Made by a program: the position numbers and the translations under genes
Part shown: in pieces, positions 1 through 33,339 of the stretch
Numbering within the stretch: the first letter of the stretch is position 1
How the letters are laid out: every line of letters begins with the position of its first letter
Notes under the pieces: generated by a model
What the model was told of the DNA's origin: nothing
Databases searched by the model: none
Seen by the model: the letters and a program-made list of their open reading frames with translations, nothing else
DNA from: a virus
Taxonomy: Duplodnaviria; Heunggongvirae; Uroviricota; Caudoviricetes
DNA: 33,339 nt
Virus record (IMG/VR): IMGVR_UViG_2671180294_000014
Strand: one strand, 5' to 3'

Positions 1-981
1 TTATAACGTCACTCCGCCTTTTAGTGGATTCAGAGCGACGGCATTTTGCAGATAGTCAGGCGCAAGGTGCGCATAGGCCATCGTCTGCTGAATGCTCGCA
101 TGTCCCAGAATCTGTTGCAGTGCGATTATATTGCCCCCATTCATCATGAAATGGCTTGCGAATGTATGCCGCAGGATGTGGGTTGCCTGATTGGGTGGTA
201 TATCAGGTTTCACTCTGCGTAAAATCCCGCAAAATTTCTCATAATCAACTTTGAATAATTTGGCGCTGGCCTCCTCTTTAACTTTTTTCTCCAGTTCCTC
301 AGAAATCGGCACGGTTCGCTTTTTACCGTTTTTGGTTTTCAGGAAGGTAACCCTGCAATTTGTAATCTGTGCTGGTTTTAGCGTGGCAACTTTCGTCCAT
401 CTTCCTCCAGTGCTCAGACATAAAAGCGCGACAAGTAAGTCATCACCAGCCAAAACATTTAACAGTTTTTCGATTTCTGCTTTTTCCAGGAACGTCATTT
501 CAGGGTTGGCCTCCGCCAGTGGCGGCAGTCCGTGAATTGGGTGTTGCCCGGAAAATTCATCCAATTGAATTAATTTTGTGAACATGCCGGATAATCTGTA
601 CATGTCACGGTTTATCGTTGCGGCACTGATACCATCACGTAGTCGCATGGAACGATAATCCATCAAAGCCCTTTTGCTCATCCTGCTCACTGGTATATCA
701 CCTATGCCGCTGATGGTTTTGAGTAGATGATTAAACTCTTTTGTTCCATGCTCGTGGTTTTGCCCGTGATATTTCCACCAGATGTCCAGCAACTCACTCA
801 AAGTCCGGCGGTCTGCTCGCTGGCCTCCCCATTCTTTCTGACTGGCATTGGCGATTGTGTATCGCTCAAATGCTAGTGCTTCAGCTTTTCTTTCGAATTT
901 CCTGCGGATGCGTTTTCCGTCGCGACCGCGAGGTCTAATGTCCACTTCATAGCGACCATCATCGAGCTTCTTAATTGCCAT
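1..981 (-). CDS. int: Tyrosine integrase (P2 Int family)
   Basis: The protein starts MAIKKLDDGRYEVDIRP like P2 Int, and the C-terminal HxLRHTFAS...Y catalytic region is present. ATG at 981 is preceded by GGAGGG. The ORF-track start at 1011 adds 10 aa with no homologue. The stop codon is at 1-3. Confidence 0.95.
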   Translation of the reverse strand: MAIKKLDDGRYEVDIRPRGRDGKRIRRKFERKAEALAFERYTIANASQKEWGGQRADRRTLSELLDIWWKYHGQNHEHGTKEFNHLLKTISGIGDIPVSRMSKRALMDYRSMRLRDGISAATINRDMYRLSGMFTKLIQLDEFSGQHPIHGLPPLAEANPEMTFLEKAEIEKLLNVLAGDDLLVALLCLSTGGRWTKVATLKPAQITNCRVTFLKTKNGKKRTVPISEELEKKVKEEASAKLFKVDYEKFCGILRRVKPDIPPNQATHILRHTFASHFMMNGGNIIALQQILGHASIQQTMAYAHLAPDYLQNAVALNPLKGGVTL

Positions 982-1050
982 AAGAAAGCCCTCCGGCGCT
1001 GTATTCACCATCTTGGTAGCAAATGGTGAAAATGTAATCTTTATATAGAG

Positions 1051-1344
1051 TTAGCCAATCCTTTTCGCGGAGTGGTTGGACTCTGTTGACTCTGGCCCAA
1101 TGTGCGCGAGAGCCGGTGCGATTTGTCCTGCGTCCGGCGCGGTTTTATCTGTCATAAGCCATAGAGCATATTTTTGGAATGTGGGATGCATAGTGATTTT
1201 TAGCAAAGCTGTGCCACCGGGTTCAAAGTTTCCTCCTTCATATTTTTTAAGTGTGCTTAGCGGTAACTCTATGATTTCACAGAATTTTGATTGGCTTAGC
1301 CCTTCAGCCTCACGCAAGGCCTTAATCTTTTCGCTTAATTTCAT
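1051..1344 (-). CDS. C: Immunity repressor C (HTH, P2 C-like but divergent N-terminal half)
   Basis: The 97-aa protein has an XRE-type HTH (LSQSKFCEIIELPLSTLKKYEGG) and a C-terminal ...QIAPALAHIG... matching my memory of P2 C. It is positioned between int and cox, divergent from cox. Confidence 0.9.
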   Translation of the reverse strand: MKLSEKIKALREAEGLSQSKFCEIIELPLSTLKKYEGGNFEPGGTALLKITMHPTFQKYALWLMTDKTAPDAGQIAPALAHIGPESTESNHSAKRIG

Positions 1345-1403
1345 TTGACATGGTGCCTATATAGGGACTAAATTCCCTCAAAACTGGAACCTATATAGGT
1401 TCC
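1345..1403. promoter_or_regulatory. Immunity switch region with a candidate early promoter Pe and two copies of the palindrome CCTATATAGG (candidate C operators)
   Basis: The candidate Pe is TTGACA at 1345-1350, an 18-nt spacer, then TAAATT at 1369-1374. CCTATATAGG occurs at 1356-1365 and at 1390-1399. The second copy is embedded in the perfect 18-bp palindrome GGAACCTATATAGGTTCC (1386-1403). Assigning these to C binding is inference. Confidence 0.45.
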
Positions 1404-1465
1404 ATTGATTTGAGAATAAACCAGCGTCTAAACGGTTTTGAGTGGTTTAGAAAGGGCTGGATCCT

Positions 1466-1753
1466 ATGAGGGTACCATATATGGACGCTGAAAATTATGT
1501 GATTCAGTATCCGCTTGATGCGGTTCATGTGGATAAATTTGCTGATTTATTAGGGAAGCCAAAGACAGCCGTCAGTGAAATGGTGAAGGCAAATAAATTA
1601 CCAATTATTGAATTGCGTGATCCTTGCAAACCGAAGGCTCGTGCCGGTGAAAAATGGGTTTTCATTCCTGAGTTTAATCGCGCTGTACGTGAGGCGTTTT
1701 ATAACCGACCGGTTGAACAGCGTGATGCATGGCTTTTGTGGATGGGGTTGTGA
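1466..1753 (+). CDS. cox: Cox (excisionase / early transcriptional regulator)
   Basis: It is similar to P2 Cox (…KLPIIEL…AGEKWVFIPEFN…RDAWLLWMGL) and is the first gene of the rightward early operon. An alternative start at ATG 1481 has a better SD (GAGGG). Confidence 0.85.
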   Translation: MRVPYMDAENYVIQYPLDAVHVDKFADLLGKPKTAVSEMVKANKLPIIELRDPCKPKARAGEKWVFIPEFNRAVREAFYNRPVEQRDAWLLWMGL

Positions 1754-1755
1754 TT

Positions 1756-1926
1756 ATGAATGAGCCGCGTTGTATTGCTCAGTTATTGCGTAACGAAAGC
1801 CCTAGGGCGATTGACTTCACCATCACCCACGGGAAGGGTCGCAAGGGAATCATTATCCGCACCAAAAAACAGAGTCCGTTAAAAAAGGCTCTGACCTTTC
1901 TGAAAAGCCGGAGGGTCTGGAAATGA
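1756..1926 (+). CDS. Small early protein (P2 orf78 position)
   Basis: ATG at 1756 lies 2 nt after the cox stop. The gene ends in an ATGA overlap with the start of B (1923-1926). Assignment is by position in the P2 early operon; function is unknown. Confidence 0.6.
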   Translation: MNEPRCIAQLLRNESPRAIDFTITHGKGRKGIIIRTKKQSPLKKALTFLKSRRVWK

Positions 1927-2423
1927 CAGTGATGACGCTCAATCTCGTCGAAAAACAGCCAGCAGCTATGCGCCGGATAATTGGTAAGCATCTTGCCGTC
2001 CCTCGTTGGCAGGATACATGTGATTATTATAATCAGATGATGGAGCGCGAACGGCTAACAGTTTGCTTTCATGCGCAGTTAAAACAACGTCACGCAACGA
2101 TGCGTTTTGAAGAAATGAACGACGTCGAACGTGAACGGCTGGTTTGTGCAATTGATGAATTGCGTGGGGCATTCTCAAAACGCCGTCAGGTTGGCGCAAG
2201 TGAGTATGCATATATTAGTTTTTTAACAGTCAGTCAGCGTCGTACTTTATTTATGCATGCCGGATTGACTGAAAAAGAATTCAATCAGCCATACTGGCGA
2301 ATTAATGAAGAGTCATGTTACTGGCGTGATGCTTTATTCCGTGCATTACGTGAACTATTCAGTCTGTTTGAGTATGCACCGACAATTCTGACGTCGGTAA
2401 AACCAGAGCAATATTTGCATTAA
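1923..2423 (+). CDS. B: Replication protein B (DnaB helicase loader-like)
   Basis: 166 aa, the same length as P2 gpB and near-identical by recall (MTVMTLNLVEKQPAAMRRIIGKH...). Confidence 0.93.
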   Translation: MTVMTLNLVEKQPAAMRRIIGKHLAVPRWQDTCDYYNQMMERERLTVCFHAQLKQRHATMRFEEMNDVERERLVCAIDELRGAFSKRRQVGASEYAYISFLTVSQRRTLFMHAGLTEKEFNQPYWRINEESCYWRDALFRALRELFSLFEYAPTILTSVKPEQYLH

Positions 2424-2486
2424 ATAATTAACCAGAGTTTTTAACGCACTTAATTGTGCGGGGCTTCTTTTTGCCTGGAGAAAGTC

Positions 2487-2711
2487 ATGCATACAGTTTC
2501 TGAAAATCAGTGCGGTAAATACGCATTACTGCTGCAACAGGCCAGAACCGAAGCACAGGCCGACGCTGCGACGCGCTTTTCTTCTCATCTTGACGCCATG
2601 ATTCGCCATATCACAAAGGCGGAGTTATCCCGCGTGGAGATAGTCGAGCTGCTCAGTCAGGAGTCGGAAAAATTTCACAATATCGGATTGTCTCGCGGGG
2701 AGGTGCTTTGA
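2487..2711 (+). CDS. Hypothetical early protein (P2 orf80 position)
   Basis: ATG at 2487 is preceded by GGAGA. The ORF-track start at 2454 is an upstream non-ATG extension. Synteny with P2. Confidence 0.7.
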
Positions 2712-3010
2712 TGTCCTGTTCTCATTCAGTTGTATTACTGAATAACGCCTTAAAAATCGCCGTTATGAAAAATGGCGACTTGTCTCTTATTCAACTTTGT
2801 CTTGATAAAGAAAAACGCGACATCACTGAATCTGTTATCGCGATTTATCAGAATGAATTAAACCTCCTGTCTGATGTGGTCAATTTACTTGTTAAACGCG
2901 CTGTATTCCACAAGCAAATTTCCTCAGTGGATGAACTGACAAAATTAACGACAGAACTTGCCAGTTATTGCGCTGATGTATCCAGGAAACTTAACGATAA
3001 AAGGAGCTGA
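2711..3010 (+). CDS. Hypothetical early protein (P2 orf81 position)
   Basis: ATG at 2711 overlaps the upstream TGA (TGATG), with GGAGG upstream. Synteny with P2. Confidence 0.7.
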   Translation: MSCSHSVVLLNNALKIAVMKNGDLSLIQLCLDKEKRDITESVIAIYQNELNLLSDVVNLLVKRAVFHKQISSVDELTKLTTELASYCADVSRKLNDKRS

Positions 3011-3012
3011 TA

Positions 3013-3237
3013 ATGCCGGACAACATAGATTTTATTCAGGAACAACAGGCTGAATTACTGGAGCGCCAGATTAACGCGGCAAGGGTAAAACATTGCGGTG
3101 CTTCTGCGCTGGTTTGCGAAGAGTGTGACGCGCCAATTCCTGCTGCCCGTCGTGCGGCTTATCCGTCAGCCACGCGTTGTGTTTCCTGTCAGTCAGTCTT
3201 TGAAGCAAAAAACAAACATTACCGGAGAACGGCATGA
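3013..3237 (+). CDS. TraR/DksA-type C4 zinc-finger protein (P2 orf82 position)
   Basis: Two Cys pairs, CEECDAPIP...RCVSC, match the DksA/TraR C4 pattern. The protein is 74 aa. Confidence 0.8.
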   Translation: MPDNIDFIQEQQAELLERQINAARVKHCGASALVCEECDAPIPAARRAAYPSATRCVSCQSVFEAKNKHYRRTA

Positions 3238-3509
3238 GTATTCGTATTGAAATTGGCGAACGTTATGTCGTTACCAGTGACAGCTTCCAGTTTATTCTCC
3301 ACGAGAAAAAGAGAGCGGAAAGCGGTAAAAACGCCGGTCAGGAATGGCTGGCGGTGGTTGGTTATTACCCGAAATTAAGCCAGCTCGTTTCCGGCCTGAT
3401 GCATCACGATATTCTGACCGGAAGCGCAAAGTCTTTTGCTGATTTAAACGCGCAGGTTGAGCAACTCAGCAAGCGTTGTTCAGAGGCTTTTGGCTCATAT
3501 GGCCGTTAA
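3234..3509 (+). CDS. Hypothetical early protein (P2 orf83 position)
   Basis: ATGA overlap with the preceding gene. The 3' end overlaps the start of A. Synteny with P2. Confidence 0.7.
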   Translation: MSIRIEIGERYVVTSDSFQFILHEKKRAESGKNAGQEWLAVVGYYPKLSQLVSGLMHHDILTGSAKSFADLNAQVEQLSKRCSEAFGSYGR

Positions 3510-5796
3510 AGCCTCCGGGCGTTTTGTCCCTCCGTCAGCATTTGCTGCAGGCACCGGTAAGGCGTTTACCGGTGCTTATGCATGGAACGCGCCACGCGAG
3601 GCTGTCGGGCGCGAAAGACCCCTTACACGTGACGAGATGCGTCAGGTGCAAGGTGTTTTATCCACGATTAACCGCCTGCCTTACTTTTTGCGCTCGCTGT
3701 TTACGTCACGCTATGACTACATCCGGCGCAATAAAAGCCCGGTGCACGGGTTTTATTTCCTCACATCCACTTTTCAGCGTCGTTTATGGCCGCGCATTGA
3801 GCGTGTGAATCAGCGCCATGAAATGAACACCGACGCGTCGATGCTGTTTCTGGCTGAGCGTGACCACTATGCGCGCCTGCCGGGAATGAATGACAAGGAG
3901 CTGAAAAAGTTTGCCGCCCGTATCTCATCGCAGCTTTTCATGATGTATGAGGAACTCAGCGATGCCTGGGTGGATGCGCATGGCGAAAAAGAATCGCTGT
4001 TTACGGATGAGGCGCAGGCTCACCTCTATGGTCATGTTGCTGGCGCTGCACGTGCTTTCAATATTTCCCCTCTCTACTGGAAAAAATACCGTAAAGGACA
4101 GATGACCACGAGGCAGGCATATTCTGCCATTGCCCGTCTGTTTAACGATGAGTGGTGGATTAGTCAGCTTAAAGGCCAGCGTATGCGCTGGCATGAGGCG
4201 TTACTGATTGCTGTCGGGGAGGTCAATAAAGACCGTTCTCCTTATGCCAGTAAACATGCCATTCGTGATGTGCGTGCACGCCGCCAGGCAAATCTGGAAT
4301 TTCTTAAATCGTGTGATCTCGAAAACAGGGAAACAGGCGAGCGCATCGACCTTATCAGTAAGGTGATGGGCAGTATTTCTAATCCTGAAATTCGCCGGAT
4401 GGAGCTGATGAACACCATTGCCGGTATTGAGCGTTACGCCGCCGCAGAAGGTGATGTGGGGATGTTTATCACGCTGACCGCGCCGTCAAAGTATCACCCG
4501 ACACGTCAGGTTGGAAAAGGCGAAAGTAAAACCGTCCAGCTAAATCACGGCTGGAACGATGAGGCATTTAATCCAAAGGATGCGCAGCGTTATCTCTGCC
4601 GTATCTGGAGCCTGATGCGCACGGCATTCAAGGATAATGATTTACAGGTCTACGGTTTGCGAGTCGTCGAGCCACACCACGACGGAACGCCGCACTGGCA
4701 TATGATGCTTTTTTGTAATCCACGCCAGCGTAACCAGATTATCGAAATCATGCGTCGCTACGCGCTCAAAGAGGATGGCGACGAAAGAGGAGCTGCGCGA
4801 AACCGTTTTCAGGCAAAACATCTTAATCGGGGCGGTGCTGCGGGGTATATCGCGAAATACATCTCAAAAAATATCGACGGCTATGCACTGGATGGGCAGC
4901 TCGATAACGATAGCGGCAGACCGCTGAAAGATACTGCCGCGGCTGTTACCGCATGGGCGTCAACGTGGCGCATTCCGCAATTTAAAACGGTTGGCCTGCC
5001 GACAATGGGGGCTTACCGTGAACTACGCAAATTGCCTCGCGGCGTCAGCATTGCTGATGAGTTTGACGAGCGCGTCGAGGCTGCACGCGCCGCCGCAGAC
5101 AGTGGTGATTTTGCGCTGTATATCAGCGCGCAGGGTGGGGCAAATGTCCCGCGCGATTGTCAGACTGTCAGGGTCGCCCGTAGTCCGTCGGATGAAGTTA
5201 ACGAGTACGAGGAAGAAGTCGAGAGAGTGGTCGGCATTTACGCGCCGCATCTCGGCGCGCGTCATATTCATATCACCAGAACGACGGACTGGCGCATTGT
5301 TCCGAAAGTGCCGGTCGTTGAGCCTTTGACTTTAAAAAGCGGCATCGCCGCGCCTCGGAGTCCTGTCAATAACTGTGGAAAGCTCACTGGTGGTGATACT
5401 TCGTTACCGGCTCCCACACCTTCTGAGCACGCCGCAGCAGTGCTTAATCTGGTAGATGACGGTGTTATCGAATGGAATGACCCGGAGGTTGTGAGGGCGC
5501 TCAGAGGTGCATTAAAACACGGACTGAGAAGACCAAACCGTCAGCAAAGAAACGGAAGCCCGTTAAAACCGCATGAAATAGCGCCATCGGCCAGACTGAC
5601 CCGGTCGGAACGAATGCAAATTACCCGTATCCGCGTTGACCTTGCTCAGAACGGTATCAGGCCGCAGCGATGGGAGCTTGAGGTGCTGGCGCGTGGGGCA
5701 ACCGTAAATTATGACGGGAAAAAATTCACTTACCCGCTCGCTGATGAGTGGTCGGGATTCTCAACAGTATTAGAGTCAAACTCAGTGAAGCGTTAA
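3499..5796 (+). CDS. A: Replication initiation endonuclease A (rolling-circle Rep)
   Basis: From ATG 3499 the protein reads MAVKASGRFVPPSAFAAGTGK..., as in P2 gpA. It contains the HUH-like EPHHDGTPHWHMM motif and the YIAKYISK tyrosine motif. The ORF-track start at 3457 is an upstream extension overlapping orf83. The P2 ori is known to lie inside the 3' part of A; I did not locate it here. Confidence 0.95.
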   Translation: MAVKASGRFVPPSAFAAGTGKAFTGAYAWNAPREAVGRERPLTRDEMRQVQGVLSTINRLPYFLRSLFTSRYDYIRRNKSPVHGFYFLTSTFQRRLWPRIERVNQRHEMNTDASMLFLAERDHYARLPGMNDKELKKFAARISSQLFMMYEELSDAWVDAHGEKESLFTDEAQAHLYGHVAGAARAFNISPLYWKKYRKGQMTTRQAYSAIARLFNDEWWISQLKGQRMRWHEALLIAVGEVNKDRSPYASKHAIRDVRARRQANLEFLKSCDLENRETGERIDLISKVMGSISNPEIRRMELMNTIAGIERYAAAEGDVGMFITLTAPSKYHPTRQVGKGESKTVQLNHGWNDEAFNPKDAQRYLCRIWSLMRTAFKDNDLQVYGLRVVEPHHDGTPHWHMMLFCNPRQRNQIIEIMRRYALKEDGDERGAARNRFQAKHLNRGGAAGYIAKYISKNIDGYALDGQLDNDSGRPLKDTAAAVTAWASTWRIPQFKTVGLPTMGAYRELRKLPRGVSIADEFDERVEAARAAADSGDFALYISAQGGANVPRDCQTVRVARSPSDEVNEYEEEVERVVGIYAPHLGARHIHITRTTDWRIVPKVPVVEPLTLKSGIAAPRSPVNNCGKLTGGDTSLPAPTPSEHAAAVLNLVDDGVIEWNDPEVVRALRGALKHGLRRPNRQQRNGSPLKPHEIAPSARLTRSERMQITRIRVDLAQNGIRPQRWELEVLARGATVNYDGKKFTYPLADEWSGFSTVLESNSVKR

Positions 5797-5882
5797 CTCA
5801 ATAAATATGAGTTTATAAGTTAGGCCTCGAGATTTTGTAGAAAGGGATGTATACTGAGTATCGTATAGATTTGGAGTGAGTG

Positions 5883-6905
5883 ATGACTGTAAAGGTGATA
5901 GACCTTTTTTGTGGTGCTGGCGGATTAACTCATGGTTTGCAGCTTGCGGGGCTTGATGTCGTTGCAGGCATTGACCTTGAGGGGGAATGTAGGTTTCCCT
6001 ATGAAAGAAACAATAAATCTAAGTTTATTGAGCAAGATATCGCTAAAGTAACAAAAGAGGAACTGCTGAGGCTTTATGGTGATGCGTCTGTAAAAGTATT
6101 GGCAGGATGCGCACCTTGCCAACCTTTTTCAAAATATACTCAAGGAAAAGATAAGGCTGATGATAAAAAATGGCCTCTTCTTTATGAGTTCGAACGTTTA
6201 ATTCGCGAAGTATCTCCAGAAATCGTAACAATGGAGAACGTTCCTGATGTAACTAAACATAAAGTTTATAATGATTTTTATAATTCATTGTTAAAGTTGG
6301 GCTATTATGTTTGGGCGTCTAAGATTGATTGTGTCGAATATGGAATCCCACAAAACCGTTCCCGTCATGTATTGTTGGCCTCAAAATTGGGGGCGATTGA
6401 GTTAGTAAAACGTGACGATGTTATTTTGAAAACAGTTAGAGATGCAATAGGAAATCTTCCTCCATTAGAAGATGGCCAAACAGATCCAAATGATATATTA
6501 CATAGAGCCAGTAAATTAAATCCGATTAATAAAAAAAGAATTATACACTCTGTTCCTGGTGGTACATGGAAGGACTGGCCGAAAGAGTTGGTTGCCGCTT
6601 GTCATATGAAATCCAGCGGTAAAGGGTATGCTAGTGTATATGGGCGCATGTCTTGGGATAAGCCAAGTCCAACAATTACAACTCTTTGTTATGGTTTCGG
6701 GAATGGGCGTTTTGGACATCCAGAACAGCATAGAGCGATTTCTCTTAGAGAGGCTGCTTTATTGCAAACTTTCCCGATGGATTATATTTTTGTAGAAGAC
6801 AAAAACAAGTTTGTTATAAGAAGTATTGGGAAAATGATAGGTAATGCTGTTCCTGTGGAACTAGGAAAAGCAATTGGGCAATCAATCAAGAACCATTTAG
6901 AATGA
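5883..6905 (+). CDS. DNA (cytosine-5) methyltransferase
   Basis: Canonical C5-MTase motifs are present: I DLFCGAGG, IV GCAPCQPFS, VI TMENVPDV, VIII QNRSRHVLLAS, IX-like RMSWDKPSPTITT, and X GNAVPVELG. GGAG lies 6 nt upstream of ATG 5883. The gene is AT-rich and has no P2 counterpart. Confidence 0.93.
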   Translation: MTVKVIDLFCGAGGLTHGLQLAGLDVVAGIDLEGECRFPYERNNKSKFIEQDIAKVTKEELLRLYGDASVKVLAGCAPCQPFSKYTQGKDKADDKKWPLLYEFERLIREVSPEIVTMENVPDVTKHKVYNDFYNSLLKLGYYVWASKIDCVEYGIPQNRSRHVLLASKLGAIELVKRDDVILKTVRDAIGNLPPLEDGQTDPNDILHRASKLNPINKKRIIHSVPGGTWKDWPKELVAACHMKSSGKGYASVYGRMSWDKPSPTITTLCYGFGNGRFGHPEQHRAISLREAALLQTFPMDYIFVEDKNKFVIRSIGKMIGNAVPVELGKAIGQSIKNHLE

Positions 6906-6911
6906 TAAAAT

Positions 6912-6928
6912 GGCCTGCTTTACAGGCC
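6912..6928. terminator. Stem-loop shared by the converging methyltransferase and HEPN genes (candidate bidirectional terminator)
   Basis: GGCCTG-CTTTA-CAGGCC sits between the two stop codons (6903-6905 and 6935-6937). It has A/T-rich flanks on both sides. Confidence 0.55.
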
Positions 6929-6934
6929 TTATAA

Positions 6935-7615
6935 CTATTGTTCTAAATATTCATTATTATTTATATAGTGCTCTATATTATTCACGATAGCATCAAGATA
7001 GGCGATTACTTCTAATGAAATATTCTCTAAGTCCTGATATGAAACATTTTTTCCAATCTCAGCAAATGATACATTGCCATGAGATAAATCATTACGATGT
7101 TGTTTAACAGTGGCTAATTTTTCACCATGTTTAGTGTGAGTGTAATCGGAATGTGTAGAAAAACCATATATTTTCGATTTTTCTTTGATTTCCTCTCTAT
7201 CAATATTTCCTGAGAATATTTTCTTTTTGTTGAACGTGCCATAAGATATACCGCAAGATATACCTTTGGTAAGGTGATTAACTAAACTTTCAACATTTAC
7301 AGATTCATTTTTTAATCTTTTTAATATTTCTGACCTGAGATTTTTCCTGAGTTTGTCAAATTCTACGTTTCTATCATAAATAGTCTCATGAATAAGGCAG
7401 ATAGCTTCTCTCATTGTTGATTCAATGAGGTTATATAACAGTATATATACTGCTCCCTTTAGAGTTTTTCGTGATTGAGCAGTAATGGAGAACTTATGTT
7501 CTTTATCATCAGCTGATATCAGTTCTGCACCGGCATACTCAATAAATTTCAAAAGATCCAAATAGGCCAAGATCTCTCCTGACCTTTCGTCAAAATCCTC
7601 ACGAAAACGATCCAT
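6935..7615 (-). CDS. Stand-alone HEPN-domain protein (predicted RNase-type effector)
   Basis: The 226-aa protein looks helical. An R-x4-H motif, RNDLSH (residues 174-179, nt 7079-7096), lies near the C-terminus. It resembles the family usually annotated as MAE_28990/MAE_18760 HEPN-like nuclease (from memory). Its ATG lies 1 nt after the upstream gene's stop. Confidence 0.75.
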   Translation of the reverse strand: MDRFREDFDERSGEILAYLDLLKFIEYAGAELISADDKEHKFSITAQSRKTLKGAVYILLYNLIESTMREAICLIHETIYDRNVEFDKLRKNLRSEILKRLKNESVNVESLVNHLTKGISCGISYGTFNKKKIFSGNIDREEIKEKSKIYGFSTHSDYTHTKHGEKLATVKQHRNDLSHGNVSFAEIGKNVSYQDLENISLEVIAYLDAIVNNIEHYINNNEYLEQ

Positions 7616-7616
7616 G

Positions 7617-8759
7617 TTAATCCTCTAATAATTTATCCCGAACATATTCAATTCGTTCAATTACCTTCACGCGACTATTAGCTCCGTCGGAAGTGGTCAA
7701 TCGTTTGAATTCTTCTGAGCTTAGCCAATCTAAGTTCTTGGGAACAAGGTCAGGGACTTCACGTAATGCAAGTGCTGCGCCAACAGCGAGAGATTCGAAT
7801 CTAACTCGAGGTGTAGATTTTGCAGTAATAGTTTTCTTGAATCCTGCTGGGAAATAGTTTTCAACAAAAGATAGAACATTAGCAAACTCTTGTTTCATTG
7901 AGTTTTGTTTAGTTTCGTCTATATCTCGATTTTCTGACATATAGTCATTTAGAAAATCCCGTACGGAATGATCAAAGTTCTTGTACTTATCTACGTAGGC
8001 AAAGAATCTTAATGTAAATTCTAACCGTTCATCTCGTTTTTCTTTAGTCTGAGATAAAGGTGCTAATTCTTTAAATTTAGGTATTGTTGAGCATGGCTTA
8101 ATAACCTGTGTATATAAATTTGTTGAACCAAGTTCTGATCCTTTACGGACTTCCATATCTTTCAATATATCGCTGCCAGAGTTAATACGCTCAAAAAGAT
8201 CTCTACGGGTTTCTTCATTGCATTTAGAACTCAATTCTATAACGCGGACAGGAATTCTCATGAAACGACGTTGACGTGATAATGGTAAATCTTGGAATTT
8301 GAAACCATTAAGGACGTCTAAAGATTTCAGGTCTTGTAAAACTAATTCATTTTGGATAAAAGCGTGTATAGTCCTAACTCGTTGTGAGCCATCAACAATC
8401 TCAATTCGCCCATCTAAATCGGGATCTTCGGAGAGAACATCTGCTATAAATATATATGGTATAGGAAAACCCAAAATCAAAGACTCTATCAATTTTGATT
8501 GTCTTTTTTCACTCCAAACAAAATCCCTTTGATAATCAGGAACAAAGAGTTCGTTAGTATCATCCTCTAATCCGTTATGATACTTATTAACTAATAACTC
8601 AACGGTAAATTCTTTGGTCTCAAAATCCACATCCTTTTGCTCAGCACGAATTTGCTCTTCAGCGTTTTGCTTTATCACCTCTAGCTGAGCAAGCAACTCT
8701 GCTCTTTTCTTGGCATTATCTTCATTTTCTAGTTGAGATTTTAAATCAATAATGTCCAT
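7617..8759 (-). CDS. DUF262 (ParB/Srx-like NTPase domain) protein with an N-terminal coiled coil and no fused nuclease domain
   Basis: DUF262 hallmarks are present: VPDYQRDFVWS and IVDGSQR (nt 8379-8393). ATG at 8759 is preceded by AAGGGA; the ORF-track start at 8777 is a TTG extension. I see no DUF1524/His-Me motif in the C-terminal half. Confidence 0.8.
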   Translation of the reverse strand: MDIIDLKSQLENEDNAKKRAELLAQLEVIKQNAEEQIRAEQKDVDFETKEFTVELLVNKYHNGLEDDTNELFVPDYQRDFVWSEKRQSKLIESLILGFPIPYIFIADVLSEDPDLDGRIEIVDGSQRVRTIHAFIQNELVLQDLKSLDVLNGFKFQDLPLSRQRRFMRIPVRVIELSSKCNEETRRDLFERINSGSDILKDMEVRKGSELGSTNLYTQVIKPCSTIPKFKELAPLSQTKEKRDERLEFTLRFFAYVDKYKNFDHSVRDFLNDYMSENRDIDETKQNSMKQEFANVLSFVENYFPAGFKKTITAKSTPRVRFESLAVGAALALREVPDLVPKNLDWLSSEEFKRLTTSDGANSRVKVIERIEYVRDKLLED

Positions 8760-8944
8760 GTCTAGTTCCCTTAACAAGTGTTAAAAATTGAAGCGGATAG
8801 CATACCGCATAGATCATGAAAAATGCCATCATGTGCATGGATTTGCATGCGTCAGAAGTCGCTTTTATTGTTAGTTATCACTAGCGCTGGCGTGCTCTTG
8901 GAGTGTTCATGCAACTGCATTAAAACCGCCCCATGAAGCGGGCG

Positions 8945-8963
8945 GGCGAGGCGGGGAAAGCAC
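8945..8963. other. cos: cos site (19-nt P2 cohesive end sequence)
   Basis: GGCGAGGCGGGGAAAGCAC exactly matches my memory of the P2 cohesive end and start of the P2 genome. It lies between the hotspot and Q, as in P2. Confidence 0.85.
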
Positions 8964-9103
8964 TGCGCGCTGGCGGTGGTGCTGATTTTATTTTCCAGCG
9001 TCTCAGCGCGTCGTGACGGCGCTTAGTCTGCCCGTTGGGCGTTGGTGTGTCTGCGGGATTTTTTGTGCGGTGATGAGCGTGTGAGGGCGTGATGGCGGGG
9101 TGT

Positions 9104-9125
9104 AAAAAAGCCGCCCGCAGGCGGC
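9104..9125 (-). terminator. Rho-independent terminator after Q
   Basis: On the minus strand, GCCGCC-TGCG-GGCGGC is followed by TTTTTT, immediately downstream of the Q stop (9131). Confidence 0.75.
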
Positions 9126-9130
9126 GATGT

Positions 9131-10165
9131 TCAGCCGTTGTCAGTGTCCAGTGAGTAGTTTTTAAAGCGGATGACCTCCTGACCGAGCCAGCCGTTTATC
9201 TCGCGGATCCTGTCCTGTAACGGGATAAGCTCATTGCGGACAAAGACCTTTGCCACTTTCTCAATATCACCCAGCGACCCGACGTTCTCCGGCTTGCCCC
9301 CCATCAACTGAAAGGGGATGCGGTGCGCGTCCAGCAGGTCAGCGGCGCTGGCTTTTTTGATATTAAAAAAATCGTCCTTCGTTGCCACTTCACTGAGCGG
9401 GATAATTTTAATGCCGTCGGCTTTCCCCTGTGGGGCATAGAGAAACAGATTTTTAAAGTTATTGCGGCCTTTCGACTTAACCATGTTTTCGCGAAGCATT
9501 TCGATATCGTTGCGATCCTGCACGGCATCGGTGACGTACATGATGTATCCGGCATGTGCGCCGTTTTCGTAATACTTGCGGCGGAACAGCGTGGCCGACT
9601 CATTCAGCCATGCAGAGTTAAGGGCGCTGAGATATTCCGGCAGGCCGTACAGCTCCTGATTAATATCAGGCTCCAGCAGGTGAAACACGGAGCCGGGCGC
9701 GAAGGCTGTCGGCTCGTTGAAGGACGGCACCCACCAGTAAACATCCTCCTCCACGCCACGACGGGTATATTTGGCCGGTGAGGTTTCCAGTCTGATGACC
9801 TTACCGGTGGTGCTGTAACGCTTTTCCAGAAACGCATTACCGAACACCAGAAAATCCAGCACAAAACGGCTGAAATCCTGCTGGGAAAGCCACGGGTGCG
9901 GGATAAACGTTGAAGCCAGAATATTACGTTTGACGTAAATCGGTGAGCTGTGATGCACGGCAGCACGCAGGCTTTTTGCCAGACCGGTAAAGCTGACCGG
10001 CGGCTCATACCATCTGCCGTTACTGATGCACTCGACGTAATCCAGAATGTCACGGCGGTCGAGTACCGGCACCGGCTCACCAAAGGTGAATGCTTCCATT
10101 TTCGGGGCGCTGGCGGTGATTGTTTTTGCCGCAGGTCGCGGTGTTTTCCCTTTTTTCTTGCTCAT
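9131..10165 (-). CDS. Q: Portal (capsid vertex) protein
   Basis: 344 aa, the same length as P2 gpQ and near-identical by recall. Confidence 0.96.
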   Translation of the reverse strand: MSKKKGKTPRPAAKTITASAPKMEAFTFGEPVPVLDRRDILDYVECISNGRWYEPPVSFTGLAKSLRAAVHHSSPIYVKRNILASTFIPHPWLSQQDFSRFVLDFLVFGNAFLEKRYSTTGKVIRLETSPAKYTRRGVEEDVYWWVPSFNEPTAFAPGSVFHLLEPDINQELYGLPEYLSALNSAWLNESATLFRRKYYENGAHAGYIMYVTDAVQDRNDIEMLRENMVKSKGRNNFKNLFLYAPQGKADGIKIIPLSEVATKDDFFNIKKASAADLLDAHRIPFQLMGGKPENVGSLGDIEKVAKVFVRNELIPLQDRIREINGWLGQEVIRFKNYSLDTDNG

Positions 10166-11937
10166 CAGTAAAACTCCAGAATGGTGGATGTCAGCGGAGT
10201 GCTGATACCGGCGGTGAGTGGCTCATTTAACAGGGCGTGCATGGTTGCCCAGGCGAGGTCGGCGTGGCTGGCTTCCTCGCTGCGGCTGGCCTCATAGGTG
10301 GCACTGCGTCCGCTGCTGGTCATGGTCTTGCGGATAGCCATGAACGAGCTGGTGATGTCGGTGGCGCTGACGTCATATTCCAGACAGCCACGGCGGATGA
10401 CGTCTTTGGCCTTGAGCACCATTGCGGTTTTCATTTCCGGCGTGTAGCGGATATCGCGCGCGGCGGGATAGAACGAGCGCACGAGCTGGAACACGCCGAC
10501 ACCGAGGCCGGTGGCATCAATACCGATGTATTCGACGTTGTATTTTTCGGTGAGTTTGCGGATGGACTCCGCCTGGGTGGCAAAGTCCATGCCTTTCCAC
10601 TGGTGACGCTCAAGTATTCTGAATTTGCCACCGGCCACCACCGGCGGTGCCAGCACCACGCATCCGGCGCTGTCGCCACGGTGTGACGGGTCGTAACCAA
10701 TCCATACCGGGCGGGAGCCGAACGGATTTGCGGCAAACGGCGCGTAGTCTTCCCATTCTTCCAGCGTGTCGACCATGCAGCGTTGCAGCTCCTCGAACGG
10801 GAACACCGATACCTTGTCGTCAACAAATTCACACATGAACAGGTTTTTAAAATCGTCGGCGCTGTTTTCGCGTTTGAGCTGCTCAATGTCGAACAATGTG
10901 CAGCCGCCTTTCAGGGCGTCCTCAATGGTGACAATCTGCCGCCACTGGCCGTCCGCACAGAGAAGACCACCGGCAAGGGCGTTATGACTGACGTCGATTT
11001 CCACACGTTCGGCGGCGCTGGCGCGTCCCCGGTTGAACAGTTCACCCGACCAGAACGGGTAGGCGTCGTGCGCCAGCGTGGACGGGGTGGAGAAATAGGT
11101 CGAGCGCAGGTGACTCTGTGAGGCCATACCTGATGCCACCTTACGCAGTACCTGAAAATTCGGGATCCAGAAAATCTCGTCGACGTACAGGTCGCCGTTA
11201 TGGCTCTGTGCGGTGTTGGAGTTGGTGCCGAGAAAAATCAGTTTTGCGCCGTTATTGCCCAGGACAATCGGGTCACCGGTCAGGTCAACGTCAACCAGAC
11301 GAGCAAAGGCGATGATGTATTCACGGAACACATACGCCTGCGTTTTACTGGCCGACAGAAAAATCTGGTTATGGCCGGTTTTCAGGGCGCGCAGCAGCGC
11401 CTCGCGGGAAAAATAAAACGTCGCGCCAATCTGGCGGGATTTCAGGATATCGCGGATGCGGTGCTCAAGCCCGGCACGATACCAGTGCAACTGATAGTCG
11501 AAAGACTGCTCAAAGAAAATCTGCTCCAGCTTTTCGATGGCCTCGTCACTGAAAAAATTCTTTTTCGGTTTGCGACGCCCGCCTTTGTTGCGGTTAGCGA
11601 TGTTCGGATTAAGGTCTGCCTCGTTGCCGGTCTGGCTGTAGCGGTTTACCCGTGCCAGTCGTTCAATCTGGCGTCCGAGCAGGTCAATTTCCTTGAAGTC
11701 ACCGCCGGTTTTCTGCGGTTTGATGATGAGCTGGGTCAGCCGCGCTTCCAGACTCATTTCGACACGGCTGATGGGGGCAACACTGTCCCAGCCGTCGCGC
11801 TGTTTCCAGCTCTGCACCGTCGGGCGTTTCATCTGCAACATGGCGGCAATCTGCGGCACGGAAAACCCCTGCCAGTACAGCAGCGCCGCCTGACGACGCG
11901 GGTCGTGTAAAAGAGTGGTGTCTGTGGTGATGGTCAT
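10165..11937 (-). CDS. P: Terminase large (ATPase/nuclease) subunit
   Basis: From ATG 11937 the protein reads MTITTDTTLLHDPRRQAALLYWQGF..., 590 aa as in P2 gpP. GAGG SD is present. The ORF-track start at 11967 adds 10 aa with no homologue. The stop overlaps the Q start (TGATG). Confidence 0.96.
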   Translation of the reverse strand: MTITTDTTLLHDPRRQAALLYWQGFSVPQIAAMLQMKRPTVQSWKQRDGWDSVAPISRVEMSLEARLTQLIIKPQKTGGDFKEIDLLGRQIERLARVNRYSQTGNEADLNPNIANRNKGGRRKPKKNFFSDEAIEKLEQIFFEQSFDYQLHWYRAGLEHRIRDILKSRQIGATFYFSREALLRALKTGHNQIFLSASKTQAYVFREYIIAFARLVDVDLTGDPIVLGNNGAKLIFLGTNSNTAQSHNGDLYVDEIFWIPNFQVLRKVASGMASQSHLRSTYFSTPSTLAHDAYPFWSGELFNRGRASAAERVEIDVSHNALAGGLLCADGQWRQIVTIEDALKGGCTLFDIEQLKRENSADDFKNLFMCEFVDDKVSVFPFEELQRCMVDTLEEWEDYAPFAANPFGSRPVWIGYDPSHRGDSAGCVVLAPPVVAGGKFRILERHQWKGMDFATQAESIRKLTEKYNVEYIGIDATGLGVGVFQLVRSFYPAARDIRYTPEMKTAMVLKAKDVIRRGCLEYDVSATDITSSFMAIRKTMTSSGRSATYEASRSEEASHADLAWATMHALLNEPLTAGISTPLTSTILEFY

Positions 11938-12110
11938 GAATACCTCGCCGTGATGAATACACGGCAAGGCTACTGAGTCGCGCCCCGCGATTCGCTAATG
12001 TGCTGTTGTGTCAGTGATAAACCATCCGGGACTGATGGCGGAGGATGCGCATCGTCGGGAAACTGATGCCGACATGTGACTCCTCTAATCACTATTCAGG
12101 ACTCCTGACA
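11938..12110. promoter_or_regulatory. Divergent late promoter region (P2 P_P / P_O equivalents, Ogr-dependent)
   Basis: This is the intergenic region between divergent P and O, where P2 places two Ogr-activated promoters. TGT triplets at 12004-12011 followed about 12 nt later by CCA/ACC only partly match the TGT-N12-ACA activator consensus. Exact elements are not resolved. Confidence 0.5.
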
Positions 12111-12965
12111 ATGGCAAAAAAAGTCTCAAAATTCTTTCGTATCGGCGTTGAGGGTGACACCTGTGACGGGCGTGTCATCAGTGCGCAGGATATTCAGGAA
12201 ATGGCCGAAACCTTTGACCCGCGTGTCTATGGTTGCCGCATTAACCTGGAACATCTGCGCGGCATCCTGCCTGACGGTATTTTTAAGCGTTATGGCGATG
12301 TGGCCGAACTGAAGGCCGAAAAGATTGACGATGATTCGGCGCTGAAAGGCAAATGGGCGCTGTTTGCGAAAATCACCCCGACCGATGACCTTATCGCGAT
12401 GAACAAGGCCGCGCAGAAGGTCTACACCTCAATGGAAATTCAGCCGAACTTTGCCAACACCGGCAAATGTTATCTGGTGGGTCTGGCCGTCACCGATGAC
12501 CCGGCAAGCCTCGGCACGGAATACCTGGAATTCTGCCGCACGGCAAAACACAACCCCCTGAACCGCTTCAAATTAAGCCCTGAAAACCTGATTTCAGTGG
12601 CAACGCCTGTTGAGCTGGAATTTGAAGACCTGCCTGAAACCGTGTTCACCGCCCTGACCGAAAAGGTGAAATCCATTTTTGGCCGCAAACAGGCCAGCGA
12701 TGATGCCCGTCTGAATGACGTGCATGAAGCGGTGACCGCTGTTGCTGAACATGTGCAGGAAAAACTGAGCGCCACTGAGCAGCGCCTCGCTGAGATGGAA
12801 ACCGCCTTTTCTGCACTTAAGCAGGAGGTGACTGACAGGGCGGATGAAACCAGCCAGGCATTCACCCGCCTGAAAAACAGTCTCGACCACACCGAAAGTC
12901 TGACCCAGCAGCGCCGCAGCAAGGCCACCGGTGGTGGCGGTGACGCCCTGATGACGAACTGCTGA
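12111..12965 (+). CDS. O: Capsid scaffolding protein / prohead protease
   Basis: From ATG 12111 the protein reads MAKKVSKFFRIGVEGDTCDGR..., 284 aa as in P2 gpO. The ORF-track start at 12045 is an upstream extension. Confidence 0.96.
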   Translation: MAKKVSKFFRIGVEGDTCDGRVISAQDIQEMAETFDPRVYGCRINLEHLRGILPDGIFKRYGDVAELKAEKIDDDSALKGKWALFAKITPTDDLIAMNKAAQKVYTSMEIQPNFANTGKCYLVGLAVTDDPASLGTEYLEFCRTAKHNPLNRFKLSPENLISVATPVELEFEDLPETVFTALTEKVKSIFGRKQASDDARLNDVHEAVTAVAEHVQEKLSATEQRLAEMETAFSALKQEVTDRADETSQAFTRLKNSLDHTESLTQQRRSKATGGGGDALMTNC

Positions 12966-13023
12966 CCGGCGTCAGTCAGTCCGGGAAAACCTTCACGATT
13001 AACCCTTAATTTCAGGAAAAACT

Positions 13024-14096
13024 ATGCGCCAGGAAACCCGCTTTAAATTTAATGCTTACCTGTCCCGTGTTGCCGAGCTGAACGGCATCGACGCCGGTGA
13101 TGTGTCGAAAAAATTCACCGTTGAACCGTCGGTCACCCAGACCCTGATGAACACCATGCAGGAGTCCTCTGACTTTCTGACCCGCATCAACATTGTGCCG
13201 GTCAGTGAAATGAAAGGGGAAAAAATTGGCATCGGTGTCACCGGCTCCATCGCCAGCACCACCGACACCGCCGGTGGCACCGAGCGTCAGCCGAAGGACT
13301 TCTCGAAGCTGGCGTCAAACAAGTACGAATGCGACCAGGTTAACTTCGATTTTTATATCCGCTACAAAACGCTTGACCTGTGGGCGCGTTATCAGGATTT
13401 CCAGCTCCGTATCCGTAACGCCATTATCAAACGCCAGTCCCTTGATTTCATCATGGCCGGTTTTAACGGCGTGAAGCGTGCCGAAACCTCTGACCGCAAC
13501 AGTAATCCGATGCTGCAGGATGTGGCGGTCGGCTGGCTGCAGAAATACCGAATGAAGCCCCGGCGCGCGTGATGAGCAAGGTCACTGACGAGGAAGGCCG
13601 CACCACCTCTGAGGTTATCCGCGTGGGTAAGGGCGGTGATTATGTAAGCCTCGATGCACTGGTGATGGATGCGACCAACAACCTGATTGAACCTTGGTAT
13701 CAGGAAGACCCTGACCTTGTGGTGATTGTGGGGCGTCAGCTACTGGCGGACAAGTATTTCCCTATCGTCAACAAGGAGCAGGATAACAGCGAGATGCTGG
13801 CCGCTGACGTCATCATCAGCCAGAAACGCATCGGTAACCTGCCGGCGGTACGCGTCCCGTACTTCCCGGCGGATGCGATGCTCATCACGAAGCTGGAAAA
13901 CCTGTCCATCTACTACATGGATGACAGCCATCGCCGCGTGATTGTGGAAAACCCGAAACTCGACCGCGTGGAGAACTACGAGTCAATGAACATTGATTAC
14001 GTGGTGGAGGACTACGCCGCCGGTTGTCTGGTGGAAAAAATTAAGGTCGGTGATTTCTCCACACCGGCTAAAGCGACCGCAGAGCCGGGAGCGTAA
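13024..14096 (+). pseudogene. N: Major capsid protein N, split by a 1-nt deletion frameshift near 13549-13551
   Basis: ORFs 13024-13572 and 13569-14096 together reproduce P2 gpN (357 aa). P2 reads ...QKYRNEAPARVMSKVTDEEG. Here cag aaa tac cga atg aag ccc cgg cgc gcg tga reads QKYRMKPRRA*. Restoring one base after 'cg' at 13549-13550 gives ...RNEAPARVMSK in frame. Confidence 0.85.
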
Positions 14097-14099
14097 CCG

Positions 14100-14843
14100 A
14101 TGACGAGTCCCGCACAGCGCCACATGATGCGGGTCTCGGCAGCGATGACCGCGCAGCGGGAAGCCGCCCCGCTGCGACATGCAACTGTCTATGAGCAGAT
14201 GCTGGTCAAGCTGGCCGCAGACCAGCGCACACTGAAAGCGATTTATTCAAAAGAGCTGAAGGCCGCGAAAAAACGCGAACTGCTGCCGTTCTGGTTGCCG
14301 TGGGTGAACGGCGTGCTGGAGCAGGGCAAAGGTGCACAGGATGACATTCTGATGACGGTCATGCTGTGGCGTCTGGATACCGGCGATATTGCCGGTGCGC
14401 TGGAGATTGCCCGTTATGCCCTGAAGTACGGTCTGACCATGCCGGGTAAACACCGCCGCACCCCGCCGTACATGTTCACCGAGGAGGTGGCGCTTGCGGC
14501 CATGCGCGCTCACGCTGCCGGTGAGTCTGTGGATCCCCGCCTGCTGACGGACACCCTCGAACTGACCGCCACGGCTGACATGCCTGATGAAGTGCGCGCA
14601 AAGCTGCACAAAATCACCGGTCTGTTTCTGCGTGACGCTGGTGATGCCGCAGGTGCGCTGGTACACCTGCAACGTGCGACACAGCTCGACTGTCAGGCAG
14701 GCGTCAAAAAAGAGATTGAACGACTGGAGCGGGAGCTGAAACCGAAGCCGGAGCCGCAGCCCAAAGCGGCCACCCGCACTCCGCGTAAGACCCGGAGCGT
14801 GACACCGGCAAAACGTGGACGCCCGAAAAAGAAAGCCAGTTAA
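14100..14843 (+). CDS. M: Terminase small subunit
   Basis: 247 aa, with length and sequence as in P2 gpM (MTSPAQRHMMRVSAAMTAQREAAPLRH...). Confidence 0.96.
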   Translation: MTSPAQRHMMRVSAAMTAQREAAPLRHATVYEQMLVKLAADQRTLKAIYSKELKAAKKRELLPFWLPWVNGVLEQGKGAQDDILMTVMLWRLDTGDIAGALEIARYALKYGLTMPGKHRRTPPYMFTEEVALAAMRAHAAGESVDPRLLTDTLELTATADMPDEVRAKLHKITGLFLRDAGDAAGALVHLQRATQLDCQAGVKKEIERLERELKPKPEPQPKAATRTPRKTRSVTPAKRGRPKKKAS

Positions 14844-14942
14844 CAACCGAATGCGCCCCGCGCCAGGGCGGCACGCCGGTCAGTGACGGTGAATCACCTG
14901 ACACTGCACCGGCGTCCACCGCCCGACTTTTCAGAGGTAGTC

Positions 14943-15452
14943 ATGATGACGCTGATTATTCCGCGAAAGGAGGCTCCCGTGTCCGGTGAGGGTACGGTGG
15001 TTATCCCGCAACCGGCAGGCGACGAGCCGGTGATTAAAAACACGTTCTTTTTTCCCGATATTGACCCGAAGCGCGTCCGGGAACGTATGCGCCTTGAGCA
15101 GACCGTCGCCCCCGCCCGTCTGCGTGAGGCCATCAAGTCAGGCATGGCGGAGACGAATGCGGAGCTGTACGAGTACCGCGAACAGAAAATTGCTGCCGGT
15201 TTTTCGCGTCTGGCTGACGTCCCGGCGGACGACATCGACGGTGAAAGCATCAAAGTTTTTTACTACGAGCGCGCTGTGTGTGCGATGGCGACCGCGTCGC
15301 TTTATGAGCGTTACCGCGGCGTGGATGCCAGTGCCAAGGGCGACAAGAAGGCCGACAGCATTGACAGCACCATTGATGAGCTGTGGCGGGATATGCGCTG
15401 GGCGGTGGCGCGTATCCAGGACAAGCCGCGCTGCATCGTGAGTCAAATCTGA
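14943..15452 (+). CDS. L: Head completion / stabilisation protein
   Basis: From ATG 14943 the protein reads MMTLIIPRKEAPVSGEG..., 169 aa as in P2 gpL. The ORF-track start at 14883 is an extension. Confidence 0.95.
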   Translation: MMTLIIPRKEAPVSGEGTVVIPQPAGDEPVIKNTFFFPDIDPKRVRERMRLEQTVAPARLREAIKSGMAETNAELYEYREQKIAAGFSRLADVPADDIDGESIKVFYYERAVCAMATASLYERYRGVDASAKGDKKADSIDSTIDELWRDMRWAVARIQDKPRCIVSQI

Positions 15453-15655
15453 TGAAGACCTTTGCGCTACAGGGCGACACGCTCGACGCCATTTGTGTTC
15501 GGTATTACGGGCGCACTGAGGGCGTGGTCGAGGCCGTGCTCGCCGCAAATCCGGGACTGGCTGAACTGGGGGCGGTGCTGCCACACGGCACCGCCGTCGA
15601 ACTGCCCGACGTTCAGACCGCGCCCGTGGCTGAAACTGTCAATCTGTGGGAGTAA
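15452..15655 (+). CDS. X: Tail protein X (LysM-like)
   Basis: From ATG 15452 the protein reads MKTFALQGDTLDAICVRYYGRTEG..., 67 aa as in P2 gpX. The start overlaps the L stop (TGATG). Confidence 0.95.
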   Translation: MKTFALQGDTLDAICVRYYGRTEGVVEAVLAANPGLAELGAVLPHGTAVELPDVQTAPVAETVNLWE

Positions 15656-15658
15656 CGC

Positions 15659-15940
15659 ATGACAGCAGAAGAAAAAAGCGTCCTGTCGCTTTTCATGATT
15701 GGGGTGCTGATTGTTGTCGGCAAGGTGCTTGCCGGTGGTGAACCCATCACTCCGCGTCTGTTTATCGGGCGCATGTTGCTCGGTGGTTTTGTCTCGATGG
15801 TTGCCGGTGTTGTTCTGGTGCAGTTTCCTGACCTGTCACTGCCTGCGGTGTGCGGCATCGGCTCCATGCTGGGTATCGCCGGTTATCAGGTGATTGAGAT
15901 TGCCATTCAGCGCCGCTTTAAGGGCAGGGGGAAACCGTAA
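15659..15940 (+). CDS. Y: Holin
   Basis: 93 aa with hydrophobic segments. It matches P2 gpY by recall. Confidence 0.95.
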   Translation: MTAEEKSVLSLFMIGVLIVVGKVLAGGEPITPRLFIGRMLLGGFVSMVAGVVLVQFPDLSLPAVCGIGSMLGIAGYQVIEIAIQRRFKGRGKP

Positions 15941-16437
15941 TGCCGGTAATTAGCACACATCAGAATATCGCCGCCTTTCTCGACATGCTGGCCGTGTCCG
16001 AAGGGACGGCGAATCATCCGCTGACGAAAAACCGGGGCTATGACGTGATAGTCACCGGACTGGACGGGAAGCCGGAAATCTTCACCGACTACAGTGACCA
16101 CCCGTTCGCACATGGCCGACCGGCGAAGGTGTTTAACCGTCGCGGTGAAAAATCCACGGCCTCCGGTCGCTATCAGCAGCTTTACCTGTTCTGGCCGCAC
16201 TACCGCAAACAGCTTGCCCTGCCGGATTTCAGTCCGTTGTCACAGGACAGGCTCGCCATTCAGTTGATCCGCGAACGCGGTGCACTGGATGACATCCGGG
16301 CGGGACGCATTGAGCGCGCCATTTCACGCTGTCGCAATATCTGGGCGTCCCTGCCGGGTGCCGGTTACGGTCAGCGTGAGCATTCACTGGAAAAACTGGT
16401 CACCGTCTGGCGCACCGCTGGCGGCGTACCGGCTTAA
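15940..16437 (+). CDS. K: Endolysin
   Basis: 165 aa. It matches P2 gpK by recall (MPVI.THQNIAAFLDMLAVSEGT...). Confidence 0.95.
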   Translation: MPVISTHQNIAAFLDMLAVSEGTANHPLTKNRGYDVIVTGLDGKPEIFTDYSDHPFAHGRPAKVFNRRGEKSTASGRYQQLYLFWPHYRKQLALPDFSPLSQDRLAIQLIRERGALDDIRAGRIERAISRCRNIWASLPGAGYGQREHSLEKLVTVWRTAGGVPA

Positions 16438-16451
16438 ACGGAGTAAACACC

Positions 16452-16877
16452 ATGAAGAAATTATCCCTTTCACTGATGCTGAACGTGTCGCTGGCGCTGA
16501 TGCTGGCACTGTCCCTGATTTACCCGCAGAGCGTGGCCGTCAGTTTTGTCGCTGCATGGGCGATTCTGGCGACGGTTATCTGTGTGATTGCCGGTGGTGT
16601 CGGCGTGTATGCCGCGGAGTATGTGCTGGAACGCTACGGGCGGGAGCTGCCGCCGGAATCGCTGGCCGTGAAGATTGTCACGTCGCTGTTTTTGCAGCCG
16701 GTGCCGTGGCGCAGACGGGCAGCGGCTCTGATGGTGATGGTGGCGACGTTTATCTCGCTGGTCGCTGCCGGGTGGATTTTTACCGCACTGATTTATCTCG
16801 TGGCATCGCTGTTTTTCCGGCTGATACGTACGGCCTGCCGTCAGCGTCTTGAGGGGCGGGAACCATGTCAAAACTGA
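16452..16877 (+). CDS. lysA: Lysis timing membrane protein LysA
   Basis: 141 aa and strongly hydrophobic. It matches P2 LysA by recall. Confidence 0.93.
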   Translation: MKKLSLSLMLNVSLALMLALSLIYPQSVAVSFVAAWAILATVICVIAGGVGVYAAEYVLERYGRELPPESLAVKIVTSLFLQPVPWRRRAAALMVMVATFISLVAAGWIFTALIYLVASLFFRLIRTACRQRLEGREPCQN

Positions 16878-17290
16878 TGATTGTGCTGGTTGTGTTGTTA
16901 TCGCTGGCGGTGGCCGGTCTGTTTCTGGTGAAACACAAAAATGCCAGCCTGCGCGCCTTGCTGGACAGGGCGAACAACGTCGCCAGTGAACAGCAGACGA
17001 CCATCACCATGCTGAAAAACCAGCTTCATGTTGCCCTCACCAGGGCAGACAAAAACGAGCTGGCGCAGGTGGCACTGCGTCAGGAACTGGAGAACGCCGC
17101 GAAGCGTGAAGCTCAGCGCGAGAAAACCATCACGAGGTTACTTAATGAAAACGAAGATTTTCGCCGCTGGTACGGTGCTGACCTGCCTGATGCTGTGCGC
17201 CGGTTGCACCAGCGCACAGCCTGCGCAGACGCCAGTGATTGTCCACAACGCCTGCCCGAAAGTGAGCCTTTGCCCGATGCCGGGCAGTGA
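16865..17290 (+). CDS. lysB: i-spanin (Rz-like) LysB
   Basis: 141 aa with an N-terminal TM segment and a coiled-coil periplasmic part. It matches P2 LysB. Confidence 0.93.
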   Translation: MSKLMIVLVVLLSLAVAGLFLVKHKNASLRALLDRANNVASEQQTTITMLKNQLHVALTRADKNELAQVALRQELENAAKREAQREKTITRLLNENEDFRRWYGADLPDAVRRLHQRTACADASDCPQRLPESEPLPDAGQ

Positions 17291-17435
17291 CCCGCAGACG
17301 AACGGCGATTTAAGTGCTGATATCCGGCAGCTTGAGAACGCGCTGGCACGCTGTGCCAGCCAGGTAAAAATGATTAAACACTGTCAGGACGAAAACGATG
17401 CTCAAACCCGACAGCCTGCGCAGGGCGCTGACTGA
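17145..17435 (+). CDS. lysC: o-spanin lipoprotein (Rz1-like) LysC, starting inside lysB in another frame
   Basis: From ATG 17145 the protein reads MKTKIFAAGTVLTCLMLCAGC..., with a lipobox. It is 96 aa as in P2 LysC. The ORF-track start at 17028 is an extension. Confidence 0.9.
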   Translation: MKTKIFAAGTVLTCLMLCAGCTSAQPAQTPVIVHNACPKVSLCPMPGSDPQTNGDLSADIRQLENALARCASQVKMIKHCQDENDAQTRQPAQGAD

Positions 17436-17865
17436 TGCCGTCACGGTGCTGAAAACAAGCCCCGAGATGCTGCGGATATTCGTGGATAACGGGAGTATTG
17501 CCTCCACACTGGCGACGTCGCTGTCATTCGAAAAGCGTTACACGCTCAACGTGATTGTGACCGACTTTACCGGTGATTTTGACCTGCTCATCGTGCCGGT
17601 GCTGGCGTGGCTGCGGGAAAATCAGCCCGACATCATGACCACCGACGAAGGCCAGAAAAAGGGCTTCACGTTTTATGCAGACATCAACAATGACAGCAGC
17701 TTTGATATCAGCATCAGCCTGATGCTGACCGAGCGCACGCTGGTCAGTGAGGTGGACGGCGCGCTGCATGTGAAGAATATCCCGGAACCTCCGCCGCCGG
17801 AGCCGGTCACCCGCCCGATGGAGCTTTATATCAATGGCGAACTGGTGAGTAAGTGGGATGAATGA
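17398..17865 (+). CDS. R: Tail completion protein R
   Basis: 155 aa. It matches P2 gpR by recall. Confidence 0.95.
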   Translation: MLKPDSLRRALTDAVTVLKTSPEMLRIFVDNGSIASTLATSLSFEKRYTLNVIVTDFTGDFDLLIVPVLAWLRENQPDIMTTDEGQKKGFTFYADINNDSSFDISISLMLTERTLVSEVDGALHVKNIPEPPPPEPVTRPMELYINGELVSKWDE

Positions 17866-18310
17866 GTTTAAGCGTTTTGAAGACAGGCTGACCGGACTTA
17901 TTGAGTCGCTGTCACCGTCAGGGCGTCGGCGACTGAGCGCCGAACTGGCGAAACGTCTGCGTCAGAGTCAGCAGCGTCGGGTGATGGCACAGAAAGCCCC
18001 GGACGGCACACCCTACGCACCACGCCAGCAGCAGAGCGCCAGAAAAAAGACCGGTCGCGTTAAGCGAAAAATGTTTGCGAAACTTATCACCAGTCGTTTT
18101 TTGCATATCCGCGCCAGCCCTGAACAGGCATCAATGGAGTTTTACGGCGGGAAGTCACCGAAAATAGCCAGTGTGCATCAGTTCGGTCTGTCGGAAGAAA
18201 CCCGGAAAGACGGTAAGAAAATTCATTATCCGGCGCGTCCCCTGCTCGGCTTTACCGGTGAGGATGTGCAGATGATTGAAGAGATTATCCTGGCTCACCT
18301 CGACCGTTAG
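17858..18310 (+). CDS. S: Tail completion protein S
   Basis: 150 aa. It matches P2 gpS by recall. Confidence 0.95.
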   Translation: MNEFKRFEDRLTGLIESLSPSGRRRLSAELAKRLRQSQQRRVMAQKAPDGTPYAPRQQQSARKKTGRVKRKMFAKLITSRFLHIRASPEQASMEFYGGKSPKIASVHQFGLSEETRKDGKKIHYPARPLLGFTGEDVQMIEEIILAHLDR

Positions 18311-18376
18311 TTGTGCCATTCCTGACACCTCATCGTCACATTGCCGCCGGTATGACCCGGCGGCATCCTTCCCGTT

Positions 18377-19012
18377 ATGAACACTCTCGCAAATATTCAG
18401 GAACTCGCGCGCGCACTGCGCAACATGATCCGCACCGGCATTATCGTCGAAACCGACCTTAATGCCGGTCGCTGCCGTGTGCAGACCGGCGGCATGTGCA
18501 CCGACTGGCTTCAGTGGCTGACCCATCGCGCCGGACGTTCGCGCACATGGTGGGCACCTTCCGTGGGGGAACAGGTGCTGATTCTGGCCGTAGGCGGTGA
18601 ACTCGACACGGCGTTCGTTCTGCCGGGGATTTATTCCGGTGATAACCCCGCGCCGTCTGCGTCGGCGGATGCCCTGCATATCCGTTTCCCTGACGGGGCG
18701 GTGATTGAGTATGAACCTGAAACCAGTGCACTCACGGTAAGCGGAATTAAAACGGCCAGCGTGACGGCTTCTGATTCTGTTACTGCCACGGTGCCGGTGG
18801 TCACGGTGAAAGCATCAACCCGCGTCACTCTGGACACGCCGGAGGTGGTCTGCACAAACAAGCTGATCACTGGCACGCTGGAAGTGCAGAAGGGCGGGAC
18901 GATGCGCGGCAACATTGAACACACCGGCGGTGAACTCTCATCAAACGGGAAGGTACTGCATACCCATAAACACCCCGGCGACAGCGGCGGCACAACCGGG
19001 AGTCCTCTATGA
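18377..19012 (+). CDS. V: Baseplate spike / assembly protein V
   Basis: 211 aa. It matches P2 gpV by recall. Confidence 0.95.
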   Translation: MNTLANIQELARALRNMIRTGIIVETDLNAGRCRVQTGGMCTDWLQWLTHRAGRSRTWWAPSVGEQVLILAVGGELDTAFVLPGIYSGDNPAPSASADALHIRFPDGAVIEYEPETSALTVSGIKTASVTASDSVTATVPVVTVKASTRVTLDTPEVVCTNKLITGTLEVQKGGTMRGNIEHTGGELSSNGKVLHTHKHPGDSGGTTGSPL

Positions 19013-19356
19013 CAGCGCGTTATCTCGGAATGAATCGCAGTGATGGCCTGACTGTCTCTGACCTTGAGCATATCAGCCAGAGTATCGGCGATATCCTGCG
19101 CACGCCGGTCGGCTCACGGGTGATGCGTCGTGATTACGGCTCGTTGCTGGCGTCAATGATTGACCAGCCGCAGACCCCGGCGCTTGAGTTGCAGATTAAG
19201 GTCGCCTGTTACATGGCCGTGCTGAAATGGGAAGCCCGCGTCACCCTGTCATCCGTCACCACGGCGCGCAGCTTTGACGGGCGAATGACGGTCACGTTAA
19301 CCGGCCAGCACAACGACACCGGCCAGCCACTTTCGTTAACCATCCCTGTGAGTTGA
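19009..19356 (+). CDS. W: Baseplate wedge protein W (gp25-like)
   Basis: 115 aa. It matches P2 gpW by recall. Confidence 0.95.
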   Translation: MTARYLGMNRSDGLTVSDLEHISQSIGDILRTPVGSRVMRRDYGSLLASMIDQPQTPALELQIKVACYMAVLKWEARVTLSSVTTARSFDGRMTVTLTGQHNDTGQPLSLTIPVS

Positions 19357-19360
19357 AACC

Positions 19361-20269
19361 ATGCCGATTATCGACCTGAACCAGCTACCCGCACCGGATG
19401 TGGTCGAGGAGCTGGACTTTGAAACCATTCTTGCCGAACGCAAGGCGACACTGATTTCCCTTTACCCGGAAGACCAGCAGGAGGCGGTCGCCCGTACCCT
19501 GACGCTGGAATCCGAGCCTCTCGTCAAACTGCTGGAGGAAAATGCTTATCGTGAGCTTATCTGGCGTCAGCGTGTGAATGAGGCCGCACGGGCGGTAATG
19601 CTGGCCTGTGCCGCCGGTAATGACCTTGATGTGATTGGTGCCAATTACAACACCACGCGCCTGATTATCACCCCGGCAGATGATTCGACCCTCCCGCCGA
19701 CACCGGCAGTGATGGAATCTGACACGGATTATCGTCTGCGTATTCAGCAGGCGTTTGAAGGTTTAAGCGTCGCCGGGTCGGTGGGGGCCTATCAGTATCA
19801 TGGTCGCAGTGCCGACGGGCGTGTCGCGGATATTTCTGTAACCAGTCCGTCTCCGGCCTGCGTCACCATCTCTGTGCTGTCACGTGAAAATAACGGTGTC
19901 GCATCCGAAGACCTGCTGGCGGTGGTGCGTAACGCCCTTAATGGTGAGGACGTCAGGCCGGTGGCCGACCGCGTGACCGTGCAGTCTGCCGCCATCGTTG
20001 AATACCAGATAAACGCCACGCTTTACCTTTACCCTGGTCCCGAAAGCGAACCCATACGCGCTGCTGCCGTGAAAAAACTGGAAGCGTACATCACGGCACA
20101 GCACCGGCTGGGGCGCGACATCCGTCTGTCTGCCATTTATGCCGCTTTGCATGTGGAAGGCGTGCAGCGTGTCGAACTGACTGCACCGCTGGCCGACATC
20201 GTGCTCAACAGTACGCAGGCGTCTTTCTGTACCGAATACCGCGTCGTGACCGGAGGCTCGGATGAGTGA
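19361..20269 (+). CDS. J: Baseplate protein J
   Basis: 302 aa. It matches P2 gpJ by recall. Confidence 0.95.
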   Translation: MPIIDLNQLPAPDVVEELDFETILAERKATLISLYPEDQQEAVARTLTLESEPLVKLLEENAYRELIWRQRVNEAARAVMLACAAGNDLDVIGANYNTTRLIITPADDSTLPPTPAVMESDTDYRLRIQQAFEGLSVAGSVGAYQYHGRSADGRVADISVTSPSPACVTISVLSRENNGVASEDLLAVVRNALNGEDVRPVADRVTVQSAAIVEYQINATLYLYPGPESEPIRAAAVKKLEAYITAQHRLGRDIRLSAIYAALHVEGVQRVELTAPLADIVLNSTQASFCTEYRVVTGGSDE

Positions 20270-20792
20270 TTCGCGACTGCTGCCGACCGGCTCATCACCG
20301 CTTGAAGTTGCCGCCGCAAAAGCCTGTGCGGAAATTGAAAAAACGCCGGTCAGGATTCGTGAACTGTGGAACCCGGATACCTGTCCGGCAAATCTGCTGC
20401 CGTGGCTGGCGTGGGCGTTTTCGGTCGACAGGTGGGATGAAAAGTGGCCGGAAGCGACAAAACGCGCCGTTATCCGCGATGCCTATTTCATCCACTGTCA
20501 TAAAGGCACTATCGGCGCAATCCGGCGTGTGGTGGAGCCGCTCGGCTATCTCATCAACGTGACGGAGTGGTGGGAAAACAGTGACCCGCCCGGCACCTTC
20601 CGGCTTGATATTGGTGTACTGGAAAGCGGCATCACAGAGGCAATGTATCAGGAAATGGAACGGCTTATTGCTGATGCCAAACCTGCAAGCCGTCATCTTA
20701 TTGGCCTGAACATTACCCGGGACATTCCCGGCTACCTGTTCGCCGGTGGTGTGGCTTACGACGGCGATGTAATTACGGTTTACCCCGGATAA
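20262..20792 (+). CDS. I: Baseplate protein I
   Basis: 176 aa. It matches P2 gpI by recall. Confidence 0.95.
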   Translation: MSDSRLLPTGSSPLEVAAAKACAEIEKTPVRIRELWNPDTCPANLLPWLAWAFSVDRWDEKWPEATKRAVIRDAYFIHCHKGTIGAIRRVVEPLGYLINVTEWWENSDPPGTFRLDIGVLESGITEAMYQEMERLIADAKPASRHLIGLNITRDIPGYLFAGGVAYDGDVITVYPG

Positions 20793-20802
20793 GTGAGGAA
20801 TA

Positions 20803-23121
20803 ATGAGCACAAAATTCAGAACCGTTATCACCACTGCCGGTGCAGCAAAGCTGGCAGCGGCAACCGCACCGGGAGGGCGGAAGGTCAACATTACCACGAT
20901 GGCCGTCGGGGATGGCGGTGGTAAATTGCCTGTCCCGGATGCCGGACAGACCGGGCTTATCCACGAAGTCTGGCGACATACGCTGAACAAAATCAGCCAG
21001 GACAAACGAAACAGTAATTATATTATCGCAGAGCTGGTTATTCCGCCGGAGGTGGGCGGTTTCTGGATGCGTGAGCTTGGCCTGTACGATGATGCGGGAA
21101 CGTTAATTGCCGTGGCGAACATGGCCGAAAGTTATAAGCCAGCTCTTGCCGAAGGCTCAGGGCGTTCGCAGACCTGTCGCATGGTCATCATCGTCAGCAG
21201 TGTGGCCTCGGTGGAGCTGACCATTGACACCACAACGGTGATGGCGACACAGGATTACGTTGATGACAAAATTGCAGAGCACGAACAGTCACGACGTCAC
21301 CCGGACGCCTCGCTGACCGCAAAAGGTTTTACTCAGTTAAGCAGTGCGACCAACAGCACGTCTGAAACACTGGCCGCAACGCCGAAAGCGGTAAAGGCCG
21401 CCTATGACCTTGCTAACGGGAAATATACCGCACAGGACGCTACCACAGCTCGAAAAGGTCTTGTCCAGCTCAGTAGTGCCACCAACAGCACGTCTGAAAC
21501 GCTTGCGGCAACGCCAAAGGCGGTTAAGACAGCGTATGACCTTGCTAACGGGAAATACACTGCACAGGACGCCACTACAGCGCGAAAAGGTCTTGTCCAG
21601 CTCAGTAGCGCCACCAACAGCGATTCTGAAACGCTTGCGGCAACACCAAAGGCGGTTAAGACAGCGTATGACCTTGCTAACGGGAAATACACTGCACAGG
21701 ATGCCACCACAGCGCGAAAAGGTCTTGTCCAGCTAAGTAGTGCCATCAACAGCGATTCTGAAACGCTGGCCGCAACGCCAAAAGCAGTGAAGTCTGCCTA
21801 TGACAATGCTGAAAAACGTCTTCAGAAAGATCAGAACGGTGCGGATATTCCGGGAAAGGATACCTTCACGAAAAATATCGGTGCCTGTCGTGCTTATAGC
21901 GGCGCTTTGAGCACTGAAGCCGGAAACTGGACAACCGCTCAGTTTATTGAATGGCTGGATTCCCGTGGTGCATTTAATCATCCGTACTGGATGTGCAAAG
22001 GCTCCTGGTCATATGCAAATAACAAAATCATTACGGATACCGGATGTGGTGATATCCACCTGGCTGGTTGTGTCGTCGAGGTCATGGGAACTAAATCTGC
22101 AATCACTATCCGAGTGACCACGCCAACAACATCAAGCGGTGGCGGTACAACCAGCGCGCAATTCACTTACATAAATCATGGGGACGGCTACTCCCCCGGC
22201 TGGCGTCGTGACTGGAATCGTCAGGGCGACTCAATGACCGGAACGATTAATCAGGATGGCGGAAGCCAGAATGCCTATATGTCTACGGCCTTATGTTCAG
22301 GCACCAGAGGCGGCAAAAAATATCTCAGAAAGTTTCGTGGTGGAGAAGGAGATACTATCTGGCATGAAACAGTTCAGGGCGGGGTAATTCGCTGGGCGAC
22401 AGGAAACAATGACGCTCAGGAAGAATTATCACTCAGCTCCGCTTATGGTCTCCGTTCAAGAGGTGAAATTACATCACTCAGTGCTAATGGTCTGCGCATT
22501 GCTTATGGCAATTATGGATTCTTTATCAGGAATGATGGCGGCAGCACATATTTAATGCTGACGGCCTCTGGCGATAAATTTGGGACATGGAACGGCTTAA
22601 GACCGCTGACTATCAATAACGCCAATGGCGGAGTGTCAATGGGGCATGGCCTGAGTGTTACAGGTGATATTGTCTCAAGTACCAAAGTACGTGCCGGTAG
22701 CGGGAAAAAGTTCACGGTCAGCAGCAGCAATACATCCACGAAGGAAGCCGCATTCAATTTGTGGGGAAACTCAAGTCGTCCTGTGGTGGCTGAATTAGGT
22801 GATGATGCAGGCTGGCATTTTTACAGTCAGAGAAATACAGATAACAGCATCACTTTTGCTGTTAACGGGCAGGTATCACCATCTAACTATGGCAACTTTG
22901 ATTCACGCTATGTCCGGGATATCCGGCTTGGTGGTGCTGCCACATACAAACCTGCGAACAATGGTATGACATGGACACATCAGGCACCGTCCGGGTGTGT
23001 ATATTCCGGCATTATTGTTCAGGATACCGGCTCAAACTCTGCCGATAACATTGGTGGCGTATATTACAGACCGGTGCAGAAATACATTAACGGGACTTGG
23101 TATAACGTGGCACAGGTATAA
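20803..23121 (+). CDS. H: Tail fibre protein H (mosaic: P2-like N-terminus, expanded repeat, divergent distal region)
   Basis: The N-terminal ~170 aa and the last ~20 aa (…PVQKYINGTWYNVAQV) are P2 gpH-like. The protein is 772 aa versus 669 aa in P2 as I recall. The middle and distal part differs from P2. Confidence 0.93.
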   Translation: MSTKFRTVITTAGAAKLAAATAPGGRKVNITTMAVGDGGGKLPVPDAGQTGLIHEVWRHTLNKISQDKRNSNYIIAELVIPPEVGGFWMRELGLYDDAGTLIAVANMAESYKPALAEGSGRSQTCRMVIIVSSVASVELTIDTTTVMATQDYVDDKIAEHEQSRRHPDASLTAKGFTQLSSATNSTSETLAATPKAVKAAYDLANGKYTAQDATTARKGLVQLSSATNSTSETLAATPKAVKTAYDLANGKYTAQDATTARKGLVQLSSATNSDSETLAATPKAVKTAYDLANGKYTAQDATTARKGLVQLSSAINSDSETLAATPKAVKSAYDNAEKRLQKDQNGADIPGKDTFTKNIGACRAYSGALSTEAGNWTTAQFIEWLDSRGAFNHPYWMCKGSWSYANNKIITDTGCGDIHLAGCVVEVMGTKSAITIRVTTPTTSSGGGTTSAQFTYINHGDGYSPGWRRDWNRQGDSMTGTINQDGGSQNAYMSTALCSGTRGGKKYLRKFRGGEGDTIWHETVQGGVIRWATGNNDAQEELSLSSAYGLRSRGEITSLSANGLRIAYGNYGFFIRNDGGSTYLMLTASGDKFGTWNGLRPLTINNANGGVSMGHGLSVTGDIVSSTKVRAGSGKKFTVSSSNTSTKEAAFNLWGNSSRPVVAELGDDAGWHFYSQRNTDNSITFAVNGQVSPSNYGNFDSRYVRDIRLGGAATYKPANNGMTWTHQAPSGCVYSGIIVQDTGSNSADNIGGVYYRPVQKYINGTWYNVAQV
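21321..21806 (+). repeat. In-frame 132-nt (44-aa) tandem repeat inside H, about 3.7 copies
   Basis: Unit starts (aaaagg) are at 21321, 21453, 21585 and 21717. The peptide unit is KG[FL].QLSSATNS.SETLAATPKAVK.AYDLANGKYTAQDATTAR. Copies differ by a few substitutions. Confidence 0.9.
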
Positions 23122-23124
23122 TTT

Positions 23125-23652
23125 ATGCAGCATTTGATAAATATAACGGCAGGTAATCCAAAAACGGTTGAACAATATCAATTGACAAAGGACTTTGATG
23201 TTGTCTGGTTTTTTTCAGAAGATGGTAAGAACTGGTACGAAGAACAAAAGTATTTTGCTGATGACACGATAAAAATAGCGTACGACAAAGATAATATTAT
23301 CCGCTATGTGGAAAAGGATGTGACAGCTATCAGACCGGATGGATTAAGTGTTGTTGAAGTGCCGGATATTACTGCTAACCGACGGGCGGACATTTCAGGG
23401 AACTGGATGTTTAAGGACTGTACAGTGATTAAACGAATTTATACGGCAGAGGAATTGCAGCAGCAGGCAGAAAATCGGAAAGCCAGACTTCTTGCAGATG
23501 CTGAATCCGTGATTTTGCCGCTGGAGCGCGCTGTCAGGCTGAATATGGCAACAGATGAGGAGCGCAGTCGACTGGAGGCATGGGAACGCTACAGTGTTCT
23601 GGTCAGTCGTGTGGATCCTGCAAATCCTGAATGGCCGGAAATGCCGCAATAA
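23125..23652 (+). CDS. G: Tail fibre assembly chaperone G
   Basis: 175 aa. The C-terminal half matches P2 gpG (…[34 protein letters not shown]), while the N-terminal half is divergent. Confidence 0.93.
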
Positions 23653-23733
23653 GTTGTATGAGCTCTGGTGTGAGCTTACATATCTATGGCACAGAGTAAA
23701 GCCTAATCTGAGAGTCCGCTCTGTGCCAGAAGT

Positions 23734-23762
23734 AGACGCACAAGGTGGGCGTGTCTTTTTCT
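23734..23762 (+). terminator. Candidate rho-independent terminator after the V-G operon
   Basis: AGACGC (23734-23739) pairs with GTGTCT (23751-23756, one G-U pair) and is followed by a T-run ending near 23762. The 11-nt loop makes this a moderate call. Confidence 0.45.
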
Positions 23763-23766
23763 TAAG

Positions 23767-25185
23767 CTACATCGGGCTCTTATATGGGGAATGAGAGTTT
23801 TTGAAACGCGGTTCTTCATGCTTCGGACTGTAAATTCTTGCATGATTATCTATCACAACTTTACTTCCAAGAATATCTCGAGCTTCTCCTAACGACCACA
23901 CAGTAGAAAGATCATTAGTCAAATTTCGATAGAGAGCACGAAACCCCTTGGGTTTTTTAAGATCATATAAGAAATCAGGAACTTTAACTTTAAAATTAAA
24001 GGTCGGTAGTTTCGGAAGGGAATTAATAGCCGCAACAGTATTGTATACATGTACAAGCTTAGTTACAGGTACACCTTGTCTAGTCTTGAGCCCATACTTA
24101 GTTCGAATATAATCTGATTCTTTCGATACTTCAGTAAGCAATGCTCTTACTGACTTATTAGCTTGAGGCAATTCATTTTCATCAAACAAGCGCTTTATTT
24201 CTCGCATTTTCTCACGGGCCCTTACAAATTCGTTGTTGTCCCTTATGTTATAAGCAGCTTCAACAATACAACTTGGATCACCAGTTTCTTTTGCGAGCCA
24301 TGCCGAAAATAAAGGAAGCGAAGTTGCTGTTGCTACAGCTTTACCACCAGAATGAATATCAATGAGATCATGACTTAACGAAGTGGAAAAGTTTTCTACA
24401 ATATGTTTAGCATAGTCAAAACCATACTGACAGTTTTGGCTTAAATATGTCTGTTGATACGCCTGACGTAATGGATATAAAAAAGTATCTGCTTGAAGGT
24501 ACTTAGCTGTGAGAGAATAAAATACTGCCCGATTAGCCAGCCATACAAGCGAAGCCACGAATGCTTTGATTGCATCTGATGCTTCACCAGCAGATGTGCC
24601 ATCCCCCCATTTTGCTCCGGGAACTTTGTACCCCTTGCGAATAGGGTTGCCAAATCGATCGAGAAGTTCAACATCGCCATTTGTTCTATTACCAGACTCA
24701 GCAGCATCACGCAGTTCTGAAAAAATGGCAGCAGCAATGTTACCATATTTTTCAAACTCCTTACCTCCATCAGATAAGTTCTTCAGTGTTAGATGATAAA
24801 CACTTGAACTAATGTCCCATGTACATATGATATGTGTCTGAAGAAGTTCAATTAGTTTTTTAAAATCGTCATTAACAAATGTTCCACCACGAATTTTAGG
24901 TTTCAATGCATCAGATATTTTTTTTGCTTCACTTTCAATTTCATCCAACCCATATTGTGCTTTATCAAGAAATAATATCTCTCTGAAACTTGAAATCCTA
25001 CTCCCACGGTACTCTGGAATATAATCATCAACCGCGATAACGTGATCATAGAACAAAATAGACTGTATATAGTTCTCAAATGCTATTATGTCTGTATCTA
25101 CTGAGTCCTTCGATCTTGTTTTTACTTTCCCCTCGATTCTTTGGACTGCAGTTAGAGTTGAATTATCAATCAGTGCGTATGTCAT
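23767..25185 (-). CDS. Hypothetical 472-aa protein with no recognisable domain (cargo of the Z/fun hotspot)
   Basis: It is a long uninterrupted AT-rich ORF with ATG at 25185 and an AAGGAA SD 6 nt upstream. It lies opposite to both flanking late operons and has no P2 counterpart. I could not find nucleotide-binding, nuclease, TM or HTH motifs by eye. Confidence 0.8.
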   Translation of the reverse strand: MTYALIDNSTLTAVQRIEGKVKTRSKDSVDTDIIAFENYIQSILFYDHVIAVDDYIPEYRGSRISSFREILFLDKAQYGLDEIESEAKKISDALKPKIRGGTFVNDDFKKLIELLQTHIICTWDISSSVYHLTLKNLSDGGKEFEKYGNIAAAIFSELRDAAESGNRTNGDVELLDRFGNPIRKGYKVPGAKWGDGTSAGEASDAIKAFVASLVWLANRAVFYSLTAKYLQADTFLYPLRQAYQQTYLSQNCQYGFDYAKHIVENFSTSLSHDLIDIHSGGKAVATATSLPLFSAWLAKETGDPSCIVEAAYNIRDNNEFVRAREKMREIKRLFDENELPQANKSVRALLTEVSKESDYIRTKYGLKTRQGVPVTKLVHVYNTVAAINSLPKLPTFNFKVKVPDFLYDLKKPKGFRALYRNLTNDLSTVWSLGEARDILGSKVVIDNHARIYSPKHEEPRFKNSHSPYKSPM

Positions 25186-25226
25186 TTACATTCCTTAAAT
25201 AAAAAACATTAATGGTTGCTCCAAAA

Positions 25227-25256
25227 ATACTAGCAACCTTATTTCAGTGAAGTCAA
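25227..25256 (-). promoter_or_regulatory. Candidate sigma-70 promoter of the 472-aa gene
   Basis: On the minus strand, TTGACT (25256-25251) is followed by an 18-nt spacer and then TAGTAT (25232-25227). The -10 lies in the loop of the inverted repeat GGTTGCT/AGCAACC (25214-25220 / 25232-25238). Confidence 0.4.
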
Positions 25257-25471
25257 TTTTTTAACATTAATCATTTACACACGCTTGAAAAGTGATCGCT
25301 GAAAATGGCATTTACTACATTATCAAAGTTCCCATCGAAGATAATCGAAATTTTTCCCGGTAGCAGATATCGTGAGATTTAACGCTTTTCGCTCATAGCA
25401 GGCTGTCAGATTTGATAGCGTTTGGGCTATGTAAACTGTCAGTCGGAAAATGAGTGTGTACAAATCAGGAC

Positions 25472-25499
25472 ATGCGGGCGAATTGCCCGCATTTTCTTT
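25472..25499 (+). terminator. Strong rho-independent terminator upstream of the FI late promoter
   Basis: ATGCGGGC-GAATT-GCCCGCAT is followed by TTTTCTTTAT. It insulates the FI operon from upstream plus-strand transcription. Confidence 0.75.
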
Positions 25500-25595
25500 A
25501 TCTGTTGTTTCATCCACTGACCAGCCAGGTCAAATAGCGTCTCATGCACTGCCCAACAGAAAATAGTTGCACCCATTAACCACGGAGTTAAACGG
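25500..25595 (+). promoter_or_regulatory. Late promoter region P_F (Ogr-dependent), position by synteny
   Basis: This interval lies between the terminator and FI. TGTTGT at 25503-25508 sits about 55 nt upstream of an A/T-rich -10-like stretch (AAAATAGT, 25559-25566). The match to TGT-N12-ACA is imperfect. Confidence 0.45.
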
Positions 25596-26786
25596 ATGAG
25601 TGACTATCATCACGGCGTGCAGGTGCTGGAGATTAACGACGGCACCCGCGTCATTTCCACCGTATCCACTGCCATTGTCGGCATGGTCTGCACGGCCAGC
25701 GATGCGGATGCGGAAACCTTCCCCCTCAATAAACCGGTGCTGATTACCAATGTGCAGAGCGCAATTGCAAAGGCCGGTAAAAAAGGCACGCTGGCGGCAT
25801 CGTTGCAGGCCATCGCCGACCAGTCAAAACCGGTCACCGTTGTCGTGCGTGTGGAAGACGGCACCGGCGACGACGAGGAAACGAAACTCGCGCAGACCGT
25901 TTCCAATATCATCGGCACCACCGACGAAAACGGTCAGTACACCGGACTGAAAGCCCTGCTGGCGGCGGAGTCGGTAACCGGTGTTAAACCGCGTATTCTC
26001 GGCGTGCCGGGACTGGACACCAAAGAGGTGGCTGTTGCACTGGCATCAGTCTGTCAGAAGCTGCGCGCTTTCGGGTATATCAGCGCATGGGGCTGTAAGA
26101 CCGTTTCCGAGGTGAAAGCCTACCGTCAGAATTTCAGCCAGCGTGAGCTGATGGTCATCTGGCCGGATTTCCTCGCATGGGATACGGTCGCCAGTACCAC
26201 CGCCACCGCGTATGCCACCGCCCGTGCGCTGGGTCTGCGCGCTAAAATCGACCAGGAGCAGGGCTGGCATAAAACGCTGTCCAACGTCGGGGTGAACGGT
26301 GTTACCGGCATCAGCGCGTCCGTATTCTGGGATTTGCAGGAGTCCGGCACCGATGCTGACCTGCTTAACGAGTCAGGCGTCACAACGCTGATTCGCCGTG
26401 ACGGTTTCCGCTTCTGGGGTAACCGTACCTGCTCTGATGACCCGCTGTTCCTCTTTGAAAACTACACCCGCACCGCGCAGGTGCTGGCCGACACGATGGC
26501 TGAGGCGCACATGTGGGCGGTGGACAAGCCCATCACCGCAACGCTGATTCGCGACATCGTTGACGGCATCAATGCCAAATTCCGTGAGCTGAAAACAAAC
26601 GGCTATATCGTGGATGCGACCTGCTGGTTCAGCGAAGAATCCAACGATGCGGAAACCCTCAAGGCCGGAAAACTGTATATCGACTACGACTATACCCCGG
26701 TGCCTCCTCTTGAAAACCTGACCCTGCGCCAGCGTATTACCGATAAATACCTGGCAAATCTGGTCACCTCGGTTAACAGCAATTAA
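25596..26786 (+). CDS. FI: Contractile tail sheath protein
   Basis: 396 aa. It matches P2 gpFI by recall. Confidence 0.96.
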   Translation: MSDYHHGVQVLEINDGTRVISTVSTAIVGMVCTASDADAETFPLNKPVLITNVQSAIAKAGKKGTLAASLQAIADQSKPVTVVVRVEDGTGDDEETKLAQTVSNIIGTTDENGQYTGLKALLAAESVTGVKPRILGVPGLDTKEVAVALASVCQKLRAFGYISAWGCKTVSEVKAYRQNFSQRELMVIWPDFLAWDTVASTTATAYATARALGLRAKIDQEQGWHKTLSNVGVNGVTGISASVFWDLQESGTDADLLNESGVTTLIRRDGFRFWGNRTCSDDPLFLFENYTRTAQVLADTMAEAHMWAVDKPITATLIRDIVDGINAKFRELKTNGYIVDATCWFSEESNDAETLKAGKLYIDYDYTPVPPLENLTLRQRITDKYLANLVTSVNSN

Positions 26787-26798
26787 GGAGCCTGACCG

Positions 26799-27317
26799 AT
26801 GGCAATGCCGCGCAAACTCAAGTTAATGAACGTCTTTCTGAACGGCTACAGCTATCAGGGCGTTGCAAAGTCCGTCACGCTGCCAAAACTGACCCGTAAA
26901 CTCGAAAACTATCGCGGTGCGGGGATGAACGGAAGCGCACCGGTAGACCTCGGCCTTGATGACGATGCGCTGTCAATGGAGTGGTCGCTCGGGGGCTTCC
27001 CGGATTCGGTTATCTGGGAGCTTTACGCCGCAACCGGTGTGGATGCCGTGCCGATTCGTTTTGCAGGCTCTTACCAGCGTGACGATACCGGCGAAACGGT
27101 GGCCGTAGAGGTGGTCATGCGTGGCCGTCAGAAAGAAATCGACACCGGCGAGGGTAAACAGGGAGAAGACACCGAGTCGAAAATCTCCGTGGTCTGCACC
27201 TATTTCCGGCTGACGATGGACGGTAAGGAGCTGGTCGAAATCGACACCATCAACATGATTGAGAAGGTGAACGGCGTCGACCGGCTGGAGCAACACCGCC
27301 GCAATATCGGCCTGTAA
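26799..27317 (+). CDS. FII: Tail tube protein
   Basis: 172 aa. It matches P2 gpFII by recall. Confidence 0.96.
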   Translation: MAMPRKLKLMNVFLNGYSYQGVAKSVTLPKLTRKLENYRGAGMNGSAPVDLGLDDDALSMEWSLGGFPDSVIWELYAATGVDAVPIRFAGSYQRDDTGETVAVEVVMRGRQKEIDTGEGKQGEDTESKISVVCTYFRLTMDGKELVEIDTINMIEKVNGVDRLEQHRRNIGL

Positions 27318-27373
27318 TTTTCATCCGGTCAGCCTGGCTGACCGGTTAACCCCGATTCAGAAGTGAGAAAACC

Positions 27374-27649
27374 ATGAACAAAGAAAATGTGATTACCCTG
27401 GACAATCCGGTCAAGCGTGGTGAGCAGGTTATCGAACAGGTCACGCTGATGAAACCCAGTGCGGGGACGCTGCGCGGTGTCAGTCTGGCTGCGGTCGCAA
27501 ACTCAGAAGTCGATGCACTGATTAAGGTGCTGCCGCGCATGACGGCACCGATGCTGACCGAGCAGGAAGTCGCCGCGCTGGAACTGCCTGACCTTGTGGC
27601 GCTGGCCGGTAAGGTGGTCGGTTTTTTGTCGCCGAACTCGGTGCAGTGA
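27374..27649 (+). CDS. E: Tail assembly chaperone E
   Basis: 91 aa. It matches P2 gpE by recall. Confidence 0.93.
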   Translation: MNKENVITLDNPVKRGEQVIEQVTLMKPSAGTLRGVSLAAVANSEVDALIKVLPRMTAPMLTEQEVAALELPDLVALAGKVVGFLSPNSVQ

Positions 27650-27801
27650 CGCTTCCGAAAAATCTGTCGGTCGATGACCTGATGGCGGATGTGGCAGTGA
27701 TATTTCACTGGCCGCCATCAGAACTGTATCCCATGAGCCTGACCGAACTCATCACATGGCGCGAAAAGGCGCTCAGGCGAAGCGGAAACACGAATGAGTA
27801 A
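27374..27801 (+). CDS. E+E': Tail assembly chaperone E+E' made by a programmed -1 frameshift at G GTT TTT TG (27620-27628)
   Basis: The slippery run TTTTTTG lies in the E frame. The -1 frame from 27625 reads FVAELGAVTLPKNLSVDDLMADVAVIFHWPPSELYPMSLTELITWREKALRRSGNTNE*, with its stop at 27799-27801. This matches the known P2 E' extension. Confidence 0.85.
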
Positions 27802-30245
27802 CAATGTAAAATTACAGGTATTGCTCAGGGCTGTTGACCAGGCGTCCCGCCCGTTTAAATCCATCCGCAGAGCGAGTAAGTTGCTGTCGGGGGATATCCG
27901 GGAAACACAAAAATCACTGCGCGAGCTGAACGGTCACGCATCCCGTATTGAGGGATTCCGCAAGACCAGTGCACAGCTCGCCGTGACTGGTCATGCACTT
28001 GAAAAGGCACGGCAGGAGGCCGAAGCCCTTGCCACACAGTTTAAAAACACCGAACGCCCGACCCGTGCTCAGGCGAAAGTGCTGGAATCCGCAAAGCGTG
28101 CGGCGGAGGACTTACAGGCGAAATATAACCGCCTGACAGATTCCGTTAAACGCCAGCAGCGGGAACTGGCCGCTGTGGGAATTAATACCCGCAATCTTGC
28201 ACATGATGAGCAGGGACTGAAAAACCGTATCAGTGAAACCACCGCCCAGCTTAACCGGCAGCGTGACGCGCTGGCGCGTGTCAGTGCGCAACAGGCAAAA
28301 CTTAACGCAGTCAAACAGCGTTATCAGGCCGGAAAGGAACTGGCCGGAAATATGGCCTCAGTGGGCGCTGCCGGTGTGGGGATTGCTGCTGCGGGAACGA
28401 TAGCCGGAGTTAAGCTGCTGATGCCAGGTTATGAGTTTGCGCAGAAAAACTCAGAATTGCAGGCTGTGCTCGGTGTGGCAAAAGACTCCGCCGAAATGGC
28501 TGCACTCCGCAAGCAGGCGCGCCAGCTCGGTGACAACACCGCCGCCTCAGCGGATGATGCGGCCGGTGCACAGATTATCATTGCGAAAGCGGGTGGGGAT
28601 GTTGATGCCATTCAGGCGGCAACGCCGGTCACGCTGAATATGGCGCTGGCGAACCGCCGCACAATGGAAGAAAACGCCGCCCTGCTGATGGGGATGAAAT
28701 CCGCCTTTCAGCTTTCAAACGATAAGGTCGCTCATATCGGGGATGTTCTCTCCATGACGATGAACAAAACCGCCGCTGATTTTGACGGCATGAGCGATGC
28801 GCTGACCTATGCCGCACCAGTGGCAAAAAATGCCGGTGTCAGCATTGAAGAAACCGCCGCAATGGTCGGGGCGCTGCATGATGCAAAAATCACAGGCTCA
28901 ATGGCGGGGACGGGAAGCCGTGCCGTGTTAAGTCGCCTGCAGGCACCGACTGGAAAAGCATGGGATGCACTCAAAGAGCTTGGCGTGAAAACCTCAGACA
29001 GTAAGGGAAACACCCGACCAGTATTTACCATTCTGAAAGAAATGCAGGCCAGCTTTGAGAAAAACCGGCTCGGTACTGCCCAGCAGGCCGAATACATGAA
29101 AACCATTTTCGGGGAGGAGGCCAGCTCAGCCGCCGCTGTGCTGATGACTGCCGCGTCAACCGGAAAGCTGGACAAACTGACCGCTGCGTTTAAAGCCTCA
29201 GACGGGAAGACCGCAGAGCTGGTAAATATCATGCAGGACAACCTCGGCGGTGACTTTAAGGAGTTTCAGTCCGCTTATGAGGCGGTGGGGACAGACCTGT
29301 TTGACCAGCAGGAAGGCGCGCTACGTAAGCTCACGCAGACGGCCACAAAGTATGTGTTAAAACTCGACGGCTGGGTACAGAAAAACAAATCACTGGCGTC
29401 AACCATTGGCCTCATTGCCGGTGGCGCGCTGGCGCTGACTGGCATCATCGGTGCAATTGGTCTTGTAGCCTGGCCGGTTATCACCGGCATCAATGCCATC
29501 ATCGCGGCAGCAGGCGCAATGGGGGCAATCTTCACGACGGTTGGTAGTGCCGTTATGACGGCCATCGGGGCGATTAGCTGGCCGGTTGTGGCTGGGGGGG
29601 NNNNNNNNNNNNNTCGCCGGGGCGTTGCTTATCCGTAAATACTGGGAGCCTGTCAGCGCATTCTTTGGCGGTGTGGTTGAAGGGCTGAAAGCGGCATTTG
29701 CGCCGGTGGGGGAGCTGTTCACGCCACTGAAACCGGTGTTTGACTGGCTGGGCGAAAAGTTACAGGCTGCGTGGCAGTGGTTTAAAAACCTGATTGCCCC
29801 GGTCAAAGCCACCCAGGACACCCTGAACCGTTGCCGTGACACGGGCGTCATGTTCGGGCAGGCACTGGCTGACGCGCTGATGCTGCCGCTTAATGCGTTC
29901 AACAAATTGCGCAGCGGCATTGACTGGGTACTGGAAAAGCTCGGGGTCATCAACAAAGAGTCAGACACACTTGACCAGACCGCCGCCAGAACTCATGCCG
30001 CCACGTATGGCACCGGTGGTTATATTCCGGCGACCAGCTCTTATGCAGGCTATCAGGCTTATCAGCCGGTCACGGCACCGGCTGGCCGCTCTTATGTGGA
30101 CCAGAGTAAAAACGAATATCACATCAGCCTGACGGGTGGTACTGCACCGGGGACACAGCTTGACCGCCAGTTACAGGATGCGCTCGAAAAATACGAGCGG
30201 GATAAACGTGCGCGCGCCCGTGCCAGCATGATGCATGACGGTTAA
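27794..30245 (+). CDS. T: Tail tape measure protein, interrupted by an assembly gap
   Basis: The two ORFs (27794-29638 and 29586-30245) both match P2 gpT (815 aa). They are separated by 13 N at 29601-29613 and are in different frames, which is a gap artefact. Confidence 0.9.
29601..29613. other. Run of 13 N (assembly or scaffold gap), preceded by a G7 run
   Basis: Directly visible in the sequence. Confidence 1.
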
Positions 30246-30259
30246 GGAGGTGACGAAAA

Positions 30260-30739
30260 ATGATGCTCGCGTTAGGTATGTTTGTTTTTATGCGCCAGAC
30301 GCTGCCACACCAGACCATGCAGCGTGAATCAGATTATCGCTGGCCGTCAAATTCCCGTATCGGTAAACGGGATGCCTATCAGTTTCTCGGTGTAGGTGAG
30401 GAGAACATCACACTTGCCGGTGTGCTTTATCCCGAACTGACTGGCGGAAAGCTGACGATGACCACGCTCAGACTGATGGCAGAGGAAGGCCGGGCGTGGC
30501 CGTTGCTGGATGGCACCGGCATGATTTACGGCATGTATGTCATCAGCAAGGTGAGTGAAACAGGGAGTATTTTCTTTGCAGACGGCACACCACGGAAAAT
30601 TGATTTTACGCTGTCGCTCACCCGCGTTGATGAGTCACTGGCCGCGCTTTATGGCGATATCGGTAAACAGGCGGAATCGCTCATCGGTAAGGCTGGCAGT
30701 ATGGCGACTAAATTCACGGGTATGACGGGGGCGGGATAA
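30260..30739 (+). CDS. U: Tail protein U
   Basis: 159 aa. It matches P2 gpU by recall. Confidence 0.95.
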   Translation: MMLALGMFVFMRQTLPHQTMQRESDYRWPSNSRIGKRDAYQFLGVGEENITLAGVLYPELTGGKLTMTTLRLMAEEGRAWPLLDGTGMIYGMYVISKVSETGSIFFADGTPRKIDFTLSLTRVDESLAALYGDIGKQAESLIGKAGSMATKFTGMTGAG

Positions 30740-31902
30740 TGCTGGATGCGCTGACATTTGATGCAGGCAGTACGCTGACGCCGGATTACATGCTGATGCT
30801 CGACAGCAGGGATATTACCGGCAATATCAGCGACCGTCTGATGAGCATGACCCTGACGGATAACCGGGGCTTTGAGGCTGACCAGCTTGATATTGAACTG
30901 AACGATGCCGACGGGCAGGTCGGGCTGCCGGTTCGTGGCGCTGTCCTGACGGTGTATATCGGCTGGAAAGGTTTTGCCCTGGTATGCAAAGGGAAATTTA
31001 CCGTTGATGAGGTTGAACACCGGGGCGCGCCGGATGTGGTCACCATCCGCGCCCGGAGTGCAGATTTTCGCGGGACGCTCAATTCCCGCCGTGAAGGCTC
31101 ATGGCATGACATTACGCTCGGTGCGATTGTTGAGGCGATAGCCTCCCGTAACAGGCTGGAAGCCAGTGTCGCTCCGTCACTGGCCGGAATAAAAATTCCA
31201 CACATCGACCAGTCGCAGGAGTCTGATGCGAAATTCCTGACCCGTCTTGCTGAACGCAACGGCGGCGAGGTGTCGGTAAAAATGGGAAAACTGCTGTTTC
31301 TCAAAGCGGGGCAGGGGGTGACGGCCAGCGGTAAAAAAATCCCGCAGATTACCATCACCCGCAGCGACGGCGACCGTCATCATTTTGCGATTGCTGACCG
31401 TGGAGCTTACACCGGCGTAACGGCAAAGTGGTTACACACCAAAGACCCGAAGCCGCAAAAGCAGAAGGTAAAACTGAAACGCAAAAAGAAAGAAAAACAC
31501 CTGCGCGCACTGGAGCACCCGAAAGCGAAACCGGTCACGCAGAAGAAAGCGCCAAAAGTACCGGAAGCGCGCGAAGGTGAATACATGGCCGGTGAAGCTG
31601 ACAACGTTTTTGCCCTGACCACGGTATATGCCACAAAAGCGCAGGCCATGCGCGCCGCTCAGGCGAAGTGGGATAAACTGCAACGGGGTGTAGCGGAGTT
31701 CTCCATCAGCCTGGCTACCGGTCGTGCAGATATTTACACGGAAACACCGGTTAAAGTGTCAGGCTTTAAGCGCGTCATAGACGAGCAGGACTGGACCATC
31801 ACTAAGGTGACACATTGTCTCAATAATAGCGGCTTCACGACGTCCTTGGAGCTTGAGGTAAGGCTTTCTGATGTGGAGTACGAAACAGAAGATGATGAGT
31901 GA
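30739..31902 (+). CDS. D: Tail/late protein D
   Basis: 387 aa. It matches P2 gpD by recall. Confidence 0.95.
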   Translation: MLDALTFDAGSTLTPDYMLMLDSRDITGNISDRLMSMTLTDNRGFEADQLDIELNDADGQVGLPVRGAVLTVYIGWKGFALVCKGKFTVDEVEHRGAPDVVTIRARSADFRGTLNSRREGSWHDITLGAIVEAIASRNRLEASVAPSLAGIKIPHIDQSQESDAKFLTRLAERNGGEVSVKMGKLLFLKAGQGVTASGKKIPQITITRSDGDRHHFAIADRGAYTGVTAKWLHTKDPKPQKQKVKLKRKKKEKHLRALEHPKAKPVTQKKAPKVPEAREGEYMAGEADNVFALTTVYATKAQAMRAAQAKWDKLQRGVAEFSISLATGRADIYTETPVKVSGFKRVIDEQDWTITKVTHCLNNSGFTTSLELEVRLSDVEYETEDDE

Positions 31903-31983
31903 CGTGGTTTATTTATCTGTTTGTTTTATAAGGATAAATTAACTAAAATGGCACCATCAACAAAACCGGAAGAGGTGCTCGCG

Positions 31984-32202
31984 ATGTTTCATTGTCCTTT
32001 ATGCCAGCATGCCGCACATGCGCGTACAAGTCGCTATATCACTGACACGACAAAAGAGCGTTATCACCAGTGCCAGAACGTGAATTGCAGCGCCACGTTC
32101 ATCACTTATGAGTCGGTACAGCGATACATCGTGAAGCCGGGAGAAGTCCACGCCGTAAGGCCGCACCCGTTGCCGTCAGGGCAGCAAATTATGTGGATGT
32201 GA
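31984..32202 (+). CDS. ogr: Late transcription activator Ogr (zinc finger)
   Basis: From ATG 31984 the protein reads MFHCPLCQHAAHARTSRYITDTTKERYHQCQNVNCSATF..., 72 aa as in P2 Ogr. The ORF-track start at 31921 is an extension. Confidence 0.95.
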   Translation: MFHCPLCQHAAHARTSRYITDTTKERYHQCQNVNCSATFITYESVQRYIVKPGEVHAVRPHPLPSGQQIMWM

Positions 32203-32212
32203 TCAAAAAAAT

Positions 32213-32239
32213 AGCCCCTCAGTTGAGGGGCTTATTTAT
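32213..32239 (+). terminator. Terminator after ogr
   Basis: AGCCCCTC-AGTT-GAGGGGCT is followed by TATTTAT. An A7 run upstream makes it potentially bidirectional. Confidence 0.6.
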
Positions 32240-32244
32240 GGTCG

Positions 32245-32299
32245 ATGTGGACGCTATGTGGACAGCGGTTGACATAAATCCATTTATATCATCAGGTTA
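32245..32299. promoter_or_regulatory. Candidate att arm, with two direct ATGTGGAC repeats (Int arm-type sites?) and an IHF-like site
   Basis: ATGTGGAC occurs at 32245-32252 and 32256-32263 (11-bp period). TATCATCAGGTTA at 32287-32299 resembles the IHF consensus WATCAANNNNTTR. The location between ogr and the chromosomal junction fits the P2 attP arm layout. Function is inferred. Confidence 0.4.
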
Positions 32300-32329
32300 G
32301 GTACTTTTTTGTGACACCATCCCTGTCTT

Positions 32330-32355
32330 CCCCCACATGATGTGGGGGTTTTTTT
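32330..32355 (+). terminator. Rho-independent terminator at the prophage/chromosome junction, probably the cpxP/CpxQ terminator and att core region
   Basis: CCCCCAC-ATGAT-GTGGGGG is followed by T7. The preceding gacaccatccctgtcttccccc resembles my memory of the CpxQ sRNA 3' part. Confidence 0.6.
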
Positions 32356-32436
32356 ATCCTCAATTTGCCTGCTGCTTAATGCATTGCAGATGATTTGCTT
32401 CCGTTATACTAGCGTCAGTTGATAGCGGGAGTATTT

Positions 32437-33339
32437 ATGAATCAATCTTATGGACGGCTGGTCAGTCGGGCGGCGATTGCTGCGACGGCGATGGCTTCGC
32501 TGCTATTGCTGATTAAAATTTTTGCATGGTGGTATACCGGGTCGGTGAGTATTCTCGCCGCGCTGGTGGATTCGCTGGTGGATATCGGCGCGTCGTTGAC
32601 GAATTTACTGGTGGTGCGATATTCCCTGCAACCTGCCGACGATAATCACTCGTTTGGTCACGGTAAAGCTGAGTCCCTCGCGGCGCTGGCGCAAAGTATG
32701 TTTATCTCCGGTTCGGCACTATTCCTGTTTTTGACGGGTATTCAACATCTGGTATCTCCAACACCGATGACAGATCCAGGCGTCGGGGTTATCGTGACAA
32801 TTGTGGCGCTAATTTGTACGATTATCCTTGTCTCGTTTCAGCGGTGGGTGGTGCGCCGGACGCAAAGCCAGGCGGTGCGGGCTGATATGCTACATTACCA
32901 GTCTGATGTTATGATGAACGGCGCAATTCTGCTGGCGCTGGGGTTGTCCTGGTACGGCTGGCATCGCGCCGATGCTCTGTTTGCATTGGGAATCGGCATC
33001 TATATTTTATATAGCGCGTTACGCATGGGATATGAGGCGGTACAGTCATTACTGGATCGCGCATTGCCTGATGAGGAACGGCAAGAAATTATTGATATCG
33101 TGACTTCCTGGCCGGGTGTTAGCGGCGCTCACGATCTTCGCACGCGGCAGTCAGGGCCGACCCGCTTTATTCAGATTCATTTGGAAATGGAAGACTCTCT
33201 GCCTTTGGTTCAGGCACATATGGTGGCGGATCAGGTAGAGCAGGCTATTTTACGGCGTTTTCCGGGATCGGATGTAATTATCCATCAGGACCCCTGTTCC
33301 GTCGTACCCAGGGAGGGTAAACGGTCTATGCTTTCATAA
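32437..33339 (+). CDS. fieF: Cation-efflux (Zn/Fe) transporter FieF/YiiP, CDF family (chromosomal)
   Basis: From ATG 32437 the protein reads [47 protein letters not shown]... It is 300 aa and matches E. coli FieF by recall. The ORF-track start at 32419 is a TTG extension. Confidence 0.96.

Follow-up and report, generated by a model that had tools for sequence, protein, structure and literature searches.

A three-gene methyltransferase, DUF262 and HEPN cassette between gene A and cos of a P2-like prophage, with a probable role in methylation-coupled anti-phage defence

An AT-rich island between replication gene A and cos

The window, i.e., the whole 33,339-nt stretch of viral DNA analyzed here (IMG/VR record IMGVR_UViG_2671180294_000014), has a P2-like backbone that is interrupted between gene A and cos by a 3,056-bp cargo island with three genes (Table 1). 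A gene for a C5 cytosine DNA methyltransferase (MTase) converges on a two-gene minus-strand operon encoding a DUF262 protein and a HEPN protein, an arrangement that a sequence-only reading of this DNA had proposed and that the open reading frames and domain searches bear out: these are the only three island ORFs of at least 40 aa outside overlapping frames, and the catalytic motifs of all three products are intact.

Table 1. Coordinates of the island, its genes and its backbone flanks in the window.
Feature	Position	Strand	Basis
P2 replication gene A, left backbone flank	3457..5796	+	ORF; "replication endonuclease" in a near-identical E. coli locus
Cargo island in place of P2 orf91-tin-old	5777..8832		Loss and return of P2-like homology
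Candidate sigma-70 promoter for MTase, TCGAGA-17-TATACT	5827..5855	+	Consensus scan; weak, 9/12
C5 cytosine DNA methyltransferase, 340 aa	5883..6905	+	PF00145, TIGR00675, motifs, RefSeq start
Stem-loop between convergent stops, GGCCTG-CTTTA-CAGGCC	6912..6928		6-7 bp, -10.8 kcal/mol
HEPN protein, MAE_28990 family, 226 aa, predicted RNase effector	6935..7615	-	PF18737; Rx4H motif
DUF262 (ParB-like NTPase) with C-terminal helical domain, 380 aa	7617..8759	-	PF03235; motifs
Upstream region of the DUF262-HEPN operon	8760..8832	-	Outside the homology to the lambdoid copy, which ends at the ATG
P2-type cos cohesive end, right backbone flank	8945..8963	+	GGCGAGGCGGGGAAAGCAC; aligns to annotated cosR of NC_001895
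Portal gene Q, right backbone flank	9131..10165	-	ORF; "phage portal protein" in a near-identical E. coli locus

On the left, P2 homology stops at 5776, ~20 nt short of the gene A stop codon at 5796 (blastn, NC_001895), and on the right the backbone match restarts at 8916 when P2 is the reference, or at 8833 when the reference is a P2-like prophage that has different cargo. The pattern of a backbone that stops near the end of gene A and resumes before cos, as first described from the letters, therefore stands, with its left edge moved by ~20 nt (to 5777) and its right edge by ~110 nt (to 8832). The final ~20 nt of gene A form part of the junction. GC content is 35.9% across the island and 36.4% across the interval originally delimited (5797-8944), compared with 53.2% in gene A, 55.8% in Q and P, and 53.0% in the remaining window, as had been predicted for AT-rich foreign cargo.

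The island is a rare cargo in a common slot: among 5,426 complete E. coli genomes, only 9 have it and 2,176 match the flanks alone, and a DNA-level comparison with INPHARED phages gave no match. None of orf91, tin and old, which fill this slot in P2, was found in the island on comparison with NC_001895, and the P2-like prophage L045 holds yet another cargo. Both the variability of the A-to-cos slot and the claim that these genes are not ordinary backbone were thus upheld. At the equivalent position of P2, tin and old are annotated as lysogenic-conversion, phage-excluding genes.

Predicted functions of the island genes

Profile searches matched the MTase to PF00145 (3.4e-58) and TIGR00675 (1.5e-37). 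Its best start is ATG 5883, which is preceded by a GGAG Shine-Dalgarno sequence and agrees with the RefSeq start, and its catalytic motifs are complete (FCGAGG at residue 9, PCQPFS at 78, ENV at 118, QNRSR at 157 and GNAVP at 320), predicting an active DNA methyltransferase like those of type II restriction-modification (R-M) systems. Over the catalytic regions, its best solved relatives are M.HaeIII, DNMT1 and M.HhaI. The candidate promoter ahead of it scores 9/12 in a sigma-70 scan in which matches in this region are no more frequent than in shuffled sequence; it coincides with the left core edge (5820-5826) common to the lambdoid, 186-like and Providencia copies of the cassette described below. 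The MTase ends 29 nt from the HEPN stop, and the stem-loop that the sequence-only reading had placed between the two stops is kept in seven other Enterobacterales copies (cluster representatives), in which loops vary and stem changes are paired, making it a probable bidirectional terminator.

The DUF262 protein matches PF03235 (GmrSD_N/DUF262, 8e-26) and has the motifs QRDFVW (77), DGSQR (123) and FERIN (189), its closest relatives being BrxU and SspE; its C-terminal half consists of helices and matches no nuclease fold. An alternative start at TTG 8777 is unlikely: homologs and RefSeq have 380 aa, and an AGGGA Shine-Dalgarno sequence lies ahead of ATG 8759. Because the DUF262 stop lies one base ahead of the HEPN ATG, the two genes are probably coupled at translation. 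No consensus promoter was found upstream of the operon in a scan of 8760-8832. The HEPN protein is a full-length match to PF18737 (HEPN_MAE_28990; 6e-29, 102 bits against a cut-off of 26.8), with a second Pfam match to PF18735 (8e-9); its Rx4H motif is RNDLSH (R174/H179), and the HEPN fold was confirmed. In keeping with the earlier statement that the island lacks a classical restriction endonuclease, profile searches of the island proteins found no DUF1524 (PF07510), HNH, PD-(D/E)xK, GIY-YIG or PLD domain; the one restriction-enzyme signal is a weak match of the DUF262 region to a PADLOC model, given below. Genes of the ssp and dnd types are absent from the island.

Linkage and mobility of the trio

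The sequence-only reading had proposed examining whether the three genes co-occur, and the outcome was strongly positive. Among the matches listed, our survey took in 128 non-redundant clusters of the DUF262 family, spread over many phyla; loci were drawn with DUF262-based patterns, with at most 80 listed per scan, such that more remote relatives lacking the MTase are too sparsely represented. DUF262 is directly followed by HEPN in each cluster that could be judged, with zero exceptions, and a C5-MTase adjoins the pair in at least 105 of the 128 clusters listed. Among these 105, the MTase is convergent in 60, upstream and co-directional in 38, downstream and co-directional in 6 and divergent in 1; that the linkage outlasts such rearrangement points to selection for the gene combination. 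In most convergent loci the 3' ends of the converging ORFs overlap, typically by 4 nt. The 11 MTase-less clusters among the matches listed form a single exclusive clade in the DUF262 tree, and because they are confined to this clade, no loss of the MTase is seen elsewhere in the clusters listed. Members of this sister clade occur, for example, on IncF plasmids. Look-ups in reverse, starting with homologs of HEPN at 34-39% identity or of the MTase at 60-74%, recovered the trio in 6/6 cases, the 4/4 MTase-first ones included. In the MTase-linked clade, the trio is a true unit with obligate three-way linkage.

The cassette is also horizontally mobile and moves as one piece between unrelated elements: we found it in a Klebsiella lambdoid prophage, a Salmonella 186-like prophage, a Providencia prophage remnant, a P. 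aeruginosa integrase island, Moraxella phages and Peduovirus P24B2. The core common to the other copies extends from 5820/5826 to 8759/8773. The Providencia copy sits beside a portal fragment in its decayed remnant.

Co-diversification and methyltransferase exchange

DUF262 and HEPN have diversified in step (Spearman 0.83, Mantel p=0.002), which would be expected of physically interacting partners, and the MTase shows no such concordance with DUF262 (rho 0.05, Mantel p=0.24). The loci L017 and L088 illustrate this: their DUF262 proteins are 83% identical and their HEPN proteins 75%, with MTases at 29%, and no segment of DUF262 follows the swap. Such exchange of the methylase between near-identical sensor-effector pairs argues against simple matched-specificity restriction, to which it appears, on these identities, an awkward fit. 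Two loci have a damaged MTase: in the P24B2 record the gene is frameshifted, with DUF262 and HEPN intact, and in the metagenome-assembled locus L015 it is split. If these lesions are real, the DUF262-HEPN pair is not lethal without the methylase. A sequencing error may account for the frameshift in P24B2, where the MTase is otherwise 99-100% identical to an intact allele.

A probable methylation-coupled anti-phage system

We consider it probable (roughly two in three) that the cassette is a methylation-coupled, prophage-borne anti-phage system, acting by superinfection exclusion or abortive infection, with DUF262 as modification sensor and the HEPN RNase as effector. Since the cassette occupies the tin/old lysogenic-conversion position of P2, an anti-phage role is the most likely one; we infer that the cassette serves in defence, which way the methyl signal acts, that the target is RNA and that the genes are expressed in the lysogen. 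The MTase, presumably from its own promoter, would write 5-methylcytosine (m5C) on the resident chromosome and prophage, and DUF262, a ParB-like NTPase with a helical, putatively DNA-binding domain, would read DNA modification state, as do SspE, GmrSD, BrxU and TgvAB. While DUF262 cycles on marked DNA, HEPN would stay silent; on engaging replicating unmarked DNA, DUF262 would release HEPN, and translation would stop in the infected cell. In the version that we prefer, DUF262 would positively recognise m5C largely irrespective of the surrounding sequence and take it as an "off" or reset signal, because this fits both the constant presence of the MTase and its free exchange. Taken to its end, this would be an endonuclease-free epigenetic immunity in which m5C from any co-resident C5-MTase is the "self" reset and unmarked DNA licenses abortion by HEPN: a base-methylation counterpart of Ssp logic aimed at RNA instead of DNA, with the MTase-less sister clade as a sensor rewired to another cue. 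This fuller form we put forward only tentatively. PD-T4-2 works, and the sister clade persists, without a linked MTase, which runs counter to the preferred reading.

An alternative that we consider unlikely is an R-M system with a back-up suicide RNase, in which DUF262 is a DNase on unmethylated DNA, the MTase is its cognate protector, and HEPN is held off by the R-M proteins until a phage neutralises them. The sole prior authors read HEPN proteins in R-M contexts in this way, on the model of PrrC-EcoprrI (Anantharaman et al., 2013), R-M systems typically have convergent or M-first operons, and the DUF262 region weakly matches the PADLOC model for type II REases (REase_II, 9.4e-6; down to 1e-13 in the sister clade). 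However, cutting in the cited characterised DUF262 proteins is the work of DUF1524, which is absent here, and swaps of the MTase between near-identical DUF262 proteins without compensating change are hard to accommodate with a sequence-specific endonuclease.

Free exchange of the MTase would be tolerated if m5C activated rather than protected, so that DUF262 became competent only after self-made m5C and the pair without MTase were inert rather than toxic. Such licensing has a precedent in SspE, which needs host phosphorothioate, and accords with the preference of characterised DUF262 sensors for modified DNA; the apparently MTase-null but otherwise intact P24B2 and L015 loci likewise fit an inert over a toxic state, with the reservation on P24B2 given above. 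But a diffusible RNase constantly activated by host m5C would be self-toxic unless an extra phage-specific cue were needed, and neutral decay should yield MTase losses, of which there are none in the ~105 clusters listed. We regard this explanation as quite improbable.

R-M-like modules act as post-segregational killing or addiction modules. The cassette might likewise be an addiction module first, with its loss diluting methylation until the longer-lived DUF262-HEPN pair kills the segregant and phage defence being secondary; it is nearly confined to mobile elements, and the copy in the decayed Providencia remnant shows that it can persist there. Against this, the cassette sits in the slot of the P2 exclusion genes and the related PD-T4-2 protects its native strain from phage. 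Addiction and defence can coexist; we think priority for addiction very unlikely. Least probable of all is that independent modules share one hotspot, namely an orphan or anti-restriction MTase serving the phage and a PD-T4-2-like DUF262-HEPN pair: solitary methyltransferases are frequent in phages (a Dam-type MethyltransfD12 gene is present in the Salmonella 186-like prophage as well), and the MTase lies on the opposite strand with its own candidate promoter, does not co-diversify with the pair and is dispensed with by some pairs, but ordinary defence-island clustering would not yield at least 105 adjacencies, in four layouts and in many phyla and element types, with exceptions in one clade, MTase-first look-ups that always return the trio, and convergent ORFs that in most loci overlap at their 3' ends.

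DUF262 is a recurring immunity sensor, found in GmrSD, BrxU, SspE, Menshen, Dazbog and PD-T4-2. The linked methyltransferase suggests DNA modification state as the cue, and with only three genes, native to E. coli, the cassette is a convenient handle on what DUF262 members without a nuclease sense and how the signal reaches the effector, with the always-methylase-linked group and the methylase-free clade as a natural comparison. If the HEPN RNase is indeed the sole effector, this would be an R-M-like self/non-self system that kills through RNA. A single cargo shuttles here among phages (P2-like, lambdoid and Moraxella), plasmid-independent islands and remnants of prophages.

Comparison with known systems

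The sequence-only reading would have failed had a classifier placed the trio in a characterised system; PADLOC models assigned it no complete known system. Within PADLOC, DUF262 scores best among sensors against NsnA (1.7e-54, 184 bits, positions 25-376 of 385), then against PD-T4-2_A (2.5e-35, 120 bits, positions 55-356 of 363), and the sister clade gives equal values for the two; SspE models gave weak N-terminal matches only (1.7e-4), and the HEPN protein had no PADLOC match at E<=0.1, PD-T4-2_B included. PD-T4-2 and the Menshen sensor NsnA stand as distant sisters to the DUF262-HEPN core.

Menshen (NsnABC; Millman et al., 2022) resembles the cassette in its DUF262 protein with a C-terminal helical "ParBDB" and the three DUF262 motifs. 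In Menshen, the NsnB ABC-type ATPase lies directly downstream of NsnA, and NsnC combines an inactive PIN-like domain with a nuclease domain (PMC12065111). We rejected this assignment, as NsnB and NsnC are missing and the downstream gene encodes a 226-aa HEPN protein without an NsnC match; the ~28% of Menshen loci that lie near R-M or methylase genes have these merely as neighbours (Li et al., 2025, NAR gkaf357). PD-T4-2, from E. coli ECOR65, is likewise a two-gene DUF262 and HEPN pair, validated against T4, also in the native strain (Vassallo et al., 2022), and our HEPN protein matches PF18735, the family given for PD-T4-2. However, PD-T4-2 is a 1.54-kb two-ORF unit without a methyltransferase, whereas the window's clade has the MTase invariably linked; in the comparison, made via PADLOC profiles, HEPN misses the PD-T4-2_B model and the PD-T4-2_A score of DUF262 is far under member level, and this assignment was rejected as well.

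The trio is less unprecedented than the sequence-only reading implied: a DUF262-HEPN pair was known from PD-T4-2, and all three components match, by family, the neighbourhood of MAE_28990 HEPN proteins (with Rx4-6H) adjoining ParB-fold and methylase genes in Table 1 of Anantharaman et al. (2013, Biol Direct 8:15). That entry is one line of a comparative-genomics table, coupled to a generic PrrC-like hypothesis but to no experiment, and it lacks the prophage-hotspot context, the split into MTase-linked and MTase-less groups and the MTase swapping. In the literature searched we found no experimental study of the family. PrrC-EcoprrI shares the embedding of a HEPN RNase with DNA-modification machinery and the logic of abortive infection, but PrrC has its own ABC-ATPase and lies inside hsdMSR, whereas here a stand-alone 226-aa HEPN protein is paired with DUF262 and a type II-like C5-MTase.

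Among systems that read DNA marks, the DUF262 domain of SspE senses a self-made mark, upon which its NTPase is stimulated and the effector switched. SspABCD-SspE differs in that four proteins make its phosphorothioate mark, compared with m5C from a single enzyme here, and in that its effector is a fused DUF1524 nickase rather than a separate, predicted HEPN RNase. The type IV systems GmrSD, BrxU and TgvAB attack modified-cytosine DNA via a DUF1524 His-Me nuclease, without a methylase of their own; the trio shares the N-terminal DUF262 NTPase domain of the GmrSD family but lacks DUF1524 and would make its own m5C. In GmrSD, BrxU, SspE and TgvB alike, cutting falls to the separate DUF1524 His-Me domain, with DUF262 as NTPase and sensor, and it is modified DNA, not the unmodified form, that the characterised sensors recognise.

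P2 hotspots serve as a reservoir for defence systems (PMC9122126), and the main texts of Rousset et al. (2022) and of NAR 2026 gkag898 make no mention of DUF262, PD-T4-2 or a methyltransferase in the A-to-cos slot. The cassette shares with the tin/old cargo of P2 and the P2/P4 hotspots the A-to-cos slot, minus-strand cargo beside cos and the logic of lysogenic conversion, although the P2 genes are unrelated to the trio; it is a hitherto unrecognised entry in the P2 hotspot repertoire, and one that current classifiers would miss or half-annotate.

An AT-rich accessory island between gene A and cos

The window is a P2-like prophage, with an integrase at its left end followed by genes A, Q and P and the capsid, tail and D genes, and with a host cation-efflux gene at its right end. 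A reading of the sequence alone had placed an accessory island between A and cos, at 5797-8944; its location held, and alignment corrected its edges slightly: because homology to P2 (NC_001895) ends at 5776 and a P2-like E. coli prophage whose cargo is unrelated aligns again from 8833, the cargo spans approximately 5777-8832 (3,056 bp), in place of P2 orf91, tin and old. Homology to P2 itself returns at 8916-8963, the annotated cosR, with the cos sequence GGCGAGGCGGGGAAAGCAC at 8945-8963. As that reading had also proposed, the interval is AT-rich (36.4% GC in 5797-8944 versus 53.2% for gene A, 55.8% for Q+P and 53.0% elsewhere in the window) and contains three substantial genes, one on the plus strand converging on a two-gene minus-strand operon, with a stem-loop between the stop codons. 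Among 5,426 complete E. coli genomes, the island occurs in only nine, always adjoining the replication endonuclease gene, whereas its flanks are matched in 2,176, and no phage in INPHARED matches it at the DNA level. Its genes are therefore accessory cargo, as had been claimed, and their rarity in E. coli together with their absence at the DNA level from INPHARED rules out that they are ordinary P2 backbone.

Features of the island, with positions in the window
Feature	Position	Strand	Basis or location
C5-MTase, 340 aa	5883-6905	+	ORF list, PF00145
HEPN protein, 226 aa	6935-7615	-	ORF list, PF18737
DUF262 protein, 380 aa	7617-8759	-	ORF list, PF03235
Hairpin GGCCTG-CTTTA-CAGGCC, −10.8 kcal/mol	6912-6928		in the 29-nt gap separating the stop codons of the convergent MTase and HEPN genes
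Candidate MTase promoter	5827-5855		left end of the core common to different backbones

Pfam identified the three products as a C-5 cytosine DNA methylase (MTase; PF00145, 3.4e-58), a HEPN_MAE_28990 protein (PF18737, 5.8e-29, with a second match to HEPN_RiboL-PSP, PF18735, 8e-9) and a GmrSD_N/DUF262 protein (PF03235, 8.2e-26), and NCBIfam assigned no specific family to either HEPN or DUF262. The diagnostic motifs of all three are intact: FCGAGG, PCQPFS, ENV, QNRSR and GNAVP in the MTase, RNDLSH (Rx4H) in HEPN, and QRDFVW, DGSQR and FERIN in DUF262. The starts in the ORF list, GTG 5880 for the MTase and TTG 8777 for DUF262, are probably not the real ones, because Shine-Dalgarno sequences (GGAG before ATG 5883 and AGGGA before ATG 8759), homolog lengths of 340 and 380 aa and the same lengths in the RefSeq annotation of a 97.7%-identical E. 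coli locus favor ATG 5883 and ATG 8759 as the probable true starts. The HEPN ATG lies one base past the DUF262 stop codon, a spacing that suggests translational coupling of the two genes. A consensus scan yielded no promoter match for the DUF262-HEPN operon upstream of ATG 8759, and promoter-like matches in the island region were not enriched relative to shuffled sequence. Solved relatives of the MTase align over the catalytic core only and so give no guide to its target sequence.

Several features of the prophage lie outside this cassette. The right-end ORF (32419-33339) is the host cation-efflux (FieF-like) gene, and cpxP lies on the other side in a near-identical E. coli locus (L001, 1-114), so the prophage integrated between cpxP and fieF. 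The major capsid gene (P2 family; 13024-14096, 1,073 nt in total) is split by a frameshift into halves matching Phage_cap_P2 positions 1-170 (13024-13572) and 178-327 (13569-14096; Pfam); the same split sequence occurs in an IMG/VR contig (L127) and an intact gene (1,074 nt) in E. coli JNE120442, and the split stems from a sequencing error or marks the prophage as defective. The tape-measure gene (27794-30245) likewise seems split, into overlapping ORFs of 614 aa (PhageMin_Tail) and 219 aa (no match), possibly a second frameshift in an essential gene. After the tail-fibre genes, a 472-aa ORF on the minus strand (23767-25185) has no Pfam or PADLOC match and lies where P2 has its Z/fun variable slot, as cargo in the second hotspot.

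Linkage of the three genes across phyla

Starting from DUF262, we drew at least ~200 loci out of GTDB genomes, JGI metagenomes and IMG/VR, and scans with a separate HMM for each gene gave at least 190 family members in at least 128 clusters at 90% identity, a sample in which distant and MTase-less relatives are under-represented because the retrieval patterns were derived from DUF262, and whose metagenome assemblies carry frameshift errors. Across 128 clusters among the matches listed, HEPN lies directly after DUF262 on the same strand wherever there is enough downstream DNA (0 exceptions), and a C5-MTase adjoins the pair in 105, in four arrangements: convergent after HEPN, as in the window (60 clusters), immediately upstream on the same strand (38), downstream on the same strand (6) and divergent (1). 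Hosts include Gamma-, Alpha- and Deltaproteobacteria, Bacteroidota, Planctomycetota, Cyanobacteria, Lentisphaerae and Acidobacteriota, among others, and in most convergent loci the ORFs overlap at their 3′ ends, typically by 4 nt. In a simple neighbor-joining tree built from pairwise DUF262 identities, the 11 clusters that lack a C5-MTase group in a single exclusive clade, with no MTase-less cluster outside it and no MTase-linked cluster inside it among the matches listed. Homologs picked without regard to context led back to the trio in six of six reverse look-ups (two from distant HEPN homologs, 34-39% identity, and four from MTase homologs, 60-74%), so that the co-occurrence test proposed with the sequence-only reading came out positive from all three genes.

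Genes that stay linked while their order is rearranged again and again across phyla bear the classic signature of a functional unit, and to our knowledge ordinary defense-island clustering gives neither 3′ ORF overlaps nor a partition of the exceptions into one clade. Because the linkage outlasts rearrangement across phyla, with 3′ overlaps and with exceptions confined to a single clade, we infer that the trio is a functional unit.

The MTase-less pairs, among them the copies carried by IncF plasmids of E. coli and Salmonella, neighbor unrelated genes (PBP/OmpA, Fic, PepQ, relaxase and reverse transcriptase). At one locus of this clade (L029, 3750-6775), an N6/N4 DNA methylase, which may be a different modification partner, and a DndB-like protein, another member of the ParB/DUF262 superfamily, are encoded ~700 bp downstream of the DUF262-HEPN pair.

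An obligatory but interchangeable methyltransferase

Pairwise identities among 87 cluster representatives revealed tight co-diversification of DUF262 with HEPN (Spearman 0.83, Mantel p = 0.002) and none of DUF262 with the MTase (0.05, p = 0.24, same representatives). The MTases form two groups with a mutual identity of only ~30%, and near-identical DUF262-HEPN pairs can carry MTases of different groups: loci L017 and L088 share 83% identity in DUF262 and 75% in HEPN, with MTases only 29% identical. Because the MTase diversifies independently and near-identical pairs carry different MTase groups, the C5-MTase is obligatory yet interchangeable. No segment of DUF262 diverged with the MTase swap as a candidate specificity determinant, the profile being that of same-MTase control pairs.

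In the DUF262 protein alignment A1, residues ~310-365 of the window protein, within the C-terminal helical domain, have sharply different signatures in MTase-linked ('KSTPRVRFE', 'TTSD-ASNSxPRV') and MTase-less proteins ('-VSRxxFE', 'GKYxTHSxxxI'); these signatures may set what the sensor reads.

Copies on unrelated backbones

The same convergent cassette recurs in several unrelated settings: in Klebsiella pneumoniae within a lambdoid prophage, where it separates the replication genes from RusA/antiterminator Q; in Salmonella within a 186/P2-like prophage, in the same A-to-portal slot; in Providencia next to a fragment of a portal gene amid chromosomal genes, apparently the remains of a decayed prophage in which the cassette persisted; in P. 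aeruginosa within an integrase/AlpA island; in nine phages of Moraxella catarrhalis; and in Peduovirus P24B2, in the same slot. The core common to different backbones extends from 5820/5826 to 8759/8773, that is, from the MTase promoter candidate to the DUF262 start codon. Seven other Enterobacterales cluster representatives retain the hairpin between the stop codons, their loops differing and their stems bearing paired changes (GGCCTG/CAGGCC versus AGCCTG/CAGGCT).

Other E. coli strains have a second, divergent allele, with a 71%-identical MTase, in the same P2 slot. Gene A is usually followed by P2's orf91 (DUF3850/ASCH) and a small ORF. Both are missing here (5777-5880 of the window, compared with 1584-2410 of locus L046), and both precede the same cassette in E. 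coli GN04592 and in the prophages with the second allele (L208-L210); the cassette was thus inserted or retained with two different left junctions. In one Salmonella copy (L041, 8933-9973), an IS (rve transposase) separates HEPN from the MTase and leaves all three genes intact. The cassette-bearing Salmonella 186-like prophage has, upstream of gene A, a further methylase gene of the Dam type (MethyltransfD12; L039, 12970-13827), making it an element with two different DNA methylases. The stored HEPN call of one Klebsiella copy (L037, 8346-8828) is only 160 aa, and a scan of the DNA finds the full-length ORF still encoded. A Vsr (very-short-patch repair) gene adjoins the cassette MTase in P. 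aeruginosa (L213, 5028-5438) and accompanies the cassette C5-MTase in a metagenomic locus (L205, 4396-4809), which fits an active MTase that is mutagenic through m5C deamination.

A proposed methylation-coupled mechanism

Where characterized, DUF262 domains read DNA modification in an NTP-driven manner and switch the effector to which they are attached: those of GmrSD, BrxU and TgvAB read modified cytosines, and SspE recognizes phosphorothioate in host DNA, whereupon its GTPase is stimulated, the protein leaves the DNA and its nickase is switched on. By analogy with these readers, we propose that the MTase would mark resident DNA with m5C, that DUF262 would read this mark, and that HEPN would cut RNA once DUF262 engages unmarked DNA, arresting the infected cell. 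The m5C would be recognized positively and largely irrespective of context, as an 'off' or reset signal, and such reading would explain both why no MTase loss is seen and why the MTase can be swapped. We put the probability that this is one functional, methylation-coupled DUF262-HEPN defense cassette at about 0.7, a prediction that includes its anti-phage role; that m5C specifically means 'off' is a tentative assignment, to which we give somewhat less than even odds.

One alternative reverses that signal, as in Ssp-like licensing, such that m5C activates instead of silencing. In Peduovirus P24B2 (L215, NC_049387.1, 1994-3041), the MTase has a single frameshift at ~residue 226, apart from which it matches an intact Salmonella allele at 99-100% identity, with DUF262 and HEPN intact, and a MAG locus (L015) has a split MTase. 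The P24B2 frameshift, which is either a sequencing error or a natural methylase-null, is mechanistically important in that it bears directly on the direction of the methylation logic: should the breaks at both loci be real, the pair would not be lethal without its methylase, which would favor licensing, or substitution by a host methylase. Alternatively, following the generic hypothesis that HEPN RNases linked to R-M provide a PrrC-like second line (Anantharaman et al.), DUF262 itself might be the restriction nuclease and HEPN its back-up; in the scheme that we propose, HEPN is the only predicted catalytic effector. The cassette might also be chiefly an addiction module, or the locus might hold independent modules, the latter reading agreeing poorly with a linkage conserved through rearrangement. 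The cassette offers a compact, E. coli-native three-gene system for asking what a nuclease-less DUF262 protein senses, and one suited to testing whether an R-M-like self/non-self system can act via an RNase.

Comparison with known defense systems

In PADLOC HMM searches of the island proteins, DUF262 matched NsnA over nearly its full length (1.7e-54) and PD-T4-2_A (2.5e-35), HEPN matched no PADLOC HMM, and the MTase matched generic C5-MTase models (DrmMII, MTase_II and DruM). The NsnA-type DUF262, the strongest of these matches, is what the cassette shares with Menshen, which requires NsnA, the ABC-ATPase NsnB and NsnC (PMC12065111); because the NsnB ATPase and the NsnC effector, two of the three defining parts, are absent, the cassette is not Menshen. 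PD-T4-2, a 1.54-kb two-ORF unit from ECOR65 ('DUF262, HEPN') that protects against T4, also in its native strain (Vassallo 2022), has the same architecture as the minus-strand operon of the window. However, the HEPN of the window fails PD-T4-2_B, the PD-T4-2_A score of DUF262 (120 bits) falls well below member level, and the MTase-less sister clade has the same PD-T4-2 model profile and A score as the window. Membership is rejected on these scores, and the cassette family is best placed as a sister of PD-T4-2, a separation drawn from model scores.

A literature search found no experimental work on the trio family (MAE_28990/PF18737; DUF262+HEPN+methyltransferase), and the trio is unmentioned in the main text of two P2/P4 hotspot papers; the cassette belongs to no experimentally characterized system. 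The accessory trio recognized from sequence is confirmed and its interpretation supported, with slightly corrected edges. The exact trio is listed in Table 1 of Anantharaman et al., and the cassette is an instance of the neighborhood predicted there in 2013 and a relative of both PD-T4-2 and Menshen.

Follow-up and report, generated by a model that had tools for sequence, protein, structure and literature searches.

A conserved methylase-DUF262-HEPN module, a candidate methylation-coupled defense cassette, in the cargo hotspot of a P2-like prophage

When a gene for a C5 cytosine DNA methyltransferase converges on a DUF262-family operon in a phage genome, does the methylase mark self DNA for its neighbors, serve the phage as an anti-restriction function, or travel as independent cargo? 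The question is raised by a DNA stretch of 33,339 nt from a virus of the Caudoviricetes (IMG/VR record IMGVR_UViG_2671180294_000014), hereafter called the window. An earlier sequence-only reading of this locus considered the arrangement awkward, as GmrSD-type DUF262 enzymes are modification-dependent. It proposed either a self-mark with restriction-modification (R-M)-like logic, an orphan methylase that merely shares a hotspot, or a DUF262-HEPN pair that tolerates m5C and senses other modifications. We analyzed the genes of the locus, their genomic setting and their relatives.

The methylase open reading frame (5880/5883-6905, plus strand) is genuine and intact. Translation likely starts at the ATG at 5883, giving a protein of 340 residues (5883-6905), the length of a 100% identical database protein (P0121). 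Profile PF00145 matched the full length of the protein (residues 5-337; E = 3.4e-58), and TIGR00675 matched with an E value of 1.5e-37. The five C5 motifs listed in the earlier reading were all located: FCGAGG at residue 9 (nt 5907), PCQ at residue 78 (nt 6114), ENV at residue 118 (nt 6234), QNRSR at residue 157 (nt 6351) and GNAVP at residue 320 (nt 6840). They represent motifs I (FxGxG), IV (PCQ, with the catalytic Cys), VI (ENV), VIII (QxRxR) and X (GNAVP) of C5 methylases. In an alignment of 104 nonredundant triads, these motifs are at least 97% conserved, as are 83 positions of the methylase altogether, those of the target-recognition region among them. The top PADLOC matches were DrmMII (E = 1.2e-90) and MTase_II (E = 6.7e-89). 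Characterized DrmMII enzymes recognize CCWGG or MTCGAK, which are leads only for the window methylase, and motif counts within the window were uninformative on its specificity. A weak promoter-like site, TCGAGA-17-TATACT (5827-5855, plus strand; 9/12 matches in a consensus scan), lies 5′ of the gene; such sites are not enriched over shuffled sequences.

The operon on the opposite strand comprises two genes. The one facing the methylase (6935-7615, minus strand) encodes a 226-residue HEPN protein of the MAE_28990 family (PF18737, E = 5.8e-29). The Rx4-6H active site of this family is intact, in the form of an Rx4H motif (RNDLSH) at residue 174, and we propose that the protein acts as an RNase effector. 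The other gene (7617-8759, minus strand) encodes a 380-residue, NsnA-like DUF262 protein (PF03235, E = 8.2e-26), a putative DNA sensor whose reading frame can run to an alternative TTG start at 8777. It is composed of a ParB-type NTPase domain and a helical C-terminal domain, and it harbors the motifs YQR and DGSQR. Searches with Pfam and PADLOC recognized no nuclease domain in this protein, neither DUF1524/HNH nor PD-(D/E)XK. A single nucleotide separates the DUF262 stop codon from the HEPN start codon, and the catalytic residues of the methylase, DUF262 and HEPN proteins are each at least 97% conserved.

The convergent layout described earlier was confirmed, with 29 bp between the stop codons of the methylase and HEPN genes. 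The same reading had also noted a shared terminator. A hairpin, GGCCTGTAAAGCAGGCC, is present in this gap (6912-6928; 7-bp stem with 5 GC pairs) and is a probable terminator, but it is terminator-like on the minus strand only, which makes sharing plausible though just half supported.

The host element of these genes is a P2-like prophage of E. coli/Shigella. They are located between gpA (replication gene A; PF05840, E = 2e-123) and cos/portal gene Q, i.e., in a tin/old-type hotspot; the portal and terminase genes were identified from the annotation of homologous loci. The right edge of the hotspot is a P2-type cos site, where the exact string GGCGAGGCGGGGAAAGCAC (8945-8963, plus strand) was located, which we take to be the P2 cohesive-end sequence. 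In a sliding window, the GC content of the island is 34 to 42%, versus 52 to 58% in its flanks. The GC3 values of the methylase, HEPN and DUF262 genes are 0.29, 0.26 and 0.27, respectively, in line with the similar AT-rich composition reported before, and those of gpA, portal and terminase range from 0.54 to 0.71. A copy in E. coli GN04592, 89% identical, aligned with nucleotides 17-3053 of a query covering 5797-8900 of the window, and the genes upstream of that copy differ from those in the window. From this alignment, GC and GC3, the mobile three-gene cassette was delimited to 5813-8849. Among 5,426 complete E. coli genomes, nine contain any part of the cassette; all nine hold the three genes, each time in the P2 hotspot. 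A megablast search of 50,697 phage records found no nucleotide relatives of the cassette, and a protein-level search was required to identify its relatives in phages. Both the position between gpA and cos/portal Q and the low-GC, swappable character of the cargo are those of the P2 tin/old hotspot cargo described by Rousset et al. (2022). DUF262 is absent from the main texts of that study and of its 2026 follow-up.

Whether the three genes belong together was assessed from locus scans, each comprising the best 80 loci. The best 80 DUF262-seeded loci (45 to 83% identity) came from Gammaproteobacteria, Bacteroidota, Planctomycetota, Acidobacteriota, Verrucomicrobiota, Cyanobacteria, Campylobacterota, Nitrospira and Leptospira. 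A HEPN gene lies directly downstream of DUF262 in 78 of these loci, and the remaining two stop at a contig edge. A C5 methylase gene directly adjoins the pair in 66 of the 72 assessable loci (~92%). Fifty-six of these methylases are orthologous to that of the window and 10 belong to other C5 clades, a substitution which suggests that m5C marking itself is the requirement. Plasmid, phage and HEPN-seeded samples concurred down to ~34 to 37% identity and extended the triad to Actinomycetota; it is found on chromosomes, plasmids and phages. Three layouts were observed: the DUF262-HEPN operon converging with the methylase gene, as in the window (85 loci), or all genes co-directional with the methylase first (38 loci) or last (4 loci), and stop and start codons often overlap. 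The existence of three gene orders indicates that selection holds the genes together, rather than the inheritance of one ancestral arrangement. The methylase, DUF262 and HEPN genes thus constitute one conserved cross-phylum module and not independent cargo. The conservation of the triad across phyla bears out the idea that the genes were acquired together, and the co-occurrence analysis of methylase clade and pair that had been suggested strongly supports both co-acquisition and functional coupling.

The linkage is asymmetric, as revealed by 160 methylase-seeded loci (the best 80 per scan). All assessable relatives with at least 62% identity to the window methylase have the pair, and 88 more distant loci are without it. 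The neighbors in these 88 loci include members of an SNF2 helicase family (35 loci), a GHKL ATPase family (25 loci) and a Vsr family (27 loci); distant members of the clade are associated with SNF2/DISARM-like helicases or GHKL ATPases instead. One locus, L077, has the pair inserted within a DISARM-like operon that codes for a C5 methylase, SNF2, an N6-methylase, DUF262, HEPN and a helicase. Hence, the pair depends on the methylase while the methylase is independent of the pair, which is the logic of R-M systems. The sequence-only reading had regarded independent distribution as a refutation of coupling. Members of this methylase clade are indeed found apart from the pair, beside DISARM-like or GHKL partners, but R-M logic predicts just such an asymmetry, which therefore does not refute coupling. 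Mantel correlations, which are uncorrected for shared phylogeny, were 0.83 for DUF262-HEPN, 0.32 for methylase-DUF262 and 0.36 for methylase-HEPN. They point to strong co-evolution of DUF262 with HEPN and weak co-evolution of the methylase with the pair.

Comparisons with known systems showed that the supposed awkwardness of a neighboring cytosine methylase stemmed from a wrong premise. The DUF262 protein possesses the NTPase domain of GmrSD (PF03235, DGSQR), but Pfam found no DUF1524 domain, its neighbor is HEPN rather than GmrD, and GmrSD-like profiles (HEC-05/06, SspE) cover only residues ~70 to 145. The type IV restriction enzymes GmrSD/BrxU and the phosphorothioate-sensing nucleases SspE/DndI are fusions of ~560 to 600 residues with a DUF1524 His-Me nuclease. 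In contrast, the window protein has 380 residues without DUF1524, the partner modification is predicted to be m5C, and a HEPN protein encoded by its own gene is the putative effector. Membership in GmrSD was rejected for lack of DUF1524. Instead, the protein matched the profile of NsnA (PDLC03877, E = 1.7e-54, profile positions 25-376 of 385) and, with a lower score, that of PD-T4-2_A (PDLC04027, E = 2.5e-35, residues 79-378). As it is NsnA-like and not GmrSD, the difficulty disappears. NsnA, which belongs to the Menshen system (NsnABC), combines ParB-DUF262 with a ParBDB DNA-binding domain and has a proposed role as sensor. Unlike Menshen, of which locus L257 is a true example, the window contains neither NsnB (ABC-ATPase/DUF3696) nor NsnC; a single HEPN gene is found in their stead, followed by the convergent methylase.

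PD-T4-2 likewise consists of DUF262 followed by HEPN, and its anti-phage activity was validated in E. coli, including the native strain ECOR65 (Vassallo et al., 2022). However, it was cloned as a 1.8-kb fragment with no methylase, whereas the clade of the window is methylase-linked. The PD-T4-2 open reading frames span 1,540 bp in total, so that its HEPN protein, placed in PF18735 by a review, must be shorter than that of the window. The latter differs from the PD-T4-2_B type in that it belongs to another, longer Pfam family, and it matched no PADLOC profile up to an E value of 10, like the HEPN proteins of its relatives. NCBIfam yielded no match for DUF262 or HEPN, and in PHROGs only families of unknown function were matched.

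As for DISARM, likeness is found in the DrmMII match of the methylase, in clade members that adjoin SNF2 helicases and in the pair embedded in L077. Membership was rejected, since the cargo consists of three genes, without the core genes drmA (helicase), drmB (DUF1998) and drmC (PLD) and without drmD, and DISARM-like partners occur only in other loci. An operon comprising an MAE_28990 HEPN, a "ParB nuclease" and a DNA methylase is listed by Anantharaman, Makarova, Burroughs, Koonin and Aravind (2013; Biol Direct 8:15, Table 1). The locus studied here has the same three components (PF18737 HEPN with Rx4-6H, ParB/DUF262 and DNA methylase) and is one example of this operon. The survey devoted a single table line to it, together with a general hypothesis modeled on PrrC, and offered neither quantification nor experiments, nor did it define the methylase clade or a phage context. 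The present analysis adds the linkage asymmetry, the conserved target-recognition region and the location in the P2 hotspot.

The gene content, the intact catalytic motifs, the near-obligate linkage to a C5 methylase and the co-evolution of DUF262 with HEPN suggest that the three genes form a methylation-coupled defense cassette, carried by a P2-like prophage as lysogenic-conversion cargo. We assign a probability of about 60% to this reading, the mechanism of which we infer from sequence. The methylase would place m5C on one fixed motif of the lysogen DNA, and the NsnA-like DUF262 protein, through a predicted DNA-binding C-terminal domain, would read DNA and distinguish marked self from unmarked incoming DNA. 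Unmethylated DNA, the presumed trigger, would cause it to activate the HEPN RNase with which it co-evolves so tightly, and this RNase may cleave phage transcripts or host tRNA/rRNA and so halt infection. Self-marking with R-M-like logic, one of the options raised initially, is thus favored by the co-occurrence data. More tentatively, the module could exemplify epigenetic self/nonself systems with the restriction step on RNA, in which a ParB-type NTPase reads the m5C status of one fixed motif and turns on a dedicated HEPN RNase when the mark is missing, the response is abortive or transcript-targeting, and one methylase clade of conserved specificity provides a self-mark shared by three unrelated effector sets, namely DUF262-HEPN pairs, DISARM-like helicases and GHKL ATPases, a generalization that we would slightly sooner doubt than endorse.

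A rival possibility is that the DUF262 protein is itself the restriction enzyme. In the fail-safe model of Anantharaman et al. (2013), ParB/DUF262 is a DNase acting on unmethylated DNA and HEPN a PrrC-like second line, kept inactive by its partner until blocked restriction frees it for suicidal RNA cleavage. That survey designates the neighbor as a nuclease and argues from the PrrC-PrrI analogy. A linked methylase is present, the convergent layout recalls type II R-M systems, and the PADLOC Type II REase profile (REase_II, PDLC03418) weakly matched the DUF262 region (E = 9.4e-6; relatives, 1e-12). Nevertheless, no DNase fold was recognized by Pfam or PADLOC, the DGQQR motif of BrxU, SspE and HEC-06 serves NTP hydrolysis while a separate domain cleaves DNA, and the full-length likeness is to NsnA, a proposed sensor, which makes this model unlikely, if still deserving of attention. 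We consider it improbable that m5C on resident DNA is rather a license, without which the DUF262 sensor is not switched on, in the manner of SspE and phosphorothioate. A pair deprived of its methylase would then be inert, not toxic. Self-modification stimulates the SspE NTPase, the nearest matches by structure include SspE and a DndI-type protein, and intact methylase-less pairs persist on several plasmids and one chromosome. However, licensing leaves unexplained how PD-T4-2 defends without a methylase, and tight linkage is equally predicted by R-M logic.

The exceptions also weigh against the self-mark reading, as does the weak co-evolution of the methylase with the pair. Intact pairs with no methylase nearby were found on IncF plasmids of E. 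coli and Salmonella (43.5% identity, with flanks scrambled by IS elements), on a Roseomonas plasmid (29% identity) and on one 1.5-Mb metagenomic contig, showing that loss of the methylase is not always lethal. Class 1 DISARM, whose C5 methylase is DrmMII, showed no autoimmunity upon deletion of its methylases, and the relative PD-T4-2 provides defense with no methylase. Phage P2_4B2 carries a divergent allele with a frameshifted methylase gene, possibly a sequencing error. The two remaining proposals treat the methylase as a separate fellow traveler. A type IV-like pair might sense some other modification of foreign DNA and tolerate the methylase, given that GmrSD and BrxU are modification-dependent and that PD-T4-2 came from a selection with T4, a phage with heavily modified DNA. 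This proposal, which had been made earlier, is unsupported and very improbable: it does not account for the ~92% adjacency to a C5 methylase, the three gene orders or the replacement by other C5 methylases. Orphan methylases are common in phages, and the clade also occurs without the pair, so that an anti-restriction or epigenetic methylase might by chance occupy the same P2 hotspot as a two-gene defense system to which it is unrelated. This idea is hardly credible and effectively refuted, as the pair almost never occurs without a C5 methylase, non-phage contexts included; the triad is conserved far beyond P2 phages, in many phyla and often with co-directional, overlapping genes, and all E. 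coli copies hold the three genes.

If the self-mark reading is correct, self-recognition based on methylation would be seen to drive an RNase instead of a DNase. This would also account for the recurrence, next to very different defense effectors, of one methylase clade whose recognition domain is frozen. In annotation, it would be a mistake to call the methylase an orphan or the DUF262 gene GmrSD. Because this copy lies in an E. coli/Shigella prophage of the P2 type, the predictions are directly testable in E. coli K-12. As a system, the compact triad (3 kb) is absent from PADLOC 2.0, which has no model for its HEPN protein, and yet it is widespread: species-representative genomes contain at least 578 DUF262 relatives, and the HEPN family forms 1,232 clusters at 50% identity (E ≤ 1e-10).

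The methylase gene (5883-6905, plus strand) encodes a 340-aa protein that matches PF00145 along its whole length (E 3.4e-58), is a 100% match to a database protein present on 754 contigs whose name comes from Shigella sonnei, and contains all five canonical C5 motifs reported by the sequence-only reading, FCGAGG (aa 9), PCQ (aa 78), ENV (aa 118), QNRSR (aa 157), and GNAVP (aa 320). As described there, it converges on a DUF262-family operon of two tightly packed minus-strand genes. They code for a 380-aa DUF262 protein (7617-8759; PF03235, E 8.2e-26; YQR and DGSQR motifs) and, starting 1 nt after its stop codon, a 226-aa HEPN protein of the MAE_28990 family (6935-7615; PF18737, E 5.8e-29; RNDLSH Rx4H motif). 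The convergent stop codons of the methylase and HEPN genes are separated by a 29-bp gap holding a hairpin with a 7-bp stem. A computational scan scored this hairpin as terminator-like on the minus strand only, leaving the proposed shared terminator plausible but half supported. A mechanical ORF list gives alternative starts for the methylase (GTG 5880) and DUF262 (TTG 8777) genes; homologues are annotated from ATG 5883 (340 aa) and ATG 8759 (380 aa), with a plausible ribosome-binding site at each ATG.

The window covers essentially an entire P2-like prophage. Its integrase gene lies at 1-1011 (minus strand), and the cassette occupies a ~3-kb island of 34-42% GC (51% for the genome) between the gene for replication protein gpA (3457-5796, plus strand; PF05840, E 2e-123) and, to its right, what we take to be a P2-type cos string (8945-8963). 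Portal and terminase genes follow from 9131, according to the annotation of homologous E. coli loci. The similar AT-rich composition ascribed to the three genes was borne out, as GC3 is 0.26-0.29 in the methylase, HEPN, and DUF262 genes versus 0.54-0.71 in phage core genes. The gpA-cos position is the site of the P2 tin/old cargo, a locus that Rousset et al. (2022) recognised as a hotspot for defence genes.

The profile of NsnA, the DUF262 protein of Menshen (NsnABC), aligned with the DUF262 protein over profile positions 25-376 of 385 (E 1.7e-54), and that of PD-T4-2_A also matched (E 2.5e-35). In contrast, GmrSD-like profiles (HEC-05/06, SspE) covered just ~70 N-terminal residues, and a profile search revealed no DUF1524 nuclease domain in the protein, which rules out a GmrSD enzyme. 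The supposed awkwardness of a cytosine methylase beside a modification-dependent GmrSD-type enzyme is thus a product of misassignment. Dissection of NsnA gave a ParB-DUF262 part and a DNA-binding ParBDB domain, and a role in sensing DNA has been proposed for it (PMC12065111). DUF262 is listed in reviews for GmrSD, BrxU, SspE, Menshen, Dazbog, and PD-T4-2. The last, a DUF262-HEPN system from ECOR65 that was cloned as 1.8 kb devoid of methylase, protects against T4 in K-12 and natively; this validated defence is methylase-less, whereas the cassette in the window is methylase-linked. A literature search revealed no experiments on the triad with its linked methylase. The cassette belongs to an operon type that comparative genomics had already recorded, the MAE_28990 HEPN neighbourhood with a ParB nuclease and a DNA methylase (Anantharaman et al. 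2013), and is related to validated systems.

The region is present in 9 of 5,426 complete E. coli genomes. Each of the nine copies holds the full triad at this hotspot, and one is only 89% identical and follows different upstream genes. A DUF262-seeded scan of one genome per species returned at least 578 relatives, the best 80 of which (45-83% identity, very wide range of phyla) were taken. Among these 80 loci, HEPN directly follows DUF262 in 78, the remaining two ending at a contig end. The flank was too short to judge the methylase in eight; at the 72 assessable loci, a C5 methylase directly adjoins the pair in 66, being orthologous to that of the window in 56 (phmmer E about 1e-100 to 1e-140) and of other C5 clades in 10. 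At four loci a methylase lies 2-7.5 kb away, and at two none is in view. In an Alcanivorax sp. locus (L077, 1-13812), the order is C5 methylase, SNF2 helicase, Eco57I/MmeI-type N6 methylase, DUF262, HEPN, and a 1,328-aa helicase, which places the pair within a DISARM-like operon, an arrangement likewise found for BrxU in BREX. Three further loci (L064, L068, L071) have a resembling ORF layout: L068 resembles L077 in carrying an orthologous methylase, here partial, ~7.2 kb upstream, and L064 and L071 have large upstream ORFs, where the flank may stop short of any methylase.

Other samples agree. The triad was found at 37-47% identity on plasmids of Roseomonas, Polaromonas, Phaeobacter, Rhizobium, Azospirillum, Sinorhizobium, and two Rhodococcus (Actinomycetota), at 84% in a Klebsiella record, in Moraxella phages and the P2-like phage P2_4B2, and at two of three HEPN-seeded loci. 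Both functional coupling and the proposed joint acquisition are supported by this recurrence across phyla: the three genes are a single, ancient, widely transferred module.

Linkage was also examined from the methylase, at 160 methylase-seeded loci from metagenomes and IMG/VR. The pair is present at every assessable locus with a methylase at least 62% identical to that of the window, and absent from 88 loci with a methylase 55-61% identical, whose neighbours include SNF2-type helicase (35), Vsr (27), and GHKL (HATPase_c_3) ATPase (25) families. Hence the pair almost never occurs without a C5 methylase, whereas this methylase clade serves several partners. Such one-way dependence fits the prediction of R-M logic, in which the dangerous component needs the mark but the marker does not need the component. 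At one locus (L041, 9041-13206), a 667-aa GHKL (HATPase_c_3) ATPase gene lies between methylase and pair, uniting two alternative partner modules of the clade.

The 127 triads collected, 104 of them non-redundant, show the gene orders D>H<M (85), M>D>H (38), and D>H>M (4), D, H, and M being DUF262, HEPN, and methylase. Mantel correlations of pairwise distances, from which shared phylogeny was not removed, were 0.83 for DUF262-HEPN, 0.36 for methylase-HEPN, and 0.32 for methylase-DUF262 (all p <= 5e-4). DUF262 and HEPN thus behave as a single unit, and the methylase as a looser, exchangeable partner. Conserved at 97% or more are all methylase motifs, Y82-Q83-R84 and D129-G130-x-Q132-R133 of DUF262 (386-aa numbering), and N62, E65, G136-N137, R174, and H179 of HEPN. 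In relatives L083-L242, the methylase target-recognition region (aa 185-300; window 6435-6782) is more conserved than the catalytic core, with mean identities to the window of 66% versus 54% in members with DISARM-like or GHKL partners. Since this region sets specificity in C5 methylases, all members of the clade probably recognise the same sequence, which would serve as a common self-mark whatever the partners (DUF262-HEPN, SNF2, GHKL). Among DISARM methylases, characterised DrmMII enzymes modify CCWGG or MTCGAK.

Some pairs lack a methylase. E. coli and Salmonella IncF plasmids, at least six in all, carry a pair that is intact and keeps its motifs (43.5% identity) amid Tn3, IS21, and IS66 fragments, with no methylase within 4 kb (L245 4025-5725, E. 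coli IncFIA/IncFIC plasmid NZ_CP137740; same element in H44-H48), a natural 'methylase-deleted' case. Methylase-less pairs also occur amid housekeeping genes on one 1.5-Mb metagenomic contig and, at 29% identity, on a Roseomonas plasmid. In P2_4B2 (Peduovirus, NC_049387; L243 1997-3179), a divergent allele of the triad in the same hotspot (DUF262 45%, methylase 72-76% identical) has a methylase that one frameshift at the GGTW codons splits in two and that is annotated with 234 aa; the frameshift could reflect a pseudogene, phase variation, or sequencing error. These cases argue that methylase loss is not always lethal, and the analogy with R-M may be a soft one; in class 1 DISARM, likewise, deleting the methylase does not lead to autoimmunity. 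Below ~30% DUF262 identity, other architectures appear, namely, Menshen and short-HEPN pairs on IncX1 and Acinetobacter plasmids. The DUF262 gene is split between two frames at four loci; an intact orthologous methylase adjoins it at L019, L060, and L196, and a weak methylase remnant only at L047. Decay of the 'R-like' gene with 'M' kept is familiar in R-M systems.

The question of coupling is largely answered, and linkage and one-way dependence best support the reading of the methylase as a self-mark. Architecture, linkage, and conservation are observed, and from them we infer each functional step: most likely, the methylase would mark self DNA, the NsnA-like NTPase would sense unmarked DNA, and the co-evolving HEPN would cut RNA. 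Alternatively, the DUF262 protein might itself be the DNase and HEPN a fail-safe; R-M-linked HEPNs have been proposed to be PrrC-like second-line RNases (Anantharaman et al. 2013). Methylation might also be a licensing signal. Less likely are a type IV-like pair whose methylase is tolerated and, least of all, independent cargo; both fit poorly with the C5 methylase adjoining the pair at most loci. The cassette offers an E. coli-native 3-kb handle on a widespread, predicted methylation-coupled HEPN system.

A second low-GC island in the window (GC 38%, GC3 0.27) contains a 472-aa ORF (23767-25185, minus strand), flanked by a tail-fibre assembly gene (23125-23652) and, at 25596, the next structural gene, which is the position of the Z/fun-type P2 hotspot. 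The ORF had no Pfam or PADLOC match, its sole match being full length to phrog_13435 ('unknown function', E 1e-293), and is a candidate for a prophage cargo or defence gene of an uncharacterised kind.

Follow-up and report, generated by a model that had tools for sequence, protein, structure and literature searches.

A three-gene cassette of DUF262, HEPN and Dcm-type methyltransferase genes in the P2 defence hotspot: a candidate anti-phage system with a predicted RNase effector

We analysed a window of 33,339 nucleotides (IMG/VR record IMGVR_UViG_2671180294_000014; the window is the whole stretch of DNA, and all positions refer to it). The host element is a P2-like E. coli prophage, and its defence hotspot (P2 hotspot #1) is occupied by a cargo cassette of about 3 kb that is native to E. 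coli and low in GC (36%, versus 51% for the window). The cassette extends over positions 5797..8820, with approximate boundaries, between gene A for the replication endonuclease (Phage_GPA, 3457-5796) on its left and the cos/portal side on its right, where the portal gene occupies 9131-10165. Homology to the P2 backbone picks up again at about 8820-9130 (query positions 2941-3251) in 2,175 E. coli genomes, and the placement in the P2 defence hotspot that had been suggested from the letters of the window is confirmed by the P2 genes on either side.

Two genes on the minus strand, encoding a DUF262/ParB-like protein of 380 aa (7617..8759) and a stand-alone HEPN protein of 226 aa and the MAE_28990 family (6935..7615), lie exactly where the original prediction had put them, together with the translational coupling junction that it had described (7613..7619), which reads TAA at 7619-7617, a single C at 7616 and ATG at 7615-7613, with GAGGA 8 nt 5' of the HEPN ATG. 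Convergent to the HEPN gene, on the plus strand, lies a gene for a C5 DNA cytosine methyltransferase of the Dcm type (5883..6905), for which PGAP places the start at ATG 5883 in an open reading frame that opens at GTG 5880. Between the stop codons of these two convergent genes is a GC-rich hairpin, GGCCTGTAAAGCAGGCC, followed by ATTTTAT on the minus strand (6912..6928), which is likely a bidirectional terminator. On the other side, 5' of the DUF262 gene, a non-coding leader (8760..8925, minus strand) is presumed to be the promoter region and contains an inverted repeat (8837-8849 / 8908-8920). The portal transcript ends at terminator-like hairpins (minus strand, 9125-9110 and 8945-8926), so the DUF262-HEPN pair needs its own promoter; a promoter scan returned no convincing sigma-70 site in the leader (8 sites, against a chance expectation of 11.3). 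Between 5600 and 9300 there is no Rfam match and there are no tandem or direct repeats, and on these grounds we reject an RNA antitoxin in the style of AbiF or ToxIN.

The DUF262 protein, a predicted NTP-dependent DNA sensor, matches PF03235 (GmrSD_N) over residues 58-206 with an E-value of 7.7e-26, far beyond chance. Both signatures from which it had been recognised are in place: VPDYQRDFVWS, the first DUF262 signature, at nt 8543-8511 on the minus strand, with PDYQR invariant among relatives, and DGSQR, the predicted ParB/DUF262 nucleotide-binding motif, at nt 8393-8379 on the same strand. The latter is kept as DG[STA]QR in all 68 full-length DUF262 relatives, and its residues D123-R127 are invariant in an alignment of 39 homologues; in a published model, a motif of this type contacts the beta and gamma phosphates (PMC12065111). 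These residue numbers count from ATG 8759, which we take as the start of the gene because it agrees with the end coordinate given by the original prediction itself and with the PGAP start, and because nearly all homologues listed are likewise 380 aa long. Among the sites that had been proposed for mutation, R174 and H179 of the HEPN protein are correctly numbered, but D129, Q132 and R133 of the DUF262 protein had been counted from TTG 8777 and become D123, Q126 and R127.

Residues 3-12 and 16-40 of the DUF262 protein are predicted to be helical, as is the C-terminal half in the AF2 model. Next to its DUF262 domain the protein thus has a C-terminal domain made of helices, and it lacks a nuclease domain; a check against Pfam domains found no fused DUF1524 nuclease, in agreement with the original prediction. 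In a PDB sequence search with the DUF262 profile, the sole alignment was a 33-residue stretch around the motif VPDYQRDFVWS, to BrxU 7p9k and 20yw. The best match in PADLOC is NsnA (PDLC03877, 1.6e-54, residues 25-374 of 380), and below it stands PD-T4-2_A (PDLC04027, 2.4e-35, residues 73-372). There is also a weak match to a Type II REase family (REase_II, PDLC03418, 9e-6), with no recognised endonuclease domain.

The HEPN protein is the predicted effector nuclease and has the helical-bundle fold of HEPN proteins. It matches PF18737 (HEPN_MAE_28990) over its full length (5.8e-29, far beyond chance) and PF18735 at 8e-9. The Rx4H catalytic motif of HEPN proteins, RNDLSH with R174 and H179 (7079..7096, minus strand), lies within an invariant RNxLxHG, and R174, N175, H179 and G180 are invariant across 29 diverse homologues; the full-length PF18737 match and the invariance of R174 and H179 bear out an assignment that had been made from RNDLSH (nt 7096-7079). 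The motif is kept in relatives with a methylase and in those without. No PADLOC family matches the protein at E<=1, the PD-T4-2_B model included; the HEPN allele of phage P24B2 likewise has no PADLOC family, and a methylase-free relative from Nostoc matches Csx1/Csm6 alone, and weakly. A PDB sequence search with the HEPN profile yielded no meaningful match. No Rosetta-stone fusion of HEPN and DUF262 occurs among the best 150 of 1,715 representative HEPN relatives, each of which stands alone as a protein of 144-264 aa. By analogy with active characterised HEPN proteins, which are mostly RNases (PMC3710099), we infer that this protein is an RNase.

The methylase matches PF00145 at 3.4e-58, and among solved structures M.HaeIII and DNMT1 are closest to it. 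It carries all the canonical motifs (FCGAGG, PCQPFS, ENV, QNRSR and GNA), and with motifs I, IV (PCQ), VI (ENV), VIII and X present it looks like an active enzyme. The original prediction had treated the locus as a two-gene system, and the DUF262-HEPN pair is real, but the dedicated convergent Dcm at 5883-6905 on the plus strand, its third component, had been missed.

To place the cassette among its relatives, we compared 80 related loci drawn from 401 species-level genomes. The DUF262 gene stands immediately upstream of the HEPN gene in every one of the 80, the gap lying between -8 and +6 nt for 72 of them, and the pairing of the two genes is obligate. An orthologue of the methylase adjoins the HEPN gene in 36 of the 80 loci, across phyla (Gammaproteobacteria, Bacteroidales, Acidobacteria and Cyanobacteria), and mostly points towards it; in 20 of the 33 convergent cases the 3' ends of the two genes overlap by 4 nt, in place of the hairpin found here. 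The pairwise identities of the methylase and of the DUF262 protein are strongly correlated (r=0.96), indicating co-divergence. When we started from methylase homologues in new taxa (60-64% identity), the HEPN gene was adjacent in five of five lookups, and was followed by a full DUF262 gene in four of the five. Within E. coli, all nine near-identical methylase copies occupy the same places as the nine copies of the DUF262-HEPN pair, and two of the seven divergent full-length methylase matches were inspected, both of which lie within a trio. On these comparisons of sequence and gene order, the conserved unit is one of three genes, with the methylase dedicated to the pair. The methylase has been lost, with the pair intact and its motifs kept, in a large nested cyanobacterial clade, in the related loci L013 and L014 and possibly in phage P24B2; methylase-free loci have no conserved alternative third gene, only housekeeping neighbours.

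The trio is found in P2-like prophages, in lambdoid prophages of Klebsiella and on the Vibrio chromosome, in an islet next to a resolvase gene, and, judged by this distribution, it moves as a unit between mobile contexts. At about 85% protein identity it is widespread in prophages of Klebsiella pneumoniae, for which the index of the sequence collection lists the DUF262 protein in 487 blocks. Several natural alleles of the trio exist, at least three of them in E. coli P2 hotspots alone.

The original prediction had implied that the pairing of DUF262 and HEPN genes is novel, which does not survive comparison with the literature and databases. An operon class of MAE_28990 HEPN, ParB and DNA methylase genes was predicted by Anantharaman et al. 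2013 (PMC3710099); the cassette agrees with it in all three Pfam families and in gene content, and belongs to this class. The parts of Rousset 2022 that are accessible to searching include, in Table S5A, an entry 'DNA_methylase + HEPN_MAE_28990 + DUF262' in P2 hotspots with the methylase accession WP_001697730, which is also the methylase of a 97.8%-identical E. coli cassette in RefSeq, where all three cassette genes are annotated by name. Both the 2013 and the 2022 entries are those of computational catalogues, and the main text of Rousset 2022 and the searchable parts of its supplement hold no record of cloning or testing of the trio. A relative, PD-T4-2 (DUF262 + HEPN RiboL-PSP/MAE_28990; Vassallo et al. 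2022), has been validated as an anti-T4 system of the E. coli accessory genome: cloned from ECOR65 it protects K-12 against T4, and in native ECOR65 without PD-T4-2 the plaquing of T4 returns (PMC9519451). As of 2025 this system was largely uncharacterised (PMC12065111), and the literature that we searched contains no mechanistic dissection of any DUF262 + HEPN system.

We compared the PD-T4-2 proteins (RCO39066.1 and an unannotated ORF on QOYX01000002) with the cassette through PADLOC profiles. Both systems have two co-directional genes, with a DUF262 gene lacking DUF1524 first and a small stand-alone HEPN gene second, and the two HEPN proteins fall in one Pfam clan (PF18735/PF18737). However, PD-T4-2 is more compact, its two ORFs taking up 1,540 nt versus 1,825 nt in the cassette, and it was active when cloned as a two-gene fragment of 1.8 kb without a methyltransferase, whereas the cassette has its dedicated convergent Dcm. 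Because PADLOC recognises the DUF262 component by the PD-T4-2_A profile but does not recognise the HEPN component by that of PD-T4-2_B, we regard the cassette as a sister family of PD-T4-2 and not as PD-T4-2 itself; for the same reason, any function carried over from PD-T4-2 is based on shared architecture and Pfam clan and not on close homology.

Similarity to other named systems is limited to parts of the cassette. NsnA of Menshen (Millman 2022; PMC12065111), the best PADLOC match, shares with the DUF262 protein the order of a DUF262 domain and then a helical C-terminal DNA-binding domain. However, the only other genes between gene A and the portal gene encode the HEPN protein and Dcm, so that the partner is a HEPN protein and the genes for the NsnB ABC-ATPase/DUF3696 and the NsnC inPIN effector are absent, which rules out membership in Menshen. 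With GmrSD, BrxU and SspE the protein shares an N-terminal DUF262 domain with a DGxQR motif, but membership in this type is ruled out by the absence of a C-terminal DUF1524 His-Me/HNH domain, the effector of the cassette being a separate HEPN protein in place of a fused His-Me DNase. In these enzymes and in the modification-sensing systems SspABCD-SspE and Dnd-DndI the target is DNA, whereas RNA would be expected here, and the modification concerned, phosphorothioate or glucosyl-hmC in those systems, would in the cassette presumably be 5mC. PrrC-EcoprrI, in which a HEPN anticodon nuclease stands guard over a Type I restriction-modification (R-M) system, offers a further parallel: there, too, the gene for a HEPN RNase lies within a system that depends on modification, and PrrC has been proposed as the model for the operon class to which the cassette belongs (PMC3710099). 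PrrC differs in having its own ABC-ATPase domain and in being silenced by a Type Ic R-M complex, whereas the partner in the cassette is ParB-like, with no recognisable endonuclease.

We propose, with moderate confidence, that the three genes form a self-contained anti-phage cassette in which DNA sensing by a ParB-like NTPase, linked to methylation, controls a HEPN RNase. All working steps of this scheme are inferred by us from what we observe, namely the domains, motifs, coupling, pairing of the DUF262 and HEPN genes and co-diverging methylase. The methylase would place a sequence-specific 5-methylcytosine mark on resident DNA. The DUF262 protein would be an NTPase of ParB fold whose helical C-terminal domain binds DNA, and would sense DNA together with its modification state; translational coupling would supply it in a fixed ratio to the HEPN protein, which it probably keeps in an inactive complex. 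Phage DNA would then set off a nucleotide-dependent switch that works through DGSQR. The HEPN protein, released or activated by it, would form a dimer with a composite Rx4H site that cuts tRNA, rRNA or mRNA; translation and the growth of the phage would stop, and the infected cell would probably be sacrificed. As a general idea, the combination of a ParB-like NTPase sensor and a trans-acting HEPN effector, already part of the original prediction, is sound and agrees with published proposals, both on DUF262 systems (PMC12065111, PMC10952713) and on HEPN proteins (PMC3710099).

Because a dedicated Dcm is the third component, the likely self/non-self logic changes. We favour a role in which cognate methylation denotes self and keeps the DUF262 protein quiet, as in restriction-modification; alternatively, following the logic of SspE, the self mark may be needed to license the protein. 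The loss of the methylase with the pair intact in relatives, together with the activity of PD-T4-2 without a methylase, implies that the pair can function, and is not lethal, without a linked methylase. Hence a strict rule that an unmethylated site is the trigger fits poorly, unless the mark comes from a host methylase encoded elsewhere. Possibly, though this is doubtful, the cassette is a fully epigenetic self/non-self system in which a 5mC methylase marks, a ParB-fold NTPase reads and a HEPN protein cleaves RNA and not DNA. To our knowledge, restriction-modification with an abortive, RNA-targeting effector is a mechanism that has not yet been demonstrated for any system; if this reading is true, the many co-diverging alleles would be specificity variants.

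Part of the same evidence would also fit an abortive-infection pair like PD-T4-2, made up of the DUF262 and HEPN proteins alone and triggered by something other than cognate methylation (e.g. hypermodified T-even DNA or a phage protein), with a methylase that only travels along and is of use to the mobile element in some other way, for example by shielding the DNA of prophage or host against restriction by other enzymes. The two-gene clone of PD-T4-2 protects without a methylase, about half of the related loci retain the pair with no adjacent methylase or other conserved third gene, and GmrSD and BrxU sense foreign modified DNA and not their own marks. We nevertheless consider this explanation unlikely, as the methylase subfamily looks dedicated in the reciprocal lookups and co-diverges with the DUF262 protein, and as the convergent, 3'-overlapping layout is kept over four phyla and three mobile contexts, where a mere passenger would be expected to have been reshuffled. 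Quite improbable, in our judgement, is a classical R-M system in which the DUF262 protein is a DNA endonuclease held off by the methylase, with the HEPN protein as a PrrC-like guard that is released when a phage neutralises the R-M system (Anantharaman et al. 2013). In its favour, the partner has been termed a 'ParB nuclease' alongside the PrrC analogy for R-M-linked HEPN genes (PMC3710099), the weak Type II REase match noted above points the same way, and a Vibrio DUF262 + HEPN_MAE_28990 locus is labelled 'Type-IV restriction' in the searchable parts of Rousset 2022. However, in GmrSD, BrxU and SspE the DUF262 domain is the NTPase and sensor and cleavage falls to DUF1524, which this protein lacks, and the methylase has been lost repeatedly from loci that keep the supposed endonuclease intact, the reverse of how R-M systems usually decay.

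The cassette is also a compact mobile unit, and modules resembling R-M systems can act selfishly. Both points would suit an addiction or stabilisation module, composed of a HEPN toxin, an antitoxin-like DUF262 protein and an epigenetic methylase, that ensures its own persistence or that of the prophage, without a significant role against phages. This we consider very improbable: the cassette sits in the P2 defence hotspot among many validated defence systems (PMC9122126, PMC9519451), its relative PD-T4-2 has a demonstrated defence phenotype, in the native strain included, and neither repeats of the RNA-antitoxin kind nor an Rfam match are present in the region scanned.

As a discovery, the three-gene cassette adds little, since its gene set is in RefSeq, in the P2-hotspot catalogue and in the operon prediction of 2013, and a relative has already been validated. 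The interest that remains lies in the mechanism, including the role of the dedicated, co-diverging methylase, a question that has apparently not been asked before. Small, native to E. coli, common in K. pneumoniae prophages and available in several alleles, the cassette is a convenient entry point, and it could reveal how a ParB-like nucleotide switch links the sensing of DNA modification to an RNase.

The window contains an entire P2-like E. coli prophage, with the integrase gene at 1-1011 and the host gene fieF at the window end (32419-33339; 99.4% identity to E. coli chromosomes). The replication gene A (3457-5796; Phage_GPA, 2e-123) and, on the other side, the portal gene (9131-10165) flank a stretch of approximately 3 kb with a GC content of 36%, versus 51% in the rest of the window; this stretch is the P2 defence hotspot #1. 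A 13-nt inverted repeat (8837-8849, ATGGATTTGCATG, and 8908-8920, CATGCAACTGCAT; 85% complementary, arms 58 nt apart) is located in the leader that precedes the DUF262 gene discussed below, near the point where P2 backbone homology resumes, and could be an operator or a cos-related element. Where P2 has its second defence hotspot (Z/fun), with the tail-fibre genes on one side and the tail-sheath gene on the other, the window carries a 472-aa ORF (23767-25185, minus strand) that has no match in Pfam or PADLOC and matches only phrog_13435 (9.6e-294), a family annotated as of unknown function; it is a candidate defence gene.

Hotspot #1 carries genes for a C5 cytosine methyltransferase with all catalytic motifs (5883-6905, plus strand; PF00145, 3.4e-58), a 226-aa HEPN protein (6935-7615, minus strand; PF18737 HEPN_MAE_28990, 5.8e-29, and PF18735, 8e-9) and a 380-aa DUF262 protein (7617-8759, minus strand; PF03235, 7.7e-26, residues 58-206), and the domain identities of all three proteins are established. 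The original prediction described the last two as a two-gene operon, and the pair is indeed there, with its junction (TAA-C-ATG, 7619-7613) and its motifs VPDYQRDFVWS, DGSQR (8393-8379) and RNDLSH (7096-7079) correctly placed; Pfam finds neither DUF1524 nor any other nuclease domain in the DUF262 protein. Only the residue numbers D129/Q132/R133 need correction: they were counted from a TTG at 8777, and become D123/Q126/R127 when counted from the ATG at 8759, which is the PGAP start and yields 380 aa, as in nearly all of the listed homologues. The DGxQR motif of the DUF262 protein and the Rx4H motif of the HEPN protein are conserved; residues R174, N175, H179 and G180 of the latter show no variation in 29 homologues with identities down to 34%, and the family-specific FSGN and YGF motifs are equally invariant.

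To define the gene content of the system, we fetched 80 loci around HEPN relatives from the 401 species-level genomes that encode one. In every locus a DUF262 gene lies directly upstream of the HEPN gene on the same strand, and the gap is between -8 and +6 nt in all but eight of the 80 (72); the two genes are an obligate, translationally coupled pair. An orthologue of the window's methylase, which had been overlooked, is adjacent in 36 loci (phmmer E about 1e-120), convergent in 33 of these, with 3' ends overlapping by exactly 4 nt in 20 of the 33. The methylase-bearing loci, from Gammaproteobacteria, Bacteroidales, Acidobacteria and Cyanobacteria, form a paraphyletic background in the tree of DUF262 and HEPN proteins; the methylase-free loci fall mostly into one nested cyanobacterial clade, with sporadic loss in two further loci (L013 and L014), in the first of which the methylase is reduced to a remnant. 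In pairwise comparisons, the identity of the methylase closely tracks that of the DUF262 protein (r=0.96). In a reverse test, five methylase homologues of 60-64% identity were picked by methylase similarity alone, from taxa including Pseudomonas, Stenotrophomonas, P. aeruginosa and Shewanella; HEPN_MAE_28990 adjoins the methylase in all five, with a full DUF262 gene next in four. The methylase is a dedicated component, and its adjacency and co-divergence, the reverse test and the alleles and mobility described below indicate that, in this lineage, three genes make up the functional unit, a mobile cassette. In a Shewanella frigidimarina locus (L094, 1-3067) the trio directly adjoins a separate Type II R-M pair (an MvaI_BcnI endonuclease and a 556-aa C5 methylase) and an AAA_15/21 ATPase gene, a small defence island.

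Among complete E. coli genomes, nine near-identical methylase copies occupy the same places as the nine copies of the pair, and seven more methylase matches have approximately 71% nucleotide identity. Both of the two inspected among these seven are further trio alleles in the same P2 hotspot (L089, NZ_CP128592, 4001-6897; L090, NZ_CP059907, 4001-6901), which brings the divergent alleles in P2 hotspots of E. coli to three or more. Identity between allele types is 71-73% for the methylase, 45-47% for the DUF262 protein and 30-34% for the HEPN protein; that the HEPN protein evolves fastest suggests that the alleles are diversifying specificity variants. In the sequenced P2-like phage Peduovirus P24B2 (L081, LR595873, 2337-3160), the DUF262 and HEPN proteins are 100% identical to those of the L090 allele, and the methylase frame ends early (approximately 234 aa versus 348), reflecting either a natural knockout with the pair intact or a sequencing error. 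The trio also occurs in Klebsiella pneumoniae lambdoid prophages (L083-L086, 6001-8886; approximately 85% protein identity), in the interval from the replication genes to the Q-antiterminator region, where it is very common (index entries for the DUF262 protein cover 487 blocks of the collection), and in a Vibrio jasicida chromosome next to a resolvase (L087, 4849-7712). The cassette is transferred as a unit among unrelated mobile elements.

Across its full length the DUF262 protein matches the PADLOC profiles Menshen NsnA (1.6e-54) and PD-T4-2_A (2.4e-35). The lack of NsnB and NsnC rules out Menshen, and the lack of DUF1524 rules out a GmrSD-type enzyme. PD-T4-2, isolated from ECOR65 by Vassallo et al. 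2022 (PMC9519451), consists of a DUF262 protein (A) and a protein assigned by HHpred to HEPN RiboL-PSP/MAE_28990 (B), in ORFs together spanning 1,540 nt; it guards K-12 against T4, and its deletion from ECOR65 allows T4 to form plaques again (PMC9519451). The window's pair shares this architecture, but the cassette adds a methylase and its B component fails the PD-T4-2 profile, which excludes PD-T4-2 by profile. The HEPN protein matches no PADLOC profile, nor does that of P24B2, and that of a methylase-free Nostoc relative matches only weakly, to Csx1/Csm6. The HEPN family comprises 1,715 clusters (50% identity, E<=1e-3), and the best 150 of these are stand-alone proteins without exception. 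The most fitting description of the cassette is a family that is sister to PD-T4-2, alike in architecture, and that belongs to the operon class described by Anantharaman et al. 2013. Rousset et al. 2022 (Table S5A) had already catalogued the same arrangement in P2 hotspots, with the methylase accession WP_001697730, which is also that of a 97.8%-identical E. coli cassette; the main text and searchable supplement parts of that study contain no indication of the trio having been cloned. With this class and catalogue entry, the PD-T4-2 precedent and RefSeq names that are correct for all three genes, the predicted novelty falls. The architecture stands and the mechanism remains plausible, but the system has three genes and not two. 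In reviews, PD-T4-2, Menshen and Dazbog appear as DUF262 systems lacking DUF1524 and are termed largely uncharacterised; the literature searched yielded no mechanistic study of PD-T4-2 or MAE_28990.

By analogy with GmrSD, SspE and DndI, the DUF262 protein would be an NTP-dependent sensor of DNA and its modification, and the HEPN protein, under its control, would dimerise and cut RNA. The methylase would supply the self mark, which may silence the sensor, following R-M logic, or license it, following that of SspE. Anantharaman et al. proposed a PrrC-like model in which a HEPN RNase is kept inactive by R-M partners (PMC3710099). The methylase has been lost repeatedly while the pair stayed intact, and PD-T4-2 works alone; both points argue against the pair being lethal or useless when no methylase is linked to it. 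R-M logic could still hold if a host methylase had the same specificity. Five DUF262 positions (255, 317, 320, 323 and 361), all in the C-terminal helical domain, are the only ones at which methylase-bearing and methylase-free relatives have different residues, each at least 90% fixed, and the same comparison gives none in the DUF262 core or the HEPN protein; as a clue to the methylase link they offer a weak lead, confounded by phylogeny. A search for an RNA antitoxin or known RNA element at the cassette found none.

Many T4-like phages of Escherichia, Klebsiella, Cronobacter and related hosts encode short proteins that match the DUF262 N-domain only (residues ~52-193, 28-31% identity), as in RB49 (AY343333, 115122-115520), KP15 (GU295964, 95653-96045) and RB43 (NC_007023, 97242-97580). 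They may act against DUF262 systems, as decoys or counter-defence proteins, or may be sensors carried by the phages. The small E. coli cassette would be well suited to studying how its ParB-like switch, dedicated 5mC methylase and HEPN nuclease cooperate, a question worth pursuing.

Follow-up and report, generated by a model that had tools for sequence, protein, structure and literature searches.

The question raised by this locus is what a single long gene does between the tail genes G and FI of a P2-like prophage, where it lies on the strand opposite to both. We analysed a stretch of 33,339 nucleotides, referred to as the window. It comprises an entire P2-like prophage (Peduovirus) from E. 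coli, with an integrase at 1-1011 and a host cation-efflux gene at its right end. Over the G-FI slot, E. coli 89-3156 has the same sequence as the window. An earlier note, written from the sequence alone, had described the gene as an insulated orphan in a known defence slot and had proposed it as an undescribed single-protein anti-phage or exclusion system. The features of the slot and its flanks, in window coordinates, are as follows.

23125-23652, plus strand: tail-fibre-assembly gene G (Caudo_TAP match)
23653-23732, no strand: left conserved slot border, the 'left inverted repeat' of the P2 Z region, with 96-97% identity to AJ512683 and AJ512682
23734-23762, plus strand: cargo-borne hairpin with an imperfect stem and a U-tract in the MFE fold
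23767-25185, minus strand: gene for a 472-aa protein of an uncharacterised family (WP_000220361.1; phrog_13435), ATG start
25186-25384, minus strand: upstream control region, co-mobile with the gene, with an SD sequence and a sigma-70-like site inside
25385-25471, no strand: right conserved slot border ('right inverted repeat'), with 94-95% identity to AJ512683 and AJ512682
25472-25502, plus strand: intrinsic-terminator-like hairpin upstream of FI, ATGCGGGCGAATTGCCCGCAT then TTTCTTTATC
25596-26786, plus strand: sheath gene FI (tail sheath)

The slot and its borders

The minus-strand ORF of 472 aa claimed at 23767-25185 is present with an ATG start, and it is the single long ORF between G and FI. 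Its start codon is secure because the N-terminus MTYALIDN is kept throughout the protein family. The cargo block in the G-FI slot is about 1.65 kb long and AT-rich, as had been claimed, and its GC content is 0.374, whereas the window as a whole has 0.514 and the late genes on either side about 0.55-0.60.

The ~80 nt at each end of 23653-25471 belong to the conserved P2 backbone and match the annotated 'left/right inverted repeat' of the P2-EC58 and P2-EC53 Z-region records. AJ512683 and AJ512682 carry the same inverted-repeat borders around unrelated cargo, and the borders are also present in P2, L-413C and fiAA91-ss. The left border contains a perfect 10-bp hairpin stem (23687-23696 / 23719-23728). 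Between the two borders there is a 28-nt imperfect inverted repeat, whose arm at 23705-23732 is 75% complementary to 25385-25412. The GenBank Z-region records and the literature bear out the earlier identification of this slot as the Z/fun hotspot of P2-like phages.

The slot was surveyed in complete E. coli genomes. The borders were found in 695 of the 5426 genomes and the interior with the 472-aa gene in only 7 of them; the interior is swapped between otherwise similar prophages while the borders are kept. We also considered whether the borders are a dispersed genome-wide repeat of the ERIC or MITE type. This was rejected because they occur at a median of one place per genome, and they track P2 prophages.

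Z/fun has been reported to exclude T5. The Z-region records and the literature also describe the hotspot as mixed-purpose, with receptor-binding modules, invertases and 'lysogenic conversion' ORFs among its occupants. This mixed use fits a non-defence accessory role for the 472-aa gene, such as element maintenance or addiction, anti- or counter-defence, or lysogenic conversion. Such a role is the main rival to a defence function, and we consider it unlikely. According to published abstracts, cargo of unknown function in integrons and hotspots often turns out to be defensive.

Expression signals

The gene has its own SD sequence, AAGGAA at 25196-25191, 5 nt ahead of the ATG, in agreement with the earlier reading. 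The claim of a sigma-70 promoter was borne out in part. A sigma-70-like site is correctly placed on the minus strand, with a -35 TTGACT at 25256-25251, a spacing of 18 nt and a TG-TAGTAT -10 at 25232-25227, but promoter-like sites were not enriched compared to shuffled sequence (4 found vs. 5.2 expected), and the -10 is not conserved in related cassettes. We refer to it as a candidate promoter.

Plus-strand terminators had been claimed on both sides of the gene. The right one is clean: a terminator scan gave a hairpin of 9 pairs at 25472-25492 followed by a T-run, and the 126-nt region that holds the 25472-25502 hairpin has a fold z of -4.2. This hairpin belongs to the conserved P2 backbone. 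The left one, at 23734-23762, is imperfect and fell below the criteria of the terminator scanner. On the plus strand it is followed by TTTTTCTT, and in the MFE fold by UUUUUCUU; in the Pantoea copy, a perfect 8-bp stem GGACGCAC/GTGCGTCC occupies the equivalent position. The 23734-23762 hairpin is possibly a bidirectional terminator parting read-through from G from the 3' end of the cargo gene. We considered a riboregulator or RNA component upstream of the gene and rejected it, as there was no Rfam match and the fold z was 0.02. On these signals, insulated and autonomous expression in the lysogen is no more than plausible.

A mobile cassette

The gene occurs without P2 genes nearby in Lonsdalea, Pantoea and Serratia. 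In these loci the nucleotide homology with the window passes the ends of the ORF, extending for ~210 nt on the upstream side, as far as 25396-25416, and for 20-95 nt on the downstream side, as far as 23671-23750. Homology past the ORF in non-P2 loci shows that the gene and its upstream control region travel together. In Pantoea sp. Cy-640 the homology enters the inner parts of both P2 borders, at 23671-23728 and 25386-25416, which are the segments kept by P2 backbones with other cargo. These shared junctions look like the trace expected from recombinational cassette exchange.

Family genes were found on several other kinds of mobile element. In Serratia the gene is cargo of an ICE, near the ICE transfer genes. 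The V. vulnificus homolog is an integron cassette in an array with a periodicity of ~470 bp, with attC-type repeats at 7839-7903 and 9893-9957 of its locus (L016); among the copies compared, this assignment applies to the V. vulnificus homolog only and not to the window copy. Viral contigs place the gene in lambdoid nin-region, serine-integrase and helicase/methylase contexts, and a few plasmids also carry it. In Tenderia it has IS elements in its surroundings. Such a spread over mobile elements would be expected of any cargo that is selfish or benefits the host, and to this extent it also fits a non-defence accessory role.

A conserved protein family

The label 'orphan' did not hold. In a collection of 5.8 billion proteins, the 472-aa protein has 282 homologous clusters at the 90% level; among the best 120 of these 282, identities are 51-100% and nearly all members are exactly 472-474 aa long. 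When 1.84 billion representatives were scanned exhaustively with HMMER, 266 families (50%-representatives) were returned at E <= 0.001, with identities down to ~21%. The members among these 266 are 455-480 aa long, with zero fusions; over the more than 280 clusters, lengths of 460-475 aa are almost universal. The family is spread over more than ten phyla, between which identities of 51-90% are seen. Its hosts include Enterobacterales, Pseudomonas, Vibrio, Acinetobacter, Halomonas and Betaproteobacteria. Further hosts are Desulfobacterota, Nitrospira, Cyanobium, Verrucomicrobia, Chloroflexi, Spirochaetes, Clostridia, Bacteroidota and Armatimonadota. At least 1000 contigs from E. coli and Shigella, Shigella sonnei among them, carry the exact 472-aa E. 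coli sequence. One copy of the family gene, in a Pantoea symbiont, looks disrupted.

Compared with the Lonsdalea, Pantoea and Serratia copies, the gene has a dN/dS of 0.13-0.17. It is a real gene under purifying selection. A decaying remnant or a mis-called ORF without function could be suspected from the AT-rich foreign DNA, from the rarity of the cargo in complete E. coli genomes (7/5426) and from the disrupted copy in the Pantoea symbiont. Against this stand the low dN/dS, the intact frame, of unchanging length in hundreds of clusters from many phyla, a confident AlphaFold model and the many contigs with the exact protein. The conservation data effectively refute this reading, and we give it next to no weight.

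Fold and conserved residues

Consistent with the earlier reading by eye, the 472-aa protein has no Walker A motif, TM segment, lipobox or classic nuclease motif. Scans of the protein with Pfam (2025), NCBIfam (June 2026) and PADLOC v2 gave zero matches, and in PADLOC-DB v2.0.0 (2023 release) no family reached E <= 10. When 81 diverse family members were scanned with Pfam, NCBIfam and PADLOC, noise alone was obtained, which for PADLOC-DB v2.0.0 was scattered at E >= 0.019. The match in PHROGs is phrog_13435, an unannotated family. Sequence searches of the PDB with full-length shallow, full-length deep and N-domain-only profiles returned coiled-coil noise alone, and no solved structure resembling the predicted fold was found. 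A search of the literature by the database identifiers of the family found no paper naming it. Since no characterised defence family or solved fold matches, the description of the protein as undescribed and of unknown fold stands after PADLOC v2 (2023), Pfam 2025, NCBIfam June 2026 and the fold comparison. The protein family and its fold appear to be new; single genes exchanged as cargo of phage defence hotspots are already well known.

AlphaFold with a deep alignment gave a confident model (pLDDT 80.7, pTM 0.84). The model consists of an N-terminal α/β domain (residues 1-140), a set of long helices with a hairpin at 318-364 among them, and a second mixed α/β region; the loops at 255-281 and 385-410 are of low confidence. 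Conservation peaks in the first 66 residues, where 13 positions reach 90% conservation or more; twelve of these are D7, N8, T10, R16, G19, D32, E37, D47, D53, D54, Y55 and R63. A second conserved patch (W215, R219, Y223, P238, R240, P291 and R324) lies in the helical region. The N-domain has an acidic pI of 5.2, whereas the last 100 residues have a basic pI of 9.9; the C-terminal region ends in a conserved ...K-x-P-M. Variable stretches are found at 76-90, 253-282, 331-360 and 376-414. The invariant carboxylates, densely clustered at strand ends, together with the invariant arginines tentatively suggest a metal-dependent phosphoesterase or a nucleotide-processing enzyme.

The PIN fold is a three-layer α/β/α structure whose four acidic residues sit in α2 and at the ends of β1, β3 and β4. 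A PIN resemblance of the N-domain appeared in the weaker model only, in which USP/HUP folds score equally; in the better model PIN is missing from the top structural matches. The spacing of acidic residues in the N-domain appears to depart from the canonical PIN tetrad. Profile-sequence comparison with PIN was negative. No PIN Pfam family was matched at E <= 1 in any of the 81 family members, and hhalign against a VapC profile gave a probability of 0.17%, the profile being narrow (>=73% identity) and of limited power. By these sequence models the protein was not assigned to the PIN-domain nucleases. The fetched loci contained no VapC-like ORFs from which a broader profile could be made. Unlike the PIN ribonucleases of the VapC toxin type, the 472-aa protein has no antitoxin partner and has 330 further residues outside known folds. 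A HEPN assignment was also rejected, since Rx4-6H strings are confined to the C-terminal tail, where the deep alignment shows no conservation of them.

Genomic neighbourhoods

In ~110 loci, no neighbour family recurs beyond lineage-specific synteny, which argues that the family acts alone. Unbiased clustering of 557 neighbour ORFs gave no recurrent partner, and no pairing of the type II toxin-antitoxin kind was found. Defence genes and toxin-antitoxin pairs are seen repeatedly in these neighbourhoods. Complete Hachiman lies directly adjacent in Pseudomonas loci (HamA and HamB with E values of 8e-276 and 2e-250). A DUF4365-TPR-PIN giant protein, the PADLOC candidate PDC-S60 and a ThsB TIR gene are also among the neighbours. 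An Old-family nuclease is near the gene in a Pantoea integrative element, and HEPN-Toprim_N, a Lamassu-like SMC (LmuB-like) and CcdAB/TacA are nearby in Pectobacterium. MksBEF is nearby in Desulfotalea, and ParDE and CopG are nearby in Halomonas. The family is mobile and resides in defence-island neighbourhoods.

Some loci, in Acinetobacter and Nitrospira, have a lone insertion among housekeeping genes with no obvious defence neighbours, and these fit a non-defence accessory role. Such a role has to be weighed against the repeated position of the family gene beside bona fide defence systems and against the lack of an adjacent antitoxin-like partner anywhere among the 557 neighbour ORFs. The protein is also large, at 472 aa, and strongly conserved across phyla. 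Large size and strong cross-phylum conservation are unusual for anti-defence proteins.

The ThsB gene raises another alternative, in which the protein would be a signal-activated effector like ThsA of Thoeris. Its N-terminal Rossmann-like domain would bind a nucleotide-derived messenger, for example the product of a TIR protein, and switch on toxicity; the source of the messenger could be encoded elsewhere. In two diverged lineages (L015/L097 and L018) a ThsB-type TIR gene (PADLOC ThsB1 match, E 2.6e-175) adjoins the family gene in the same orientation, and no canonical ThsA is visible at either locus. The pairing does not go back to the copying of a single locus, since identity between the two ThsB copies is only ~49%. 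The N-domain resembles nucleotide-binding USP/HUP folds no less than it resembles PIN, and the family protein is close in size to ThsA. The family thus resembles ThsA effectors in that a ~470-aa protein stands beside ThsB without a canonical ThsA in two lineages. It differs in having no GGxGT-type motif, in that SIR2, SLOG and Macro domains were found in none of the 81 members, and in that about 98% of the loci have no ThsB.

ThsB is present in only two lineages (3 of ~110 loci) and absent from the window, and the P2, integron and ICE copies are solitary. This frequency led us to reject ThsB as an obligate partner. Neither Pfam nor PADLOC gave a ThsA match, and the protein was not placed among the ThsA-type effectors. 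We regard this minor rival as improbable. The ThsB adjacency is best read as co-location in defence islands; there is a slight possibility that the two genes work together in particular lineages.

Discussion

The 472-aa gene is a good candidate for single-protein anti-phage defence, and the earlier label of 'strong candidate' is fair. On balance we think that it probably encodes an autonomous, single-gene anti-phage defence or exclusion enzyme. The genomic context lends this real support, as the gene stands alone and recurs in defence islands, an integron array, an ICE and several types of prophage. The slot would then hold a mobile self-sufficient module made of the ORF, an upstream region of ~200 nt and a 3' hairpin. 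Transcription would run leftward from the module's own promoter, independent of the Ogr-driven late operons, and the product would be a soluble enzyme of ~53 kDa from an undescribed family. Its active site may be formed by D7, D32, E37, D47, D53 and D54 together with R219, R240 and R324 of the helical region, and may carry out metal-dependent phosphoester-cleaving or nucleotide-processing chemistry. The variable segments and the basic C-terminal region would recognise a phage-derived trigger or a nucleic-acid substrate. The module would protect the lysogen against other phages, either by exclusion or by abortive infection.

A more specific proposal is that the protein is the founding member of an undescribed one-protein anti-phage family. 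It would have no counterpart among solved folds, and its catalytic centre would consist of a new acidic α/β domain and an arginine-rich helical domain. The proposal further includes a promoter-bearing cassette of 1.7 kb that has spread over P2 Z/fun, integrons, ICEs, defence islands and more than ten phyla, as well as possible recruitment in some lineages as an alternative effector in ThsB-type TIR signalling. Taken together, these parts may well be correct, at a likelihood that we put close to even and slightly below it.

Several known systems offer points of comparison. The gene resembles P2 Z/fun and the Z-region ORFs, including ORF1 of P2-EC58 and P2-EC53, in occupying the same slot with the same inverted-repeat borders. 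As described in the Z-region records, these are single AT-rich cargo genes, each equipped with a promoter and an RBS and in many cases lying on the opposite strand, and the window copy shares this layout with a candidate promoter. There is no sequence relationship to the P2 Z-region ORFs, which are ~230 aa long compared to 472 aa, and, unlike Z/fun, the 472-aa family is spread far beyond P2. DNA and protein searches with the cargo interior found no phage record.

The gene is also similar to the defence cargo of hotspots and integrons, being a compact cassette with a candidate promoter that is found in P2 hotspots and sedentary chromosomal integrons, lies beside known systems and is rapidly swapped. 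The ecology of single-gene defence cargo is treated in Rousset 2022 (PMC9122126) and in the Darracq 2024 preprint (10.1101/2024.07.02.601686), and P2/P4 hotspot cargo in a 2026 preprint (10.64898/2026.02.27.708500). The difference from known single-gene defence cargo is that this family is without a PADLOC v2 (2023) model.

If a defence function is correct, the family would add a compact immune module made of a single gene, whose fold is new and whose enzymology probably is too, and which occurs in lysogens of E. coli and Shigella as well as in environmental bacteria of many phyla. As a cassette of ~1.8 kb with its own control region, it is immediately testable. If it is not defensive, it would still be a widespread and strongly conserved family without annotation. 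The P2 tail-gene hotspot also appears to exchange ready-to-express cassettes with non-phage elements, which bears on how cargo swaps.

Mobility of the cargo family

The inner parts of both inverted-repeat borders of the P2 slot (window 23671-23728 and 25386-25416) also flank the homologue of the 472-aa cargo gene in Pantoea sp. Cy-640, in which the matching segments lie at 7769-7800 and 9458-9515 of the locus (L009). This locus contains an integrase, an Old-like ATPase and a relaxase, and P2 genes are absent from it. The presence of border segments around a homologue in a locus free of P2 genes suggests that cassettes are exchanged through these junction sequences.

In Vibrio vulnificus, the homologue (69% identical) is carried on a cassette of about 2 kb bounded by attC-type repeats (L016 7820-9957; also in L017). 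The array holding it is a chromosomal integron, whose other cassettes include an acetyltransferase and TacA. Clostridium kluyveri has a more diverged homologue (38-39% identical), which adjoins a serine integrase. The replicon that carries both (L122) is recorded twice at 58581 bp, as plasmid NZ_CP018336.1 and as viral contig IMGVR_UViG_2718218017_000001, and it may be a phage-plasmid.

Upstream of the cargo gene in the window, a minus-strand hairpin (GGTTGCTAGTATTTTTGGAGCAACC, 25216-25240) overlaps the predicted -10 element; a T-rich stretch comes next, ahead of the SD. The copies in Lonsdalea, Pantoea and Serratia do not keep this hairpin.

Tail-fibre region and first hotspot of the prophage

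The G-FI hotspot has been reported to exchange tail-fibre genes too. Tail-fibre gene H encodes Phage_fiber_2 repeats together with a T4 gp34-type trimerisation domain. Along window 21800-23450, GC content drops from about 0.55 to 0.47-0.49 in the distal half of this gene, and is lowest (0.37-0.39) in the 5' half of G. The receptor-binding module adjoining the cargo slot looks recombinant, in agreement with those reports.

In the first P2 hotspot (window 5880-8777, GC 0.35-0.38), gpA and the portal gene enclose three genes, the last two of which are paired.

Genes of the first P2 hotspot (window coordinates)
5880-6905, plus strand, C5-cytosine DNA methylase
6935-7615, minus strand, HEPN_MAE_28990
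7617-8777, minus strand, GmrSD_N/DUF262

The DUF262 protein matches NsnA (E 2e-54) and PD-T4-2_A (E 3e-35) in PADLOC. By these matches, one recognisable defence module is already present in the prophage.

Defence genes beside family members

ThsB-type TIR genes adjoin the family gene, co-oriented with it, at three loci.

ThsB-type TIR genes (same strand as the family gene)
L015, 6393-7361
L097, 746-1711
L018, 5187-6131

These neighbours match PADLOC ThsB1 (E 2.6e-175) and contain the Pfam domains TIR_2 and Y4lF. Canonical ThsA was not seen in L015/L097 or L018. The TIR genes could be either orphan ThsB or part of an alternative Thoeris-like pairing with the family gene.

Distant members (about 35% identity), in L041, L044 and L059 (Pseudomonas) and in L043-L046 and L052, directly adjoin either complete Hachiman systems (HamA and HamB) or genes for a 1321-aa DUF4365-TPR-PIN protein and a 762-aa SEC-C-motif protein. 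These surroundings look like a defence islet of Pseudomonas.

Follow-up and report, generated by a model that had tools for sequence, protein, structure and literature searches.

A probable right attachment site of a Wphi-type P2-like prophage within the CpxQ-encoding 3' end of cpxP

Organization of the right end of the prophage

The window analysed here is the whole stretch of 33,339 nucleotides of a virus of the class Caudoviricetes (IMG/VR virus record IMGVR_UViG_2671180294_000014). Between positions 31700 and 33339, the reading order was found to be the end of the D gene, ogr, a terminator, arm repeats, an AT-rich stretch, the core of an attachment site, a noncoding segment and fieF. The features of the window on which the analysis is based are as follows.

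1..981, − strand: int, tyrosine integrase, at the left prophage end; the window opens with the int stop codon
31984..32202, + strand: ogr, late-gene activator, an open reading frame with the translation MFHCPLCQ...; the final phage gene before attR
32213..32240, + strand: ogr terminator from the terminator scan, hairpin AGCCCCTCAGTTGAGGGGCT (32213-32232) and interrupted T tract
32245..32264, + strand: two direct Int arm-type repeats of the P arm, ATGTGGAC(g) and ATGTGGAC(A), starting at 32245 and 32256, 11 bp apart
32287..32299, + strand: weak IHF-like motif TATCATCAGGTTA, one mismatch to WATCAANNNNTTR, between the arm repeats and the core
32313..32358, + strand: att core, 46 bp in the window; left edge at the start of homology to the empty site, right edge at the end of homology to free phages
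32317..32323, + strand: CCATCCC, candidate overlap region, the 7 bp that separate the inverted repeats GACA (32313-32316) and TGTC (32324-32327)
32330..32355, + strand: Rho-independent terminator of CpxQ/cpxP, hairpin 32330-32348 and T7, with a polymorphic loop base at 32340
32359..32436, + strand: chromosomal B' flank, the fieF upstream region of 78 bp, noncoding, identical in empty-site genomes and undisturbed by the insertion
32437..33339, + strand: fieF, encoding a CDF cation-efflux transporter, the nearest host gene on the right side of the prophage, running to the window end

The start of fieF is located at 32437, not at 32438. The region matching ogr in E. coli genomes and in phages carries the annotation ogrK or ogr. 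The hairpin of the ogr terminator is GC-rich, and the terminator scan called it on the − strand as well. In phage P2, attP includes a short core, two pairs of arm sites and, within the P arm, an IHF site. A preliminary description of this DNA had assigned the sequence left of the core to phage, naming ogr, its terminator, the ATGTGGAC repeats and an IHF-like site. The first three were all located. For the IHF-like site, the motif itself was recovered, but matches of the IHF type with one mismatch numbered 23 in the window against 27 expected from shuffles. As such matches are no commoner than in shuffled sequence, TATCATCAGGTTA is positionally plausible only, its position alone fitting the P2 attP layout.

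Identity of the core block with CpxQ

The segment 32313-32355 reads gacaccatccctgtcttcccccacatgatgtgggggttttttt and is followed by ATC at 32356-32358, the whole block 32313-32358 being GACACCATCCCTGTCTTCCCCCACATGATGTGGGGGTTTTTTTATC. In the RefSeq genome of MG1655 (NC_000913.3), the ncRNA cpxQ (b4716) is annotated as a 58-nt sequence, TTTTCCTTGCCATAGACACCATCCCTGTCTTCCCCCACATGCTGTGGGGGTTTTTTTT, that begins 9 nt past the cpxP stop codon, in agreement with the 58-nt length reported for CpxQ (PMC6755755). The window block was found to correspond to CpxQ nucleotides 15-57 plus ATC, and the sole difference from MG1655 is A for C at nucleotide 42 (32340). The 43-nt match to CpxQ is far beyond chance, and the resemblance to the 3' part of CpxQ noted in the preliminary description was thus borne out. 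The hairpin CCCCCACAT-G-ATGTGGGGG (32330-32348) with T7 was called by the scan as an intrinsic terminator on the + strand, and it also folds as one. The terminator hairpin and U tail, which make up the Hfq-binding module, are therefore present in the window copy, with T7 in place of T8.

RNase E processing of the cpxP 3' UTR yields CpxQ, an sRNA dependent on Hfq, of which the window holds nucleotides 15-57 including the terminator. The window copy differs from CpxQ, however, in the lack of nucleotides 1-14, of the cpxP promoter and of the cpxP transcript. The phage P arm stands in place of the 5' UUUUCCUUGCCAUA, so that the full 58 nt from the RNase E site after the cpxP stop are not contained in the window copy. 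Neither the cpxP 3' UTR nor the CpxR-dependent cpxP promoter precedes it; instead the block comes after ogr and the ogr terminator. The cpxP gene is located about 33 kb away, at attL, where the functional copy of CpxQ lies outside the window. On its sequence, the window copy is a truncated and promoterless fragment, not a CpxQ gene.

CpxQ spans nearly the whole cpxP 3' UTR and is exceptionally conserved (PMC9438474), and an exact 32-nt match in more than 25 genera fits this reported conservation. At Rfam gathering thresholds, no match was obtained in the window, and no Rfam family is named CpxQ. The best sub-threshold match was RF02628 'Hrs1' (Hfq-regulated sRNA 1), at 32312-32355 on the − strand, with 29 bits against a threshold of 56.4. 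In Mixta, Erwinia and Pantoea, Hrs1 exceeded the gathering score over the cpxP 3' UTR/CpxQ, on the opposite strand (matching loci L021 5282-5355, L102 5958-6030, L108 4969-5042, L112 586-659 and L119 5502-5574). The Hrs1 model opens with A7-8, followed by a hairpin that equals the terminator read backwards. From this arrangement Hrs1 seems to model CpxQ on the wrong strand, which would explain why Rfam finds no CpxQ.

Mapping of the attachment sites

Positions 32100-32700 of the window were compared by megablast with 5426 complete E. coli genomes, all of which matched. For prophage-free E. coli, homology was observed from query base 214 (window 32313) to the query end, and 712 of the 5426 genomes matched across both ogr and fieF. 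When positions 31900-32360 were searched against phage genomes, 94 records matched, and the homology stopped at window 32358. The segment 32313-32358 is common to host and phage, and it is therefore the att core. Chromosomal homology thus begins at the first base of the block and not right after the ogr terminator, the other start that had been considered.

The attB site was extracted from DL21 and MG1655, and the attP site from Wphi, fiAA91-ss, vB_YpM_22 and a circular 32.3-kb episome. The attL site was read in NC22, A10, Ryan-0026 and FDN-24, and attR was taken from the window and from those lysogens. All four att sites were found to share GACACCATCCCTGTCTTCCCCCACATG[A/C]TGTGGGGG-T8-ATC (47 bp), with T7 in the window, between the following flanks.

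attB: 5' ...CCTTGCCATA; 3' CTCAATTTGCC...
attP: 5' ...CTTTTTTGT; 3' AAT(C/T)ACTTACA...
attL: 5' host; 3' phage
attR: 5' phage; 3' host

With its edges at 32313 and 32358, the core is identical in attP, attB, attL and attR, as is characteristic of an attachment site, and the free phage genomes and the circular 32.3-kb episome carry attP with this same core. The proposal that the att core overlaps the CpxQ/cpxP terminator was supported by this 46/47-bp block. A copy of the core near int on the left side had also been predicted. In lysogens with the same int, cpxP is followed by the complete CpxQ and then by a core identical to that of the window, and in these relatives the core at attL ends 131 bp before the int stop, a second repeat pair TGTGGACA lying in between. 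The cognate tyrosine integrase is accordingly located at the opposite prophage end, by attL. The P' arm of the relatives (NC22, A10 and Wphi) contains the arm pair TGTGGACAct ATGTGGACAc, and arm-type Int repeats, as direct pairs of the tgTGGaCa type, are thus placed on both sides of the core. The ATGTGGAC repeats of the window conform to tgTGGaCa, the arm-site consensus for Int of the P2 type (PMC3448106). As the window does not include attL, we infer the left junction of its own prophage from these relatives, which would place attL about 131 bp beyond position 1.

An attR identical to that of the window was absent from the complete E. coli genomes. The window has a private A at 32303, where G was present in all relatives seen, and the T7 tail was observed in attR of 3 of 785 genomes. 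Both the A at 32303 and the T7 tail may be real mutations of a copy not under selection, or else homopolymer errors of the sequencing.

Preservation of CpxQ and the nucleotide 42 marker

Preservation of CpxQ was examined using a 78-nt query composed of the cpxP end, CpxQ and ATC, with at least 80% query coverage as the criterion. The cpxP end and CpxQ were present at this coverage in 5426 of 5426 complete E. coli genomes, about 790 lysogens included, and every lysogen read directly carried the complete 58-nt CpxQ at attL. As CpxQ is present in all genomes including the lysogens, the sRNA is preserved; it is whole after integration, as in integration at the 3' end of an RNA gene with restoration. 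By this comparison, the prophage disrupts neither CpxQ nor the cpxP terminator.

MG1655 carries C at nucleotide 42 of CpxQ, in the terminator loop (window 32340; position 172 of locus L009), and 895 of 5426 genomes matched the C query exactly. The remaining E. coli genomes differ from the C query, and every such copy read directly was A, the allele of most E. coli. Among species representatives drawn from over 25 genera of Enterobacterales, 121 of 121 matches had A, which was also the base in all Wphi-type phages examined. Since nucleotide 42 is A across the other Enterobacterales sampled, C is a derived allele of E. coli. The marker was then counted at each type of junction with 96-nt junction-specific queries, under an E-value limit that leaves out empty sites.

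attR: 788-789 genomes; exact C in 152, which may stem from few independent integrations owing to clonal sampling; exact A in 394
attL, commonest P' arm only (528 of about 790 lysogens): 528 genomes; exact C in 0; exact A in 338
phage attP: 43 records; exact C in 0; exact A in 35

At attL and attP, the C query was exactly one mismatch worse for every match listed. In Ryan-0026, FDN-24 and M217 (L010, L011 and M217), for which both junctions were read or matched, attL has A whereas attR has C. Because the host C is confined to attR and the phage A to attL, the crossover lies 5' of CpxQ nucleotide 42 (core position 28), and the 3' end of CpxQ in the lysogen is thus phage DNA.

The window copy had been described as the displaced chromosomal half of the site. 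This holds for the core 3' of the crossover, as indicated by the host C at attR, but not for the 5' part, which is phage. The further proposal that a phage-supplied half completes cpxP/CpxQ at attL was supported in the relatives, where the phage A allele is found at attL only. As to whether the prophage alters or preserves the sRNA, preservation was observed in 5426 of 5426 genomes, and in E. coli the change upon integration amounts at most to one loop base, in hosts that formerly carried C. At least 152 genomes are lysogens with C at attR; their functional CpxQ, at attL, carries A, the consensus of the enterobacterial species sampled. The fold energy was predicted to be equal for the A and C alleles (−17.4 kcal/mol). 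Upon integration the functional copy reverts to A, and no effect on envelope-stress regulation is expected.

Position of the crossover and use of the site in other genera

Both junctions were compared for six lysogens outside E. coli, belonging to Kluyvera, Citrobacter (two), Yokenella, Kosakonia and Pseudocitrobacter, in which the phage arms are quite different. In all six, the identity between attL and attR begins 2-3 nt before CCATCCC (2-4 nt over the divergent phage lineages as a whole), and in four of the six it extends as far as the final T of the tail. For Kosakonia, attL has T7, and the match between attL and attR covers G and seven T; for Pseudocitrobacter, the phage-supplied tail at attL reads GTC-T8. 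A spacer between inverted repeats is the usual core layout of tyrosine recombinases, and CCATCCC sits between (A)GACA and TGTC(T). By analogy with elements that integrate at tRNA genes, the overlap region is most likely located at or next to 32317-32323, in which case nearly all of CpxQ from nucleotide 19 on would be phage DNA in the lysogen. At tRNA sites, the identity block spans from the overlap region to the 3' end of the RNA that is to be rebuilt (PMC3448106).

P2-type prophages or their remnants were observed at the CpxQ 3' end in Pseudocitrobacter, Yokenella, Citrobacter, Kluyvera and Kosakonia (L022/L055, L026/L064, L070/L106, L130/L061, L048/L046 and L047). In Pseudocitrobacter vendiensis, the tail at attL is GGGGG-TC-T8, not GGGGG-T8, and here the prophage does alter the terminator tail of CpxQ. 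In C. amalonaticus P55, a spacing of only 1.8 kb between the attL-like and the attR-like copy points to a decayed element.

The sequence NZ_JBQJRQ010000002.1 ('plasmid unnamed3' of E. coli 2020N21-246-1; L003), annotated as a plasmid, is a circular P2-like phage genome of 32,330 bp. Its attP core, CACCATCC...T8ATC, is the same CpxQ block, and its arms and integrase are divergent. The type of its P' arm, ATCAGGTACTTAG, was also detected after CpxQ in Erwinia sp. OLFS4 (L102). The presence of divergent arms and integrase at the same core indicates that several integrase/arm lineages use this one RNA end as their target. Owing to its extreme conservation, CpxQ provides this phage family with a ready-made attB in many Enterobacterales genera.

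Proposed mode of integration and alternative explanations

The segment 32240-32436 is, with high confidence, attR (P arm, core and B') of a Wphi-type P2-like (Peduovirus) prophage residing in the attB of the cpxP 3' UTR, the phage supplying the CpxQ end and CpxQ being kept. We propose that the tyrosine integrase would insert the prophage into attB within the cpxP 3' UTR, between cpxP and fieF. The phage carries its own CpxQ nucleotides 15-58 followed by ATC, a segment in which the hairpin and the U tail come after a portion of the single-stranded body. The crossover lies 5' of nucleotide 42, near the 5' end of this block and most likely in or next to CCATCCC. The resulting order at attL would be host cpxP, the 5' part of host CpxQ, the 3' part of phage CpxQ with the terminator, the P' arm and int. 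At attR, the order would be ogr, the P arm, the 5' part of the phage core, the original host 3' part with its terminator, and fieF. The lysogen thereby keeps a full-length CpxQ and a terminated cpxP, and the attR fragment would be a silent by-product, relevant to excision alone.

A different position of the crossover can be imagined from the phage allele, which gives a perfect 9-1-9 palindrome with a symmetry of the tyrosine-recombinase kind. The 9-bp arms CCCCCACAT and ATGTGGGGG would then serve as Int core sites and the loop at the palindrome centre as the overlap, the rest of the 47 bp being identical by descent. We consider this unlikely. A polymorphic base at 32340 would lie within or border on such an overlap, so that either both junctions should receive it or recombination should be blocked, whereas C was observed at attL in 0 of 528 genomes, yet at attR in 152. 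The hairpin palindrome as the crossover site is thus disfavoured by the allele asymmetry between attL and attR. In addition, the identity with the host in other lineages always reaches left to CA+CCATCCC, which a crossover in the loop does not need. The resemblance to CpxQ could also be regarded as that of any generic terminator, arising by chance, or the junction as the product of insertion that is not site-specific or of homologous recombination, in line with the lack of an above-threshold Rfam match in the window. Rfam, however, simply has no model named CpxQ, Hrs1 representing the same locus on the other strand. Apart from the allele at nucleotide 42, the match to the annotated cpxQ extends over 43 bases, and the exact breakpoints are common to hundreds of genomes and to the attP of free phages. 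Such explanations, which we regard as practically negligible, are refuted by the comparison of breakpoints in hosts, phages and the four sites.

Alternatively, transcription that passes the weak-tailed ogr terminator, for instance, might express the copy at attR or attP, and its processing would give a CpxQ-like Hfq-binding RNA that, in the lysogen or in the course of infection, acts on CpxQ targets or titrates Hfq. The fragment does keep the terminator hairpin, the U tail and 15 nt of unpaired body; the T tract of the ogr terminator is interrupted, TATTTATGG; and a U-rich phage sequence (CUUUUUUGU) directly precedes the core, resembling the processing region of the host. Nevertheless, a scan of 31900-32500 on both strands detected no sigma-70-like promoter, nor was any found within 400 bp upstream of the fragment. 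Moreover, a GC-rich terminator is located 80 nt upstream, and the first 14 nt of CpxQ are absent. The conserved bases are all explained by the identity with attB and by restoration of CpxQ at attL, and the attR copy tolerates changes in its tail (T7 in the window and GGGG-T9 in FDN-24). Expression of this copy is therefore judged to be very unlikely. The same low expectation applies to the idea that the 42-44-nt CpxQ 3' module next to ogr in the Wphi family is a phage-borne CpxQ mimic or Hfq decoy, produced from attP or attR through read-through of the ogr terminator late in infection, or at low level in lysogens. If true, such a mimic or decoy would tune the host response to inner-membrane stress.

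Relation to known integration sites

The core of Wphi was reportedly found by Karlsson et al. in 2006 to be 47 nt in length. The original papers on Wphi predate CpxQ and, to our knowledge and as far as they are searchable, do not name it. In the genome of E. coli W, a prophage 'Wphi1 (P2)' is listed at 'cpxP-fieF' (PMC3032704, Table 2). The integration site of Wphi had been identified earlier, and the attP core of L-413C is identical to that of Wphi (PMC3448106). A 31-kb prophage is located between cpxP and fieF in an O157:H7 genome (PMC7609406), and a preprint on Salmonella Infantis gives 31.7 kb between the fieF and cpxP primers for a strain with the prophage phiESI. Since prophages at cpxP-fieF have been published, the site itself is known: the attB of Wphi at cpxP-fieF belongs to a very common prophage family. 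By full-text literature search, no paper was found to link CpxQ with a phage att site, a prophage or an integrase, and none to join the terms P2-like, cpxP and integration site. What is added here is modest, namely that the core equals the 3' 44 nt of CpxQ, that natural variation reveals the phage-supplied half, and that the site is used across many enterobacterial genera.

Integration at the 3' end of RNA genes, for tRNA, tmRNA and sRNA alike, follows the same scheme, in which the 3' portion is carried by the phage and the block extends from the crossover to the RNA 3' end. Examples are phage 186 in tRNA-Ile, and Fels-2/SopEphi in ssrA. For P2-like prophages, sites at the rybB ncRNA and the cyaR RNA have been listed (PMC3032704, Table 2). 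Unlike these targets, CpxQ is not an independent gene but is cut from the 3' UTR of an mRNA; since this mRNA is that of cpxP, the same block also restores the cpxP terminator. An sRNA derived from a 3' UTR can thus be a phage attachment site, like tRNA and tmRNA genes. The practical value lies mainly in annotation: each such lysogen has a second, truncated CpxQ-like sequence before fieF, which should not be annotated as cpxQ.

The prophage family and its variation

The window Int is identical to phage Wphi Int at 322 of 326 residues (98.5%), and the P arm of the window is nearly identical to that of Wphi. A 'phage integrase' with int DNA 95-99.9% identical is annotated in 790 E. coli genomes, and about 785-790 of the 5426 complete genomes carry this int and attR. 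A P2-like prophage thus occupies the cpxP-fieF position in about one-seventh of complete E. coli genomes. Wphi (Peduovirus Wphi) has the same 47-bp core, arm repeats and cpxP-fieF (yiiP) site. The window prophage is a mosaic relative of Wphi, from which it differs in its cargo, in tail-fibre segments, at 32303 and in T7 for T8. The gene order ogr-attP-int and the tgTGGaCa direct repeats on both arms are shared with the Int/IHF/Cox system of P2. Phage P2 uses other host sites, with a different and shorter core and imperfect matches. In contrast, the core of the window type is long and exact, because the RNA 3' end must be rebuilt.

A cargo slot, 5880-8777, between replication gene A and the portal gene, contains three open reading frames.

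5880-6905, + strand: C5 cytosine methyltransferase (PADLOC MTase_II/DrmMII, E = 1e-90)
6935-7615, − strand: 226-aa open reading frame, no match
7617-8777, − strand: 386-aa NsnA/PD-T4-2_A-like protein (E = 2e-54)

Together the three have the appearance of an island for defence or restriction-modification. In E. coli A10, the related prophage holds cdtABC (cytolethal distending toxin) at this position. The prophage of Ryan-0026 (L010) is full of IS elements (IS150, ISEc22 and ISEc12), and a 2.2-kb insertion lies between ogr and the P arm, at the equivalent of window 32223-32243, yet its attR and attL are both intact. In EC22, homology to the window begins at 32243, and the P arm is present without ogr.
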